A DNA stretch of 64,000 nt from contig CAVTBU010000005.1 in assembly GCA_963733035.1 (NCBI GenBank), positions 2,656,001 to 2,720,000 on the forward strand, written 5' to 3'. Below the pieces are notes generated by a model. That model saw only the letters and a list, made by a program, of their open reading frames with translations, was not told the DNA's origin and did not search any database. This stretch comes from Pirellulales bacterium (GTDB lineage Bacteria > Planctomycetota > Planctomycetia > Pirellulales > PALSA-1355). How positions within the stretch are numbered: the first letter of the stretch is position 1; each line of letters opens with the position of its first letter. Made by a program: the position numbers and the translations under genes. Of this stretch, positions 1 to 64,000 are shown piece by piece.

Positions 1-581
1 TGAGAATCGACGTCGACCACAAAGACCCGGGCAAGAATTACGCCATCCCCAAGGACAACCCGTTCGTCGACCGCAAAGACGAGGCCTTGCCTGAGATTTA
101 CGCCTATGGGCTCCGCAATCCCTGGCGGATTTCATTCGACAAGCAAACGGGCACGCTGTGGTGTGCCGACGTCGGGCAGGATCTGTGGGAAGAGATCGAC
201 CTGATCACAAAGGGGGGCAACTATGGCTGGAACGTCCGCGAGGGCGTCCATAAGTTCGGCCCGAACGGCTCCGAACCGCGCCCCGACCTGATTGAACCGA
301 TCTGGGACTACCACCACAACATTGGTAAATCGATCACTGGTGGCCACGTGTATCGCGGAAAGAAACTTCCGCAACTCGACGGCTGCTACCTGTATGCCGA
401 CTATGTGACCGGCAAAGTCTGGGCTCTGAAGTACGACGAAGCCCAAAAGAAAGTCGTGGCAAACTATACGATCCGCGGCAATGTCAGCCCAATCATGTCA
501 TTTGGCGAGGACGAGCAGGGCGAAGCCTACTACACGACGGACGGCGGTTTGATCTATCGCCTGCGGCAGATTCCCAACTAA
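1..581 (+). CDS. PQQ-dependent glucose/sorbosone dehydrogenase family protein, C-terminal part (5' truncated by window)
   Basis: Frame is open from the window edge (RIDVDHKDPGKNYAIPKDNPF...); motifs EIYAYGLRNPWR, DVGQDLWEEI, GGNYGW, SITGG. Confidence 0.88.
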   Translation, partial: RIDVDHKDPGKNYAIPKDNPFVDRKDEALPEIYAYGLRNPWRISFDKQTGTLWCADVGQDLWEEIDLITKGGNYGWNVREGVHKFGPNGSEPRPDLIEPIWDYHHNIGKSITGGHVYRGKKLPQLDGCYLYADYVTGKVWALKYDEAQKKVVANYTIRGNVSPIMSFGEDEQGEAYYTTDGGLIYRLRQIPN

Positions 582-666
582 CGGATGCGGCCGGTAAGAT
601 AGAGCCGGGGGCAGTTGCGCTGTTGCACATGTCATCGACCCGTGCGCTCACCCGTCCAGATTTCCC

Positions 667-1716
667 ATGGCCAGCATTCACGACTTCGACGCAATCGACC
701 GCTGGCGACGCGAGCAGCGGCTCGATCGCCAACCCTTGCGTCGGTTGCGCACCGCGTTCTACAAGAAGTCGCGCGGCGCCGCCGCGGCTCTCGACGAACT
801 ACCTGCCGGCCTGCGTGCTGACTTCGCCAACCGCTTCGAGTTTCATCCGCTCAGGCAACAAAGCCGACACGATTCAAAGCTAGACGGCGCCACGAAGCTC
901 ATTTTTGTCACGGGGCAGGATTCACGACTGGAAAGCGTAATCCTGCGACCCGCGTCGGGACGCACGGCGCTTTGTATTTCGACGCAGGTTGGTTGCGCGG
1001 CCAAGTGCGACTTCTGCGCGACCGGCCGCATGGGCATCGCTCGCAACCTCACGAGCGCGGAGATTCTCGACCAGCTCGTACAAGCCAACGAGCTACTGGC
1101 GGCCGAAGGCCGCTCCGTGCGAAATCTGGTGTTCATGGGCATGGGCGAGCCGCTGCACAACGAGGAGCAACTCCATTCGGCCCTCGAAATGCTCACCGAT
1201 AGCCGCACCTTTGATTTACACCCGAAACGGATCATGATCTCCACGGTTGGGATTCCAGCCGCGATGCTCCGCATGGCGCTGCGCTGGCCCGAGGTGCGGA
1301 TGGCCCTCAGCCTACACAGCGTGCGGCCGGACGTGCGAAGGCAATTGATGCCGATTTCCGAGCGTTATGGATTGACCGAACTGCGCGACGTGCTGGCCGA
1401 ACTCGCGGCGATCCAGAAACAGGCGGTGATGATCGAGTACTTGCTACTAGCCGGCATCACCGATACCGACGACGATTTGCACGCACTCGTCGACTATCTT
1501 CACGGCATCCCAGTGCACATCAACCTGATCCCGTACAATCCAATCGAACAAGCGCCACATCTAAGCGGCAGCTCTCCCGAGCGACGTGTCGAATTCTCGG
1601 CAGCGCTCAAACGGGCGGGCTTTCCTGTCACTACCCGCTATTCGCTGGGGTCCGACGTCGCGGCCGCGTGCGGCCAGCTCGTGCGGACAGAACACCGAAG
1701 GCAGGTGCTGATTTGA
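667..1716 (+). CDS. rlmN: RlmN-family radical SAM rRNA/tRNA adenine C2-methyltransferase
   Basis: CISTQVGCAAKCDFCATG (CxxxCxxC), MGMGEP, SLH, NLIPYN, C-terminal AACGQL. Confidence 0.88.
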   Translation: MASIHDFDAIDRWRREQRLDRQPLRRLRTAFYKKSRGAAAALDELPAGLRADFANRFEFHPLRQQSRHDSKLDGATKLIFVTGQDSRLESVILRPASGRTALCISTQVGCAAKCDFCATGRMGIARNLTSAEILDQLVQANELLAAEGRSVRNLVFMGMGEPLHNEEQLHSALEMLTDSRTFDLHPKRIMISTVGIPAAMLRMALRWPEVRMALSLHSVRPDVRRQLMPISERYGLTELRDVLAELAAIQKQAVMIEYLLLAGITDTDDDLHALVDYLHGIPVHINLIPYNPIEQAPHLSGSSPERRVEFSAALKRAGFPVTTRYSLGSDVAAACGQLVRTEHRRQVLI

Positions 1717-1727
1717 CGACGACTCGC

Positions 1728-3248
1728 ATGCTTCTGCCGCTGGTTGCCGGTTGGATCACCGGCTGCGTGGCGTGCTGGTCGCTTGCATCCGAAGCGCGCT
1801 CGCCAGATAGCGAAATCCTGGTGCTGGCCGCGGCCAGCACGACCGACGCCGTCGAAGAAATCCGTACGGAGTTTGTCCGGCGGAATCCGACGTGGACGGT
1901 GCGCACGAGCTTCGGCGCCAGTTCCGCGCTGGCTCGGCAGATCGTGGCGGGGGCCCAGGCAGACCTATTCTTGACGGCCAGCACCGAGTGGGCGGACCTG
2001 TTGTCGCGCGAAGGACTCGTCGCCAGGCAGCGCGATCTGCTCAGCAATCGATTGGTCGTGATCGTGCCGATCGCGTCCCGGTTGAATATTCGAAAACCCG
2101 ACGATCTGCTGGCAGACGACGTGCAGCGACTGGCACTCGCCGACCCACAGGCGGTTCCGGCCGGCGTGTATGCGCGCGAGGCACTCGAAACGCTTGGTCT
2201 CTGGAAGCAATTGTCACGGCGCGTGGCGGCCGGAGCCAACGTACGGCAGGCCTTGCAATTCGTATCCACGGGCGCGGCGGAGGCCGGCATCGTTTATGCC
2301 AGCGACGCTGCCGCCGATCCGCGGGTACGGGTTGTACTTGAGCTCGATGCGCGGCTATCCGCGCCGATCCGATATCCGGTCGTGTTGCTCAAGCATGCCA
2401 GCGACAATCCGGCCGCCGAAGCGTTTTACGACTTTCTGGCCTCCGCCGACGCAGGCACCATTTTCGAGCGACACGGATTCCTCGCGCCAATTGGCGCACG
2501 CAAAGTACCAAGCGATGCGGCGGCGGATATGGAAACTCCTGCGGTACAGAAGCATTGGTGGTCGTTGACGCGTGACGAATGGCTCGCGCTGGGGCTTAGT
2601 TTTCGCGTGGGGTTGTGTGCCGTTCTCGCAAGCCTCCCACTGGCCACGGCCGTGGGGTACTTTCTCGCCCGCTCAACTGCGCGCGGTAAGTGGCTGCTGG
2701 ATTTGATTGTTAATTTGCCACTCGTGCTGCCGCCAGTCGTCACAGGTTTATTGCTGTTGATCGTATTCGCGCCGGGCGGACCCATCGGAGGGGCGCTGGA
2801 GAATTGGTTCGGCGTGCGGATCGTTTTTACCTGGTTTGGCGCCGCTCTGGCGGCAGCCGTGGTTAGCTTTCCGCTGATGGTGCGGGCAATTCGGCTGGCG
2901 TTTCAGGCTGTCGACCCGCGGCTGGAAATGGCCGCCCGCAGTCTGGGCGCCGGCCGCTGGGATGCCTTCTGGAGCGTGTCATTACCGCTCGCCCGTAGTG
3001 GCGTGCTGGCCGGGTGCGTGTTGGCGTTCGCCCGCAGCCTGGGTGAGTTTGGAGCGACAATCATGGTCGCCGGCAATATTGTCGGACAAACGCAAACGAT
3101 CCCCTTGGCGATTTTCAGTCAGTCAAACCGCCCCGGTGACGAGTTGGCGGTCTGGCGGCTGGTTTGCATTTCAATTGCATTGGCCGCCGCCGCGCTTGCG
3201 GCGAGCGAGTGGCTCGAACGGAGGCACGCCGCGCGTGAATCGGCTTAG
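1728..3248 (+). CDS. modB: Molybdate ABC transporter: substrate-binding domain (ModA) fused in-frame to permease (ModB)
   Basis: N-half: AAAS, FGASSALARQI, VPAGVYA, GIVYASD (ModA). C-half: NLPLVLPPVVTG, EMAARSLGA, FARSLGEFGAT (ModB). No stop between them; ATG at 1728 chosen. Confidence 0.85.
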   Translation: MLLPLVAGWITGCVACWSLASEARSPDSEILVLAAASTTDAVEEIRTEFVRRNPTWTVRTSFGASSALARQIVAGAQADLFLTASTEWADLLSREGLVARQRDLLSNRLVVIVPIASRLNIRKPDDLLADDVQRLALADPQAVPAGVYAREALETLGLWKQLSRRVAAGANVRQALQFVSTGAAEAGIVYASDAAADPRVRVVLELDARLSAPIRYPVVLLKHASDNPAAEAFYDFLASADAGTIFERHGFLAPIGARKVPSDAAADMETPAVQKHWWSLTRDEWLALGLSFRVGLCAVLASLPLATAVGYFLARSTARGKWLLDLIVNLPLVLPPVVTGLLLLIVFAPGGPIGGALENWFGVRIVFTWFGAALAAAVVSFPLMVRAIRLAFQAVDPRLEMAARSLGAGRWDAFWSVSLPLARSGVLAGCVLAFARSLGEFGATIMVAGNIVGQTQTIPLAIFSQSNRPGDELAVWRLVCISIALAAAALAASEWLERRHAARESA

Positions 3249-3939
3249 CTTTCAGGGCACACATCGTTTTGCCAGCGGGTTCGTGGTGGATGCCACATTT
3301 GACGCCGCGGCACGAGTAACCGCGCTTTTTGGTCCCTCCGGCAGCGGCAAAACCAGCATCCTCTACATGATTGCGGGGCTGCTCAGGCCCGACTCAGGAA
3401 CGATTGCCCTCGGCGAGCAGCTTTGGCATGACTCGAAGCGGGCCATCAATCTCCGTCCCGAGGAGCGTCATGTGGGCTTTGTCTTCCAAGACCATTTGCT
3501 ATTTCCACATTTGAATGTCCGGCAGAACTTGATGTATGGTCGAAGACGACGCAAGGCCGCCAGCAAAATCGAACCCAATCGCGTGATCGAGGTTCTCGAA
3601 TTGGGCGAACTGCTCGACCGCGCGCTGCGCAACCTTTCGGGTGGCGAGAAACAGCGCGTCGCCCTGGGACGTTCTCTGCTGAGCGGGCCCGAGTTGCTAC
3701 TAATGGACGAACCGCTGGCCGCGCTCGACGAGGGTCTCAAGGACCGCGTCCTCGCTTACCTCGAGCGAGTCGTCGACGAATGGCAACTACCGACGATTTA
3801 TGTGAGCCACAGCGCGGCCGAAGTGAGCAGACTGGCGGAATATGTACTCGTGTTGCAATCGGGTCGCGTGATTTCCAGCGGCAAGCCTCAAGACGTGCTG
3901 CCGGCGACTTACTCTTCCTCGACGGAACGAGGCGTTTGA
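3235..3939 (+). CDS. modC: Molybdate ABC transporter ATP-binding protein (no C-terminal TOBE/Mop domain)
   Basis: GPSGSGKT Walker A, LSGGEKQRVA signature, LLMDEP Walker B; GTG start overlaps the end of modB. Confidence 0.88.
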   Translation: MNRLSFQGTHRFASGFVVDATFDAAARVTALFGPSGSGKTSILYMIAGLLRPDSGTIALGEQLWHDSKRAINLRPEERHVGFVFQDHLLFPHLNVRQNLMYGRRRRKAASKIEPNRVIEVLELGELLDRALRNLSGGEKQRVALGRSLLSGPELLLMDEPLAALDEGLKDRVLAYLERVVDEWQLPTIYVSHSAAEVSRLAEYVLVLQSGRVISSGKPQDVLPATYSSSTERGV

Positions 3940-5546
3940 TCTGCCGGCGTTGCGGAAGAGTTCTGGGGTGCCGATTTTTGCTCCGGCTGCGGGCGGATAA
4001 AACCCTTCCGCACATGTTCGTCGATGCCGAGCAATTTTGGGTCCTTGGTGTTTTCGCCGACGATGACCGGCAACGGCTGATCGCTAAACCATTCCTTGTA
4101 GGGCAGCTTGCCGGCGGGTGTCGGTTCGGCAAAGAAGCTATTGCCGAAAGAATCCATCCAGAGATCGCTTTCGGGGGAGAGCTTGCCGCCGGTGGTTTCC
4201 AGATGATACTCGATGCCGTACTGCAAGGTGCCATCCAGGTGATCGCCGTGAATTTGACCGGTATAGACATAAATCACACCCTGCCATTCGCTGCCTTTTG
4301 TCGGTTTGCCGAGCGGCGCGTAAGCCACCCAGCGCCACATTGGCTCTAACGTTTCCAGGCGGGTCGGCTCCTGCTCGAGTCGAGATTCCTCGCTTTCCTG
4401 GTGGGTTGTCACCAGCGCAACCGACTCCATTCCCTCGGGCGAAAACAGCAGGTCCGTCGTGCCAGGGGCGCGCTCGATTTCGAAGCGCAGAAAAACGCCG
4501 TCCTCCGGTATCACGTCGCCGACCTTGAGCGGCCGATGTTCTCGGTTGCACAAACTGACACGAAAAATTGACGTCAGATAGTTGCCCCCGTTGAACAGAG
4601 CCTCGTTCCGTTCGCAATTGCCCCGGTAGTAAGTAGCCGAAACATGCTTCGGCCCGTCCATGCGCACGGGCCTGGGCGGCCAACCATAGGCGGAATTGGT
4701 CCAGGGACTAGTGCGCCGACTGTTCTCTTTTTGAAGCTGTGCAATCTGCTTTTCGGCCTGGATGACACGACTCCGGCCTATCGCCGCAAGGATGACAGCC
4801 ACGGCAAGTAAAAGCACCAATAACAACTCACTGGTGCGCACCAGATCGCAAAATCGGCAGAAGGCAGCCAAGCGGCCCGTGGTCCAAGCACGACCGCCAC
4901 GATAGGCCGCGCGCGTTCGCAGCACGACCAGTACCAAAATCAAAAAACCAAGGAATGCCAACAGAAATGGGTACACGTCGTCGTAAACGTCTCGATAGCG
5001 ATCGAACAGCCGACCGAACGATTCTAGCCACCCGGAAAATGGATAAGACGATTCGGCAATCGGCTTGGGCCAGGTCGCGCCTTGCTCCAACCACTGCCGG
5101 ATCGTGTCAATCTCATTCGGTGAAAGCGGTCCGGCATTCTTGGGCATACGGAAGTTTCGGTCGTCCGACGAAACTCGCGCATAGAGTTCGCTGTTTTCGA
5201 GCGTACTGTCCAGAATCGACTTTCCGCTATCACCACCACGCAGCGCGCCCTCGCGAGAATCGAGCCGTAGTCCACCGCTGTGTTTTTCCGCGCTATGGCA
5301 CTTGAGGCAATGCTGCCTCAAAATCAGCTGCACATCCGCAAACGTGACATGCGGAGAATGCTTTGGCACGGATTCTTCGGTTGAATCGAGCCCAGCCCTA
5401 GCCGCCTGATGGTCCCTGTTGGCCGTCCCTTGAATTGTGTCCGTGGTGTTCGTCGTTTGCGCAGCGGCGAGCGCCGCCCAAGCGACGACGCAACATCCCG
5501 CCAGGCGCCCTGCCAGCCCGATGTTTTTCCCTAAGCGCAATTCCAT
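3909..5546 (-). CDS. Membrane protein with N-terminal planctomycete cytochrome c domain, two TM segments and an uncharacterised C-terminal domain
   Basis: Signal-like N-terminus; HCLKCH, GGLRLD, RMP, WLEQGA pattern; hydrophobic segments YPFLLAFLGFLILVLVVL and LLLVLLLAVAVILAAIG. Confidence 0.8.
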   Translation of the reverse strand: MELRLGKNIGLAGRLAGCCVVAWAALAAAQTTNTTDTIQGTANRDHQAARAGLDSTEESVPKHSPHVTFADVQLILRQHCLKCHSAEKHSGGLRLDSREGALRGGDSGKSILDSTLENSELYARVSSDDRNFRMPKNAGPLSPNEIDTIRQWLEQGATWPKPIAESSYPFSGWLESFGRLFDRYRDVYDDVYPFLLAFLGFLILVLVVLRTRAAYRGGRAWTTGRLAAFCRFCDLVRTSELLLVLLLAVAVILAAIGRSRVIQAEKQIAQLQKENSRRTSPWTNSAYGWPPRPVRMDGPKHVSATYYRGNCERNEALFNGGNYLTSIFRVSLCNREHRPLKVGDVIPEDGVFLRFEIERAPGTTDLLFSPEGMESVALVTTHQESEESRLEQEPTRLETLEPMWRWVAYAPLGKPTKGSEWQGVIYVYTGQIHGDHLDGTLQYGIEYHLETTGGKLSPESDLWMDSFGNSFFAEPTPAGKLPYKEWFSDQPLPVIVGENTKDPKLLGIDEHVRKGFIRPQPEQKSAPQNSSATPADQTPRSVEEE

Positions 5547-5688
5547 CCTTCCAATATAGGCAGCCGCCGATAACTTGTCGTCAACTTGAGTCGCCCGGCG
5601 GGGAACTTATACTGATCCTCGATTGAGCCGTCCCGCGGACAGCCGCAGGGCCCGTCCCGAATCGTTTGCACACCCCGAGAGGCACGTC

Positions 5689-6123
5689 ATGAAATTGTGG
5701 GCCATTCTGCCGCTGTTGCTCCTGGTTTCGGCCGATCCGGCCGAGGACAAGTCATTTCAAGCGGACCTGGCAACTCTGCAAGGAACCTGGAAACCAATCT
5801 CGATGGAGATGGATGGCAAGTTGCTACCCGACACGCAAATCGGGAAGATCCGTCTTACGATTGCGGGCGAAAAGTTCACCTTCGACAGCGGCAACGACAG
5901 CCACGAAGGACTTTACAAGATCGACCCAGGCAAAGACCCCAAACAACTCAACATCGTTATCACGCGCGGCGACGAGAAGGGGAAAACGTATCTGGTGATC
6001 TACAAATTGGAAGACGGCAAGATGATTCAATGCATGGAGGTATCGAACGCCCAGCGCCCAGCCGAGTTTACCGGCAAGGCCGGCAGCGGCAACTTGTTGG
6101 AGATTTGGGAGCGCGTGAAATAA
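5689..6123 (+). CDS. TIGR03067-like planctomycete exported protein
   Basis: Signal peptide, DLATLQGTW, YKIDPGKDPKQLNI, IYKLEDGKMIQC, RPAEF. Confidence 0.8.
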   Translation: MKLWAILPLLLLVSADPAEDKSFQADLATLQGTWKPISMEMDGKLLPDTQIGKIRLTIAGEKFTFDSGNDSHEGLYKIDPGKDPKQLNIVITRGDEKGKTYLVIYKLEDGKMIQCMEVSNAQRPAEFTGKAGSGNLLEIWERVK

Positions 6124-6372
6124 CACGGCGCCCGCAAAAACGATTCGCTCCACCCGCTTCGCTCACAGGGTGGCGAGTGCCTGCTTGATGGCACTTCGGT
6201 ATCAAATAGGTTGGCTGGCGTGCGTGCTAGCACAGCATGGTGTGCTGTCGGGCTCTCCTAATTGTATATGACTTAGGTGAACATAAGTTGCTCGATTGCC
6301 CCTACGCGGACGGCAAAGCATTGAAGGCTGCGACTTTGCGGTGCCGCGCACGCGAATTGTGCACCGTCCGTG

Positions 6373-6381
6373 TGCTAGAAT
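6373..6381 (+). promoter_or_regulatory. Possible extended -10 promoter element (TGcTAGAAT)
   Basis: TGCTAGAAT in an AT-rich patch of a 488-nt intergenic region; a second TAGAAT at 6387-6392. Confidence 0.35.
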
Positions 6382-6538
6382 AAATGTAGAATGATCAAAC
6401 GATCAGCCGATCAGTAACGTTGTTGGCAGTGGCCTTGCGGGCAGGCTCGCAATCCGGCGAACAGGTCACCACATGCCCCCCTGATTATCACCACGTGCCG
6501 ATGTGGTTACTGAATATATGGTGCGCTTCGGCGCCCAT

Positions 6539-6581
6539 GAGCCGCACAGCGTTGCTGCCCCGCGCCTGTGCGGTTCTTTTT
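6539..6581 (+). terminator. Rho-independent terminator
   Basis: Stem GAGCCGCACAG (6539-6549) / CTGTGCGGTTC (6566-6576) followed by TTTTT. Confidence 0.7.
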
Positions 6582-6611
6582 GCGCTTAGCTGGATTTTTC
6601 GGCCGCCACGG

Positions 6612-7883
6612 CTAGTCGCGAGCGAGTTGCCCCGCCTTGACGATGCCGTTTTGCATCACGGCGACGAACCGGCTGCGGTCCTCTAGCAACGAGATGTCGG
6701 CGGCGACGTCGCCTTCGACGATCAACAGATCCGCCAGCTTGCCGGTCGCCACGGTGCCAAACTCCTCGCCGCGCCCCATAATCTCCGCGCCGGTTTGCGT
6801 CGCACATTGAATCACTTCCAGCGGCGTGAAGCCGACGTGCTGAACGAAGAACGTCAGTTCCTTGGCATACGTGCCGTGCGGATTCCAGGCAAAACCATAG
6901 TCGCCGCCCATGCCGAGCCGCCCGCCCGCGCGAAGAATCATACGCGCGCTCTCGGCTCCGCCGTCGAGCGTTTCTTGATGACCATCGACGACACGCTGCG
7001 ACATGCCGAAGTCCGGACCGTGCACGATGCTCGCATATTCAAATTGTAGGGCCGGAACGACCGGGGTGTCACGTTCGAGCAGCATGTCGAGCGCTTCGGC
7101 ATCCATGAACGTGCCGTGCTCGAGCGTATCGTATCCGGCCCGCAGTGCGTTCTTGATTCCCTCGGTAGCGCGGCAGTGACCGGTCACCTTTAGTTTGTGG
7201 TTGTGGGCCTCGGCCACCACGGCATGCATTTCCTCGAACGTCATGCACAGCGTGTGATGGTCGTTGGTATCGGGCGCTGCCGCGTCTCCAGTGGGATAGG
7301 TTTTCACCCATTCGATGCCGTCCTTGACCAGCTTGCGAACGGCACGACGACCCTCGTCCGGTCCGTTGATCAGCAACACCAGGCCTTCCATGCCGATCTT
7401 GCGGAAATCCGGATTCCAATCCATCAACCCGCCGAGTCCGCAAATCTCCCTGCCACTGGCCGCCAACCGCGGTCCGGGCAGCAGGTCCTCTTCGATGGCC
7501 TTCTTCAACCAGACATCGATGTTGAACAGGCTGCCGCCGCTCCGCGCGGCCGTATAGCCGCACTCAAGCGCGAGCCGGGCGTTGGTGGCCGCCAACAGCG
7601 TGACGTACTCCACCGGGTACTTGATATCGAGGTCTTCCAGATTCGCCACGTCGAAGTACGTCGGATGGAAATGTGCCTCGACAAGTCCCGGCATGATCGT
7701 GCCGCCGCGGGCATCGATCCGCTTCGCGTCCGGCGGAACATCTGGAATGCCGCGCGCGGAACCGGCGTAGGAAATCGTGCCGTCGCGAATGACTACCGCC
7801 GCGTCGGGTACGGGTGCCGCACCCGTGCCGTCCACGAGTTGACCGTTCTGAATGATCACGGTTTCTTGCGCGGTCTTCATCAT
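6612..7883 (-). CDS. Metal-dependent amidohydrolase family protein
   Basis: IDARGGTIMPGLVEAHFH (HxH), WVKTY, GHC, LEHG, GGDYG, GKLADLLIV. Confidence 0.9.
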   Translation of the reverse strand: MMKTAQETVIIQNGQLVDGTGAAPVPDAAVVIRDGTISYAGSARGIPDVPPDAKRIDARGGTIMPGLVEAHFHPTYFDVANLEDLDIKYPVEYVTLLAATNARLALECGYTAARSGGSLFNIDVWLKKAIEEDLLPGPRLAASGREICGLGGLMDWNPDFRKIGMEGLVLLINGPDEGRRAVRKLVKDGIEWVKTYPTGDAAAPDTNDHHTLCMTFEEMHAVVAEAHNHKLKVTGHCRATEGIKNALRAGYDTLEHGTFMDAEALDMLLERDTPVVPALQFEYASIVHGPDFGMSQRVVDGHQETLDGGAESARMILRAGGRLGMGGDYGFAWNPHGTYAKELTFFVQHVGFTPLEVIQCATQTGAEIMGRGEEFGTVATGKLADLLIVEGDVAADISLLEDRSRFVAVMQNGIVKAGQLARD

Positions 7884-7911
7884 CTGCGAACCTTATGCCG
7901 TTCCGTCGCAC

Positions 7912-8790
7912 TCATGTATGAAATGCGCGTTCGTCGAGCGCGATCGAATCCAAGAACTCGCGAACCACGCGGAGCGTCCGCTCGGGCAGTAAGCCATGAA
8001 TCAAGTGTCCGATGTCGTCCCAAGGCATGCGTAAGCAATCGGGGATCAGGCTTGTCAGTTCGTCTCCGGCTTCGGCACTAACCATCCCTCCCTGCTCGAC
8101 GTTGCCCTGCAAGAGCAGGATCGGACAACGGATTTTGGGCAGCAAACTCCGGTAGTTCAAATCCTCCAGCCAACGCCCTTCGAGAATGGGATCCCAAACG
8201 GTCGGGTCGACCCGCTTGAGGCACGCGGCACCGAAGCGAATGGACGTTGCGTCGCGCAGGTCGCCAAGAGGCACGCCCTCCGGCGAACCGGCCGCCGGAA
8301 GTCGCGCTTCAGCCAATATGCGCGACAGTTCGCGCACACTCCGTTCCGAACCGCTTACCGAGCGCATTAGCGTGAACAATGCGTGAAATGGCGTATCGTC
8401 GGCACCGGGCGCAAATAGTTTGTACGGGGGATCCTCCAGGATCGCGCCTCGCACTTGCCGACTTTGCTCCGCTGCGACGATACCCGCTACCATTGCCCCC
8501 AGCGAGTGGCCGTACAGCAGCAGCGGCTTGTCAATGTGCTGAATGACGGCGACCGCATCGCGCACATAGTCGGACACCAGATACTTTTCCGGTGTGCGCG
8601 CCGAGAGGCCATGCCCGCGAAAGTCGAGCGCGAACACTTGCCAGCAAGGCGCGAGAGCGGACATCAGACCGCTAAAGTCCCGCCACGCGCGCCCTACCCC
8701 GTGCAGAAATAGCAGGGGCGGACCGTTTTCAGGCCCTTGGGCAACCTGAAGCGCACCGTCGGGGCCGGTGACTTGCTGCTGGTGGAACAT
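7912..8790 (-). CDS. Alpha/beta fold hydrolase
   Basis: LLFLHG, ALDFRGHG, GHSLG nucleophile elbow, C-terminal GHLIH. Confidence 0.9.
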   Translation of the reverse strand: MFHQQQVTGPDGALQVAQGPENGPPLLFLHGVGRAWRDFSGLMSALAPCWQVFALDFRGHGLSARTPEKYLVSDYVRDAVAVIQHIDKPLLLYGHSLGAMVAGIVAAEQSRQVRGAILEDPPYKLFAPGADDTPFHALFTLMRSVSGSERSVRELSRILAEARLPAAGSPEGVPLGDLRDATSIRFGAACLKRVDPTVWDPILEGRWLEDLNYRSLLPKIRCPILLLQGNVEQGGMVSAEAGDELTSLIPDCLRMPWDDIGHLIHGLLPERTLRVVREFLDSIALDERAFHT

Positions 8791-8892
8791 GACGCCTTGG
8801 TTGCACCGCGCGGGCCGTCGTTATTCTGCAATTCTCGCCGCCCGCCTTGGGCAAAGCTTGCAGCCCAGCCAATCTAAGTGAGCCCTCCGGCC

Positions 8893-11800
8893 ATGTCAAA
8901 CAAGCATTCATCGGCATCGTCGCACCGGGCAACTCGTGTTCTCGCGGCAATGGTCTTGATGCTGTTCGCGCTGACCGCGTCGAGCGTCGATGCGGCGACA
9001 CCAGCAGCCAAGAAAATCGTGATTCTGGCCGGCGCTGTTCATCAGGGTCCCGGTGGGCATCCCGCCGGGACTCATGAATACGAACTCACCGCACGGCTGC
9101 TCAAGCACGCGTTGGCCGAAGCCCAAATCGACGCCGAGGTCGAAATCCATTTCAACGGTTGGCCGCGCGATCCGAAAACGCTCGACGACGCCGATTCGAT
9201 TGTCGTCATCTCCGACGGCGCCGATCGCGATCCCGACGATCACCCGCTACTGGTCGGCAATCGACTGGGAATTCTCAAACAGCAGATGGACCGCGGTTGT
9301 GGCCTGGTGGCGATCCATTGGACCACGTTTGTGCCGAACGATCGCGGCGGCCCCGAATTCCTGGAGTGGCTCGGTGGCTACTTTGACTACCAGTCCGGCG
9401 CGGGGGAACGGCACTGGTTCTCGAAGATTCAGACCGCCCAGACGCGCCCCCATCCAGCCTCGCCCGAGCATCCCATCAGCCGCGGACTGAAGCCGTTCGA
9501 ACTGCGGGAGGAGTACTACTACAACATCCGATTCCGCGAACACGATCCGCGGCTGGCGCCGATTCTGGTCACGCCGATTCCCGGAGAAGCGACGGAGCAG
9601 GTCGTCGCCTGGGCAGTCGAGCGAGAAAATAGCGGTCGCGGTTTTGGCTTCACAGGCGGACACTTCTTTGAAAACTGGGGCGTCGACAACTTCCGCCGCA
9701 TGGTACTCAACGCGATTGTGTGGACTGCCCATCTGGAAGTGCCCGCCGGCGGTGTGCAATCGAAAACATCGCCCGACAGCGATCCACCAATATCCGCCGG
9801 TGACGGGCCGATACAGGCCGTGATTGTCACCGGGCATCAGCATCCGGCGCACTTGTGGCGCGAAACAACTCCAGCTCTGCAAGAAGCCCTGGCGCAAGAC
9901 AAACGGGTGCAAGTTACCGTCGTCACCGAACCCGAGTTCTTGGCCAGTGAGAACCTGCGAACTTATGACGTCGTGGTGTTCAACTACTGCAACTGGCAGC
10001 GACCCGGGTTGAGCGACGCCGCGAAAAAGAACTTTCAGAAGTATCTCGACGAGGGCGGCGGCCTGGCATTGATTCATTTCGCCAATGGCGCGTTTCATGC
10101 TTCGCTTCCCGAGACGCCCCCCTCGGACTGGCCGGAGTACCGCAACATTTGTCGCCGCGTGTGGGATCATGCCGCCGGAAAAAGCAGCCATGATCCGTTC
10201 GGGCGATTTACTGTGAACCTTGTGAAGGATCACCCGATCACCAACGGGTTGAATTCGTTTGAAACGATCGACGAGTTGTATTGCAACCAGCAGGGTGATC
10301 GGCCGATCGAAGTCTTGGCCACGGCTCACTCGACGGTCACAGGGCGCGACGAACCGATGGCTTTTGTCTATCCGTATGGCAAAGGGCGGATCTTTCAGAC
10401 CGTGTTGGGACACGCCGCCGAATCGATCCGTACGCCGGGCACCGCAACGTTGATCCGCCGCGGCGCGATTTGGGCCGCGGGCGAGCCGCAGCGCAGGCTC
10501 ACCGCGCAAGCCATCGACACCCGGCGCGAACCGCCCAAACTCGTGGCTGAAGGCAAGTTCGACGGGGCACTCGACCCGCGCGCGGCGCCGCGTGGGCCAA
10601 TCGCATGCCCAACTACGACCTGCGTCCGCTCACGGTGGAATGCTGGGCCAAGCTGGATGGTCAGTCCGGCTTCAACATTCTGGTGGCCAACAGTGCCAAG
10701 GAATCGGCCGAACACTGGGAACTGTACACGTACGCCGGCAGCGGCGAATTGAGCCTGTACCTGCCGGGCTACGCACCCGCCGAAATCAAATCGGGCGTCG
10801 ACGTCGTGGACGGCAAGTGGCACCATCTGGCGGCCGCGTTCGACGACGCGCAGGCGAGCCTCTACGTCGACGGCGAGTTGGTACAACAGACAGCGATCGC
10901 CCGCCAGCGCAGCGACGGACCGACCGCGGCGCTATATTTCGGCGGTTATCCACCACAGAACATCGGCTGCGACGGGTTGATCGATGAGGTGCGTATCTCC
11001 AATCGCCTGCGCAATCGACGCCCTACCAGTCGGTCCCTTCGCGGCCAGCAGCGATACGATTGGACTGTGGCACTTCGACCGGCTGAATGCCGGCCGTGTC
11101 GAAGACCTTTCGCCACTGCAGAACCCCGCCGCCGCGATCGCGGACCGCGCGATCGTCCAGCCGATGCACACGCGACGGCCCGCCGATCCGGCATGGCAAC
11201 TTCTGACCATTGACGCTTCGCCCGACGAATCGTTTCTGTCGCTGCGCACCGACACGACAGGGCGACTCTTTGCCGGCGGACGCGAAGCGCTGTTCGTTTT
11301 CGAACCCGAGGCCGACGGCGGTTACGCGCCGCGGCAACTGCTCTATCGCTTTCCGCCCGACAGCTGGATCACCGACGTCGAAATCCGCGGCGACGATTTG
11401 TACGTCATGACCAACGCCGCGCTCTACCGATTGACGGGTGGCCGAGTTCGCCGCGCGGGGCTCATGCCAGAACGGTTGCTGTGGGGTTCGCCAGTCGACC
11501 TGCATGTCACCTGGCACGGCTTGGCCTGGGGACCGGAGGGAGACCTGTACTTTTCGTCCGGCGATCCGCTACTCAACTACGGTGACTTTCAGCAGCGTCC
11601 CGACCACTTCGGCCACTGGACGATCTATGGGCCGAGCGAAAAACTAGCCTACACAGGCGTCGGCGGATTCTATCGCTGCAAACCCGACGGCACCCACTTG
11701 CGGGTGGTGGCCGGCGGCACGCGGGGCGCCGTGGGAGTGGCCTTCGATCGCCGCTGGAACCTGTTTTCCAACGACAACGATCACGAGAGCATTGCTGATC

Positions 11801-14125
11801 GCTATTCTCCAGCCCGACTGCTGCACGTCGCCCCGCGAGCAAACTTTTTCTGGCCGCGCGGTTGGATCGCCAGTATGTCGCCCGAGCGATCCGACTTGTT
11901 GGAAGTGGTTAACATCGGGATGGGTCGCGAAGTGCCGGTGGGCCAGGCCTACCTCGACGAACCATCACTTGGCGAACAATACCGCGACAGCCTGCTCGTC
12001 GCGCGATGGGGTCAGCGGTGTGTGTCGGGCTACGCCCTCGCGCCACGGGGCGCGAGTTTTAGCGGCGAAGAGTATCCACTGCTCATCGGTGAGGAAACAG
12101 CGCGGCCGGTCGGCGTGACGGTCGGTCGCGGCGGCCGCGTTTTTGTCGCCCTTTCCTACATGGCGGCCAACGAGTGGTCACCCCACTATCCCAGCGAGAT
12201 CGTGCTGCTGACCCGCGCCGACGATCAACCGCCCTATCGTTTCGATGCCTATGACGCTCCAGCCGCGGAGCCAGCGCGGCTGTGGACGGAACTAGGTAGC
12301 GACTCATCGCAGCGCCGGCAGCAGGCGCACGTCGAAATCCTTCGCCGCGGTGGTGCATTGCGACACGAAGCCGTCGAACGGCTTGAAAACGCTTCGGCTG
12401 ACGACCCGGCATTTCTTTCGCTCATTTGGCTTGCCGCCGCCAGCGAATCAGAGCCCGCTCGCAAGACGCTGCAATCGCTTACTAGCAGCGATAACCCCGT
12501 CGTGCGTCAAACGATCGTACGTGCCATGCATGCCTTTCCTAGGCTCGGTACGCAACCGGAAACGTTTACGCGCGCACTGACGGATGTCGATGCTCGCGTG
12601 CGGCATGCCGGTGTTGTCGCGCTATTCGACCAGCAAAATGCACTGCCCGAGGAACTCTTCGCGGGCTCAGCTTGCGACCACGACACCTACATTCGCCAGG
12701 CGGCCGCGCTGCTGTTGGCGCGGCGCGGCACGCGGGAACAAATCGAGCAGCTGTTTTCTTCAGACGATCCCGCTCGGCGACTCTGCGGCGTATTGGCTGC
12801 GGGATTCCGAATAACCGTGCCGCCGCCGGTTGGCGATCTGCCCGCCGAACTGCCGCTGAAGTACGATTCTGGCAACGCGGAGTTCGTCATTCAGTATGCC
12901 GATGCGAAGGTCGATCTTAAGCAACTCGGCCGCGTCGGCAGCTTCACGACTGCCGAGCGTTGGAAAGCTCTGCCTCCAAATACTGAAGAGCTCGTTTTGT
13001 TCGCCGACCTGAAGAAATGCCTTGCGGATCCGGATGATCGTGTACATGAGCAGGCCGCGTATTTTCTGAACCTGTTCGACGAGCCGCAGACCAACGAGCT
13101 AGTTGCCGAGGCACACCGCGCGATTGCTCGACCGTCTTGCCGGTGCGCCACCGATCATGGTTGAGAAGGTATGGACGATCGGTCCGTTTAAGGACGGCGC
13201 CACTGGTTTTGAACGTGCCCACCCACCGGAACAGGGACCGATCGATCTGGAGGCGGAGGTCCCCACCGGACCGGATTCGCTGACATGGACAACCGTATCG
13301 CTTCGCAAGACGAAAGCGGTCGAAACCCAAGCGTCGTCCGGCGCGTCGCGATACTACTACTTCCGCCTGCAAAGCCTCGTGCCACAGACTGCCCGACTCG
13401 TCGTCACTGCACCGGGGGCTTACCGGCTTTGGCAAAACGATCGGCCACTAGACGTGGCCGATCCCATCCTCGTTCCGCTCGAGCCGGGGAGCAATGACAT
13501 TCTGCTGCGCGCCGCCGGTGGCGCTGAAACTCAACCACCCACCGTGCAAGTACGAGCCGTCGAACGCCTCGAAGCCACGCTGCCCGAGAAGCTGGGTCTG
13601 GGCACGCTGGCCGAGCGCCTCCGCGGCGCGGGTCAGAGCGACGCGGTGAGCGTGCCCACTGAGTTCCTCGCCGTGGAGTGGAACACAGCCGCCGCCGAGG
13701 GCGATGCTGAACGAGGCCGACTTCTGTTCGGCGTCGCGGCTCTCGGATGCGTGAAATGCCACGCGGTGTTGCCGAATCAAAAGGGTGGTGGAGCGCCGTC
13801 GCTCGCCGGAGCATCAAAGCGATTCACGGTTTCGCACCTCGTCGAGTCGATTCTTGCGCCCGGCAAGCAGGTGGCACCCGTGTTCGGTACGACAACGATC
13901 GTCACGGCCGACGGCCAATCATTATCGGGTTTGGTGGTTGAAGAAAACGATGAGCAGATCGTGCTTTTGCTTCCCACCGCCGCTCGGCAGAAGGTAGCCA
14001 AGAGCGACATTGAAGCACGCAAGCTGCAAAACGCCTCACCGATGCCGAGTGGCTTGGTGAAGACTCCCGCCGAACTAGCTGATTTGTTAGCTTATCTGCT
14101 CAGTGACAATCCCAAGGCTCCTTAA
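8893..14125 (+). CDS. Giant PVC-type heme-binding protein (~1745 aa once repaired): 2x ThuA-like, LamG, beta-propeller dehydrogenase-like, HEAT repeats, C-terminal cytochrome c; three apparent frameshifts
   Basis: ORFs 8878-10752, 10605-11213, 10984-13164 and 13103-14125 join into one domain string if 1, 2 and 2 nt are restored at ~10585, ~11011 and ~13120. LamG: DGKWHHLAA...GLIDEVRIS. Heme: GCVKCH...ESILAP...SPMPSGL. Confidence 0.75.
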
Positions 14126-14181
14126 TCGAGCGATACCGACGCGGCGCACGACACAGAGTTCCTGTCAGGCAATAACGGATT

Positions 14182-14598
14182 ATGCCCGCCATCTATGAGC
14201 ATTCGCTGTTTGTGCGGCCTGAGGAAATTGACCGCCTGGGGCACGTCAACAACCTGGCCTACCTGGCCTGGATGCTGGATGCCGCCGTCGCGCATTCGGC
14301 GGCTCAGGGATGGACGGCCGAGCGCTACGATAAGCTCGGTTGCGTGTGGGTTGTGCGCTCGCATGAGATCAAATACATCGAACCGGCCTTCGAAAGTCAG
14401 CGCGTTATCGTCCGCACCTGGGTGGCCGACATGAGCAAGGTGTCTTCCACGCGACGCTACAAGATCTTGCGCGCCGACGACGAACGCGTGCTGGCCAAGG
14501 CCGCGACCCGCTGGGCCTTTGTCGACTTCGCCGAGGGCAAGCTGCGGCCGATCCCCAAGGAAGTCTGGAGCGCGTTCGAACTCGTGCCGGATGCCTAG
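14182..14598 (+). CDS. Acyl-CoA thioesterase (4HBT/hotdog family)
   Basis: EIDRLGHVNNLAY motif, WVVRSHEIKY. Confidence 0.9.
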   Translation: MPAIYEHSLFVRPEEIDRLGHVNNLAYLAWMLDAAVAHSAAQGWTAERYDKLGCVWVVRSHEIKYIEPAFESQRVIVRTWVADMSKVSSTRRYKILRADDERVLAKAATRWAFVDFAEGKLRPIPKEVWSAFELVPDA

Positions 14599-14616
14599 CC
14601 CGTTCGACCGCCGTGG

Positions 14617-15825
14617 CTAAAGCAGCTTGCGCATGCTCCATGCGGCACGATCCAGCAGCCGCTGCCAGCCGGAGCGGTCGCGCACGTCGTTGATGTCGAC
14701 ACGGTCGCTGGCGGCAATCTCCTCCTGGCAAATCCCGGCAAGCACTTCGGCCAGCCGCTTGGAATGAATCACGGCAAAGAATTCCAGGTTGATCCGCAGG
14801 CTGCGAGCGTCCAAGTTGCACGAGCCGACAACGCTCCAGCAGTTGTCGATTGCCATCACTTTGCTGTGTAGCATTCGATCGCGCCTCTCGTAGATCTCAA
14901 TGTCGCGCTTGAGAAGAAACTCATAGAAATGGCGCGTGGCCCATTGCACGAGTTTTACGTCGCTTCGTCCCGGCACAATCACTTGCACGCGCACCCCGCG
15001 GCGCCGCGCCTTTACCAGCGCCCGCAACACGCGCCCCAGCGGCAGGAAATACGCCATCGACAGCACGATCTTACTACGAGCCTGGCGAATCAAGGGGACC
15101 AGCACACGGTGCGGACGCCGGTCCTTGAACGTTGGCCGGGAATCAAAAAAGTACACCGCCTCCTCGGGCGCATTGCCAAAATCGGGCACGACCCAGCGAG
15201 AGGCCCTTTCGCGAGGCTCGCGATGGACGCGCCGCCACAGATGATCCATCAGTGAAGCGATTTCCGCTTGCCGCGGGCCGACCATCCGAACATGCACGTC
15301 GCGCCAACCGGCCGAACGAGGCAGCTTCTTGGTCTTCAGGTCCTGCCTGCTTTTGATACCGCTCGGGTCGACGACGTTCATCCCGCCGAAATAGGCCACT
15401 TCGTCGTCAATCACGAGCAGCTTGCGATGGTTGCGCTGGTTGAGGGCATGCAATACTCGCGGACCACGAATGATCTGCGAAAGCGTATGAAACACATGCA
15501 CGTGCACGCCGGCCGATCGCAAGCGATTTAACAGCGCCGTCGAAACGGTAAAGCTGCCGAATCCGTCGACCATCAGCCGTACGTCGACGCCAGTCGCGGC
15601 GCGCTCGCATAGTGCATCGGACACGGCGCGCCCGGCCGCGTCGTCTAGAAAGATATACGATTCCATCCACACGCGGCGCCGTGCGGCGGCGATGTCGGCA
15701 ATCATCGCGGCGATCAACGGGGACGATTCCGTGTACAAACGGAACTCGTTTCCCGCCACGGTCACCGGACCACAAGCGCGCCCGGCGCGCGGCGTAATCG
15801 CGGTTGTGGAGATGGGCTTCTGCAT
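14617..15825 (-). CDS. Phospholipase D superfamily protein, cardiolipin synthase ClsB-like
   Basis: Two HKD motifs (RNHRKLLVID; LHSKVMAID), GGMN, GWRDVH, GSCNLD; no N-terminal TM helices. Confidence 0.85.
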   Translation of the reverse strand: MQKPISTTAITPRAGRACGPVTVAGNEFRLYTESSPLIAAMIADIAAARRRVWMESYIFLDDAAGRAVSDALCERAATGVDVRLMVDGFGSFTVSTALLNRLRSAGVHVHVFHTLSQIIRGPRVLHALNQRNHRKLLVIDDEVAYFGGMNVVDPSGIKSRQDLKTKKLPRSAGWRDVHVRMVGPRQAEIASLMDHLWRRVHREPRERASRWVVPDFGNAPEEAVYFFDSRPTFKDRRPHRVLVPLIRQARSKIVLSMAYFLPLGRVLRALVKARRRGVRVQVIVPGRSDVKLVQWATRHFYEFLLKRDIEIYERRDRMLHSKVMAIDNCWSVVGSCNLDARSLRINLEFFAVIHSKRLAEVLAGICQEEIAASDRVDINDVRDRSGWQRLLDRAAWSMRKLL

Positions 15826-15995
15826 GAGACGAGTCCGATGGCTGGCTCTTCCTATTGTAGGCAGCCGTCGACCCAAACGAAGCATCCCGGCGCTGCCAGG
15901 CCGGCTGAGGTCGATGAATGGCCTTAAAATCGTGCTTTGGCCTGGGGCCGCCGGACAGCTAGACTTGGGAATCCCTTCCGCAAGCGGAGCCAGCC

Positions 15996-18390
15996 ATGCA
16001 AGACTTCGAGAAACTCGGCGCCTTCTACCTGGGCAAGCAATATGATCTGGCCCAGCGTGTGCGCGGCGAAGAATTGGTTCTCTACGACGCCAAGGATCTC
16101 ACCACGCATGCCGTCTGCGTGGGGATGACCGGCAGCGGCAAGACGGGTCTCTGCCTGGCACTGTTGGAAGAAGCCGCAATCGACGGCATACCGGTGATTG
16201 CCATCGATCCCAAGGGAGACGTCGGCAACTTATTGCTCGCGTTCCCGGAACTCGGCGGCAGCGACTTCCGCCCCTGGATCGAGGAGGCCGAAGCGGCCCG
16301 CGAGGGAATCACGCCCGATGAGCTGGCCGAAAAGACCGCCGCGTTGTGGCGCGAAGGCTTGGCCGCGTGGGGGGAGGACGGCGACCGCATCGCCAAGTAC
16401 AGGTCGGCCGTCGACGCCGCGATCTATACGCCGGGATCGAGTGCGGGCCTGCCAATCTCGGTGCTGCGCTCGTTTGACGCTCCGCCGCCTGAGATTCTCG
16501 ACGACGCCGATCTACTCCGCGATCGGATCGGCGCAGCCGCTTCAGGGCTGCTCGCGTTGGTGGGCATCGACGCTGATCCGATTCAGAGCCGCGAGTTCAT
16601 CCTGGTCTCGCAGCTATTGGAGTCTGCCTGGCGCGCCGGACGGAACCTCGACCTGGCCGAGCTCATCCGTCAGATTCAAACCCCACCGCTAGAGCGCGTC
16701 GGTTCGCTCGACCTCGAGACGTTTTACCCGGTCAAGGCGCGAGGCGAGCTGGCCATGCGACTCAACAATTTGCTGGCCTCGCCGACCTTCGCCGGCTGGA
16801 TGGAGGGAGAACCACTGAGCATTGCCCGGCTGCTCCACACGCCCGAGGGAAAGCCGCGGTTGTCGATCCTTTCGATCGCCCATTTGAGCGAAGCGGAGCG
16901 GATGTTCTTTGTCACGATTCTGCTCAACGAACTATTGGCCTGGGTTCGCACGCAAAGTGGTACCAGCAGCCTCCGGGCAATTCTTTACATGGACGAGGTG
17001 TTCGGCTATTTTCCGCCGACGGCCAACCCGCCATCGAAAAAACCGATGCTCACACTGCTCAAACAAGCGCGGGCCTACGGGCTGGGCATCGTGTTGGCCA
17101 CGCAAAACCCGGTCGATCTCGACTACAAGGGGCTTTCCAACACCGGCACCTGGTTTCTCGGACGTCTGCAAACCGAGCGAGACAAAGCCCGCGTGCTCGA
17201 GGGCCTGGAGGGAGCCTCGGCCGCGGCCGGCTCGACATTCAACCGAGGCGAGATGGAAGCCACGCTCGCGGCGCTAGGTAAACGGGTGTTTTTGCTTAAC
17301 AACGTACACGAAGACCACCCCGTCGTGTTTGAAACCCGTTGGTGCCTGTCGTACTTGCGCGGTCCTTTAACACGGCGACAGATTCAAACGCTGATGGCAA
17401 AGTGCAAGCAAGCGACGGACGAGACAGAGGCCACGCAACAGCCGCCCGCGTCGGCCGCTGCGATAACTGCCGACGCTGCAAGTGGTGACCGCGCGAATGT
17501 ACCGCCCGAGATCGAGCAGGAATTCCTCGCGCCGCGGATCGCGACCGAGGACATGCAACCGGTCAACTATCATCCAGCGTTGCTGGCGAAGACGCGCGTC
17601 CGTTTCGTCGATGCCAAGGCCAAGGTAGACCATTGGCAGGAGGTCACCGCGCTGGCCAGCATCGAAGGCACGGTGCCGAGTGAGCCATGGGAGCAGGCCG
17701 AACTATTCACCGACGAGCTGGAAACCGGCCGATCTCCCACCGAGGGCGCGACTTTTGCCCCGCTACCAAAGGCGGCTTCACAAGCCAAGAATTACGCCGC
17801 TTGGAGCAAGAGCCTCGCTGGATACCTGTACCGCGACTACACCCTGCCACTCTGGTACGCGCCGGCGCTGAAGGAGTATTCTCAGCCAAACGAATCCGAA
17901 GGCGACTTCCGCGTTCGCATGACGCAGAAGGCTCGCGAATTGCGCGACGAGGCCGTGGAAAAGCTGCGCTCGAAGTACGCGGGCAAATCGGCCGCGCTTG
18001 ACGACAAGATCCAGCGTGCCCAGGAACGGCTGGCCCGGGAAAAATCCGAATTTCAAACCAAAACTCTCGAATCGGCCGTTTCGATCGGCTCGTCGATCCT
18101 GCGGGCACTGTTCGGCCGCAAACTGGCCAGCGTGTCCAATGTACGGGGAGCCAGCGGTGCTGCCCGCAGCGCTTCGCGCCGCCCGCGAGCGTGGCGACGT
18201 CGAGCGGGCCAACCAGGCACTGGAAAAATTGCAGGCGGAACGTGCCAAGCTGGAAGATCAATTTGAGCAGGAAATCGCGGGGCTCGACACCGACTATCGC
18301 AACCCGTCAATCGAACCGCATCCGGTCTGCCCGCGAAAACGCGATATCGAGATTACCCATATCGCACTGGCATGGCGACCCGAACCATAA
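15996..18390 (+). CDS. HerA/FtsK-like P-loop ATPase (DUF87/DUF853 type) with C-terminal coiled coil; apparent frameshift at ~18177
   Basis: THAVCVGMTGSGKT, LYMDEVFG, KQARAYGLGIVLATQNP; the C-terminus continues in ORF 17998-18390 if 2 nt are restored (S-R-A-A-R-E-R-G-D). Confidence 0.8.
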
Positions 18391-18441
18391 TTTAATGGAT
18401 CTATTGCCAGGCCAGTCGCACCATCCAATAAGGCTCCTCCC

Positions 18442-19587
18442 ATGATTCCCTACCGACCTGCCACCCTGCTCCTGGTTCTGCTCCTCGCACCAAGCCTCGG
18501 TCTTGCCGGTGAATCCCGCTTTCTAAAGCCGAGCGAGGCCAAGGAGGATCCTTCGGATTCGACGTTCTGGCACGACGCGCGGAAACTCCGAATTGAGGGG
18601 CAGGGGTGGGCGGGCACCAAGAGCGACTACGATCGTCTGCCGGCGAAGGCGGAAAGCATGGTTCGCGACGCCGTTTGGCGGCTAAGTAGAGATTCGTCTG
18701 GCATCGTCGTGCCCTTCACGACCGACGCTCCGGCGATCAAGGTTCGCTGGACGCTGACCTCCGATCGCCTGGCCATGCCGCACATGCCGGCGACAGGGGT
18801 GAGCGGACTCGATCTCTACGTGCGCGACGAGGATGGCAAATGGCGATGGCTCGCTTGTAAGCCGCCGCAGGGCAAGACCACCACTGCCACGCTCGTCAGC
18901 AACGTTCCCGAGGGCCCGCACGACTATCTGTTGTACCTGCCGCTCTACAACGGCGTCACGTCGCTGGAAATCAATATTCCGTCGGGCAAGTTCCTTGCCC
19001 GTTCGGAACCGCGTCCCGAAGAGAACCAAAAGCCGATCGTATTTTACGGTACGTCGATCACGCACGGCGCTTCGGCATCGCGCCCGGGGATGGCGCATCC
19101 GGCGATTCTGGGGCGCCGCTTCAACCGACCGATCATCAACCTTGGATTTTCGGGCAACGGCCGCATGGAAACCGAGGTGGCGACGCTCTTGGCCGAGCTC
19201 GACCCGGCGGTGTTCGTGATCGATTGCCTGCCGAACATTGGTGCCGAAGAAGTGCTAGCGCGGACCAAACCTTGTATCGATATTCTGCGTAAGGCGCATC
19301 CGACGACGCCCATCCTGTTGGTCGAAGACCGAACCTATGGCGACGCATTTTTCATCAGGGCGAAGCGAGAGCGCAATCGCACCAGCCGAGAGGCACTGCG
19401 CAAGGTGTATGACGAACTTAAATCCGCCGGCGACGAGAACCTCTATTATCTCGAAGGCGAAAAGCTGCTCGGTGACGACAACGAAGGCACCGTCGACAGC
19501 TCTCACCCCACCGACCTGGGATTCATGCGTCAGGCAGACGCGTTTACCAAGGCACTTGAGCCAATTCTCGGAGCGCCAGGTAAATAG
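18442..19587 (+). CDS. SGNH/GDSL hydrolase with N-terminal GxDLY-type domain
   Basis: Signal peptide, GLDLY, FYGTSITHG, NLGFSGNG, DSSHPTDLG. Confidence 0.88.
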   Translation: MIPYRPATLLLVLLLAPSLGLAGESRFLKPSEAKEDPSDSTFWHDARKLRIEGQGWAGTKSDYDRLPAKAESMVRDAVWRLSRDSSGIVVPFTTDAPAIKVRWTLTSDRLAMPHMPATGVSGLDLYVRDEDGKWRWLACKPPQGKTTTATLVSNVPEGPHDYLLYLPLYNGVTSLEINIPSGKFLARSEPRPEENQKPIVFYGTSITHGASASRPGMAHPAILGRRFNRPIINLGFSGNGRMETEVATLLAELDPAVFVIDCLPNIGAEEVLARTKPCIDILRKAHPTTPILLVEDRTYGDAFFIRAKRERNRTSREALRKVYDELKSAGDENLYYLEGEKLLGDDNEGTVDSSHPTDLGFMRQADAFTKALEPILGAPGK

Positions 19588-19621
19588 CCAAGCCGTTGGC
19601 TGTTGTTTGACGAAGTCGCGG

Positions 19622-21091
19622 TCATTTCGCGACAGCCGCCTTGGACGGAACAATTGCGCCAAGCTCGTCAGCCAGTTTCGCCAGCAAATCTTCCCGCTCG
19701 GCCGATTCGGCCAGGTTCACCGTCTCGCGCGGGTCGGCCTGGTGGTCATATAGCTCTCGCGCCATCACGCTGCCGTCTCTCACGCTCCGCCATTCGACAT
19801 AGCGGTAGCGCGGAGTGCGCATCGCGTACCCCATAGCCACGAGCGGTTCTTCGTCGCTGGGGTAGGCAGGCCTCGTGTGTTGCGTTAGCGCGGCTGGTTT
19901 TACCGCATCGGCGGTCCTTTCGAGGAGCGGACGCAAGCTGCGACCTTCCAGATTCGCAGGCGCCTCCAGCCCGCACAGATCAGCAAGCGTCGGATATAAG
20001 TCGAGCAGCTCGGCCAGCGCGTCGGTCGATTGCCCGCTCGTCGTTTGCGGCGTGGCGATGATCAGCGGCACGCGGGCATCGAGTTCGAAGTTCGAGGTCT
20101 TGGCCCACAGCGTTTGTTCGCCCAGGTGGTAGCCGTGGTCGGACCAGAAAACGACGATCGTATCGTCGCGCAGCCCTTCCTTGTCGAGTGCGTCGAGTAC
20201 CTTGCCGACCTGTGTGTCGAGGTAGCTAATCGCGGCGTAGTAGGCTCGTCGCAGCGCCAGCGTTTCCTCAGGCGTTGGGCGACCGCCGGGGCGGCTGGCA
20301 AACGCCCGCAGGATTTCGCGCGAATCGTGCAGGGCGATGGCCGGCACGCCGCGGGGTGCCTCGGCGGGGTTCGGCGGCAAGATCGTCACGTCTTCGTAGA
20401 GATCCCAATATCGCTTTGGCGCGTTGAACGGTGAGTGGGGCTTCCAAAAACCGACCGCCAAAAAAAACGGCCCGCTGTTGCGTTCGTGCAGTGCTTCGAC
20501 TGCCAGATTGGCGATGCGGCCGTCGAAGTAGGCCTCGTCGGGAACATCGCGAGCTTCGATCTTGGGAATGTCAACCTCGTTCGGCGGCATGGGGCCTTCG
20601 ACCTGTGGTTTGTCGTTGCCGTGGTTGTTGTAGTGCATTACGGCCGGCACGCTCCACGACACCGGATCACCCCGGTACGCGTCCTGCCGCCAATTGTGGA
20701 AGATCTTGCCGATGCACTGCGTGTGGTAGCCGTTCTGCTTGAACAGTTGCGGCAGCGTCACGACATCGGGCCGATTCTCGCGAAAATGCGTCGGTAGATC
20801 CCACACCCGAATCGTGTCGGGCCGCAGGCCGGTGAGCAGCGACGCTCGCGACGGATTGCACACCGCTTGCTGACAATAGGCCCGATTAAACAGCATGCCG
20901 CGCGCGGCCAGCCCGTCGAGATGCGGCGTTTTCGCCAGCGAATCGCCGTAACAGCCCAAGTTGTTGCGCAAGTCGTCCGCAGCGATGAACAAGACGTTGG
21001 GACGCTCGGCGGCGTGGGTGATTGCAGCGAACAGATGGGCCAACAGTCCCAACAACAAGAGCGACTTCATTTTTGACATCGTGTATCTCAT
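19622..21091 (-). CDS. Formylglycine-dependent sulfatase (iduronate-2-sulfatase-like)
   Basis: [21 protein letters not shown] (CxPSR), GKIFH, KPHSP, SDHG. Confidence 0.92.
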
Positions 21092-21214
21092 TCAGTTCGA
21101 TAGGCTGGATCCAACAGGCCGGAATCCTCGCACGCCGGCTGCGCGAAATCCCGCAATGCCGCTGCCTCGACCGGTTTTCATTTCCAGGGCCGCAGTCTCT
21201 GGTCGACTATCATC

Positions 21215-22642
21215 TCATGCCCGGCTGGCAAGTTCAGCAATCGCCTGGCCGTCGGTCACGATGTGCGTCGGGCGGCCGGCTCGGTCGGGAATGGTGACCT
21301 GGCGGTAGTCGATGCCGAGGTGTTGATAGATTGTCGCCAGGAAGTCTTGCGGCCCGAATCGCCGCTCAATGACCTCTTCGCCCCGGCTGTCGGTGGCGCC
21401 AATAATCTGCCCGGTGGCAATGCCGCCGCCGGCCCAAATCATGGAATTGGCGTGCGGCCAATGATCCCGTCCCGGTTGCACCGTGCCCGCCTCTCCGCTG
21501 GCCACCCCGCCGCCGCTGCTGGCAACGTGCGAAATCCGCGGCGTGCGGCCAAACTCGCCGGTCACCACCACCAGCACTCGCTGGTCGAGGCCCCGAGCGT
21601 AGACGTCTTCAATTAGTGCCGACACGGCCTGATCGAAATACGGCGCGCGAAACCGCAGCGCATTGAACACGTGATGGTTGACTGCGTGATCGTCCCAGTT
21701 TTGCACACGGCCGCACAGCGGACCATCGAACGTCGTGGTGACGATCTCAACGCCGGCCTCGACCAGTCGTCGTGCCATCAGGCATTGCTGTCCCCATTGG
21801 TGCATGCCGTAGCGCTCGCGAACCGCTGCATCCTCGCGCGACAGATCAAATGCCTGGGCCGCCGCCGAACTGGTCAACAGATTCAGCGCCTGCGCCTCAT
21901 ATTCGTCCATTGCCCGCATCACGCCCGACTGGTCGATGTTGCGGCGCAGGTTGTCGAACGAATGTCTCAGTTCCACGCGCTCGCGCAAGCGGCGATCCTG
22001 CCCCGGATCGGACAGCCCCACGTTGGGCACTTTGAACTGCGGCGCGCTCGGATCACCCCGAACGGCATACGGCTCGTACGACGGTCCCAAATACGCCGGC
22101 CCGGCAATCGTGAAGCTGTCGTAGCGCGTGATCGGATTGACGCCAATATAGTTGGGTAATTCCCGCGGCTCGCCCGATCGCAAATAATGCGCCACGCTCA
22201 TCAGGTCGGGATACACCGGCACAAGCTTGTCTTGCGCGTCGGGATCGCCCGAGAGCAATTGCAACGAACCTGCCGGATGACCGCCACCGGTGTGGGCCAT
22301 CGAGCGGAGCAGGGCGAACTTGTCGGAAAGCTGCGCTTGCCGCGGCAGCAGTTCAGTCAGCCATATGCCGGGCGTCCTGGTGGCCAGCGGTTTGAACGGT
22401 CCGGTGTACTCGCTCCCCGCGTGCGGCTTGGGATCGTACGTATCCAGGTGGCTGCACCCGCCGCGCAGCCAAACAATGATCACCGCCGTGCGCGGTTGCG
22501 ACGACGCAGAGGCCGAGGCCGCGCGCAGCCGCAGCAGCCCCGGCAGCGTCAGTCCCCCCAACCCGGCCAACCCCACGCGCAGAAACTCGCGGCGCGAGCC
22601 ATTGCCAACGCGAATCGGATCGTTGTGAACCGTGGTATGCAT
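21215..22642 (-). CDS. DUF1501 domain protein with Tat-like signal
   Basis: SRREFL, GGCSHLDTYDPKP, ARRLVEAGV, WDDH, GEFGRTP, GRDHWP. ATG at 22642; the longer ORF call overlaps tRNA-Leu. Confidence 0.9.
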   Translation of the reverse strand: MHTTVHNDPIRVGNGSRREFLRVGLAGLGGLTLPGLLRLRAASASASSQPRTAVIIVWLRGGCSHLDTYDPKPHAGSEYTGPFKPLATRTPGIWLTELLPRQAQLSDKFALLRSMAHTGGGHPAGSLQLLSGDPDAQDKLVPVYPDLMSVAHYLRSGEPRELPNYIGVNPITRYDSFTIAGPAYLGPSYEPYAVRGDPSAPQFKVPNVGLSDPGQDRRLRERVELRHSFDNLRRNIDQSGVMRAMDEYEAQALNLLTSSAAAQAFDLSREDAAVRERYGMHQWGQQCLMARRLVEAGVEIVTTTFDGPLCGRVQNWDDHAVNHHVFNALRFRAPYFDQAVSALIEDVYARGLDQRVLVVVTGEFGRTPRISHVASSGGGVASGEAGTVQPGRDHWPHANSMIWAGGGIATGQIIGATDSRGEEVIERRFGPQDFLATIYQHLGIDYRQVTIPDRAGRPTHIVTDGQAIAELASRA

Positions 22643-22739
22643 GGAGGGCGAAGCGGCGGGAGAATCAAAGGCGGCACTGCTGCTACCCGCAACTATACAG
22701 TTGGCAGCCCCAGAATCAAAGGATACGATGCCCAGCATC

Positions 22740-22825
22740 GGCCGGATGGCGAAATTGGCAGACGCACGGGACTTAAAATCCCGTGGAGGGAAACCTCCGT
22801 GCGGGTTCGATCCCCGCTCCGGCCA
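22740..22825 (+). tRNA. tRNA-Leu (anticodon TAA)
   Basis: Acceptor GGCCGGA/TCCGGCC, anticodon arm CGGGA-CTTAAAA-TCCCG, long variable arm GGAGG-GAAA-CCTCC, T-loop GGTTCGA; CCA not encoded directly. Confidence 0.95.
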
Positions 22826-22915
22826 CTCCAACTTGAACCTCGAAAACACGTGTCTACAAGGCGTTCTTGAGGTCTGATCGCGTGTTGAGGCTCTTGCGGG
22901 TCCGGTTGAGATGAC

Positions 22916-23538
22916 GTGGGGGTCGATGGCGGCAATCGGCGTCGGTTTGTCGTTGCCGAAAACTCGCACAAGCGGTATCTGCGCATGGCACGGAACCGGC
23001 TGAATCAACCTGACTTGAAGTTCTTCGAGTTTTCGTCGTTTGCTCTAATGGACGACTCCCAATCCTTCGAGAAAACTGTACTTGTCCCAGTCGACCCAGC
23101 TCTCGACGAGTTTGCCGCCCTCGTAGCGGTCTGTGTGAACGCCGGTCCATGTGCTCGTCTTGCCGGTTGCGGACCGGTTCTCGAATGTGCCCATGTGCTT
23201 GCCGGTCAATCGCCAACGTGCTCAACGAACCCTCGCGGAAAGCGTGGGAACAGGCCGACGAACAGACCATCGCGGCTTACAATGAGCTCGCACCGCAAAT
23301 TAAAGTTACCAATCCACCTCAGTCGGGCGATGGATCCGGCCTGGTCGATCCGCAGGAGATCGCCACGGCGTTGCACCTATACCGCGAAGCAATGCATGAC
23401 GCGAATTTCAAGCGTAATGTTCACGTCAAGGGATTCGATTTCGATGCCGCGGCCGCGCACAACAAGCAACAGCTTCGGCGACGGCTAGAGCGCGCAAGTC
23501 AAAAGCGGAGTCCAGAGCGGCGCGGACCAATCGGCTGA
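22916..23538 (+). CDS. Hypothetical protein, probably split by a 1-nt deletion at ~23208 (start uncertain: 22916/22985/23048)
   Basis: ORF 22916 (...HVLAGQ) joins ORF 23149-23538 (IANVLNEPSRKAWEQ...) if one A is added (CAATC to CAAATC). Confidence 0.4.
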
Positions 23539-23560
23539 TGCGCATTCGTACCGCAGAGTC

Positions 23561-24427
23561 ATGTTACCATCATTTCCCATACTCGATTTGCTTCAAGACT
23601 GCTGTGATCCGCCGTTAACGCCCGAAACATTGGCGGACTTGCAGGCCAGGCTCGGCCGACGGTTTCCGCGGGAATACGCCGACTTTCTCTTGCAGTTTAA
23701 CGGCGGCCACTTCACGCGTTCGGTCGAGTATTCGATTCCGAATCCGACAAAGTTCGTCACCGGTGGCCTGATGAAGTCCTTCCTCGGCGAGCCGAATGAC
23801 GGATACGAGACGAACGGGCTGGCATGGTGGGCTGACACGCTAAGTGATCGCCTTCCTCCCGAATTCCTAGCAATCGCGGAATGTAACTTCAGCGATTACG
23901 TGCTGCTGAAGTTGGTGGGACCTGATTCACAATTCATGGGCGTGTGGCATTGGAATACATCGGCGATCGACGATGAACCAGTTTTCTATTGGCTGGCAGA
24001 TTCGTTTTTCGAGTTCCTCTCGATGCTCGTCTACGACATCTGTACCTACGAGGAGGAGCGCGAGACCCAGCCGCTGTTCCAGGCCATTAAGCGTGGGGCT
24101 ATCACCACCGTCGAACAATACTTGACGCAGGGTGGCGACGTCGAGGCGCGCAACGAGCATGGGCATACTCTACTAATGGCTGCGGCGATCCATCGCTGGC
24201 CAAAGCTTGTCCGCCTCTTGCTGGGGCATTCTGCGAATGTGAAGGCTCGTGACAAGACTGGGCAAACGCCGCTACACCACGCCGCTGTACACTCGCTCGA
24301 CAGTGTTCAGTTACTTCTTGCTGCCGGTGCTGACGCGACGGCACAGGACAACGCAGGAAAAGACGTGCTCGGAGATTGGTGTTATCGCGCCGATCAGATC
24401 TTGCGAGCGCACGGGGCGAAAGAATAA
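23561..24427 (+). CDS. SMI1/KNR4 (SUKH) domain plus ankyrin-repeat protein, immunity-like
   Basis: LQARLGRRFPREYADFLLQFNGG, LAIA, WLADSFFEFL (SUKH); GHTLLMAAA, GQTPLHHAA, LLAAGAD (ankyrin). Confidence 0.85.
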   Translation: MLPSFPILDLLQDCCDPPLTPETLADLQARLGRRFPREYADFLLQFNGGHFTRSVEYSIPNPTKFVTGGLMKSFLGEPNDGYETNGLAWWADTLSDRLPPEFLAIAECNFSDYVLLKLVGPDSQFMGVWHWNTSAIDDEPVFYWLADSFFEFLSMLVYDICTYEEERETQPLFQAIKRGAITTVEQYLTQGGDVEARNEHGHTLLMAAAIHRWPKLVRLLLGHSANVKARDKTGQTPLHHAAVHSLDSVQLLLAAGADATAQDNAGKDVLGDWCYRADQILRAHGAKE

Positions 24428-24804
24428 TCGCTGATTTCCACGACGACTGCCGATATGAGCCATCTGGCCAAAGTGGCCATTGTTGCCTGCATGCGAAAGC
24501 GATTAATCCTACTCAACACGATTCTCAAAACTCAAACGCCCTGTCGGGTCTTCAAAACTGCTTGACATTCAACACAGTCGCTCATCCCGACTTGTCGGGA
24601 GCCGCCTTAGCAGAGCGGCGACGCCGCCATAGCATCTACCTTCCAAATTAATTGTTTCCGTCTGCTACAATCACCCACTATGGAACATCCTGCGCGGCGG
24701 TGCATTTGCGCTGATTGCTTGGTTTCGATGTACCCGCCGGCATTCATTCGCTCCGGCAGATGATTCCGGCGCGCCGAAAACCTAGGCCAACGGCGAACGC
24801 AGCC

Positions 24805-26268
24805 ATGTACAAATCCAACTCGCGAAATCCCTCGACGACGTTCACCAGTGTGATCGGTATGGTGGCGATGCTGGCTCTTCTGCCAACGGCGGTCGGACTA
24901 GCGCATGCAGAAGCCAACGACTTTCGTGTCCCGGCAGGCCAGCGTCAACTCTTTTTGGATGATTACGGTGTGACCACAATCGAGAATCTGAACCGCCAGA
25001 TGCACCGGCCGGAAAAACACGGGGCGGTGATTCGCAGTCCGCGTCCGAAGCAAACCATCCAGACTCGAACGGCCCCGGTATGGGATCCGCAAGTGGAAGT
25101 TTACAAGCTATGGGTCCTTGGAATCGATGAGAACCTGTGGCAAAGCCGAGACGGGCTGAATTGGACTCCCGGCCCAAAAACCAACATGCGGATTGATATG
25201 GCCGTGTACGATCCGCGCGAATCCGATCCTAACCGCCGGTTCAAGGCACCGCTTTTAAACGAAGGTTTTGCCGTGTCGGCCGATGGAGCGCAATGGACGA
25301 AGCTCGATGTTGCGAAGATTACGAGTTCCGACGAGGGCAATTTCAGCTACGACCCGAATGCGGAGCTGTTCCTCCATACGGTCAAACGAGGTGGCCAGCA
25401 CGGTCGCTCCGTGGCGCTGGCCAGCAGCCGAGATTTCAAAACTTGGACCGACCTTGGTCTTGTATTCCAGGCCGACGATCGCGATCAACAACTGGGCAAG
25501 CAAAACATCGAGGCGCGGAAGGCTGACAAGACACTCGAACAGACTCTCTACGACGATTCGAACGTGTACAACGTGGACGTGTATAACATGGGTGTGTTTC
25601 GGTACGAGGGGATGTACATTGGCTTGCCAGCAATGTTCCACGCGACCGGTCCGGTTCCGAATTACCCAAACACCGACGGCTTTCATATCGTCGAGTTGGC
25701 GTGTAGTCGCGACCTGAAGGACTGGAAGCGGCTAGGTGATCGACAAGCGTTTATCGGCCCTTCGCGCATCGATTCAGGGGCCTACGACTTGACTCAAATC
25801 CTACCACCGTCGGCGCCGGTCGTTCGCGATGATGAGCTGTGGTTCTACTATACTGGCTTGAAGTGGCGAAGTTCTTTTACTTACCTGGGCACATACCCCA
25901 ATGGCGAGCATGTGCCGCTTCCTGGTCGAAATCGCGACGGCGGTGCCGTCTGCCTGGCCGTGCTTCGTCGCGACGGCTTCGTGTCGCTCGATGCTGGCGA
26001 GGAAGAAGGGAGCGTTGTCACTCGGCCGTTCAAGCTGCCGGCCGGTAAGCTATATGCCAATGCGGATGCCCAGCATGGCGAACTGCGTGTCGAGGTGTGC
26101 GATATTCAAGGCACGCTCCTCGCCACGTCAGAAGTCGTTCAAGGCGACCTCACGCAGATTGAAATCCGCTGGAAACAAGGCACGCTCGCGGATTTGAAGG
26201 AGCAACCGGTGAGCCTTCGGTTCAAGATGCGCAACGCCAGACTTTACTCATATTGGCTGGCGGATTAG
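24805..26268 (+). CDS. Exported five-bladed beta-propeller glycoside-hydrolase-like protein (GH32/43-like)
   Basis: Signal region, RQLFLDD, SRDGLNW/SRDFKTW repeats, DELWFYY, LRRDGFVSL, RLYSYW. Confidence 0.7.
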   Translation: MYKSNSRNPSTTFTSVIGMVAMLALLPTAVGLAHAEANDFRVPAGQRQLFLDDYGVTTIENLNRQMHRPEKHGAVIRSPRPKQTIQTRTAPVWDPQVEVYKLWVLGIDENLWQSRDGLNWTPGPKTNMRIDMAVYDPRESDPNRRFKAPLLNEGFAVSADGAQWTKLDVAKITSSDEGNFSYDPNAELFLHTVKRGGQHGRSVALASSRDFKTWTDLGLVFQADDRDQQLGKQNIEARKADKTLEQTLYDDSNVYNVDVYNMGVFRYEGMYIGLPAMFHATGPVPNYPNTDGFHIVELACSRDLKDWKRLGDRQAFIGPSRIDSGAYDLTQILPPSAPVVRDDELWFYYTGLKWRSSFTYLGTYPNGEHVPLPGRNRDGGAVCLAVLRRDGFVSLDAGEEEGSVVTRPFKLPAGKLYANADAQHGELRVEVCDIQGTLLATSEVVQGDLTQIEIRWKQGTLADLKEQPVSLRFKMRNARLYSYWLAD

Positions 26269-26461
26269 CTCGTAGCCAGGCTCACCGATAGGAGTGCCAA
26301 TGGCCCGCGCGCCTCGGACGAAACCGGTCACGCGTTCCGAGAAAGGGGTTCTGCGATTCGCAAATCAAGCCGCGTTCGCGAAGTCCCCTTGTTGTCCGGC
26401 GCGATCGATGCATTAAGATGGTTTCCGGTTCCGGCGCCTGACGGATGCGAGGGGTGCGACA

Positions 26462-27841
26462 ATGCGGACCTGTTTTTCTCGAGATTGGCCTGGCAGTTCG
26501 ACGCGGCGCGAGTTTCTGCGTGCCGGGGCCCTAGCGCTGGGTGGGCTGACGCTGGCCGACGTGCTGCGTGCTCGAGCGGCCGCGGGAGCAGCTTCGAGCG
26601 AAACCTCGGTCGTCTTGTTCTACATGTGGGGCGGGCCGTCGCACCTGGAGACCTACGACCTGAAGCCGGCGGCCCCGGTTGAATACCGGAGTGTCTTCCG
26701 GCCGATCTCCACCCGCGTGCCGGGCATGGAAATCTGCGAGCTGTTTCCCCGTCAGGCGCAACTCGCCGACCGTTTTTCGCTGCTACGCTCGCTCAACCAC
26801 GAGATTAACATCCACAACGACGCGGCCATCGAGGTGCTCACCGGCAAACGACCAACCCGGCTCGACCCGACGTCGCAGGCTACCAGTGAGCATCCTGATT
26901 TTGCGATGATCGCGGCGCATCAGCGCGGCGCGGCGGGTGGCGCGATGCCGCAGTACGTGGCTTTGCCCAACGCGCTGCACATGACACGGCCGACCTATCT
27001 GGGTGTGGAATGCGCGCCGTTCGTGGTGGGCAATACGGCTGACGATCAATACGCGTCTCCGCAATTGAAAATGGCAGCCGGACTCGACGCCGCCACGCTT
27101 GCGAACCGGCATGCCTTGGTCACCCAGCTTGATCACATGCGGCGGGGTCTCGATCAATATGCGGCACTGGAAGCCACTGACAAGTTTCGCGAGCAGGCGT
27201 TCCAACTCTTGGCCAGTCCGCAGATCGCCAACGCGTTTGACCTATCACGCGAAGGGGAAGCCACGCGCGAGCGCTACGGTCGTAATGTATGGGGACAAGC
27301 CTGCCTGTTGGCACGCCGCCTGGCGGAAGCCAAGACCGCCGTGGTAACGATCTATGCGAATACACCGGCCAATGGGCCCGAGTTCACCAACTGGGACGAT
27401 CACCCCGACAACGCCGGCCGACCGGGCCATTTCGGCGACTTCATGCGCACACGCTTGCCTTACATGGACCAGGCGCTCGCAGCACTTATCGACGATATCT
27501 ATAGTCGCGGTCTCGACCGACGAGTTCTGTTAGTCGCCGTCGGCGAATTCGGGCGCACGCCCAAGATCAGCTACCGTCAGTCGACCGGATCGACTGGCCG
27601 CGACCATTGGCCGCAAGCCTATTCCGCCCTGGTCTCGGGGGGCGGCTTGCGGATGGGCCAGGTTGTCGGCGCTACGAACTCCAAGGGTGAATATCCTAGC
27701 GAGCGGCCTTTGTCACCGCAGGACTTGCTAGCCACCATCTATCGTCATCTGGACATCGACCCGCATCGTTCGATTCACGATTTCAGCGGTCGACCGATCC
27801 CCATCCTCTCCACGGGCGAGCCCATCGCTGAACTCATCTAG
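26462..27841 (+). CDS. DUF1501 domain protein with Tat-like signal
   Basis: TRREFL, GGPSHLETYDLKP, LARRLAEA, WDDH, GEFGRTP, GRDHWP. Confidence 0.9.
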   Translation: MRTCFSRDWPGSSTRREFLRAGALALGGLTLADVLRARAAAGAASSETSVVLFYMWGGPSHLETYDLKPAAPVEYRSVFRPISTRVPGMEICELFPRQAQLADRFSLLRSLNHEINIHNDAAIEVLTGKRPTRLDPTSQATSEHPDFAMIAAHQRGAAGGAMPQYVALPNALHMTRPTYLGVECAPFVVGNTADDQYASPQLKMAAGLDAATLANRHALVTQLDHMRRGLDQYAALEATDKFREQAFQLLASPQIANAFDLSREGEATRERYGRNVWGQACLLARRLAEAKTAVVTIYANTPANGPEFTNWDDHPDNAGRPGHFGDFMRTRLPYMDQALAALIDDIYSRGLDRRVLLVAVGEFGRTPKISYRQSTGSTGRDHWPQAYSALVSGGGLRMGQVVGATNSKGEYPSERPLSPQDLLATIYRHLDIDPHRSIHDFSGRPIPILSTGEPIAELI

Positions 27842-27918
27842 TCGCGTACAGTCGCGATGGGAAAATCGCCCGGTTTGGTCACCAGCAGCGGAATACTCAT
27901 TCGAGCTTTTCCGTTCCT

Positions 27919-29064
27919 CTAATCCGCCCGCGCCAGGGCGTCCAACTCGCTGAGTTTGAGGCGGACGCTGAGAATGTAGGGCTCCTGCCCCTTGGTCCAG
28001 TGACCGTAGGTTGTGACGACGAAGGTGTCGTCGGGCAGATGCTCGACGCCAGGGTAGGCCGTGTCGTAGCCCTTGGTGTTCTGTTTGAGTCGCACGAAGT
28101 ACTGACCTTCGCGTCCCTGTTCGAGGTCGTCCCAGGTGCCGACCCAAGCGACCCAGTCGTGCTCAAACGGGCGCGTGCCGGCCGCCTGGCGCGGCGAGTT
28201 GCAGCGAAAGCTGATCAAGAGCCGCCCATCGTCGGCATACTTGCCCGTATGGCGGTCGCCCGTGAGCGCCAGCGGCACTTCGCGGGGTTCGGTCCAGTTC
28301 TGCCCTTCGTCGTCGGAAAAGATGACGTGCGAGTTCTTCCGACGCGCATTCTCACGCAGCAAGACGGCCAGCCGTTTGCCATCGGGCGAGCGGATGCAAC
28401 CGGGTTCGCACAGGTTGACTTCCGATGACTGGTACACGACGTCTGGAAACGACCAGTTCAGGCCGCCGTCGGTGGAAAAGGTTTTGTACAGCGTGAAGGT
28501 GGGCGTCACCTTGCCGTCTTTGGTAAAGAAGCGGCCGTCGTCGTGGAACATGGCCAGATAGTGGCCCGCGCCGGTGGCCAGGGGTTCGACGAAACCCATG
28601 ACGACGATTCCGCCCCAATCGCCGACCGGTTTCAGTTCGCTCCACTGTACTCCGTCGTCTTCGGTCACGGCCAGCCGCGCCGGATACAAGCCCGACCACA
28701 TAATGATGCGCTTCTTGCCGTCGGGCCCCACGACGCGATGCAGCGTTGGCACTTCTTTCGACGTCGCCCAACTCGCGGGCGTCGCCAGCCGATCGCTCCA
28801 AGTTCGCCCGCCGTCGGAACTGCGTTTGTACACAATCGGTCCGCGGCCGTGCCCCTTCGGATACACGCACAACATCGTGCGACCGTCCTCGAGCAGACAC
28901 GTCGTCGGATGACCCAAATACTGCCCCGGCTCGCGGTCAACAATCACCTGCCGCTGAGATTGATCGTTCAGGTCGATTAACGTCGGATAGGCACCGTCCG
29001 CCGGAGCCGCGGTAAGAAGCGGCCCGCAGGCAATCAGCGGCAGTAGAGACAACCTAGTTCGCAT
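27919..29064 (-). CDS. Sialidase-family (BNR/Asp-box) exported glycosidase
   Basis: Signal peptide; Asp-boxes SSDGGRTW, TEDDGVQW, STDGGLNW, SDDEGQNW; DTAYP. Confidence 0.85.
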   Translation of the reverse strand: MRTRLSLLPLIACGPLLTAAPADGAYPTLIDLNDQSQRQVIVDREPGQYLGHPTTCLLEDGRTMLCVYPKGHGRGPIVYKRSSDGGRTWSDRLATPASWATSKEVPTLHRVVGPDGKKRIIMWSGLYPARLAVTEDDGVQWSELKPVGDWGGIVVMGFVEPLATGAGHYLAMFHDDGRFFTKDGKVTPTFTLYKTFSTDGGLNWSFPDVVYQSSEVNLCEPGCIRSPDGKRLAVLLRENARRKNSHVIFSDDEGQNWTEPREVPLALTGDRHTGKYADDGRLLISFRCNSPRQAAGTRPFEHDWVAWVGTWDDLEQGREGQYFVRLKQNTKGYDTAYPGVEHLPDDTFVVTTYGHWTKGQEPYILSVRLKLSELDALARAD

Positions 29065-29067
29065 ACG

Positions 29068-29101
29068 TACGCCCGGCAGGATTCGAACCTGCAACCCTCG
29101 G
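29068..29101 (-). repeat. 34-bp direct repeat of the tRNA-Arg 3' end (att site)
   Basis: TACGCCCGGCAGGATTCGAACCTGCAACCCTCGG is identical at 29068-29101 and 31308-31341. Confidence 0.95.
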
Positions 29102-29416
29102 CTAGGAATTACTGTAGCGCATCGGAAGCAACTATAAACGACTTAAACGAATTGCGTCAAACAACCGACGCCGTGGTGCCCGTATTAGTGCCGAGTGCGT
29201 CGGAAGCTGCCAAGGAGCCGCATTTTCGGGCTGATTTGGCACGCCTCGGGGCCGAGGCGGAACGCCTTCCCCAGGCGATCAGAGCGCGATTGTCGCGCCG
29301 GCCGACGCAGGGAGGGCTCGCGATGCTTGACCTTGATCTTGGCCCGAACCTACCTGACGCTCCTCAGGATGCTGGCCCCAATCAATTCGTCGAGTCGTTC
29401 AAGTGGCAAGATGATT

Positions 29417-29782
29417 TCACCTGAGTTTTGAGACCTCGTTGCCGTTAATGCGTAACGAGGCTGACCAATAACTGGCGTCAATTTGAACGTCAGTAATTGT
29501 CGCGTCAAGCGGACCGACAGGAACGCCGTCAATCGAAATCATTGTTGGCGAAAAAGTGAAGAGGTGACCGCCGGCTTCGATCTCGGTCGTTGCAGTATTC
29601 TCCGAGCAAGAGAATGGGCCCTTAATCGTTGCAGTTGTACCGTTGGGCAGCGATGCCGTACCCGAGACAGTTGACGTCATGCTCACAAATGCGAACAGGC
29701 AAAATGCGACTGCGATGCACAGAAGTACCAGGCGGATTACGACAGCACCGAAGATCGAGCTGGGTTTCGCAATGCATTCCAT
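29417..29782 (-). CDS. Hypothetical exported/membrane-anchored protein
   Basis: 121-aa ORF with a hydrophobic N-terminal segment and a beta-rich remainder. Confidence 0.55.
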   Translation of the reverse strand: MECIAKPSSIFGAVVIRLVLLCIAVAFCLFAFVSMTSTVSGTASLPNGTTATIKGPFSCSENTATTEIEAGGHLFTFSPTMISIDGVPVGPLDATITDVQIDASYWSASLRINGNEVSKLR

Positions 29783-29971
29783 TTAAACCGTCCTTGAGCC
29801 GTTGTACAAGCATTCCGGCAGCGATGCAGCGTAGCACGACAATACATTTCACGCCAATAGCAGCATACAAGTGATCGTGGATACATTTCAGTCGGGTAGC
29901 CACCCAAGTTCGGCGACGACGGACACGAGGCACGCGTTCCGAAGACTTTTTGTTAGGGGGAATGCTAGCTC

Positions 29972-30175
29972 ATGCCATGGTTGCCAATCAGTAACTCTTC
30001 ATCCGGCGACGCCTGCCCGCGCGACGATCGCGGCGAGCTATTTGTTCGCAGTAGTCGGCGAACGCGTGATCGCTGGCAGGTTCAATACCTGTGGTGCAAG
30101 AGCTGTCCAGGGACATTCAAGACACGCGTCGATCGCCGCCTTCGGCTTCGGCTTCGCGCCCGATCGCTAAGTTAG
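29972..30175 (+). CDS. Small basic protein resembling a degenerate Ogr/Delta-type zinc finger
   Basis: CPRDD...VRSSR...QYLWCKSCPGTFKT; purine-rich AGGGGGA ~10 nt upstream. Confidence 0.4.
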   Translation: MPWLPISNSSSGDACPRDDRGELFVRSSRRTRDRWQVQYLWCKSCPGTFKTRVDRRLRLRLRARSLS

Positions 30176-30202
30176 ACTGGGCTAACGCCTACCAATCTCA
30201 CA

Positions 30203-30610
30203 TCACAATTGAACTCGTCGACGCAGCTCTTCCACGGATTTGATCCAGAGGGCGTCGCCAGATTCGGCCCAGAGGTCCTTGAGTTCGGATTGGTCCCCAA
30301 GAATGCGACGGATCACGTTCGCCGCACGACGGATTAACTCAGGCGGTGGGGCGATCGGGTAAGCTGCCACCCAATTGTCAACATTCTCGGTATAAGCGTT
30401 CTGGTATCCCGGATGTCCATTGAGCCGTGCAAGAACCTCGCACGCGGCGAGAGCATTGCACGCGAGATCCTGATCAAGGTATTCACTTCCAATCGCTTCC
30501 ACTTCATCAAAAGCCGTTTCGACGAGGGAAAGATCGTCCACATTCTTTAACTCATATGCCCAATCGCACGCGGTGTCATTGTCGAAGGCGAGTTCTCCCC
30601 ACGCACCCAT
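30203..30610 (-). CDS. DUF4259 domain protein
   Basis: MGAWGELAFDNDTACDW N-terminus, ALAACEVLA, SELKDLWAES...W. Confidence 0.85.
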   Translation of the reverse strand: MGAWGELAFDNDTACDWAYELKNVDDLSLVETAFDEVEAIGSEYLDQDLACNALAACEVLARLNGHPGYQNAYTENVDNWVAAYPIAPPPELIRRAANVIRRILGDQSELKDLWAESGDALWIKSVEELRRRVQL

Positions 30611-30834
30611 CGGTATCTTCACTCGGCAATGTAGGTCGAGAATTGTCCGATCAACATGACGCAGATTATCACGAAATGCCAACAGCGGCAAACGAAACAT
30701 CGTACGTACGAGCCACTTCCGTGACTTGCATAGTCACCACCGGGTCCATGCCAGAAAGTGTTGTAAGGATCGACAGGTACAGCAGGGTTCACGGGTACAA
30801 TTAGGTGAGAGGCACGCGGAGGTGAGGCACGTAC

Positions 30835-31307
30835 ATGGAAGTGATTCGAGGTTCAGCCGAGCACGCCCACGCTGTTGCTGACTACTGGAACACCAAGGCC
30901 CAAGACAAGGATTCGTGATGGTACTCCGCGCCGGCCAAGACTGCGGGCGACATCACGGACCTGCTGTCGCAGGGCTATTCGTTGGTCGTCGCGATCGACG
31001 CCGAGCAGCTAATCGGGTTCGGCATGTGGTTCGGTCCACGGTTGATCGGATTCACCGCCATGGGGGCCGAAGCGTTCTATCGCATGATGCGTGTGTGGGC
31101 AGTCGAGAATCCGGGACAACGACGCCTTTCGATCATTCCCGCTCGATCCACAACCGAGAAGGCCTGGACCGATGCGCTGGACGTGGCCGACATCACGCCC
31201 GTTGGAAACTTAGTCGTGCCGCAAACCCGCAACGGGTGGCGATTTGTGTACGGATTCGCGTCGCGACCGTACGGATCGCATCGCGCTGCACTCGCCGAAA
31301 AGAGAAC
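30835..31307 (+). pseudogene. Hypothetical (possibly GNAT-like) gene with an in-frame TGA at 30916-30918
   Basis: GGAGGTGAGG SD, ATG at 30835; MEVIRGSAEHAHAVADYWNTKAQDKDS*WYSAP... continues in the same frame as ORF 30982 and runs into the att/tRNA. Confidence 0.55.
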
Positions 31308-31381
31308 TACGCCCGGCAGGATTCGAACCTGCAACCCTCGGTTCCGAAGACCGATGCGCTATCCAATTGCGCCACGGGCGC
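31308..31381 (-). tRNA. tRNA-Arg (anticodon TCG)
   Basis: GCGCCCG...CGGGCGT acceptor, D-arm GCGC-AATTGGATA-GCGC, anticodon arm TCGGT-CTTCGGA-ACCGA, T-arm GCAGG-TTCGAAT-CCTGC. Confidence 0.95.
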
Positions 31382-31598
31382 GTGCGTTTCTCGTGATTTA
31401 GCTTACGCTTCGCGGCCCCGGGCGACAAGCGTTGGGGCTTGCGGGACCTGCTGAGCGGGCAAACGCGGGGAAACTCCGGCTGGCTTGCGGCACAACGCAC
31501 GGCGCGGCTTGAGCGGGCGGGGGCTGGATGTTATAAGCGCAGGTGTCCGAGGCTGGGCCGCGGCGCGCGTTTTTCATCTCTGCCCCCCCGATGCATCC

Positions 31599-32270
31599 AT
31601 GGCGCAGATCACCCTACGTGTCCTCGACGGCGCCGATCGTGGCCGGGTCTATGAGGATCTGCAAACACCCGTCACCATCGGCCGCGAAGAAGGCAATTCG
31701 CTGCAACTCAATGACGAACGGGTGAGCCGCTTTCACGTCAAGATCCAGGAAGATCAGGACAAGATCGTCATCACCGACCTGGAAAGCACCAACGGCACCA
31801 AAGTAAACGGCGAGGATATCCAACTCCGCATCCTCCGCTACGGCGACATCATCAGCCTGGGCCGCTCGGTGCTGCTATTCGGCTCGCGTGAACAAATCGC
31901 CGAACGCCTTGCGGCACTGCGCGGCGACAATCCCGGCTCCGGGGGTCTGGCAGAAATGCCGCCGGCAGGTCAGGCCGGTTCGCTCGAGTTCGAATTGAAC
32001 TGGAGCGCCGATCCGGATATTCAAAGCACGCTGCACACGCTGCTGCCCCCCGATTTACCCGAGCGACTGAGCCCTGGCCAAGCCGCGCAGCTTTGCGAAC
32101 TGCTCGAATACCTGCACGTTCGCATCCGCGATCTGTTGAACGCGGTGAAAATCAAGGCCGACGACGACCAGGTGACTCTCGAAGTGCGACACTGGCAAAA
32201 CCTCGTCGATTTACAGTCGCGATTGGCCAGTTACCTTCGCGCGATCGGGCAACCGCCGGAAGACGAATAG
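31599..32270 (+). CDS. FHA domain protein
   Basis: TIGR, VSRFH, DLESTNGTKVNG. Confidence 0.9.
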   Translation: MAQITLRVLDGADRGRVYEDLQTPVTIGREEGNSLQLNDERVSRFHVKIQEDQDKIVITDLESTNGTKVNGEDIQLRILRYGDIISLGRSVLLFGSREQIAERLAALRGDNPGSGGLAEMPPAGQAGSLEFELNWSADPDIQSTLHTLLPPDLPERLSPGQAAQLCELLEYLHVRIRDLLNAVKIKADDDQVTLEVRHWQNLVDLQSRLASYLRAIGQPPEDE

Positions 32271-32339
32271 GCCTGCTGGTTCGCAAGGACTCAAGCGGCG
32301 AGTAATCTCTAGCTCAAGCGCCTTGGAACGCAATTCACG

Positions 32340-34484
32340 ATGGCGCAACTCATTCTCGAACAACTTTCACCGCGCGTCCGAAAGTCAGACATTCTGCGAT
32401 TGCTCGACAACGCCGGCGGCCTCGCTGGCAACCGCGTCGGAAAGATCGAACTTTCCGGCGGCCATGCGTCAGTCGAAGTGCCCAGCGGTTGGGAGGCTCG
32501 GCTCGCCAAGGCACTCGACGGTGCCACGCTGCACGGCCGTAAACTCGTAGCCTGGGCAAGCCAGACCACCGGCGACACCTCGGACGACGGTCACGAGCAC
32601 CTGCGGCGCCTCGTCCGCTTGATCGAAATCGAGCGCCAGGCCGAAAGCGAACGGGCGGTCGAACTTTGCCGAAAGCTTTCTCCCAGCGAAGCCGAACGGG
32701 CCGGCCATTCGCTCGTCGATTTGGTAATCGTCGATGAGGAAGCAGGGCTCGGCGGGCGATATCTGATCAAACTGGCCAAACGTCAACGTGGCCGGCTCCC
32801 CTGGACGCGACTGGGCGTCGGTAGTCCCGTGGTACTCACCTCAGCCGCCGATGCTAAGATCGCCACGCGGGGCGTCGTGTACGACCGCCGTGACGAGACG
32901 ATCGCCGTGGCGATCTCGCAGCTTCCCGATCATTCCGAAGACGTCAACCTTTGGCGGCTCGATCTGTCGAGCGACGAAATCTCCAGCCAGCGGCAACGTG
33001 CAGCGCTCGAACGAGCCATGCGGGCCAGCGGCGACCGGTTGGCCCATCTGCGCGACGTTCTACTCGGAAAGTTGGAGCCCACATTCGATACAACCGAAGT
33101 CGAGGCCTGCCTTGATGCCGGCCTAAACTCCACCCAGCAGGCGACGGTTGACTTTACTCTTGCAGCCCGCGACGTGGCCCTCGTACACGGTCCGCCGGGA
33201 ACCGGCAAAACCACGACGATTGTGGAACTGATTCGTCGCGCCGTGCGTCGCGGCGAGAAGGTGCTCGCCTGCGGGCCCAGCAATATGGCCGTGGACAATC
33301 TTTTCGAGCGACTACTTGCATACGGCGAACGCGCCGTCCGGCTGGGCCATCCCGCCCGCGTAATGCCAGAACTGCGCGCGCACACGCTCGAACTGCTGGT
33401 CGAGCGGCATGAGGACGTCCGGCTCGCTCGCAAACTGGTGAAGGATGCTTTGGCTCTATTCCGCCGCGCCGGACGGACGACGCGAGCCAAGCCCGAGCCG
33501 GGCGCCCGCCGTGAAATGCGGGCCGAAGCCAAGTCGCTGCTATCCGACGCCCGCCGTCTCGAAGCGCAGGCGGTCGAACATATTCTCGACACGGCAGACA
33601 TTCTATGTGCCACCACCACGGGTCTCGACGAAAACGTGCTCGGCGGCCGCCGGTTCGACTTGGTCGTCATCGACGAAGCCTGCCAGAGCACCGAGCCCGG
33701 CTGCTGGATCGCGATCGGCCGGGCCGAGCGAGTTGTGCTGGCCGGCGATCATCGACAGCTGCCACCGACCGTGCTTAGCGCCCAAGCAGAGCAGGAGGGC
33801 TATGCCGTTAGCCTGTTCGAACGGCTGGCTGAGTCGCACGGCGACGCGCTCGTTAGGCGCCTCGATACACAATACCGCATGCACACCGCGATCATGGACT
33901 TCTCGTCGCTGGAGTTTTACGACGCGGAACTTCTGGCCGACGCAACCGTCGAGGGTCACCGGTTGTGCAATTTGCCGGGCGTGACGAAGACGCCACTCAC
34001 CGAAACGCCAATTGAGTTTATCGACACCGCCGGCGCCAGTTACGACGAAGAGTTGGAGTCCGACGGACAAAGCCGGCTGAATCGTCACGAGGCGGAATTG
34101 GTGGCGCTGAAGGTTCGGGCACTGCTGGATGCGGGAGTTCCCGCCAACCAGATCGGCGTGATCACGCCTTACGCGGCCCAGGCTCGATTATTGCGAGAAA
34201 AGCTGCCGATCGACGACTTGGAGATCGATACCGTCGACGGCTTTCAGGGGCGGGAAAAGGAAGCGATCGTCATTTCTCTGGTGCGTTCGAACGAGTCCGG
34301 CGAGATTGGATTTCTCTCGGACCTGCGGCGGACAAACGTGGCGATGACCCGCGCGAGACGAAAGCTGCTGATGGTGGGCGACAGTGCCACCCTCTCCTCC
34401 GATCCGTTCTACGCCCGCATGATCGCGTATTTTGAATCGCTTGCGGCTTACCGCACGGTGTGGGAAGAGGGAGGGGCCGTTTGA
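32340..34484 (+). CDS. Upf1/IGHMBP2-like superfamily 1 helicase with N-terminal DbpA-type RNA-binding domain
   Basis: HGPPGTGKT, VIDEACQ, LAGDHRQLPP, QYRMH, TVDGFQGREKE, NVAMTRAR; N-terminal VGKIEL...SVEVP...ALDGATLHGR. Confidence 0.88.
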   Translation: MAQLILEQLSPRVRKSDILRLLDNAGGLAGNRVGKIELSGGHASVEVPSGWEARLAKALDGATLHGRKLVAWASQTTGDTSDDGHEHLRRLVRLIEIERQAESERAVELCRKLSPSEAERAGHSLVDLVIVDEEAGLGGRYLIKLAKRQRGRLPWTRLGVGSPVVLTSAADAKIATRGVVYDRRDETIAVAISQLPDHSEDVNLWRLDLSSDEISSQRQRAALERAMRASGDRLAHLRDVLLGKLEPTFDTTEVEACLDAGLNSTQQATVDFTLAARDVALVHGPPGTGKTTTIVELIRRAVRRGEKVLACGPSNMAVDNLFERLLAYGERAVRLGHPARVMPELRAHTLELLVERHEDVRLARKLVKDALALFRRAGRTTRAKPEPGARREMRAEAKSLLSDARRLEAQAVEHILDTADILCATTTGLDENVLGGRRFDLVVIDEACQSTEPGCWIAIGRAERVVLAGDHRQLPPTVLSAQAEQEGYAVSLFERLAESHGDALVRRLDTQYRMHTAIMDFSSLEFYDAELLADATVEGHRLCNLPGVTKTPLTETPIEFIDTAGASYDEELESDGQSRLNRHEAELVALKVRALLDAGVPANQIGVITPYAAQARLLREKLPIDDLEIDTVDGFQGREKEAIVISLVRSNESGEIGFLSDLRRTNVAMTRARRKLLMVGDSATLSSDPFYARMIAYFESLAAYRTVWEEGGAV

Positions 34485-34499
34485 AGATGGGGCGCGCCG

Positions 34500-35195
34500 T
34501 TAGGCGGCCCGGTCGGAATGCCGAGAACTGCGTTTCGGCAGACGGTAGAGCAGGGTGTTGCCCTGCTTGCCGACGTGCTCCACGGCTTGCATTTCGCGCA
34601 GGCAGTAGGCGATGCGCTGCGCCACGTGACGTTGTATTTCGCAGTGTTCGGCAAGCATGCCAGTGTGGAACTCGGACGGCAATCCCCGCGGCAGTAGGCG
34701 GATCAAGTCGGCCGCTTTTCGCAATCGCACACCTTCGCCAACTGACACGAGCCGCTGATCGGCCACGACGTGATCGCCCTTGCGCCACCGTCGGCGGCGG
34801 CCGTGTCCCGGGTAGCGCCATTCTTCAATGTCGACCAGCACGACTTCCAGCGAAAGTCTCGGGTGCGGAAAGACGCGCGTGAAGTACACGAGTTCGTCAA
34901 ACACGTTGAGTAACGTGCCGCGCTTGGGACTCAAGCGGCGCGAGTGCGGCGGACTGTCGGCATCGGCCTGTTTGACGAGCAACTTTTGCCGCACAATCGG
35001 TTTTACAACCAATACGCGGTGCGACTCAACCAACTTGCGGATCTTGTCGCGAATGGCCGCGAGCGAGCCGTGTTGAATTTCGATCAAGCGGCCGCGGCTC
35101 ACCGCGTCGATGCGGTAATTCTCCAGCACGACCTCCGTCCGAGCGGTGGCGCCGGCGTAGATTCGCTTTAGTTCGCGATGCAGCGACGTTTCCAT
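34500..35195 (-). CDS. Hypothetical protein, PD-(D/E)xK nuclease-like N-terminus with C-terminal winged-helix-like region
   Basis: METSLHRELK, RIDAV...LIEIQ; C-terminal FHTGMLAE...AQRIAYCLREM...GKQGNTLLY. Confidence 0.65.
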   Translation of the reverse strand: METSLHRELKRIYAGATARTEVVLENYRIDAVSRGRLIEIQHGSLAAIRDKIRKLVESHRVLVVKPIVRQKLLVKQADADSPPHSRRLSPKRGTLLNVFDELVYFTRVFPHPRLSLEVVLVDIEEWRYPGHGRRRRWRKGDHVVADQRLVSVGEGVRLRKAADLIRLLPRGLPSEFHTGMLAEHCEIQRHVAQRIAYCLREMQAVEHVGKQGNTLLYRLPKRSSRHSDRAA

Positions 35196-35260
35196 CGTAT
35201 GCAGGTCTCCTCCCTGAGAACTGCCCAGGCCGCAGGCGCGCCCGAATGACTCTTCCATTT

Positions 35261-35824
35261 TCAGGACTTCGGTGATTCGATGCCGAAGTCGCGAATCGAG
35301 AACAGGCTGGTGAACGCATAGCCACGCTTCGTGAACGCTTCGGCGCCTCCCTCCATGCGGTCGATGATCGCGATCACCTGCTTGACCTTCAATCCCTCGG
35401 CTTCAAGGCGTTCGATGGCCAGGAGTGACGACCCGCCGGTCGTCACGACATCCTCGACGACGACCACTTCGTCCCCCGGTTGGACCGGTCCTTCAACAAA
35501 CTTTTGTGTGCCGTGCCCCTTGGCTTCCTTGCGAACGAGAATTCCTTTGAGCGGAATGCCGCGCACGCCGGCCACGGTAATCACCGCTGCCGTGATCGGG
35601 TCGGCTCCGATCGACATGCCCCCCACCGCCACTGGAAGCTTGTCGCCCAGCAGCTCCAGAATGCCCTCGCCCACGAGCTTGGCGCCAGCCGAGTCGAGCG
35701 TCACCTGTTTGCCGTCGAGATAGTAGCTGGCCTTCTTGCCCGAGACGAGTGTGAATTCTCCGAACTTGAGGGCCTTTTCGCGAATCAGATCCAGCAACGC
35801 CTGCTTGTCGTACACTCCTGACAC
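35261..35824 (-). CDS. pyrE: Orotate phosphoribosyltransferase
   Basis: FTLVSGKKASYYLD, RKEAKGHG, VVVEDVVTTGGS. Confidence 0.95.
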   Translation of the reverse strand: MSGVYDKQALLDLIREKALKFGEFTLVSGKKASYYLDGKQVTLDSAGAKLVGEGILELLGDKLPVAVGGMSIGADPITAAVITVAGVRGIPLKGILVRKEAKGHGTQKFVEGPVQPGDEVVVVEDVVTTGGSSLLAIERLEAEGLKVKQVIAIIDRMEGGAEAFTKRGYAFTSLFSIRDFGIESPKS

Positions 35825-36069
35825 TCCTCCCTAGTCGAATCGAATAGGCCGAAATTCTGGGACCGGCATCGGGCTTTATGGTAACGGACCGACCGCGAGC
35901 TGAAACAGGTCAAAAGCGGAGCGAAAAATGCCGAAACGGCCAACTGAATCGCGGAACGCCCAAGCACCGGCTGCTGCTTTCGAATACGTGACAGGCGCCT
36001 GGCCTGAAATAAACTCTTGCTTGTCGCCCAAGAAGCGATTCTCGTGGTCACCTAGCGAGGGAACTTACC

Positions 36070-37218
36070 ATGGTTCGTCGTCCGCATTTCGGCCTGCACA
36101 TGATGGCGTCGCTGGCAATTTCGACCGCGCTCGCCTATCTGCTATTCGCCGCGAGTCTCTTGGCCGCTGAACTGCCGGCCGACGCTCGGGCCGATATCGA
36201 TGCCCGCATCAACGCGTTCCTTGAGAAATCCAAAGCTCCCGGAATCTCCGCCGCGTTTGTCGTCGATCACGACGTGTGCTACGAGCAGGGTTACGGTCTG
36301 GCCGACGTCGAGAACAATGTGCCGGCAACACCCCAGTCGGTTTATCGGCTGGCATCCATATCGAAAATGCTTACGGCGGTGGGAGCGTTGCAGTTAGTTG
36401 AGGCGGGGAAGCTCGATCTGTCGGCGCCCGTTCAAAAGTACGTGCCTGGTTTTCCCGAGAAGCAAGCACCGATCACTTGCGACCTGCTGCTCAAACATCA
36501 GAGCGGAATCCGGCACTACAAAGGCGATGAGGTCCGCAGCGCCGTTGCCTACGCCAACGTGTGCGACTCGTTCCACGTGTTTCAGGACGACCCGCTGCTG
36601 TTCAAACCGGGCGAAAAATTCTCCTACACAACGTATGGATTTAATGTTGCAGGGGCCGCAATCGAAGGGGCCAGCGGCCAGGACTACGTCAGCTATATTC
36701 TCGAGCACGTCTGCAAACCGGCTGGGATGTCGTCCATTTGTCCGGACAGCCCATTCAAGATTATTCCGCATCGCGCGGCTGGCTACCGGCGGAGCGGGCC
36801 GGTGCTGGTGAATGACATTGCCGTGAACGTCTCGAACAAGATACCCGGCGGCGGCTGGTGTTCGACGGCCGGCGACCTGGCCCGCTTCGCGATCGCCCTG
36901 TGCCAGGGGAAATTGATCAGCGAGGAGACGCTCGAGCTGATGTGGACCCCCCAGAAAACGGCGAGCGGCGAGCAAACAGGCGCCGGCTACGGCTGTTTCA
37001 TCACGACGGCGCGCGATGGCGACCGACTGATTTCGCACTCGGGCGGTCAGCCTAAGGTCACCACTTACCTCGTGTTTTCGCCAGCGAACCAGACGGCCGT
37101 GGCCCTGATGTGCAATTTGCGGGGGGCGGCGGGTTTGCGGCCGTTGGCCGAGACGTTGATCGCCGTGCTTGAGGGAGCGGGGCAAAAAGCGGACGCCGCC
37201 CCAGTCGGAGCCCCATGA
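36070..37218 (+). CDS. Serine hydrolase, beta-lactamase class C/AmpC-like family, exported
   Basis: LASISK (SxxK), LLKHQSGI, FSYTT, HSGG. Confidence 0.88.
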   Translation: MVRRPHFGLHMMASLAISTALAYLLFAASLLAAELPADARADIDARINAFLEKSKAPGISAAFVVDHDVCYEQGYGLADVENNVPATPQSVYRLASISKMLTAVGALQLVEAGKLDLSAPVQKYVPGFPEKQAPITCDLLLKHQSGIRHYKGDEVRSAVAYANVCDSFHVFQDDPLLFKPGEKFSYTTYGFNVAGAAIEGASGQDYVSYILEHVCKPAGMSSICPDSPFKIIPHRAAGYRRSGPVLVNDIAVNVSNKIPGGGWCSTAGDLARFAIALCQGKLISEETLELMWTPQKTASGEQTGAGYGCFITTARDGDRLISHSGGQPKVTTYLVFSPANQTAVALMCNLRGAAGLRPLAETLIAVLEGAGQKADAAPVGAP

Positions 37219-37321
37219 GTGGCCCGCCGAGCGGCACGGGATGCGGGGTTCCACGGCCTGAATGGAAATATCGGACCGCATTGGCCGGTAAAACACGACT
37301 TCCGCTTTGGTGCCCAGGCTC

Positions 37322-37327
37322 TATAAT
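37322..37327 (+). promoter_or_regulatory. Consensus -10 box upstream of rpmI
   Basis: TATAAT ~52 nt before the rpmI ATG. Confidence 0.45.
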
Positions 37328-37379
37328 GGCGGATTCAGATTTGTTACGAGATTCTGGGCTTTCGACTCGGTAAGCAATC

Positions 37380-37583
37380 ATGCCAAAGCAGAAGACCCAC
37401 AAGGGCGTTAAGAAGCGTTTTCGCACCACCGCCTCGGGCAAGGTCAAGCACCGTCAGGCCGGCACCAGCCACTTGGCCGCCCGCATGACCCACAAGCGGA
37501 AGCGAAACCTCCGCGGCACGAAGGTGCTGGACGAGGAATTCACCGAAAACATCAAGATCGCCTTGGCTGGCAACAGCTACTGA
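37380..37583 (+). CDS. rpmI: 50S ribosomal protein L35
   Basis: [23 protein letters not shown]. Confidence 0.97.
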
Positions 37584-37757
37584 ATGGTTAGGGCCGAGAA
37601 CGGCCATGCGGAGCGACCCAGTCGCTCCGCGAATCACGGACGACGTGTCGCTAAAGTATGCCGACCGTCGGCCGCACACGCATGCGGGCGGTACAACGCT
37701 CGGAGCGACTTTTCGCCCGGGGGCCTGGTCATGCGGCAGATGGGTAGGTAGAGAGAA

Positions 37758-38112
37758 ATGCGTACACTCAAGGGTGCCGCGCAACAAAGCCAAGCGGCGG
37801 CTATTCAAGAAGGTCAAAGGCTATCGTGGCGGCCGCGGCAACATGTTCCGCACCGCCAAGGAAACTCTGGTCCGCGCCGGCGTCTACGCGTTCCGCGATC
37901 GCCGCGTCCGCAAGCGCGAGTTCCGCAAGCTGTGGATCATCCGCATCAACGCCGCCTGCCGCGAGCGGGGCCTGCGGTATAGCGAGTTCATCCACGGGCT
38001 GGAAAAAGCGAACATCGTGCTCGATCGCAAGTCGCTCTCGGAAATGGCCATCCACGACCCGGCCGGTTTTGACACCGTCGTGGAAAAGGTCAAGGCGGCA
38101 CTGGCGGCCTAG
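37758..38112 (+). CDS. rplT: 50S ribosomal protein L20 (apparent 2-nt deletion at ~37781)
   Basis: MRTLKGAA(R)[16 protein letters not shown]...[11 protein letters not shown]...[10 protein letters not shown]; restoring GC gives 118 aa. Confidence 0.95.
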
Positions 38113-38216
38113 GCTACGAGTCGCGCGGCAGTTGGCTGGTTGTTATGCTTACGCTGCGTGAGCTGGCAACCGGACGTTGCTGTTTCGAGCGACGTTGTTT
38201 TTCGATGGTTGAGCCG

Positions 38217-39246
38217 ATGGCCTTGACTGCATTCCAGGCTGAACTCGATTCGTTTGCCGCCGCCGCACAGGCGGCATTTTCGGCGGCTACCGACTCCGAT
38301 ACGCTCGAAGCGGCCCGCGTGGAATTCCTGGGCGCCAAGAGCGGCCGTTTGAAAACGGTTCAAAAGCAACTCGGCGGCATTCCCAAGGAAGATAAGCCCG
38401 CCGCCGGCAAGGCGTTCAACGAAGCCAAAGTAAATGTGGAAGCGGCCTTTGCCGCCGCGAGGCAGCGTCTCGCTTCGGGCGTCGCGGACACCCATAGCGA
38501 ACCGTTCGACCGCACGCTCCCCGGCAGGCGTCCCACGCTCGGCCATCTGCATCCGATCACGCAAACGATCGACGAACTAAAGGACCTGATGGGCCGGCTC
38601 GGCTTCACCGCGGCGGTGGGTCCGGAAATCGAGGACGAGTGGCATAACTTCGAAGCGCTCAACATTCCGGCTGCGCATCCAGCCCGCGATCCGCTGGAAA
38701 ACTTCTACGTTTCGGTTGCCGGCGTCACGACCGGCGCGCCACTGCTGCTACGTAGCCAAACGAGCACCGTGCAGATTCGCGTGATGGAAAGTACGCCGCC
38801 GCCGGTGCGAATCGTTTCCTTGGGACGCGTCTATCGGCCTGATACGGCCGACGCCACGCACTACCCGATGTTCCATCAGATCGAAGGCCTGCTGGTGGAT
38901 AAGCGCGTCACGATGGCCGATCTCAAGAGCGTGCTGCGTCTGTTCGCCAGCAGCTTTCTGGGCGGCGACGTGCACATTCGCTTCCGGCCATCGTTCTTTC
39001 CGTTCACCGAGCCGAGCGTCGAGGTGGACATGAGCTGGCACGACGACCAGGGGAACCCTCGCTGGATCGAGATGGGCGGCGCCGGCATGGTCGACCCGAA
39101 CGTACTCAAGGCCGTCGGCTACGATCCGGAGGAAGTGACCGGCTTTGCCTTCGGGCTGGGCGTCGAGCGCGTTTGCGCGGCGGCACAACGTTACGGACAT
39201 TCGCGAGTTCTACCGCAATGACGTGCGGTTCTTGCACCAGTTTTAG
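38217..39246 (+). CDS. pheS: Phenylalanine-tRNA ligase alpha subunit (apparent 2-nt deletion at ~39179)
   Basis: [40 protein letters not shown]; the conserved tail [16 protein letters not shown] lies in a shifted frame. Confidence 0.95.
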
Positions 39247-39261
39247 CGGGATTGATTAAGC

Positions 39262-41295
39262 ATGCTCGTTTCCTGGGACTGGCTGAAACAATACGTCAAG
39301 CTCGACATGACGCCCGACGAGGCGGCCGAGCGGTTGATGATGGCCGGCCTCAACCACGAAGATACGCACGCCGTCGGCAACGATTTGGCGATCAACCTGG
39401 AGGTGACCAGCAACCGCCCCGATTGCCTGGGACATATCGGCGTCGCGCGCGAGATTTCGGTGCTGTGGAACCTGCCGCTTACGCTGCCGAAGGCGGACCC
39501 AAAATCTGGAGGCGAGGCCGTCGCGAAGCTGACCCAAGTGCAGGTCGATGATTCGGCGGCCTGCCCCCGTTATACAGCTCGCGTGATTCGAGGGGTGAAG
39601 ATTGCCCCTAGCCCAGCCTGGCTCGTCAATCGTCTGGCCACGGTGGGCATTGGTTCGATCAACAATGTGGTCGACATCACGAACTACGTGCTACTGGAAT
39701 GCGGTCAACCGTTGCACGCTTTTGACCTGGCAAAGCTAGCCGGCGGGCAGATTGTCGTGCGGGCAGCGCGCGACGGCGAGGAGTTTCTGGCGATCAACCA
39801 CAAGTCCTATACGCTCGATCCCTCGGTCTGTGTTATCGCCGATGCCGAGCGAGCCGTCGGCCTGGGCGGCGTGATGGGGGGCGCCGATACGGAAGTCTCC
39901 GACAAGACAATTGACTTGCTGATCGAAAGCGCGCAATTCGACCCGCTCTCAATTCGCGGCACGGCCCGCAAGCTCAACCTGCATAGTGATTCGTCGTATC
40001 GCTTCGAGCGGGGCGTCGACCCGCAAGGCGTCGATTGGGCCAGCCGCCGCTGCTGCGAATTGATTCTGGAACTCGCCGGTGGCACCTTGGCCAAAGGCGT
40101 GATCGATGTGGGCGAGAAACCGACCGCCCGAGAACCAGTCACGCTTCGCTTCGGTCAGCTCAAGCGAGTCCTGGGCATCGACGTGGACCCGCCCGAAGCG
40201 CGGCGGATTCTCACGGCGCTGGGCAATCGGGAACTCGCTCACGACCCGCAGCGGGTGGAAGTGATTCCGCCGTCGTGGCGGCGCGATCTTACGCGAGAAA
40301 TCGACCTGGTCGAGGAAGTTGCCCGGATTCACGGATACGACAAGATTCCCGAGGACGTGAGCGTGCCGATGGCACCCAGTCATCGCACGCAAATTGATCG
40401 CGTGCTGGGCAAGGTCCGTCAGGCGCTGTGTGCCGCGGGATTCGACGAAGCCATGACCCTCAGCGCTGTCGAGGAGAACTGGTCCTCGGCATTCAGCCCC
40501 TGGACCGATGCCCCGCCGTTGCGAGCCTCGACTCCCGTATTGCGCCGGGCAGATCGACTGCGGCGCAGCGTGGTGCCCAGCCTGCTGGGAGCGCGACAGA
40601 CGAATGAGTCGCTTGCAAATCCCCGGATCGAGCTTTTCGAGTCGGCGCACGTCTACCTGCCGCGAGACCGGGGAGAGCTTCCGGCCGAAGAATTGATGAT
40701 TGCCCTCACCAGCGGCGGAGACTATTTGAGCGTCAAGGGTGTGATCGAAGGCGTGCTCGCCGCGCTCAATCCGGCCGCCGAACTGGAAGCCTCGCCCACC
40801 AGGCAGCCACTGCTCGACGTGCAGCGCAGTGCCGAACTTTATGTTCGCCCCCCAGGCACCGAACGCATCCTGTTGGGCTACTTGGGCGAAGTCGGCCCGG
40901 CCGGGCTCAAACAGTTTGACTTGCGCGGCGCAACCACCGTGGCCGAACTCAAACTCGCGACACTGGTGGCCGTAGCTCGGCTTGTACCGCAGTACCGTCA
41001 GCCGCCGGTCTTCCCGGCCGTCTCACGCGACCTGAATCTTGTCGTCGACGAGCGCGTGTTGTGGGACGAGGTGTCAAACACAGTCCGTGAGGCGGCCCAG
41101 CCCCATGTTGAGAACGTCGAATTGCAGGATGTGTATCGCGATCCCGAACGATTGGGCCGCGGCAAGAAAAGTCTGCTATTAGCGCTGACATTGCGGTCTG
41201 CCAGCGGAACACTCACCGGCGAAGAGGCCGACGCCGTGCAAGCGCGTGTCGTGGCCGCGTGCGAAAAATCCCACGGCGCCCAACTGCGGGCGTGA
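39262..41295 (+). CDS. pheT: Phenylalanine-tRNA ligase beta subunit (short form lacking the B2 OB-fold)
   Basis: NRPDCLG, NNVVDITNY, GQPLHAFD, SYRFERG, DLVEEVARIHGY, C-terminal FDX-ACB (RDLNLVV...TLT). Confidence 0.95.
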   Translation: MLVSWDWLKQYVKLDMTPDEAAERLMMAGLNHEDTHAVGNDLAINLEVTSNRPDCLGHIGVAREISVLWNLPLTLPKADPKSGGEAVAKLTQVQVDDSAACPRYTARVIRGVKIAPSPAWLVNRLATVGIGSINNVVDITNYVLLECGQPLHAFDLAKLAGGQIVVRAARDGEEFLAINHKSYTLDPSVCVIADAERAVGLGGVMGGADTEVSDKTIDLLIESAQFDPLSIRGTARKLNLHSDSSYRFERGVDPQGVDWASRRCCELILELAGGTLAKGVIDVGEKPTAREPVTLRFGQLKRVLGIDVDPPEARRILTALGNRELAHDPQRVEVIPPSWRRDLTREIDLVEEVARIHGYDKIPEDVSVPMAPSHRTQIDRVLGKVRQALCAAGFDEAMTLSAVEENWSSAFSPWTDAPPLRASTPVLRRADRLRRSVVPSLLGARQTNESLANPRIELFESAHVYLPRDRGELPAEELMIALTSGGDYLSVKGVIEGVLAALNPAAELEASPTRQPLLDVQRSAELYVRPPGTERILLGYLGEVGPAGLKQFDLRGATTVAELKLATLVAVARLVPQYRQPPVFPAVSRDLNLVVDERVLWDEVSNTVREAAQPHVENVELQDVYRDPERLGRGKKSLLLALTLRSASGTLTGEEADAVQARVVAACEKSHGAQLRA

Positions 41296-41494
41296 TCCCC
41301 GACGCCAGCAGCGACATCGGCGACCACCAACTCCTGGTGGATTCCGCCGCCACAGCCGACAATTCCCTTACAACCTTGCTCCGCCGCGCCACCGTCAGCT
41401 ATGCTGAAATAGAGCGGGAGTTCGCTGGTCGGCGGTCTCCCTCTCGACTCCGTCACTGAGGTCGAGGCAGCCAAGCGCCGCGAGGTGGTCGTTG

Positions 41495-43303
41495 ATGAAC
41501 GGATTGAAACTGCTCGCCGTATGCGTTTTGCTCGCGACCGCCGCCGGGGCGTACGTGCAAGCCGCCGAACCGGCCGAACTGGCCGCCGAACGCCAACTCG
41601 ACGAGTTGATCGAACAATTGGGCGATCCGCAGTTCGCAATCCGTCAACGGGCCCAAGAGCGGCTCGTCAAATTGGGGTTCGACGCCTTCGACGCGCTTGT
41701 CAAGGCTGAGCAACATCCCGACCCCGAAGTCGCGATGCAGGCGGCCTATCTCGTCCGGCAGATTCGCTCGGGCTGGACTCGCGAAAGCGATCCGCGGCAG
41801 ATCCAAGAGATTCTCAAGGACTACGAGGTTCTGAGTGACGACGAGCGGTTGGCAAAAATCAAGGAGCTTGCGGAACTAGACAACGACGGTGGGCTGAAAT
41901 GGCTCTGCCGCCTGGTGCGATTCGAAAAGTCGCCAATTCTTTCCAAGCAAGCCGCGCTGGCCATCATGGAGCACGCGCCGGCCGACGAAACAGCCTGGGT
42001 GCGTCGTAGCGATACGATTCGCGCGGAATTGCAGCGCGCGCGCCGCCCCGCCGCAAGATGGCTGGAAGTCTATCTCGACGCTCGCAGCGACCCAGCAGGC
42101 GCCTTGGCGCCGTGGTCGGAATTGGCCGCAGCCGAACAACAAACTCTTGCGCAACATCCGCAAGAATCGAACAGCCAAGTGGTGATAGCTCTGCTCAAGC
42201 GCGAGGTCGATTTGTTCGATCGATTGGGCCGTCAGGACGAAACTGGCGACGTGATGCGGCAAATGGTCTTGGCTGAACGCGGCGACTCCGATTCGCTGGG
42301 CGAGCTCATCGATTGGCTCGTCAAGCGCCAGGCGTGGGATGTCGTCGATCAGGTGGCGGAACGCTTCTCGGCCAGCTTCGAAGTCGATGCCGTGCTGATG
42401 TACACCCTCTGCGAGGCTCGGTTGGCCCAGGGTAAAACCAAACTCGCCGAGGAGACGGCCAAACGAGCGCTTGAGATTCACGGCGACAGTCAACAGGACC
42501 ATGTGCTGTTGGCCAATCGCCTGGGTGACCGAGGCCTCGCGCGGTGGGCCGATCGCGAATGGGAATTCGCGATTGAACTGGGGCCCACGGGCACGCAGTG
42601 GGACATTGCCGCCCGCAAGCTGCTAGCCAATAGCCATCACGACCGTCAGGAAGACCGACAAGCTGGCGACTTGATCAAGGACCTGCTCGACTCGGCGGAA
42701 CAAGACAATAGTATCATGCAGAGGATCCGCGCAGCACAGGCGCAACAACGATTCGAGGCCAGCATCAACTCATTGCGGTCCGACATGCTGTTCTATTACG
42801 CCTGCGAGGCCGCGGCCGACGGCGACACCAAAAAGCAACGTGAAATGCTCGAGGAGTCTCTCGACCAGAATCGCGCGAACATCGAAGCACTCATCGCGCT
42901 GTATCAGGTCACGTCCGATGACCGCAAGATCCGCGACGAACTGACGCAATGGAGCCGGGAGTTCATCGAGCTCTGCCGAGGGCATATCGAGGACGAGCCG
43001 GAAAATCCAACCTACTACAATCAGATCGCCTGGTTGGTGGCCAACACCGAGGGGGATGTCGAGGAAGCCATCGAACTCTCGCAGAAATCAGTCGAGCTGG
43101 CACGAAGTCAAGGCGATCCACCACTTCGGCTGGGAGGGCTCTACGACACGCTGGCACATTGTTACTTCGCCAAGAAAGATTACGCCGCCGCGGTCAAAAC
43201 GCAGGAAGAGGCAGTCCGGCTCGACCCTCACACGCACTCGATCCGCCGGGCACTGGGCAAGTTCCGTGAGGCCTTGGCGAAACAGCAGGCCAAGAACTCG
43301 TAG
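41495..43303 (+). CDS. Exported TPR/HEAT-repeat protein
   Basis: Signal peptide, LIEQLGDPQFAIRQRAQ HEAT-like start, YNQIAWLVA and YDTLAHCYF TPR motifs. Confidence 0.8.
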   Translation: MNGLKLLAVCVLLATAAGAYVQAAEPAELAAERQLDELIEQLGDPQFAIRQRAQERLVKLGFDAFDALVKAEQHPDPEVAMQAAYLVRQIRSGWTRESDPRQIQEILKDYEVLSDDERLAKIKELAELDNDGGLKWLCRLVRFEKSPILSKQAALAIMEHAPADETAWVRRSDTIRAELQRARRPAARWLEVYLDARSDPAGALAPWSELAAAEQQTLAQHPQESNSQVVIALLKREVDLFDRLGRQDETGDVMRQMVLAERGDSDSLGELIDWLVKRQAWDVVDQVAERFSASFEVDAVLMYTLCEARLAQGKTKLAEETAKRALEIHGDSQQDHVLLANRLGDRGLARWADREWEFAIELGPTGTQWDIAARKLLANSHHDRQEDRQAGDLIKDLLDSAEQDNSIMQRIRAAQAQQRFEASINSLRSDMLFYYACEAAADGDTKKQREMLEESLDQNRANIEALIALYQVTSDDRKIRDELTQWSREFIELCRGHIEDEPENPTYYNQIAWLVANTEGDVEEAIELSQKSVELARSQGDPPLRLGGLYDTLAHCYFAKKDYAAAVKTQEEAVRLDPHTHSIRRALGKFREALAKQQAKNS

Positions 43304-43357
43304 AGCCGCGCCCGAGTTCCTGGCTGCCAGGAGTCGGATTTGCACCAGGAGGACAGC

Positions 43358-44202
43358 ATGTTCAAGAAGGACGACAAAGCTGCGCCGAGGGGCTGATACG
43401 CATCGTCCACGCCGCTGGCGCCAAATTCCAGGTTCTTGATCGCGGCACCGGGCAGCCCGTCGTGCTCGTACACGGGTTTCCACTCGATCATTCGATGTGG
43501 GACAACCAAATTGAGCCGTTGGCCAAGCGGCACCGCGTGATCGCGCTCGACTTGCGCGGATTCGGCGGCAGCCAAGTCACTCCCGGCGTGGTGACCATGG
43601 AGCAAATGGCCAACGACGTGGCCGCCGTGCTCGATGCGTTGAAAGTCGACGAACCGATCGTGCTGTGCGGACTTTCAATGGGCGGCTACGTGGCCTTTGA
43701 ATTCTGGCAAAAGTACGGCCCGCGGCTGCGCGGACTTGTGCTTTGCGACACCCGGGCCAAGGGCGATACCCCCGAGGGATCGCGAGGACGTCACGAGCTA
43801 GCTGATCGAATTCTGGCCGAAGGAAATGTTCCGCTGGCGGATGCAATGATTCCGAAGCTGTTTGCACCGGCAACGCTCGATCTGCACTCCGCAATGACGG
43901 CCATCCAGCGCGACCGCATCCTGGCGACTTCGCCTGAAGGCGCGGCAGCCGCGCTACGCGGGATGGCCGTTCGCGAAGATTTCCACAAGTTGCTTGCTTT
44001 TATAGCGCTGCCCACCTTGGTGATCGTCGGCGAACAGGATGCCATTTCGACGGTTTCCGACATGCGATCCCTTGCCGCCGCCATACCAAACGCCAGGCTT
44101 GTGATCATTCCACACGCCGGGCACATGACCCCGCTGGAAAACGCCGTCGCTTTCCAAACCGCGCTCGACCAATTCCTTGCTAGCCTCGGTCCGACGGTTT
44201 AG
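43358..44202 (+). CDS. Alpha/beta hydrolase (PcaD-like); apparent 1-nt deletion at ~43384
   Basis: AGGAGG SD then ATG 43358 (MFKKDDKA), joining frame ...LVHGFPLDH, GLSMGG, GHMTPLE after one missing base. Confidence 0.82.
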
Positions 44203-44269
44203 GCCCTGACTTGCGGCGGAGCCCTCGGTGGAAACAGCGCCCGCATCGAACCGCGGGACCGTGACGACT

Positions 44270-44809
44270 CTACGGTACTTCGAACAGCGACTGGCTCTTT
44301 ACAATCGCATAGTCGTCCGGAAACGTATGAAACGCCTGCACCAACAGGCTGCGATTACGGGCTTCCAGGTTAATGTAACTGAGGGCGCCGAGGGCCATCC
44401 GACCGCTGGAATCAAAGCGGTGCAGCATGCCCTGATGCCCGACGTCGCCCGCTAATTCCTGTTGGAAGGTCCAAAAGACTTCCGGTTCGACCGGTTCGAG
44501 TTGAAAGTTCACCCGGTAGCGCGCGCCACCTCGGCAATCGACCTGATCGGTCCCCTCGCCCTTAAGTCGGCAGGAAATCAACCGTCGCTTCTGCGGCAAC
44601 GGATGATGCGCACTGGTGGCTACTTCCGTCAGCGTCAGCCCCTGATAACGCCAAGTGACAACGTGCCCGGCGCTGGTGATGTTCACCGTCGCCTCGTAAT
44701 CACCGCGCTGAACCGTCCGCGTGCTATACACCTTGAACAGTTCCGGGTGCAGAGCCCGGCCGTAAAGTTGAAACACCAGTTCAGCGACTTTCGGCCTAAC
44801 GGAGAGCAC
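44270..44809 (-). CDS. DUF2617-like protein
   Basis: RPKVAELVFQLYGRALHPELF, QAFHTFPDDYAIVKSQSLFE. Confidence 0.7.
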   Translation of the reverse strand: MLSVRPKVAELVFQLYGRALHPELFKVYSTRTVQRGDYEATVNITSAGHVVTWRYQGLTLTEVATSAHHPLPQKRRLISCRLKGEGTDQVDCRGGARYRVNFQLEPVEPEVFWTFQQELAGDVGHQGMLHRFDSSGRMALGALSYINLEARNRSLLVQAFHTFPDDYAIVKSQSLFEVP

Positions 44810-45170
44810 AGCACAGAACTCCTAGGAACGACCAAGGGGGGAGAGCGACGTGTGTCTGGCTCACATTATAAGCTCGCTCAACAGGCCGACAAAGAGACTT
44901 TTTCGCAGCGCACGATGGCGCCAGATTTGCGTCTTGACATGACGCCCGCGCGACGCTCGACATGGACACGTCGCTGCTAGCACAAGCCATCGATTCAGGA
45001 AGGAAATTCCGACTTATTTGCCATGCGCAATGGTCCTCGCCACCGCAGAAGCGTCCGCCCCGTTGCCACTTTGTTCGCAAGCGACGTCGCACGTAGCAAT
45101 ATTTCTGCAGCAACAGCATCAATAGCTGGTCGAGCCGCGACCGTTCAATGGTCACGTGTCGTGGTGCGAC

Positions 45171-45959
45171 TTACACCACGCTGACAAGAATATCGTAAAG
45201 CGCGTGCGTGCCGGCGGCGATTCCAAAGCCGCGGAAAACGAAGAGCACCGCGAACAGTGCCCCGGCGGTAAAACGAAACAGGAACGTGAACGCGTCAAAT
45301 GCATCGCCATGTGGGCCGACGTAGTGTGCGGCGGAGAAAATCAGGCTGGTCAAGATTACCACGCCCGCGATGCAGAACTCCCGTGGCGCCCGCAACCGTC
45401 GTGCCAGGAAAGCCAAGGGTGGCACCAACATCAGCCGAAACAACATCTCTTCGTAGACGCCCGCTCCGACGTACCCCAGCATCCGGGCCAGGAACGCGCC
45501 GCGTCCGGCCATTTCAAAAGGCATCGCCATCGTCACGCCGTCGGGCACACTTGGCAGCGCGCTGGCCGCAACCATGCCTTCGATGCGCGCCACGCCCACC
45601 AGCAATAACCCCAGTAGGGCGCTTTCCAATAGCATGCCGTAAACCACGCCGGCCGAGAGCCGCCACCGTTCGCGCGTCATGTGATGCCAGGCCAGGAGCA
45701 TCCCCACGGTCAGTGCGGGGAGTAAAAGGTACTGCGAGAAGCCAAGCGAATCGAGGAACTGCCGCAGCCATACGTCGGCGCCGTTTCGAACGGCCTGAGC
45801 GCCCAGAATGATGACGCCCCCTTCGTAGAGCAGCAACAGTGGCACGACGAATGCCAGGCTCGCCAGCGGCCGTCGCGATTGGCGCAGGTAGTTATCAAAC
45901 GGGCTGGATAAAGCCGCGCTACTGGTGCTCGACTTGGCAGCAGCACTCCTAACCGGCAT
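45171..45959 (-). CDS. CPBP-family intramembrane glutamic endopeptidase
   Basis: YEEMLFR (EExxxR), FSAAHY, GTHALYD; multiple TM segments. Confidence 0.88.
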   Translation of the reverse strand: MPVRSAAAKSSTSSAALSSPFDNYLRQSRRPLASLAFVVPLLLLYEGGVIILGAQAVRNGADVWLRQFLDSLGFSQYLLLPALTVGMLLAWHHMTRERWRLSAGVVYGMLLESALLGLLLVGVARIEGMVAASALPSVPDGVTMAMPFEMAGRGAFLARMLGYVGAGVYEEMLFRLMLVPPLAFLARRLRAPREFCIAGVVILTSLIFSAAHYVGPHGDAFDAFTFLFRFTAGALFAVLFVFRGFGIAAGTHALYDILVSVV

Positions 45960-46193
45960 AAGACGTCTCGTTTCACATTGCTCGGCTGCATCACAGTCCA
46001 GGATCCTTCTGGAACCCAATTTAGCTTGTCGACCCCGTCGCGCTCGTCGCTTCACCCGCGGTGCGATCGTGTCAGTCGAACCGACCCGAGAAAGCAGAAC
46101 GCGGCCTCAAACGAGCGGATTGCGCAGGCTGTAACGAACGACCGGAAGAGCCAGGGGGAGACGGGGCAAGCCGAGCCGCTGTTCGCAACCAAC

Positions 46194-47375
46194 TCAGCTT
46201 TCGGTCAATCCGGCGGGCGACATTTCACCTAGATGGTAGAACGCCAGCGCCACAATGGCATACACAGCCAACAGCATCACGCCTTCCAACCAATGGCTCT
46301 CGCCGTCCTGTGCCACGAGCGCGAGCACGGCGATCGACACGATGACAGCCACGATTTCCATCAGCGTGAAGTGCAAATCGAGTGGTTGCTCGTGCCACAT
46401 CAACATACTGGCGAATACCAGCACGGGGGCAACAAACAAGGCGATTTGAATGCCGCTTCCCACGGCGATGTTTACGGCCAGGTCCATCTTGTTCTTGAGC
46501 GCCATCAACACCGCCGTGGAATGCTCCGCGGCGTTGCCCACAATTGCCACCACAATCACTCCCACAAACACGCGGCTCATTCCCAGCTCGCGCGCGGCCG
46601 CCTCGACCGACCCAACGAGCATCTCAGCCACGATGGCCACCCCAACGGTTGACACCGTCAGCACCGCGAGGGCGTAGGGGCGCGACCAATGGGAATCGTC
46701 ATCTTGTGGATCTTGCGAGGTCGTGTCGGACCCTGCTTCGCCGTCGAACAACCTGCGATGCGTGACAAACATGAATACCAGACTCAGCACATACACCAAC
46801 GCAAGGATGGCGGCGATCTCCTCGCTCAAGAACTCAACCGTGGCCATCTGTCCCGCGTCCAGCGGTCGCGCAGCCGCGAACACGTAGTAATACAGCGTCG
46901 GCATGATCAAGCCGATCGTGGCTAGCGCGAGTAACGTGGCCCCCATGCTGGCAGCCTGGGAGTTGAAATGCTGGAATTGATATCGAATGCCGCCGACGGT
47001 AATCGACAAACCCAACACCAAGAGCAGGTTGCAAATAATCGAGCCGGTGATCGAGGCCTTAACCAGGGGATACATCTCGGGACCTTCCCACAGGGCCACG
47101 AGCGCGATAATCAGTTCGGCTGCGTTGCCAAAGCTGGCATTGAGCAATCCGCCAATCCCGCTGCCAAGCGTCGCAGCCAGACTCTCGGTCGCGCGGCCCA
47201 TTAGCCCCGCCAGCGGCACGACCGCTAACGCCGAAGCGAGAAACACCCACAGGTCGTCCCTACCGGCAATTCGCAGCGCCAGCGCCAAGGGAAAAGCAAC
47301 CAACAGGCCATCGAGCGGGTGCTCGACCATCCACCGTTTCACTTTGATGAACCAGGATCCCGATGCGCTGGACAT
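46194..47375 (-). CDS. cax: Calcium/proton exchanger (CAX/ChaA family)
   Basis: GNAAE motif twice, [25 protein letters not shown]. Confidence 0.92.
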
Positions 47376-47441
47376 TTGCGCGGCCCTCCATGTTGCGAGT
47401 CGGCGGGCTCATCGTATCCCGGTCGGCCGACGTGGCAAGCC

Positions 47442-48059
47442 CTAGCACTCGCAGATCTCGCGAGTCGCGAGCACGTGAGATCCTTCCCATAGCAGGTAGG
47501 CGGCTATCACCAGCCCTGCCAGCGGATCTGCCTGCCACCAGCCGGCCCAGTAGTTCAGCCCCGCCCCCATCAACAACGCCACCGACAGCATGGAACAAGC
47601 CAAGGTTTGCTTCGAGTCAGCCGACAGACTTGCGCTGCCGATAGCTTGCGCGATGTGGCGCTTCCAAAAGTAGAGTGTTGGCATCACGATCAGCGACAGC
47701 GTAGCAATAATCAAAGCTGCCAGCGACGGCTCCGCTTGCTCACTTGTCCAGAGAGATGCTACCGACTCGTAAACGACATAGATGGCCAGCACAACGAGCG
47801 ACAAACCAACCAGACGCGCGGCGCGGTGTTCACGCTCCGGCGCACCCTGAGGCCGCCAAAAGCGCCACGCCATCACCGCGCCCGAGAATGATTCGACGAC
47901 GCTGTCGGCCCCAAATCCCAAGAGGGCCGAACTATCGCGCAGCGACGCGAAGTAGATTGACGCGGCGCCTTCCGCCAGATTGTAGGCAACCGTGAACAGC
48001 GACAGATATAGCGCCGCGCGCCCGTGACCCGCAATCGTCCTGCCGAGAGAATCGCCCAT
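47442..48059 (-). CDS. Cation transporter (CDF transmembrane-domain-only type)
   Basis: [30 protein letters not shown]. Confidence 0.8.
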
Positions 48060-48165
48060 CGAATCCCATTCTAGCAGTCCGCTCCACCGTTTTTGGCCGC
48101 CCTTGCCTCGATCTCACCAATAGTGTACATTTGTATCGATATCCAGGGTTTGAGAGAACTTGCGC

Positions 48166-49251
48166 ATGTCCTGCTCTTCCGGACAACCCATGCCGACAGG
48201 CCGCGCCGCGGGCGTCAATCCCGCAAATCGCTTCGAGCATGTTCACCTCCAGGAAGACTTCGAACAGCTCGATCCGGCCGAGCCGCTGGCGGAAAGTGTG
48301 CGGCTACCGACGCAGTTCCTACCGGACCATAGTCGAACGGTCATCTCGCACAACGAAAGTCCGGACGTGCCGTTTCGCTACAGCATCAATCCATATCGCG
48401 GCTGTGAGCATGGCTGTGCCTATTGCTACGCCAGACCCGGCCACGAATACCTGGGCATGAACGCCGGGTTGGATTTCGAATCGCGGATTCTTGTCAAGCA
48501 CGACATTGCCGAGCGGCTGCGAGCCGAGTTGGCCGAGCCTGATTGGCAGGGCGAGCTTATCGCGGTTTCCGGCGTGACCGATTGCTATCAACCGGCCGAA
48601 CGGCGGTTTCGTCTGACACGGGCTTGTTTGGAAATCATGCTCGAGACACGACAACCGCTGGGCATCGTCACCAAGAACGCGTTGGTAACGCGCGATCTCG
48701 ACCTGTTGGTGCCGCTGGCGGAAAAAAATCTGATCCACGTCTACGTCAGCCTGACGACGCTCGACGCGGAACTGGCGCGAGCCATGGAACCGCGCACGGC
48801 AACACCCATGGCCCGACTGCGAGCGATTCGAGAGCTTTCCGCGGCCGGAGTGCCCACGGGCGTGATGACGTCACCGGTCATCCCGGGATTGAATGATCAA
48901 GAGCTGCCCGCTCTGTTGGCCGCGGCCAAACAGTCTGGCGCGCAAGCGGCCAGTTGCATCCTGTTGCGACTTCCAATGGCCGTGCGACCGGTGTTCGAAG
49001 AATGGATCAATCGAGCTTATCCAGACAAGGCAAGTCGCGTCTTGGCACTGGTGCGCGAGACACGCGGAGGTCGAATGAACGATGCGAGGTTCGGTAGCCG
49101 CATGCGAGGCGAAGGCAACTATGCACAAGGTATTGCCGAAACCTTCCAGCTCTTTCGCAAGAGACATGGCCTCGACCGACCTTTACGGCCGCTCGATCAT
49201 TCGCAGTTCAACCCGCCGCAGCCCACCACTGGGCAACTGCGGCTGTTTTAG
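48166..49251 (+). CDS. PA0069/Rv2578c-family radical SAM protein (spore photoproduct lyase-like)
   Basis: NPYRGCEHGCAYCYAR, TDCYQPAE, IVTKN, GQLRLF C-terminus. Confidence 0.9.
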   Translation: MSCSSGQPMPTGRAAGVNPANRFEHVHLQEDFEQLDPAEPLAESVRLPTQFLPDHSRTVISHNESPDVPFRYSINPYRGCEHGCAYCYARPGHEYLGMNAGLDFESRILVKHDIAERLRAELAEPDWQGELIAVSGVTDCYQPAERRFRLTRACLEIMLETRQPLGIVTKNALVTRDLDLLVPLAEKNLIHVYVSLTTLDAELARAMEPRTATPMARLRAIRELSAAGVPTGVMTSPVIPGLNDQELPALLAAAKQSGAQAASCILLRLPMAVRPVFEEWINRAYPDKASRVLALVRETRGGRMNDARFGSRMRGEGNYAQGIAETFQLFRKRHGLDRPLRPLDHSQFNPPQPTTGQLRLF

Positions 49252-49373
49252 CTATTCGGCCACACGCGAGGTGGCGAAATGGCACCACATTCGCGACAAT
49301 CTGCCAAGATGGTTGTGCTCGTAGCGAATGCGCTCCCATCGGCTTCCGTCTCGCCGTTTCTTGGATCCTCCGT

Positions 49374-50165
49374 ATGTCATCCAACACCTCCGCGATCGAA
49401 ACCGCCGGGCCCTGGCGAAACGTCCACGGGCTGCGAGTGCGCGAAGTCCAGTATCGCGCCGGAAGCCAGCAACTTCGTCATCGCCACGCCGAGCCAGGAC
49501 TATCACTTGTGTTGGCTGGGTCGCTGGAAGAGAAGTCGCGCGAGGCGACCATTCATGCCGAGGCAGGTTCGCTCGTGATCAAACCGGCGGGCTATTGGCA
49601 TGCCGACGCCTACGGTCCGCGGGGTGCCCGCGTGGTACAAGTTTCGCCAGCGGACAAAAGCGCATGTTGGAGCGACTTCGGCTGGGCGTACCGATGGCAA
49701 GACGCCCCTCGACTCGTGCGCCATGTGTTAGCCCTGTGGCGCGGGAGGCCCCGGGCAGGCGAAGGAACTGAACTTGCTTTCTGGGAAACGCTCGAGACGA
49801 TGCTCCCCTCGATCTCGAATTGGCAATCGACGCGGTCGCCGGCCTGGTGGCGCGATGCGCTGGACCTGCTCGACGCAGCGGCAGCTTCGCCAGTTTCCGT
49901 GTCGGATGTGGCCCACAAGGTCGGAGTACACCCGGTCCACCTGGCCCGGGTCTGCCGCCGCCAGCTAGGATGCAGTGTGCGGCAGTATTTACTTCAACGC
50001 CGGACGCTCAGCGCCTGGCGCGCTTGCGAACGTGGCACCGACTCGCTGGCGGCCATTGCCGCGCGGGTCGGCTTCGCCGATCAGGCGCACATGACGCGGA
50101 CGTTCACGAAGCTGCTCGGCATTTCTCCAGCAAAGCTGCGACAAGCGATGCGCGCAACGAATTGA
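49374..50165 (+). CDS. AraC-family transcriptional regulator (cupin + HTH)
   Basis: HRH cupin, GVHPVHLAR, GFADQAHMTRTF. Confidence 0.92.
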   Translation: MSSNTSAIETAGPWRNVHGLRVREVQYRAGSQQLRHRHAEPGLSLVLAGSLEEKSREATIHAEAGSLVIKPAGYWHADAYGPRGARVVQVSPADKSACWSDFGWAYRWQDAPRLVRHVLALWRGRPRAGEGTELAFWETLETMLPSISNWQSTRSPAWWRDALDLLDAAAASPVSVSDVAHKVGVHPVHLARVCRRQLGCSVRQYLLQRRTLSAWRACERGTDSLAAIAARVGFADQAHMTRTFTKLLGISPAKLRQAMRATN

Positions 50166-50298
50166 ACACCGTCAGGCGATCGCGGCCGAAGTTGCGTCTG
50201 TTCAAGACGCTGCCGCGGTGCCCTGCCAGAATACGGCAACTAGACATGGGCCATCCCCCTGCGGTTCGCCAGTTTCTCACACAACAAGGGTTTTCGCC

Positions 50299-51834
50299 GT
50301 GCGCTTTGCAACTCTCACCGCCGTTTGTTTCTTACTGGTCAGTGGCCTGTTGCGCGGTGCTGAACCTCGCCCGCTGTCGCCGCAAAGCGACGAGACCATT
50401 GTACCTGCCGACTGGCAGGCCCTGCACGATCGCTGGCAAGCGGCCGTCAAAGAACTCCGTATTCCAGGCTTGGCGGTTGTCGCCGTCAAGGGCGGTGAGG
50501 TGGTGTTGCTCGATACGATCGGCGTTTGCGATCCCATCGGCAATCAGCCAGTCACGCCGCGCTCGCCGTTTTACCTGGCATCGGTCACCAAGTCGTTCAC
50601 GGCCCTCGGCGTGGCAATTCTTGTCGACGAAGGCAAAATCAAGCTCGATGAACCCGTGAAAACGTACTTGCCGCGCTTCACGCTGGCCGACAAAGAACTG
50701 GCCGCAAACATTTCTGTCCGCGACCTGTTGTCGCATCGTTACGGCCTGGATAGCAGTCCGATCAGCATGGCCGAGGCGTATTTTGGCAATATCACGGAGG
50801 ACCGCTACTACTTCCTGCTACAGTTTGTCGAGCCGCTCGGGAAATTCTCCTACAGCAACCTGCACTACACGCTGGCTGGGCGGATCATCCAGGCGGTGAG
50901 CGGGAAGCCGTGGCAGGATTTTCTTGCCGAGCGCGTTTTCACGCCATTGGGGATGCGCGATTCGACGTGCTATGCCAGCCGTTTGTATGCCAACCCGATG
51001 GCGGCCTGGCCGATTGTCGAGGACCACGGCAAGTGGAAGGTGGCACCGCTAGTCAAAAATGACGCCGTCATGCACGCGGCTGGAGGCATGGGTGCTAGCG
51101 CCGCCGATATGAGTCACTGGCTCCGGTTTCAAATCACGGGCAAAACGCCCAGCGGCCAGTCGTTGATCTCCCCCAAGCTGCTGCGCGACGTTCAAACGCA
51201 GCAGGTCGTCGATGGTTCCTCGGACTCTGCCAAGTCCTCCAGTATCAAGCGCGATGGCTATTCGCTCGGCTGGTTCACTGGCACGTTTCATGGGCGGCGG
51301 TATCTGACCCACGGCGGCGGCTACGTCGGTACGGCCACCTACGTTTCCTTCTTGCCCGATGACAAACTGGGTGTTGCCGTGCTGATGAACGAAGGTTCGC
51401 CGAACGCGATGTTCCCCAGCGTCGTCGCCAGCGACGTCTACGGCAAACTGCTTGGCGAAAGTCTACCAGACCAGTTGCCGCGGGCGCGCGAGGTGGCGGC
51501 ACTTGTACGCCAGAAAATGTCCGAGCGCGTGGAACTCCATTGGAACGAATTCGCGAGCGGAGCGGGGCTTAGTCAACCGATCGAGCGATATGCGGGCACG
51601 TACCAAAGCCCATTCTGGGGCGAGCTGCACGTGTCCGTGGCCGACAATAAACTCGTTCTGCGCATCGGCGGTCTGAAACTCCGTGGTCACGGACTCGGTG
51701 ACGATCGACTTCGCCTGCAACTGCTTCCGGGCGACATCCTGGAAGGCTCGTTCCGCCTGAACGACGCCGAGCAAGTAACGGATATGGTCGTGCAGACGCC
51801 TGAGGGCGAGGCCGAATTGCGCAAGATCCGCTAG
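50299..51834 (+). CDS. Exported serine hydrolase (beta-lactamase family) with DUF3471-like C-terminus
   Basis: LASVTK, LLSHRYG, YSN, HGGG, YAGTYQSPFWG. Confidence 0.88.
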   Translation: MRFATLTAVCFLLVSGLLRGAEPRPLSPQSDETIVPADWQALHDRWQAAVKELRIPGLAVVAVKGGEVVLLDTIGVCDPIGNQPVTPRSPFYLASVTKSFTALGVAILVDEGKIKLDEPVKTYLPRFTLADKELAANISVRDLLSHRYGLDSSPISMAEAYFGNITEDRYYFLLQFVEPLGKFSYSNLHYTLAGRIIQAVSGKPWQDFLAERVFTPLGMRDSTCYASRLYANPMAAWPIVEDHGKWKVAPLVKNDAVMHAAGGMGASAADMSHWLRFQITGKTPSGQSLISPKLLRDVQTQQVVDGSSDSAKSSSIKRDGYSLGWFTGTFHGRRYLTHGGGYVGTATYVSFLPDDKLGVAVLMNEGSPNAMFPSVVASDVYGKLLGESLPDQLPRAREVAALVRQKMSERVELHWNEFASGAGLSQPIERYAGTYQSPFWGELHVSVADNKLVLRIGGLKLRGHGLGDDRLRLQLLPGDILEGSFRLNDAEQVTDMVVQTPEGEAELRKIR

Positions 51835-51947
51835 AACACGACGGCCCGGCTCCCGCACAATCACCGCTCCCTTGCGCACGACGCATTGCGTACAATTCAC
51901 GGTTGTCTCGATCCGTCAACCGCCTTGTACGCCGCGCGGTGTTTGTC

Positions 51948-53303
51948 ATGTCACTCTTTGAAGCCAGTGAGGCTGCCAATCGTCGTCGCGCGCAGCCCCT
52001 GGCGGCGCGAATGCGGCCACAAACGCTCGATGAGTTCGCCGGGCAGCGGCATTTCCTCGGCGAAGGCAAACTGCTGCGGAGGCTACTCGCGGCCGATCGC
52101 CTGGGTTCGGTTATCTTTTATGGTCCGCCCGGAACGGGCAAGACAACGCTCGCGCACCTGCTGGCCAAGGCCAGTCGCAGCAAGTTCGTGCAATTGAGCG
52201 CGGTGACAAGCGGCGTCAAAGAGCTGCGCGAAGTCCTGGAAGCGGCCCGCGACCGGCTGTCGGTCAGCGGCAACAAGACACTCCTGTTCGTTGACGAAAT
52301 CCACCGCTTCAATAAGCCGCAGCAGGATGTGTTGCTTCCCGACGTCGAGGATGGCACGGTGATTCTGGTGGGCGCAACGACTCAGAATCCGTTCTTCGCA
52401 ATCAATAGCGCGCTGGTCAGCCGCAGCCGCGTGTTCCAGTTTCAATCGCTTTCCGGCGACGACATTAAAACGCTGCTGCGGCGAGCTCTGGCCGACCGCG
52501 ATCGCGGACTGGGACAATACGAGGTCAATCTGTACGACGATGCCCTTGAATTCCTGGCCGAAGTGAGTGACGGCGACGCCCGCCGGGCGCTCGGCGCTTT
52601 AGAAGTGGGCGTACTCTCCAGCAAGGAGCGGCCCGTCGAGTTCACCCGTGCTCTGGCCGAAGAGTCGGTGCAGCGCAAAGCCGTCGAATACGACCGCACC
52701 GGCGATGCACACTACGATGCCGTCAGCGCGCTGATCAAGAGTATGCGTGGCAGCGACCCGGACGCGGCCATCTATTGGCTGGCCCGCATGCTCGAAGCAG
52801 GCGAGGACGTGCGTTTCCTCGCTCGGCGGCTGGTGATCTTTGCCAGCGAAGATGTGGGCAATGCCGATCCGGCCGCGTTGCCGCTGGCCGTGGCCGCCAT
52901 GCAGGCCTCGGAATTCGTCGGCCTGCCGGAATGCCAATTGAATCTGGCGCAGGCGGTTACCTACTTGGCGTGTGCCGCGAAGTCGAACGCCTCGACCGTC
53001 GCCATTTCGGAAGCCCGGGCAGACATTCGCGAAGGTCGGCTGCTGCCCGTGCCGGTGATTTTGCGCGATAGCCACTACTCCGGAGCCAAGCGGTTAGGCC
53101 ATGGTGAGGGCTATCAATACTCTCACAACAGCCCAGACGCGATTTCCGAACAGGACTATTTGGGCGTGGAGCGCGAGTACTATCGGCCCGTCGATCGTGG
53201 ACATGAGCGCGAACTGGGCGCGCGATTGGAGTCCATCCGCCAGCGACTCCGGAAGGCGAAGCAGTCTGGCGATGACGTTGGGGAAACGACTCCGAATGGC
53301 TAG
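51948..53303 (+). CDS. rarA: Replication-associated recombination protein A (RarA/MgsA)
   Basis: PLAARMRP, GPPGTGKTT, DEIHRFNK, SALIKSMRGSD, ASEDVG. Confidence 0.95.
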   Translation: MSLFEASEAANRRRAQPLAARMRPQTLDEFAGQRHFLGEGKLLRRLLAADRLGSVIFYGPPGTGKTTLAHLLAKASRSKFVQLSAVTSGVKELREVLEAARDRLSVSGNKTLLFVDEIHRFNKPQQDVLLPDVEDGTVILVGATTQNPFFAINSALVSRSRVFQFQSLSGDDIKTLLRRALADRDRGLGQYEVNLYDDALEFLAEVSDGDARRALGALEVGVLSSKERPVEFTRALAEESVQRKAVEYDRTGDAHYDAVSALIKSMRGSDPDAAIYWLARMLEAGEDVRFLARRLVIFASEDVGNADPAALPLAVAAMQASEFVGLPECQLNLAQAVTYLACAAKSNASTVAISEARADIREGRLLPVPVILRDSHYSGAKRLGHGEGYQYSHNSPDAISEQDYLGVEREYYRPVDRGHERELGARLESIRQRLRKAKQSGDDVGETTPNG

Positions 53304-53550
53304 CACGCGATCGCCAGCACGATCGACAACGACCGCATTTTGACAGGCAACGGTTGCTGCTGGCATGACCCGCACATTGGTCTGGCCTGACCTTGGCCGA
53401 TGGCTTATGATCAGCCGCGGAACTTGGCTGGGCAGTCGAGGATGGCTGCGCCCATGCGGCGTTGGATCCGGCTGAGTGACGCCCATCAATTCTGCCAGCA
53501 TCTGATTAGCAATCGCGCTTGTCGCCAGGGTCGTCAGGGAGGACGGACTT

Positions 53551-54882
53551 GTGAACACGCTGAAGCCGCTGTTAACGGTAGCCGTCCTGGCGGGCATCGG
53601 CTATGGAGTTTACATCCGTTTGAACGCCGGTGCCGGTGCGCCACCGCCGCCGGTCGATGCCGGCTGGAATTCGACCCCCGACATTCAACTGCCGGGCCAA
53701 ACGAGCTCCGCCCCCTGGGGCGCGCCTAGTACGCCGGCCACGGGCAATGCAGCAATGGTGCCCGGCGGTCAAGCGCCGCCATATCAGCAGGCACCCAGTG
53801 GAGGAGGCGCGGGGAGCGAAGCGCCGCCGTTTGGCCAACCGGCTCCGACAACTTCGGCGCCACCGTTTGGCGATAGCGCGCGACACGCAAACGCCGAATT
53901 CGCCACCGCCAATACGGCGCCTCCAACCGGCACGCCGGAGGGAGTGTCTTATGAGCCGCCCAGCTACGACGCGATGCCGCAAAACTCGACAGGCACCGAA
54001 ATGTCCACAAGTTCGCGCGGAGCGGACCCGTACGGAAACGATCCGTACCCACCAAGCCAGGGTGCTGACCCGTATGGCGCACCGACCGAGACGTCTCCCC
54101 CGGCCGACTTTTCACCTGGCGAATACCCAGTGCCGCCAGAAGACGGAGTGCCGGTCGATGGTGGCGCGGCCCCAGTAGGAGAGTTCGCCGCAGCCATGCA
54201 AGCTGCCAACAGCGAGCTGGAAAACGGCCAATTGGCGGCGGCCTTGCGTCAGCTTAGCCCTTGGTACGGCAACCCACAGCTCGCTCCGGAACAAGAACGA
54301 CAACTCACGCCCTTGTTGGATCAGGTAGCCGGCACGGTCGTCTACTCGACGCAAAACTTGCTCGAACATCCTTACGAAGTGCAGCCCGGCGAACGACTCG
54401 AGACCATCGGCGAGAAATATCAAGTGCCATGGCAATTGCTGGCGAAGATCAACGGCATCGAAGACCCCAATTCGCTGCAGCCCGGAGAACGGCTGAAGGT
54501 CATCCGCGGACCGTTCCAAGCGGTTATCGATCTGAAGCGCCGTGAGCTCGTGTTGCACACGGCCGACGGACTCTACGCTGGCCGATTTCAAATCGGCATC
54601 GGAGGCGAACATCCGCCGCAGGAAGGAACCTTCGTCGTCAGCGACAAGTCGGTGAACCCCGTGTACTACGGCAGCGAGCGGGCCATTGGCGCCGAAGACC
54701 CCAACAACCCGCTCGGCGAACGCTGGATCGGCCTGGGCAAACAAATGGCCATCCATGGGACCAACAACCCTCAGAACATCGGCCGCACCGACCTGCCCGG
54801 ATGGATCAGCCTTAGCGAACCGGATGTCGAGGACGTGTACGACATTTTGAGCCTCGGCTCGCGAGTTACGATTCGCCGCTAG
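53551..54882 (+). CDS. Membrane-anchored Pro-rich LysM + L,D-transpeptidase (YkuD) domain protein; catalytic Cys replaced by Trp
   Basis: N-terminal TM, Pro/Ala-rich linker, LysM YEVQPGERLETIG...KINGI, YkuD NPLGERWIGL...IHGT...IGRTDLPGWISL; GGAGG SD. Confidence 0.85.
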   Translation: MNTLKPLLTVAVLAGIGYGVYIRLNAGAGAPPPPVDAGWNSTPDIQLPGQTSSAPWGAPSTPATGNAAMVPGGQAPPYQQAPSGGGAGSEAPPFGQPAPTTSAPPFGDSARHANAEFATANTAPPTGTPEGVSYEPPSYDAMPQNSTGTEMSTSSRGADPYGNDPYPPSQGADPYGAPTETSPPADFSPGEYPVPPEDGVPVDGGAAPVGEFAAAMQAANSELENGQLAAALRQLSPWYGNPQLAPEQERQLTPLLDQVAGTVVYSTQNLLEHPYEVQPGERLETIGEKYQVPWQLLAKINGIEDPNSLQPGERLKVIRGPFQAVIDLKRRELVLHTADGLYAGRFQIGIGGEHPPQEGTFVVSDKSVNPVYYGSERAIGAEDPNNPLGERWIGLGKQMAIHGTNNPQNIGRTDLPGWISLSEPDVEDVYDILSLGSRVTIRR

Positions 54883-56028
54883 CGCCGGGCGCGGGGCGAA
54901 AGCATAGATCGCGAATTTGAGTAGGCGGCATTCGATGGGCCCGTTGAACAGCCGGATCCGCGCTCCGGGCTTAAGTCCAATGAACTTCGCGGCCTCCCGA
55001 TTGCCCGCCAGAATCCATGCCGTGTAACCGGCCCAGCGATGCTTGAGCACGTCGCCGATCCGGCGGTGAAACTCGATAATCTCCTCGGTCTTAATTCGTT
55101 CCTCGTAAGGCGGGTTGGTTATCAAAGTCCCATTGGCGGCAGGCGGCGCGGTGTCCGCCAAATCTTGCACTCGCCAAGTGATGTCGGCCGCAACGCCCGC
55201 CCGCTGAGCGTTTTGACGTGCCGCATTGATTAGCTCGGCCTCGCGGTCGGAACCCTCAATGGGAAACGAAAGGCCGGGCAGCTCTTGTCGCCGCGCCTCG
55301 CGCAACACACGATCGTGCAGTGCAGGATCGAAATCGTTCCACCGTTGATAGCCAAAGCGCTCCCGCACGGTTCCTGGGGCAATACGGCGCAAGCATGGCG
55401 GCTTCGATCGGAAACGTGCCCGACCCACACATGAAGTCGACCAGTGCGCTGCGCGGTCCCAACCAGTGAGCCGCAGGATGCCGGCGGCAAGTACTTCGTT
55501 GATCGGCGCCACGCCCGCGGCTTGCCGATATCCGCGCTTGTGGAGCGAATCCCCCGACGCATCGAGATATAGTGTGACGCGTTTGCCATCGATGTGCAGG
55601 TTGATTCGCACGTCGGGATCATCCAGATCGACCGATGGGCGGCTGCCTGTGGCGCGGCGAATCTGATCGACGATCGCGTCCTTTGCCACCTGCGCCGCAT
55701 AGAGCGAATTGGTGAACACGTTGCCACTGGTCACCGGATCGATGGCCAACGTCCCCTCCGGCGCCAGATGCTTGAGCCACTTGGTGCGTCCCACGCGGCG
55801 ATAAAGGGCGTCGGTGCCATCGGCCGGGAAACGGGCGATCGGCTTCAGAATTCGCACAGCCGTGCGGCAACCAATATTCGCCCAATACAGCATCCGCTGG
55901 TCGCCGCGAAAGGAACACATCCTCCGGCCGGACCGCACGTCCTCGGCACCCAGTTCCCGCAACTCATCGGCGAGCACTTCTTCCAAGCCGAAGAACGTCT
56001 TGGCAATCATGGGGAAGGTGTCAGCCAC
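54879..56028 (-). CDS. THUMP-domain RlmL-like RNA methyltransferase; apparent deletions at ~55453, ~55388 and ~54891
   Basis: SLHKRGYR, APINEVLAAG, DFMCGSGTFPIEAA (shifted frame), NPPY, LFNGPIECRL; restoring 1+2+2 nt gives 384 aa ending at a TAG overlapping the convergent gene's stop (CTAG). Confidence 0.82.
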
Positions 56029-56686
56029 GCGCGCCGCCTTCCGTGCACAGCAGCCGCACCAGCTCGGGCAATATCGCATGCATTGCCCGGGCACGATGGC
56101 TAAGAACCGCTTTGGTCACCGCGCTCAACTGCCCAAACGTGCGGTGGTACTCGACCACTTCAAACAAAGGATCGTAGCCAAAGCCCTCGGTGCCAGCTTC
56201 TTCGGTGCGAATGCGACCGTGACATTTCCCGGTCGCTTCGGCTCGCAGCGTGCCCGAGGGATCGGCCAACGCCAACTGACAGACGAAATGGGCCGTGCGG
56301 CGCGGGGGATCAACGTTTGCAAGTTCGGCCAACAGCTTGCGGCGGTTGTCGGCGTCGGTGGCGTTTGGTCCGGCAAAGCGGGCAGAATAGACGCCAGGAG
56401 CGCCCTTCAGGGCGTCGACGACCAACCCACTGTCGTCAGCCAACACCCACTGCTTAAGATGCCTAGCCTGCTGCGTCGCTTTGAGCTCCGCATTTTCACG
56501 GAACGACTGACCAGACTCTTCAATCTCTAGCGGCGAATCGAAATCAGCCAGCGTCTTCAACCGAATGCCGCTCGGCGCGAGCAAATCGGCCAGCTCTCCG
56601 GCCTTCTTGCGATTGCCAGTACCGAACACTAAGACGGGACATTGGGAACCTGTGGTACTCACGCTGCCTATTCTCAGATCGCTCAC
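56021..56686 (-). CDS. rdgB: Non-canonical purine NTP pyrophosphatase (RdgB/HAM1)
   Basis: TGNRKKAGE, ADDSGL, PGVYSARF, GFGYDP, SHRARA. Confidence 0.95.
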   Translation of the reverse strand: MSDLRIGSVSTTGSQCPVLVFGTGNRKKAGELADLLAPSGIRLKTLADFDSPLEIEESGQSFRENAELKATQQARHLKQWVLADDSGLVVDALKGAPGVYSARFAGPNATDADNRRKLLAELANVDPPRRTAHFVCQLALADPSGTLRAEATGKCHGRIRTEEAGTEGFGYDPLFEVVEYHRTFGQLSAVTKAVLSHRARAMHAILPELVRLLCTEGGARG

Positions 56687-59247
56687 TACAGAATCGCCAA
56701 CGGGTTGCGACGCTCTTCGAGCGTGCCCCGCGTAACGCCAACGCGATTGGCCGCTCTGAGCGCGCCATAAACATCCTTGCCACGGATCTCACCAGACAGC
56801 AATTTGCGGTAAAGGTCGATGATGTGGGCAACCTCCGCTTGCGGCTCATCGTTGAGCAGCTCGACCCGGAAGTCGCGCACGCCGCGGCGGAACAACTCGG
56901 GCACCGCTTCGGCCGCGCTTTGCGGTACGGCATTGAAGAGCGTATTGCGACAACCGACATCCGCGGCCAGTGTATGCTCCATACCGACTCGATCGCGCAG
57001 CCGCACCTGGTGCAGGTCGCACGGACGTCCGCAGTTGTGCTTATTCGTACCGGGCGATAGAACCGCGCAGAACACGCAATGTTCCATATGGAACATCGGC
57101 ATGTGCTGGTGAATCACGATTTCCAGCCAGCTGGGTGGCACCGCCGCGACCAGATCGAAGAGTTGATCGCGGTTCAGGTCGTAAGAGGCCGTCACGCGCT
57201 GCACCCCGGCGGTGCGTAAGTAGTCAACCGTCAATTCGTTGGTTGCGTTTAATGAAAAGTCCGCCACGATTGGTATACCGGCCGCCGCATAGAACTGGAG
57301 CCCCGCAAGGTTGCGAACCAGGATTCCGTCAGCCCCATGCCGTGAGATGACGCGCAGAATGCCCATTTCGTCGGGCTTCTGAATGCGGGGCGTGGCGACG
57401 AAGACCGTCGCCTTGGCTGCATGTGCGATAGCCACCGCGTCTCCGTATTGACGTATGTCCTGCAGGTCGGCCATCACGCTCTTGACGCCGCAGGCGAGTA
57501 CCGCGTCGAGTTGGACGAGCGAACGGCAAAGAACATGCAGCGCCGGCGCGCGATCGTCGCCAACATCACCTGACCTGCTTTCCAAAGGTGCGCGCAATCT
57601 ATCCAAGGGCGAGTCCTGAGCAATCCGCCGCTCAGGCGCACGTCCTGCCGACTCATCAAGGCCCGCGACCAATTCATGCCGGAGCTTTCCCAGCACGCTC
57701 AATGGGACCATGGGCGCGCCGACAATTCGAGTGTCGCAAGTCCGCAACTCGTAGTTCGTAGCGCCCAATCGCCCAAACTGTTCGCGAAACAACGCTGGCT
57801 TTGCCGCGTGCTTTCGGGCCGCTTCCAGCGTTTGTGCCGTTTGTACACGGCACGTAGCGCCTGCGTCCGTCCTGGCCTCCACGATCAGCGGAGAACCAAC
57901 CTCTGCGTGAACCAATAGATCGATCGGCACGCGACGCAGCGGCTTGTCGCCTGCAAAGCTCTTGCGCAGGCGGCCGGTGAGCTCCGGGTCGTCAGTCTTC
58001 CAAACTTCCTGGCCGGCGGAGAGCCGCGAAAAATCAATCGCTCCGTGCGCGAAAGTCAACTGCGCTAGCCCGCTACCGATCGGCTCGGTAAGGGAATGGC
58101 GTCCCTGGAAAACCTCGTACACGCGTCCACCTTGTTCGGTGTTCTCGGCTCGACCGCCGGCAAAGACCACGCCATCACCCCGTTTCACCGATCCCGCTAG
58201 TTCAACGGTCACTCGGCGTCCATCGAACTGCCTGACCTGCCCCAGCAACACGCCGCGTTTGGCCGAGCTGGTGGCCGGCACGAGCATCTTGTGGTCGCAG
58301 CCGCGCAGCCAACCGGGCGAAAACCCGCGAGAGAACGATAGTTCCATTTCCTCAATTTCGCGCGGCGTAAACTCCACCGGACGTCCGGCCAGTGTGCTAT
58401 CGATTGCCTGGCGATAGTGCCGCGTGATGTTGGCGACATACTCGGGCGTCTTCAGTCGACCTTCAATCTTGAACGAACAGACGCCCGCCGCGATCAGCTC
58501 TGGAATGAGCGAGTAGGCTGCGAGATCCTGTGGGCTGAGCAAGTAGCGTTGTTCGCCAAGATCCACTTCCTTTTCGTCACAGACCAACTGGTACGGCAAG
58601 CGACAAGCTTGCGCACACTGGCCACGATTGGCGCTTCGTCCTCCCAGCGACTCGCTTGTCAAACATTGTCCCGAGTACGCCACGCACAGCGCGCCGTGAA
58701 CGAAAGCCTCGATCGGCATCGTCGTCTGCCGGCCGATTTCGGCGATCTCCTCCAGCGATAGCTCCCTGGCCAAGACGACTCGCTCGACGCCAAGTTCTTC
58801 GACCGCGCGAATCGTCTCGGCGCTGGTCAGCGTCATCTGTGTTGATGCGTGGATCGGCAGATCAGGGCATACTTGGCGAATGAGCCGCACGAGCCCGAGG
58901 TCTTGCACCAAGACGGCGTCGACACCAGCAGCCGCCACGCGGCGGACAATCTGTTCGATGCTGGCCAATTCATCGGTGAAGACCAACGTGTTGAGCGTGA
59001 CGTAGCCCTTCACCCCTCGGCGATGCAAGAAGGTCATCAGCTCGTCGAGTACCTCGAGCGAGATGTTCGTCGCCCGCGCTCGCGCATTGAACCCCGAGTC
59101 GAGCCCGAAGTAGATTGCATCAGCCCCATTTTCGACCGCCGCGCGTACGCACGTCAGATCGCCGGCCGGAGCCAAAAGCTCGGGGCGCTGTTGCGTCGTG
59201 GACGAGTGGAGAACTGGGGGCATAGCGTGATGTGAGGGGGGATTCAC
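56686..59247 (-). CDS. rlhA: U32 family + DUF3656 protein, RlhA-like 23S rRNA 5-hydroxycytidine synthase
   Basis: ELLAPAG, HASTQ, EAFVHGALCVAYSGQC...NRGQCAQACR Fe-S ligands, KIEGR; long C-terminal extension. Confidence 0.8.
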   Translation of the reverse strand: MNPPSHHAMPPVLHSSTTQQRPELLAPAGDLTCVRAAVENGADAIYFGLDSGFNARARATNISLEVLDELMTFLHRRGVKGYVTLNTLVFTDELASIEQIVRRVAAAGVDAVLVQDLGLVRLIRQVCPDLPIHASTQMTLTSAETIRAVEELGVERVVLARELSLEEIAEIGRQTTMPIEAFVHGALCVAYSGQCLTSESLGGRSANRGQCAQACRLPYQLVCDEKEVDLGEQRYLLSPQDLAAYSLIPELIAAGVCSFKIEGRLKTPEYVANITRHYRQAIDSTLAGRPVEFTPREIEEMELSFSRGFSPGWLRGCDHKMLVPATSSAKRGVLLGQVRQFDGRRVTVELAGSVKRGDGVVFAGGRAENTEQGGRVYEVFQGRHSLTEPIGSGLAQLTFAHGAIDFSRLSAGQEVWKTDDPELTGRLRKSFAGDKPLRRVPIDLLVHAEVGSPLIVEARTDAGATCRVQTAQTLEAARKHAAKPALFREQFGRLGATNYELRTCDTRIVGAPMVPLSVLGKLRHELVAGLDESAGRAPERRIAQDSPLDRLRAPLESRSGDVGDDRAPALHVLCRSLVQLDAVLACGVKSVMADLQDIRQYGDAVAIAHAAKATVFVATPRIQKPDEMGILRVISRHGADGILVRNLAGLQFYAAAGIPIVADFSLNATNELTVDYLRTAGVQRVTASYDLNRDQLFDLVAAVPPSWLEIVIHQHMPMFHMEHCVFCAVLSPGTNKHNCGRPCDLHQVRLRDRVGMEHTLAADVGCRNTLFNAVPQSAAEAVPELFRRGVRDFRVELLNDEPQAEVAHIIDLYRKLLSGEIRGKDVYGALRAANRVGVTRGTLEERRNPLAIL

Positions 59248-59329
59248 GTTAAATCCGACGGTGCATTCTACCAGGGCAATGGATTACGATGCAGGGGCGC
59301 GTCGCGACTTGCAAAGCAAGGGTTTCTCG

Positions 59330-59725
59330 ATGGACGGGTCCCGTTTCCGATTTCCGGTCCGTTTCCGCCTGCGGTCGCTGCTTGTCCTGATGGCAATCGC
59401 GGCTGCCTGGGTCGCATGGAACACCCGCTGGATTCGGCAGCGGCACGACTTCATCGCGGAAAAAAAAGCGAGCTACGCCCGGCGCGGTGGTGATCCAGCC
59501 CACTATCATGTCGGCGGGGGGACGGCGCAGGCTCCCATGTCACTCTGGCTGCTCGGCGAACGCGGCTTTGAAGTCTTGCAGTTTGACGTTTACGTAGAGC
59601 ACTACGACGAAAACCGTACCTTCGGGTCGTATCGCGAGATCCAGCAGCAGCAAGTCCGGGCGAGGATTCTCTTTCCGGAAGTCACCGTCATAGACATCGA
59701 ACCTGTAGCTCGTGAGGGGCACTGA
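59330..59725 (+). CDS. Hypothetical protein with planctomycete-type RFxLRxLL N-terminal anchor
   Basis: RFRLRSLLVLMAIAAAWVAW followed by a soluble domain. Confidence 0.65.
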   Translation: MDGSRFRFPVRFRLRSLLVLMAIAAAWVAWNTRWIRQRHDFIAEKKASYARRGGDPAHYHVGGGTAQAPMSLWLLGERGFEVLQFDVYVEHYDENRTFGSYREIQQQQVRARILFPEVTVIDIEPVAREGH

Positions 59726-59728
59726 ACC

Positions 59729-60151
59729 ATGTGGTACGTCAAACAGGGGCTCAAATGGCTCTTCGCGGTGTTCTTTGTTGCAGCAGGCGTGATGCACTTC
59801 GTGAACGAGGGCTTCTACCTCAAGCTGATGCCCGATTATATCCCTCAGCAACTACACCGGCCCGCGGTGATCGTAAGCGGCATCGCCGAGGTCTTGCTCG
59901 GCGTGTTGTTACTCGTCCCTCGCACCATGCGGCTGGCAGCTTGGGGGCTCATCGCGCTATTGATTGCCGTGTTTCCGGCCAACATCTACGGTTGGCAGCA
60001 TTCCGAGGAGATCTTTGGTGTCAGCAAGTCGGCGCACTTTATTCGGCTGCCGCTGCAAGCTGTGTTGATCGCTTGGGCCTGGTGGTACACGCGACCGGCG
60101 GGAGTACCCGCCAAGCTGCCAACCGATACGGACAATGACACAGACAAATGA
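59729..60151 (+). CDS. DoxX/MauE-family membrane protein
   Basis: AGVMHF...MPDYIP...SGIAE...AVFPANI...RLPLQ. Confidence 0.85.
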   Translation: MWYVKQGLKWLFAVFFVAAGVMHFVNEGFYLKLMPDYIPQQLHRPAVIVSGIAEVLLGVLLLVPRTMRLAAWGLIALLIAVFPANIYGWQHSEEIFGVSKSAHFIRLPLQAVLIAWAWWYTRPAGVPAKLPTDTDNDTDK

Positions 60152-60156
60152 TTGCG

Positions 60157-61584
60157 CTATGCCCCGGGCAACTTGTAATCGCGCCACTCGAGCAACTCCG
60201 CGATGTCGTTCATCGTGATGTCGCGCTTGCTTGCCTCGGGCACGAGCGTTCGGCGTAGAATTGTGGCGAACGGTTCCGGCATGCCCGAGGCGTATTGTTC
60301 TGCGTCCAGCGTGTCAATCTGCCGGAGCACGTCGAGTAGGTTCTCTCCGCGAATGGCTTTTTCGCCCGAGAGCATTTCGTAGAGCATTAGCCCCAGCGAA
60401 AACACGTCGCTCTGCGGCGTTGCCGGTTCGCTGCGGGCTTGTTCGGGCGACATGTAGGCCGGCGTGCCCGAGAGCCCCGCCGGATCGACCGTTTCCCAAG
60501 AGCCAGTCTCCTGAACGGGCGAAGCCGTGGGCCGTCGCTGTGCGAGTCCGAAGTCCATGATCTTGGCCGTGCCATCGGCGGCGACCATGATGTTGGCCGG
60601 TTTCAAATCTCCGTGCACGACCCGCAGCGCCTGCGCGGCACCCATTCCCAGGGCGACTTGTCGGCCCACGCGACTCACCTCGTTGACGGGCAATTTGCCG
60701 GCCGACAGCACGTCCCCCAGCACCTTGCCGTTGATGTGTTCCATCACAATCATCGAAATACCATCGCTCTCGTCGACAGCGTGAATCGTGCAAACATTGG
60801 GATGGTTGATCGCAGCGGCCGCCCGAGCTTCGTCCAAAAACTTGCGCGGCGAGCCGACATGACCGGGTCGAAACACCTTGAGCGCCACGTTGCGTTCGAG
60901 CATCAGGTCGCGAGCCCGATAGACGACCCCGAACGTGCCGCTGCCAATCTCCTCTTCGATGCGATACTGACCGATCACGCTGTTGGGCCTGAGCAACCGC
61001 GTGGGGTCGAGCGTGGGCGTGTCACGGCTCCAACTTTCCGGGCACAGGCCACCCGTCTGTAAACCGTCGAGCACGCGCAACACTTCGTCGCTGCGTCGCC
61101 CAACGCTCAGATTGTGCACAACCTGGTACTGCAAGACCCCATTGGGATCGATGATGAACAGGCCCCGCAGCGCCACATGCTGCCGGGGCACGAGCACGCC
61201 GTAGGCCTGGCAAACCAGCCCACTCTCGTCGCTGGCCAGCGGGAAGGCCAAACCACCCAGGCCGCCCTGACTTCGCGGCGTGGTAATCCATTTCTGATGG
61301 CTGGCCACCGAATCGGTGCTAATGCCCAGGATGTCGCAATCGCGGCGGGCGAACTCGTCAAACTGCACGCTCAGAGCGGTCAATTCCGTGGGACAGACCA
61401 TCGAAAAGTCACGTGGATAGAACAGCAGCACGAGCCAGCGATCGCGGTAATCGTCCAACGACACCTCGCGCTCGGCCGCGTCGGGCCATGCCGTACAGGG
61501 CAGTCGGAAATCCGGCGCCCGCGAGCCGACACTGGCCGGCGCGGCCCTACGACTAACTGCCGAAGGTTTGGAAGGTGATGCCAT
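60157..61584 (-). CDS. Typical 2-Cys peroxiredoxin (AhpC/Prx1) fused to a Hanks-type Ser/Thr protein kinase
   Basis: Prx: FYPRDFSMVCPTE, GGLG, ALRGLFIIDP, VGR, LCPESW. Kinase: GSGTFG, VALK, HGDLKPAN, DFG, GTPAYMSPE, DVFSLG. Confidence 0.92.
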   Translation of the reverse strand: MASPSKPSAVSRRAAPASVGSRAPDFRLPCTAWPDAAEREVSLDDYRDRWLVLLFYPRDFSMVCPTELTALSVQFDEFARRDCDILGISTDSVASHQKWITTPRSQGGLGGLAFPLASDESGLVCQAYGVLVPRQHVALRGLFIIDPNGVLQYQVVHNLSVGRRSDEVLRVLDGLQTGGLCPESWSRDTPTLDPTRLLRPNSVIGQYRIEEEIGSGTFGVVYRARDLMLERNVALKVFRPGHVGSPRKFLDEARAAAAINHPNVCTIHAVDESDGISMIVMEHINGKVLGDVLSAGKLPVNEVSRVGRQVALGMGAAQALRVVHGDLKPANIMVAADGTAKIMDFGLAQRRPTASPVQETGSWETVDPAGLSGTPAYMSPEQARSEPATPQSDVFSLGLMLYEMLSGEKAIRGENLLDVLRQIDTLDAEQYASGMPEPFATILRRTLVPEASKRDITMNDIAELLEWRDYKLPGA

Positions 61585-61627
61585 GATTGCTATTCTAGAG
61601 GTGTCCCTCAGTCGTCGTCCATTCCTG

Positions 61628-62080
61628 ATGAATGACCGTATGGATGCGTCCCCGGTTCACGCCGAGCCCAGCCAAACCGACCTGGAACATCTCCAGCTTC
61701 TGGGGATCTTTCATTACATCGTCGGCGGCATGATGATGCTGTTCTCGTGCTTCTTTATCATTCATTTGGTGATGGGCCTGGTACTTGCATTCAACCCGCA
61801 GGGTTTTGGGCCCCATCGGCACGACCTGCGTGAGATGCAGATGGAAATGTTTTTCGGGCTTCTCATGGCGGGCTTTGCGGCGAGCGCCATCCTGGCGGGC
61901 TGGACGTTGGGCGGCTTAATGATTTACTCCGGGACGTGCCTGCGCAAGCATCGGCGGCGCATGTTTAGCCAAATCATGGCCGGCATCGTCTGCATGTTCA
62001 TGCCGTTTGGCACGGTCCTGGGCGTGTTTACGATTGTCGTCCTGCAGCGCGACTCCGTGCGACGGCTCTATGGCCGGTAG
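61628..62080 (+). CDS. Hypothetical membrane protein
   Basis: DLEHLQLLGIFHYI, several TM segments, MPFGTVLGVFTIVVL. Confidence 0.75.
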   Translation: MNDRMDASPVHAEPSQTDLEHLQLLGIFHYIVGGMMMLFSCFFIIHLVMGLVLAFNPQGFGPHRHDLREMQMEMFFGLLMAGFAASAILAGWTLGGLMIYSGTCLRKHRRRMFSQIMAGIVCMFMPFGTVLGVFTIVVLQRDSVRRLYGR

Positions 62081-62183
62081 CCGCATCAAAAACTTGCATT
62101 CGCGCGTTCGGCAGAGTTGAATGGGGCGGTACGGCTTTCCCGCCAATTTGCTCTCCCTGCCTTCCCTGGAGCACACCGCCGTG

Positions 62184-63533
62184 ATGTACGAACCTGCCCC
62201 TTCCAATCGCCGTGAGTTCCTTGTCCGCCTGGCCGGCGGTACCTGTGGCGCAACGCTACTAGCGATCAGTGGCCGCAACGCCTGGGGCGCCGACAACCAT
62301 CAGCCGCTCAAAGTCGCGGCGGTCATGACGGCGTTCCATCACCGCAGCCATGCCCACGTGATCCTCGAAAACTTTCTGGAACCGTACCTCTTCAACGGTC
62401 AGGTTACGCAGCCGGGAATGGAAGTGGCCAGCTTCTACGTCGACCAGTTCCCGCCGAACGACATGTCGCGCGACGTGGCCAGGCAATTTGACATTCCGAT
62501 CTATCCCACGATTGCCGAAGCGGTCTGCCTGGGCGGCGATAAGCTGGCAGTCGACGCCGTCCTGTGTATCGGCGAACACGGTGAGTATCCCGTCAATGCG
62601 AAAGGTCAGCGTGAGTACCCGCGCAAACAGTTTTTCGATCAGGTTGTCGCGGTGTTCAAAAAGAGCGGTCGTTCGGTGCCGGTGTTCAACGACAAGCATC
62701 TTTCTTATCGCTGGGATTGGGCCAAGGAGATGGTCGACACCTCGCGCTCGATGGGCTTTCCGCTGATGGCCGGCAGTTCGGTTCCGCTGGCCCAACGCCG
62801 GCCGCCGCTCGAGCTGCCAAAGGACGCCAAGATCGTCGAGGCCGTCTCCATCCATGGAGGCGGCGTCGAAAGCTACGACTTCCATGCCCTGGAAGTCCTG
62901 CAATCGCAGGTCGAAGCGCGCGCCGGCGGCGAGTCGGGGGTGGCCCAAGTGCAGTTTCTCGAAGGCGACTCGCTCTGGAAAGCCGCCACCGATGGCGTGT
63001 GGTCGCCCGACGTCGCCGCCGCGGCCATGGCGGCGGAGGTCGGTGCTGACGATCCAATGACCAAGTATCTGGCTTCCTCGGGCAAGGAAGTTATCGGAGA
63101 AGCTCCGCCCGTGCATGCGATAGCCGTGCACTATCGCGACGGGCTGCGCGGCCTGGCGCTTAAGGTGGGCAACAGCGGCACGCGCTGGAACTTCGCCGCC
63201 AGGCTTGCCGGTCAGCCTGAGCCAGTGGCGACGGCGTACTACGTCGGCCCCTGGCAAAACCGCAACCTGTTCAAGGCTCTTTCGCACGCGATCCAGACCC
63301 ACTTTCGCGAGAAGAAGGCACCCTATCCCGTCGAGCGGACCCTGCTCACCAGCGGTATCCTCGACGCGGCCATGGATTCGCGCGTCGCGGCGGGGAAACT
63401 GCTCGATACGCCGCAGCTTGACGTCGCCTACGCTCCGCAGGATTTCCGCGCCATGCGCGAGATGGGCGCCAGTTGGAAGATCATTACCGAAGACATGCCC
63501 GAGCCTGAGGGCATCAAACCCGTGGGCGTTTGA
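62184..63533 (+). CDS. Tat-exported hypothetical protein (possibly Gfo/Idh/MocA-like oxidoreductase fold)
   Basis: SNRREFL Tat motif, VDAVLCIGEHG, PVFNDKHLS, LMAGSS, YDFHALE. Confidence 0.7.
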   Translation: MYEPAPSNRREFLVRLAGGTCGATLLAISGRNAWGADNHQPLKVAAVMTAFHHRSHAHVILENFLEPYLFNGQVTQPGMEVASFYVDQFPPNDMSRDVARQFDIPIYPTIAEAVCLGGDKLAVDAVLCIGEHGEYPVNAKGQREYPRKQFFDQVVAVFKKSGRSVPVFNDKHLSYRWDWAKEMVDTSRSMGFPLMAGSSVPLAQRRPPLELPKDAKIVEAVSIHGGGVESYDFHALEVLQSQVEARAGGESGVAQVQFLEGDSLWKAATDGVWSPDVAAAAMAAEVGADDPMTKYLASSGKEVIGEAPPVHAIAVHYRDGLRGLALKVGNSGTRWNFAARLAGQPEPVATAYYVGPWQNRNLFKALSHAIQTHFREKKAPYPVERTLLTSGILDAAMDSRVAAGKLLDTPQLDVAYAPQDFRAMREMGASWKIITEDMPEPEGIKPVGV

Positions 63534-63576
63534 TTCGATTGTCAGCCGGCTTGCGGTTGGACCTCCGATCGACGAT

Positions 63577-64000
63577 CTAGCTTTCCACGAGCCCTAAGTC
63601 CTCATACATCGCCGTCAGAAACTTGCGCATGCGGGCGTTGTGTTTTGGTTCGCCGGGCATGCCGTTGAAAACAATCGCGGCGACGAGTTCGTGGGCCGGG
63701 TCGCAAAATCCGACGGATGATTGCGCGCCGCCGTGGCCAAAGGCGCGCTCGGACGAATGGTGTCCATATCCATAGGGGACCGTGTCGGCGCCATAGCGAT
63801 TGGAGTCGATGATCAGGCCCAGGCCCCAGTCCATTTTGTGCCGGAACGTTTCGTCGAACATGCCCTCGCGTTGCCGCGCGGTCATCTGACGAACACTTTC
63901 GGCCGACAGGATGCGCACGCCGCCCCACGTGCCGCCGGCGGCCAGCATGTGGTAGAAGCGCCCCAAGTCGTGCATCGGACCGTAGGCATTTCCACCGGGA
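63577..64000 (-). CDS. Serine hydrolase (beta-lactamase/EstA-like), C-terminal part (5' end outside window)
   Basis: PGGNAYG..DLGRFY, WGLG, FGHGG, FCDP. Confidence 0.82.
   Translation of the reverse strand, partial: PGGNAYGPMHDLGRFYHMLAAGGTWGGVRILSAESVRQMTARQREGMFDETFRHKMDWGLGLIIDSNRYGADTVPYGYGHHSSERAFGHGGAQSSVGFCDPAHELVAAIVFNGMPGEPKHNARMRKFLTAMYEDLGLVES

Follow-up and report, generated by a model that had tools for sequence, protein, structure and literature searches.

How an H2O2 signal reaches kinases despite rapid scavenging by peroxiredoxins (Prx) is an open question of redox biology; the most favoured explanation is relay of the signal by the Prx itself. The transience of the complexes makes this idea difficult to prove. 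A eukaryotic Prx-to-kinase redox relay is represented by Tpx1-Sty1. The 'sensitive' eukaryote-type 2-Cys Prx are defined by the GGLG and YF motifs, and eukaryotic Prx1 and Prx2 are inactivated by phosphorylation (the 'floodgate' idea). Natural Prx fusions exist as Prx-glutaredoxin hybrids, and roGFP2-Prx proteins are engineered probes. Among the bacterial kinases, PknG is regulated by its own rubredoxin domain. A 2-Cys Prx is reported to be the primary H2O2 receptor in the Prdx1-ASK1 and Prx-MEKK/p38 systems and to hand the signal to the kinase (PMC8300624, PMC6807362). Mycobacterial PknG is described as a soluble Hanks kinase with the organization rubredoxin-kinase-TPR, in which a Cys-based redox-linked domain is N-terminal (PMC4401782).

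The locus considered here encodes a Prx and a Ser/Thr kinase in one polypeptide. No description of such an architecture was found in the literature searched (subscription journals and supplements lay outside its coverage), which agrees with the initial annotation, whose author knew of no characterised protein of this kind; the Prx-kinase fusion seems to be unstudied. Its retention in many related bacteria and its seemingly unstudied state make the fusion a promising candidate for a built-in H2O2-sensing kinase.

Gene and Protein Organization

The gene is located on the minus strand at positions 60,157–61,584 of the window (the whole 64,000-nucleotide stretch of DNA that was analysed) and belongs to a soil planctomycete, in whose 6.6 Mb genome the fusion is present as a single copy. 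A single open frame of 475 aa begins with ATG, ends with TGA (stop codon 60,157–60,159) and contains no internal stops; the plus strand is closed over the same interval, with no open frame. The uninterrupted 475 aa ORF reported in the initial annotation was therefore borne out, the strand being minus. The Pfam search revealed an AhpC-TSA domain at residues 19–153 (E = 4.9e-37; 127 bits, cut-off 26) and a Pkinase domain at residues 207–454 (E = 2.3e-40; 139 bits, cut-off 31.7). In line with the initial annotation, a transmembrane segment was not found in the 475 aa protein: the top 19-aa Kyte–Doolittle window scored 1.05 and the N-terminus is hydrophilic.

The protein recorded for the same frame (P0002; 433 aa) starts at residue 43 of the 475 aa frame, the beginning of the Prx domain being therefore missing from it. 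The matches of the homologues start between residues 1 and 20 of this frame. A metagenome contig of 151 nt (run X3, record 21) coincided with positions 60,905–61,055 with zero differences, spanning the junction from the codon of the resolving Cys to the glycine loop, but it provides no independent support because run X3 may be the assembly's own sample. The junction is nevertheless no artefact, as each of the 120 best database matches has both domains too. The DNA runs compared gave small shares (0.07–0.19), mostly short conserved kinase pieces of other organisms.

Peroxiredoxin Domain

Residues 17–194 (61,003–61,536, minus strand, as are all features below) form a typical 2-Cys peroxiredoxin domain together with the C-terminal arm. 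Among solved structures, its best match is human Prx2 (5ijt_A, E = 1.7e-44, residues 16–194), and the Foldseek comparison with Prx1, Prx2 and Prx3 chains gave TMt values of 0.79–0.92. The peroxidatic Cys (Cp), C64, was identified in PRDFSMVC (61,393–61,395) by its motif and conservation. The GGLG loop at residues 107–110 (61,255–61,266) aligns with the GGLG of human Prx2, the catalytic Arg is R140 in ALRG (61,165–61,167), and the resolving Cys (Cr), C181 in GGLCPESW (61,042–61,044), corresponds in the alignment to the Cys of VCP in human Prx2. The protein therefore has the features of a typical 2-Cys Prx, namely an AhpC-TSA domain with a PxxxT/SxxC Cp, an active-site Arg and a Cr in the C-terminal arm. 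The complete Prx with C64 and C181 described in the initial annotation was confirmed, and each of the Prx and kinase motifs that it listed was found at the residue given.

Among the 120 close homologues, C64 is kept in 118, the other two having gaps at the site, and C181, R140 and R163 are kept in all of them. In the distant representatives with a residue at the corresponding site, Cp is present in 38 of 40 and Cr in 43 of 43. The two representatives that have lost Cp (P0160 and P0163) retain the kinase; because of this loss, their Prx domain cannot be a peroxide sensor. Cp and Cr are 117 residues apart in 133 of 137 sequences.

The four positions of the GGLG loop (G, G, L and G) are kept in 115, 120, 115 and 116 of the 120 close homologues, respectively. 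Only 1 of 58 stand-alone relatives carries GGLG, and this one is a fragment of a fusion; the closest stand-alone bacterial relatives have NGIE, NGIA or NGVA at this site. Residues specific to the fusion family are located around the active-site loop and the arm, namely R58 and S61 (both in the Cp loop), C83, S160 and D193.

After TLDP, the chain continues with a 12-residue linker and then with strand beta-1 of the kinase; the C-terminal YF helix, which in 'sensitive' Prx packs over the active site, is absent. In 59 of the 72 closest stand-alone relatives, the chain ends 13 residues past Cr. The initial annotation had assumed that the kinase replaces the YF helix, and this was contradicted by these chain ends: because the closest free peroxiredoxins end so shortly after Cr, the kinase appears to have been appended to a short tail, and a YF helix that could have been replaced was most likely lacking in the ancestor.

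In the host genome, the fused Prx is the sole Prx1-type enzyme, the next match having 31% identity over 143 aa. Another carrier genome (G239) has a separate stand-alone Prx match (46% identity, 226 aa frame), so the fusion is not simply the housekeeping Prx.

Kinase Domain and Linker

The Hanks-type Ser/Thr kinase domain occupies residues 207–466 (60,187–60,966; Pkinase E = 2.3e-40). Among solved structures, StkP and PknB are the nearest (E of about 1e-34), and the Foldseek comparison with PknB gave TMt values of 0.81–0.85. The motifs are located at residues 214 (GSGTFG), 236 (the Lys of VALK), 324 (HGDLKPAN; 60,592–60,615), 344 (DFG) and 379 (SPE), with a long activation segment between the last two (residues 344–381; 60,442–60,555). 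A Gly-rich loop, the VAxK Lys, the alpha-C Glu, HxDxKxxN, DFG and an APE-like motif are all present, which upholds the earlier description of an intact Hanks kinase. Residues K236, E252, D326, N331, D344 and E381 are invariant in the homologue alignment A1, and the H, D, K and N of the catalytic loop as well as D326, N331 and DFG are kept in 120 of the 120 close homologues.

The catalytic loop is HGD and not HRD, which places the kinase in the non-RD subclass, still within the Hanks superfamily. G325 is kept in 118 of the 120 close homologues and in 40 of 45 representatives, so the non-RD loop pointed out in the initial annotation is a trait of the family. In the host genome, 34 kinase loops have HRD, three have HGD and one has HCD, and HGD is rare among its other kinases.

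A family-specific acceptor Cys in the kinase was also sought. C265 is kept in 120 of the 120 close homologues and in 40 of 44 representatives, but a Cys occupies the same site in 31 of 97 unfused kinases. As C265 is not family-specific, it was rejected as such an acceptor, and a thiol relay onto the kinase receives no special support.

The linker (residues 195–206, TRLLRPNSVIGQ; 60,967–61,002) is of fixed length. The first glycine of the kinase loop lies 33 residues from Cr in all 137 scorable sequences. This span has therefore a single length, against 24 distinct lengths of the activation loop (DFG–APE) and 23 of the C-terminal tail, and is as rigid as the spacing from the G-loop to the Lys inside the kinase domain.

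Structure Modeling

Modeling of the homodimer resulted in an ipSAE of 0.68 (0.68, 0.70 and 0.64 in the separate runs) versus 0.00 for the best control, although likeness to solved Prx dimers may explain this value. The contact agreement between the runs was at least 87% and the pLDDT of the partner chain was at least 78. Of the proteins solved as same-chain pairs, 20 of 30 attained the ipSAE mark, compared with 1 of 23 of those solved as single chains. The predicted interface includes the Prx beta-strand 152–158, the Cp helix 62–70, the Cr loop 178–185, G107 and the linker residues 192–197. The predicted dimer is of the antiparallel B-type, an arrangement that would bring Cr of one chain close to Cp of the other.

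In the homodimer model, no confident inter-chain contact was found past residue 197, and the position of the kinase is not informed by it. The AF2 model of the monomer (pTM 0.60) likewise placed the kinase relative to the Prx without confidence; it contains a short helix at residues 194–197 and has a pLDDT below 50 at residues 351–371 of the activation loop. Because the models leave the kinase unplaced with respect to the Prx dimer, it is the constant linker length that argues for a rigid coupling.

Distribution and Genomic Context

Both Pfam domains were found in all of the best 120 database matches, and the fusion is present in 70 species genomes, nearly all labelled as Planctomycetota, including those of the cultured Tautonia sociabilis GM2012, Paludisphaera soli JC670 and Thalassoglobus neptunius KOR42. 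The architecture expected from the initial annotation is thus recurrent, but its distribution in the phylum is patchy, since it was detected in 5 of 300 other sampled genomes, with only 5 candidates scored per genome. The catalytic sets of both halves are kept over approximately 165 homologues, down to 39% identity, and nearly all representatives at 39–55% identity retain the kinase residues. A quick tree of the Prx domains separated the fusions from their stand-alone relatives by a single branch (SH-aLRT 99), and the family may have arisen in one ancient fusion event. Sequence comparison supports the view that the architecture is under selection as a unit.

Several variants were noted. P0133 is a Prx-kinase-kinase protein, several others carry N-terminal extensions with no Pfam match, and the search for longer forms returned a single 1039 aa protein, which came from a eukaryote collection; no pointer to function was obtained from these longer variants. 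True split forms were rejected: the short matches with more than 61% identity were fragments or frameshifted pieces of fusions, in which the linker was still followed by the first part of the kinase.

Within the window, the fusion gene is flanked by one convergent and one divergent gene. The surrounding genes either have housekeeping roles (U32 peptidase, Ham1, RlmL-like methyltransferase) or match nothing in Pfam. A tblastn search of the window neighbours against 71 loci revealed no conserved partner gene, the best being found at 19 of 71 loci, all close kin, and de novo clustering of the flanking ORFs gave no such partner either, the largest cluster including 16 loci. Conserved operon partners were rejected, as there is no sharing beyond the close clade. 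The absence of a conserved neighbour fits a self-contained sensor-output unit.

Proposed Mechanism and Alternatives

Redox gating of the kinase by the Prx is the best-supported reading of these results. That the gene product is a cytoplasmic single-polypeptide peroxide-sensing kinase, with the redox or oligomer state of the Prx coupled to the kinase, is considered about an even bet. The Prx half would form the usual antiparallel B-type homodimer, in which H2O2 would react at C64 and the sulfenic acid would be resolved by C181 of the partner chain. Judging by its conserved residues, the Prx half is probably catalytically competent, and peroxidase activity is to be expected. Resolution would require local unfolding of the C-terminal arm bearing C181, to which the Hanks kinase would be attached via the constant-length linker. 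Since the kinase hangs on this arm, the Prx redox state (thiol, disulfide or possibly hyperoxidised) or a change between dimer and oligomer could be passed to it mechanically. The kinase N-lobe would then be positioned or paired differently according to the Prx state, and the outcome would be a changed phosphorylation of substrates. The non-RD loop fits a control other than activation-loop phosphorylation. Both enzymes look active and kept together; we infer the activity of the kinase as well as the existence and the direction of the coupling. A more detailed version, to which somewhat less than an even chance is given, is a natural hard-wired Prx-to-kinase switch: local unfolding and disulfide locking of the Cr arm, tuned by the eukaryote-like GGLG loop absent from the free bacterial relatives, would reposition or pair the non-RD kinase, converting H2O2 directly into Ser/Thr phosphorylation in a bacterium without transcription factors of the OxyR or PerR type.

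Alternatively, the Prx could be an obligate dimerisation or oligomerisation scaffold as well as an ordinary peroxidase, the kinase being constitutive or responding to other cues with no redox coupling. The Prx B-type dimer is indeed the sole confident predicted interface while the kinase is unplaced, the proteins without Cp (P0160 and P0163) retain an intact kinase, and the fused Prx, as the only Prx1-type enzyme of its genome, may be the housekeeping 2-Cys Prx. However, Cp, Cr, the catalytic Arg and the Ser/Thr would be superfluous to a scaffold, yet they are kept in 95–100% of the members; a passive tether should vary in length, whereas a single length was found in 137 of 137 sequences; and the carrier G239 has a stand-alone Prx too. 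This explanation is regarded as unlikely, although it is the strongest of the competing ones.

It is more doubtful still that the signal flows in the reverse direction, with the kinase phosphorylating its own Prx, in cis or across the dimer, and so switching the peroxidase or oligomer state, which would amount to a built-in form of the inactivation by phosphorylation of eukaryotic Prx1 and Prx2. The two domains are necessarily close to each other in the fusion, the GGLG loop resembles that of eukaryotes, and the conserved TP of WITTPRSQGGLG (P103 is kept in at least 90% of A1) aligns with TPRKEGGLG of human Prx2. The Thr-Pro stretch is, however, not a fusion-specific site, because the stand-alone relatives share it as TPRE or TPRD. 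In addition, Pfam revealed no kinase input domain other than the Prx; as the Prx is the only candidate input domain, there is nothing upstream to trigger the kinase. An artefactual origin of the fusion, as a chimera of two neighbouring genes produced in assembly or gene calling, is practically ruled out: the recorded product of the frame is shorter, but the frame is open across the junction, both domains occur in 120 of the 120 best matches, the match runs from the Prx into the kinase in 70 species genomes, and the 151-nt contig bridges the junction with no differences.

For the redox gating of the kinase, the natural fusion of a complete 2-Cys Prx with a complete kinase offers a stoichiometric, purifiable system in which coupling can be studied. 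If the proposed gating is true, the fusion would be the equivalent, in prokaryotes and by covalent linkage, of the Prx-kinase relays of eukaryotes. It would also be a new type of cytoplasmic sensor among bacterial Hanks kinases, most of which have undefined inputs, and one of the many Planctomycetota kinases would thereby receive its first function. If the two activities are independent, the finding reduces to an unusual bifunctional enzyme.

Comparison with Known Systems

The Prx half resembles human Prx1, Prx2 and Prx3 (PDB 5ijt, 1qmv, 4xcs) in its fold, PxxxS/TxxC motif, catalytic Arg, Cr at Cp+117 and GGLG loop, and it is 40–47% identical to solved Prx chains from humans and other eukaryotes. 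In contrast to the human proteins, a whole kinase and no YF helix follows the C-terminal arm. The fusion differs from the Prx1/AhpC subfamily by a 4-residue deletion before Cr, and R58, S61, C83, S160 and D193 are particular to the fusion family.

All catalytic subdomain motifs are common to the fusion kinase and to PknB of M. tuberculosis, StkP and Stk1. Unlike these kinases, the fusion is soluble, lacks a transmembrane segment and PASTA domains, and has an HGD loop; its putative sensor is an N-terminal cytoplasmic enzyme domain, whereas theirs is extracellular and C-terminal. PknG is similar to the fusion in having a redox-linked Cys-based domain N-terminal to a soluble bacterial Hanks kinase. 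The rubredoxin of PknG, however, binds metal and is no peroxidase; a TPR domain and a known substrate (GarA/OdhI) are further features of PknG, and its homology with the fusion is restricted to the kinase core.

In the eukaryotic relays, the Prx and the kinase are separate and form a transient mixed disulfide, whereas the fusion is one chain. Its signal might be transmitted by a change of conformation instead of a thiol transfer, and a family-specific acceptor Cys was not found in the kinase. Like the fusion, Prx-glutaredoxin hybrids and roGFP2-Prx covalently join a Prx to a module that receives the oxidation or reports its state. The partner in those proteins is a reductant or a fluorescent reporter, while the partner in the fusion is a signalling enzyme.

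Gene and domain organization

The fusion gene is located at 60157..61584 on the minus strand. It consists of one uninterrupted frame of 475 aa, as described in the initial annotation, which begins with ATG and ends with TGA; the plus strand of the same segment contains no open frame and many stops. Pfam assigned residues 19–153 to AhpC-TSA (E 4.9e-37) and residues 207–454 to Pkinase (E 2.3e-40), both far over the cut-off, while the partial hits from NCBIfam (PASTA-kinase, PrxU and AhpC models) all failed to exceed the equivalog cut-off. All motifs listed initially were found at their residues, namely the peroxidatic cysteine (Cp) C64, GGLG 107, R140 and the resolving cysteine (Cr) C181 in the peroxiredoxin (Prx), and GSGTFG 214, K236, HGDLKPAN 324, DFG 344 and SPE 379 in the kinase. 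The N-terminus is polar and 19-residue hydrophobicity windows (maximum 1.05) revealed no membrane span, in line with the initial view that a signal peptide and transmembrane segment are absent.

The database record for this frame (P0002, 433 aa) starts at residue 43 of the 475-aa frame (region 61456..61584, minus strand). The beginning of the Prx domain is therefore missing from it, and the matches of homologues start between residues 1 and 20. A weak sigma-70-like match (61592..61621, minus strand; TGGACG-18-TAGAAT, 9/12) was the only one in the region (1 versus 0.4 ± 0.8 in shuffles). It ends 8 nt before the ATG, so a transcript from this putative site would be nearly leaderless.

Conservation of the catalytic residues

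Each half is ordinary in its own superfamily, namely Prx1/AhpC-type 2-Cys Prx and Hanks kinases. Among solved structures, residues 16–194 are closest to human Prx2 (5ijt, E 1.7e-44) and residues of about 200–422 to StkP/PknB (E about 1e-34). Among 120 close homologues, Cp is kept in 118 (the other two have gaps), as is the Ser/Thr of its motif, and R140, R163, Cr and the kinase residues H324, D326, K328, N331 and D344-F-G are present in all 120. K236 and E252 are invariant in alignment A1. In 45 distant representatives, Cp was found in 38 of the 40 having a residue at the site and Cr in 43/43, and nearly all keep the kinase catalytic residues. This pattern indicates that selection maintains each half as an enzyme. 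Two members, P0160 (Ala) and P0163 (Ser), have neither Cp nor the catalytic Arg, although Cr is retained and the kinase is intact, which may make them peroxidase-dead.

Features suggesting coupling of the two domains

Counted from Cr, the first glycine of the ATP loop (G-loop) lies exactly 33 residues away in 137/137 sequences, that is, in all those of the 174 tested where the three motifs were located; the others are fragments or escape the patterns. As an internal control, interval lengths were compared in 136 sequences. The Cr to G-loop and G-loop to Lys intervals each had one distinct length, followed by HxD to DFG (3), Cp to Cr (4), VAxK to HxD (6), APE to the C-terminus (23) and DFG to APE (24). 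The inter-domain span is thus as length-rigid as an element of the kinase core, which argues against a passive tether.

The GGLG of the fused Prx (115–120 of 120 per position) aligns with that of human Prx2. In contrast, among 58 stand-alone relatives with a readable site the commonest words were NGIE (29), NGIA (8) and NGVA (5), and the sole GGLG belonged to a fragment of a fusion. Five positions were family-specific, being conserved to 90% or more across 145 fused sequences and shared to no more than 10% by 65 stand-alone relatives. Two of them, R58 and S61, lie in the Cp loop, which reads FYPRDFS in fusions versus FYPLDFT in stand-alone relatives; the others are C83, S160 in the region of the dimer strand and D193 of the arm. 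The non-RD (HGD) catalytic loop noted initially proved to be a family trait (118/120 close homologues, 40/45 distant representatives); the kinase loops in the same genome comprise 34 HRD, 3 HGD and 1 HCD. Regulation of non-RD kinases generally does not depend on activation-loop phosphorylation, and the non-RD loop of the fusion fits such regulation.

Genomic context

The fusion gene is flanked by one convergent and one divergent gene. Comparison of its neighbours with 71 fusion loci revealed no conserved partner gene beyond the close clade, and the largest cluster obtained by de novo clustering of flanking ORFs comprised 16 loci. The most widely kept neighbour (62121..63533, plus strand; 19/71 loci, close clade only) encodes a 470-aa protein, which has no Pfam match and a twin-arginine-like N-terminus (RREFLVRLAGG). 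A 140-aa DoxX/MauE-like membrane protein (59729..60151, plus strand; MauE E 3.2e-09) is encoded convergently; only 6 nt separate the end of its gene from the fusion's stop codon, and it lies beside the fusion in 12/71 loci, all close kin. Since DoxX-type proteins have been linked to thiol stress, this pairing may be non-random. A housekeeping row at 56686..59247, 56021..56686 and 54112..56094 (all minus strand), encoding a U32 peptidase with DUF3656, a Ham1-family NTP pyrophosphatase and a THUMP/RlmL-like methyltransferase, is syntenic in 6–8 close relatives only.

The genome contains the fusion in one copy. Its set of redoxins and kinases is large and consists mostly of multi-domain proteins: 46 AhpC-TSA-fold matches, many within open frames of 400–1389 aa, and 38 further Hanks-kinase matches. 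No other Prx1-type enzyme was found in it (the next match is 31% identical), so the fusion might double as the housekeeping peroxidase. Another carrier genome encodes a separate Prx (46% identity) besides the fusion.

Structure modeling

The AlphaFold model (mean pLDDT 82.4, pTM 0.60) was least confident at the Cr loop (180–184) and the activation loop (351–371). It resembled the solved chains of PknB/Stk1 (TMt 0.81–0.85) and Prx1/2/3 (TMt 0.79–0.92), and none of the structure matches listed covered both halves (TMq at most 0.48). Folding of two copies gave an ipSAE of 0.68 (runs 0.68, 0.70 and 0.64), whereas the best of three controls scored 0.00; agreement between runs was at least 87% of contacts, with a partner pLDDT of at least 78. 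In calibration, the mark set for a pass was reached by 20/30 proteins solved as one-chain pairs and by 1/23 solved as single chains. The confident interface involves strand 152–158 pairing with itself, residues 62–70 around Cp, the Cr loop (178–185), G107 and the arm/linker (192–197). The predicted arrangement is that of a classical B-type Prx dimer, in which the Cr arm of each chain lies across its partner's Cp site; since such dimers have been solved, similarity to them may account for this result. The confident interface includes no residue past 197, so the dimer model is silent on the position of the kinase.

Proposed mechanism

A redox-coupled Prx–kinase switch is the best-supported reading, and we give it an even chance of being correct. 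Peroxide would react with C64, after which the arm bearing C181 would unfold locally and an intersubunit disulfide would form. Since the connection does not vary in length and the kinase N-lobe starts 26 residues past C181, the redox state, or an associated change of oligomer, would shift the position, pairing or substrate access of the kinase. While the architecture and its conservation are established, the activities of both halves, their coupling and its direction are inferences. The mechanism is plausible, and the fixed linker, the family-specific GGLG and Cp-loop residues and the lack of partner genes give it more support than it had in the initial annotation. However, the kinase is placed by no model, Cp is lost in two members, and the conserved kinase residue C265 is also Cys in 31/97 unfused kinases.

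The fusion could instead combine a scaffold and a peroxidase with no redox coupling; given the rigid span, we regard this as rather unlikely. Control in the reverse direction, with the kinase acting on the Prx, appears somewhat less probable still.

Distribution and origin of the family

Both Pfam domains were found in 120/120 best matches of a large protein database (58–100% identity, 378–514 aa), and a library clustered at 50% identity added 45 representatives (39–66% identity to the query), about 40 of them full length with both domains and a few fragmentary. When one genome per prokaryote species was scanned, 80 loci were obtained: the match runs from Prx into kinase in 70, is cut by a contig end in 1 and is a stand-alone Prx in 9. 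The domain architecture read from the single gene is thus borne out. At the junction, a 151-nt metagenome contig spans 60905–61055 with 0 differences, which agrees with the uninterrupted frame, but it may originate from the assembly's own sample. The fusion is a gene family, not an accident; it is real, conserved and directly testable, and the idea that it is an artefact rather than a real gene is hardly credible in view of these loci.

Of the 71 fusion loci, 64 are labelled Planctomycetota, among them Pirellulales, Gemmataceae, Isosphaeraceae and Planctomycetaceae; the cultured carriers include Tautonia sociabilis, Tautonia sp. JC769, Paludisphaera soli and Thalassoglobus neptunius. The remaining 7 are labelled "uncultured bacterium" (4) or Acidobacteriota (3). 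Mis-binning of the latter is possible, since two lie on contigs of only 2.3 and 5.2 kb. A full-length fusion (L069, 47% identity) on a 97,970-bp contig labelled Vicinamibacterales (Acidobacteriota) forms a long branch in the tree and could reflect horizontal transfer or mis-binning. The spread is patchy: at least 5 of 300 other genomes sampled evenly across the phylum had a match at E ≤ 1e-80, a lower bound because five candidates were scored per genome.

Several variants were also observed. P0133 (815 aa) contains a Prx followed by two kinase domains, and P0391, a single protein of 1039 aa that matches the Prx, kinase and Laminin_G_3 families and comes from a collection of eukaryote proteins, may be bacterial contamination. 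P0299 (on a 783-kb contig), P0287 and P0301 are Prx of about 190 aa without a kinase. They have a linker-like tail (ALDPFTVVRPG...) and read LCREDW instead of LCPxxW, and may have arisen from the fusion by truncation or splitting.

The nearest free peroxiredoxins (53–60% identity) belong to Chthonomonas, other Armatimonadota, Planifilum and Paludifilum, and 59/72 of them end 13 residues after Cr. Most likely, therefore, a bacterial Prx with a short tail gained the kinase at about residue 194, and no YF helix was replaced as initially proposed. The place of such a helix is taken by a 12-residue linker, with a short helix predicted at 194–197. A quick maximum-likelihood tree built from 77 Prx domains sets the nine stand-alone rows on one side of a branch (SH-aLRT 99), which is compatible with a single origin of the fusion.

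Comparison with known systems

The public names of these proteins are generic ("redoxin domain-containing protein", "protein kinase", "AhpC/predicted Ser/Thr protein kinase"). Full-text searches covering mainly open-access journals found no paper on a Prx–kinase fusion. This agrees with the initial statement that no characterised protein of this architecture was known, and the fusion is apparently undescribed. The kinase PknG is regulated by its rubredoxin. With its N-terminal rubredoxin, PknG is the closest analogue of the fusion among bacterial kinases (PMC4401782). Functionally, the fusion is most like the eukaryotic Prx-to-kinase relays, such as Prdx1-ASK1 (PMC8300624) and Prx-MEKK/p38 (PMC6807362); the relay partners there are separate proteins, whereas the fusion is one chain. 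The fusion can be classed as a Hanks kinase whose sensor domain is new, enzymatic and cytoplasmic or, seen from the other side, as a Prx relay made covalent.
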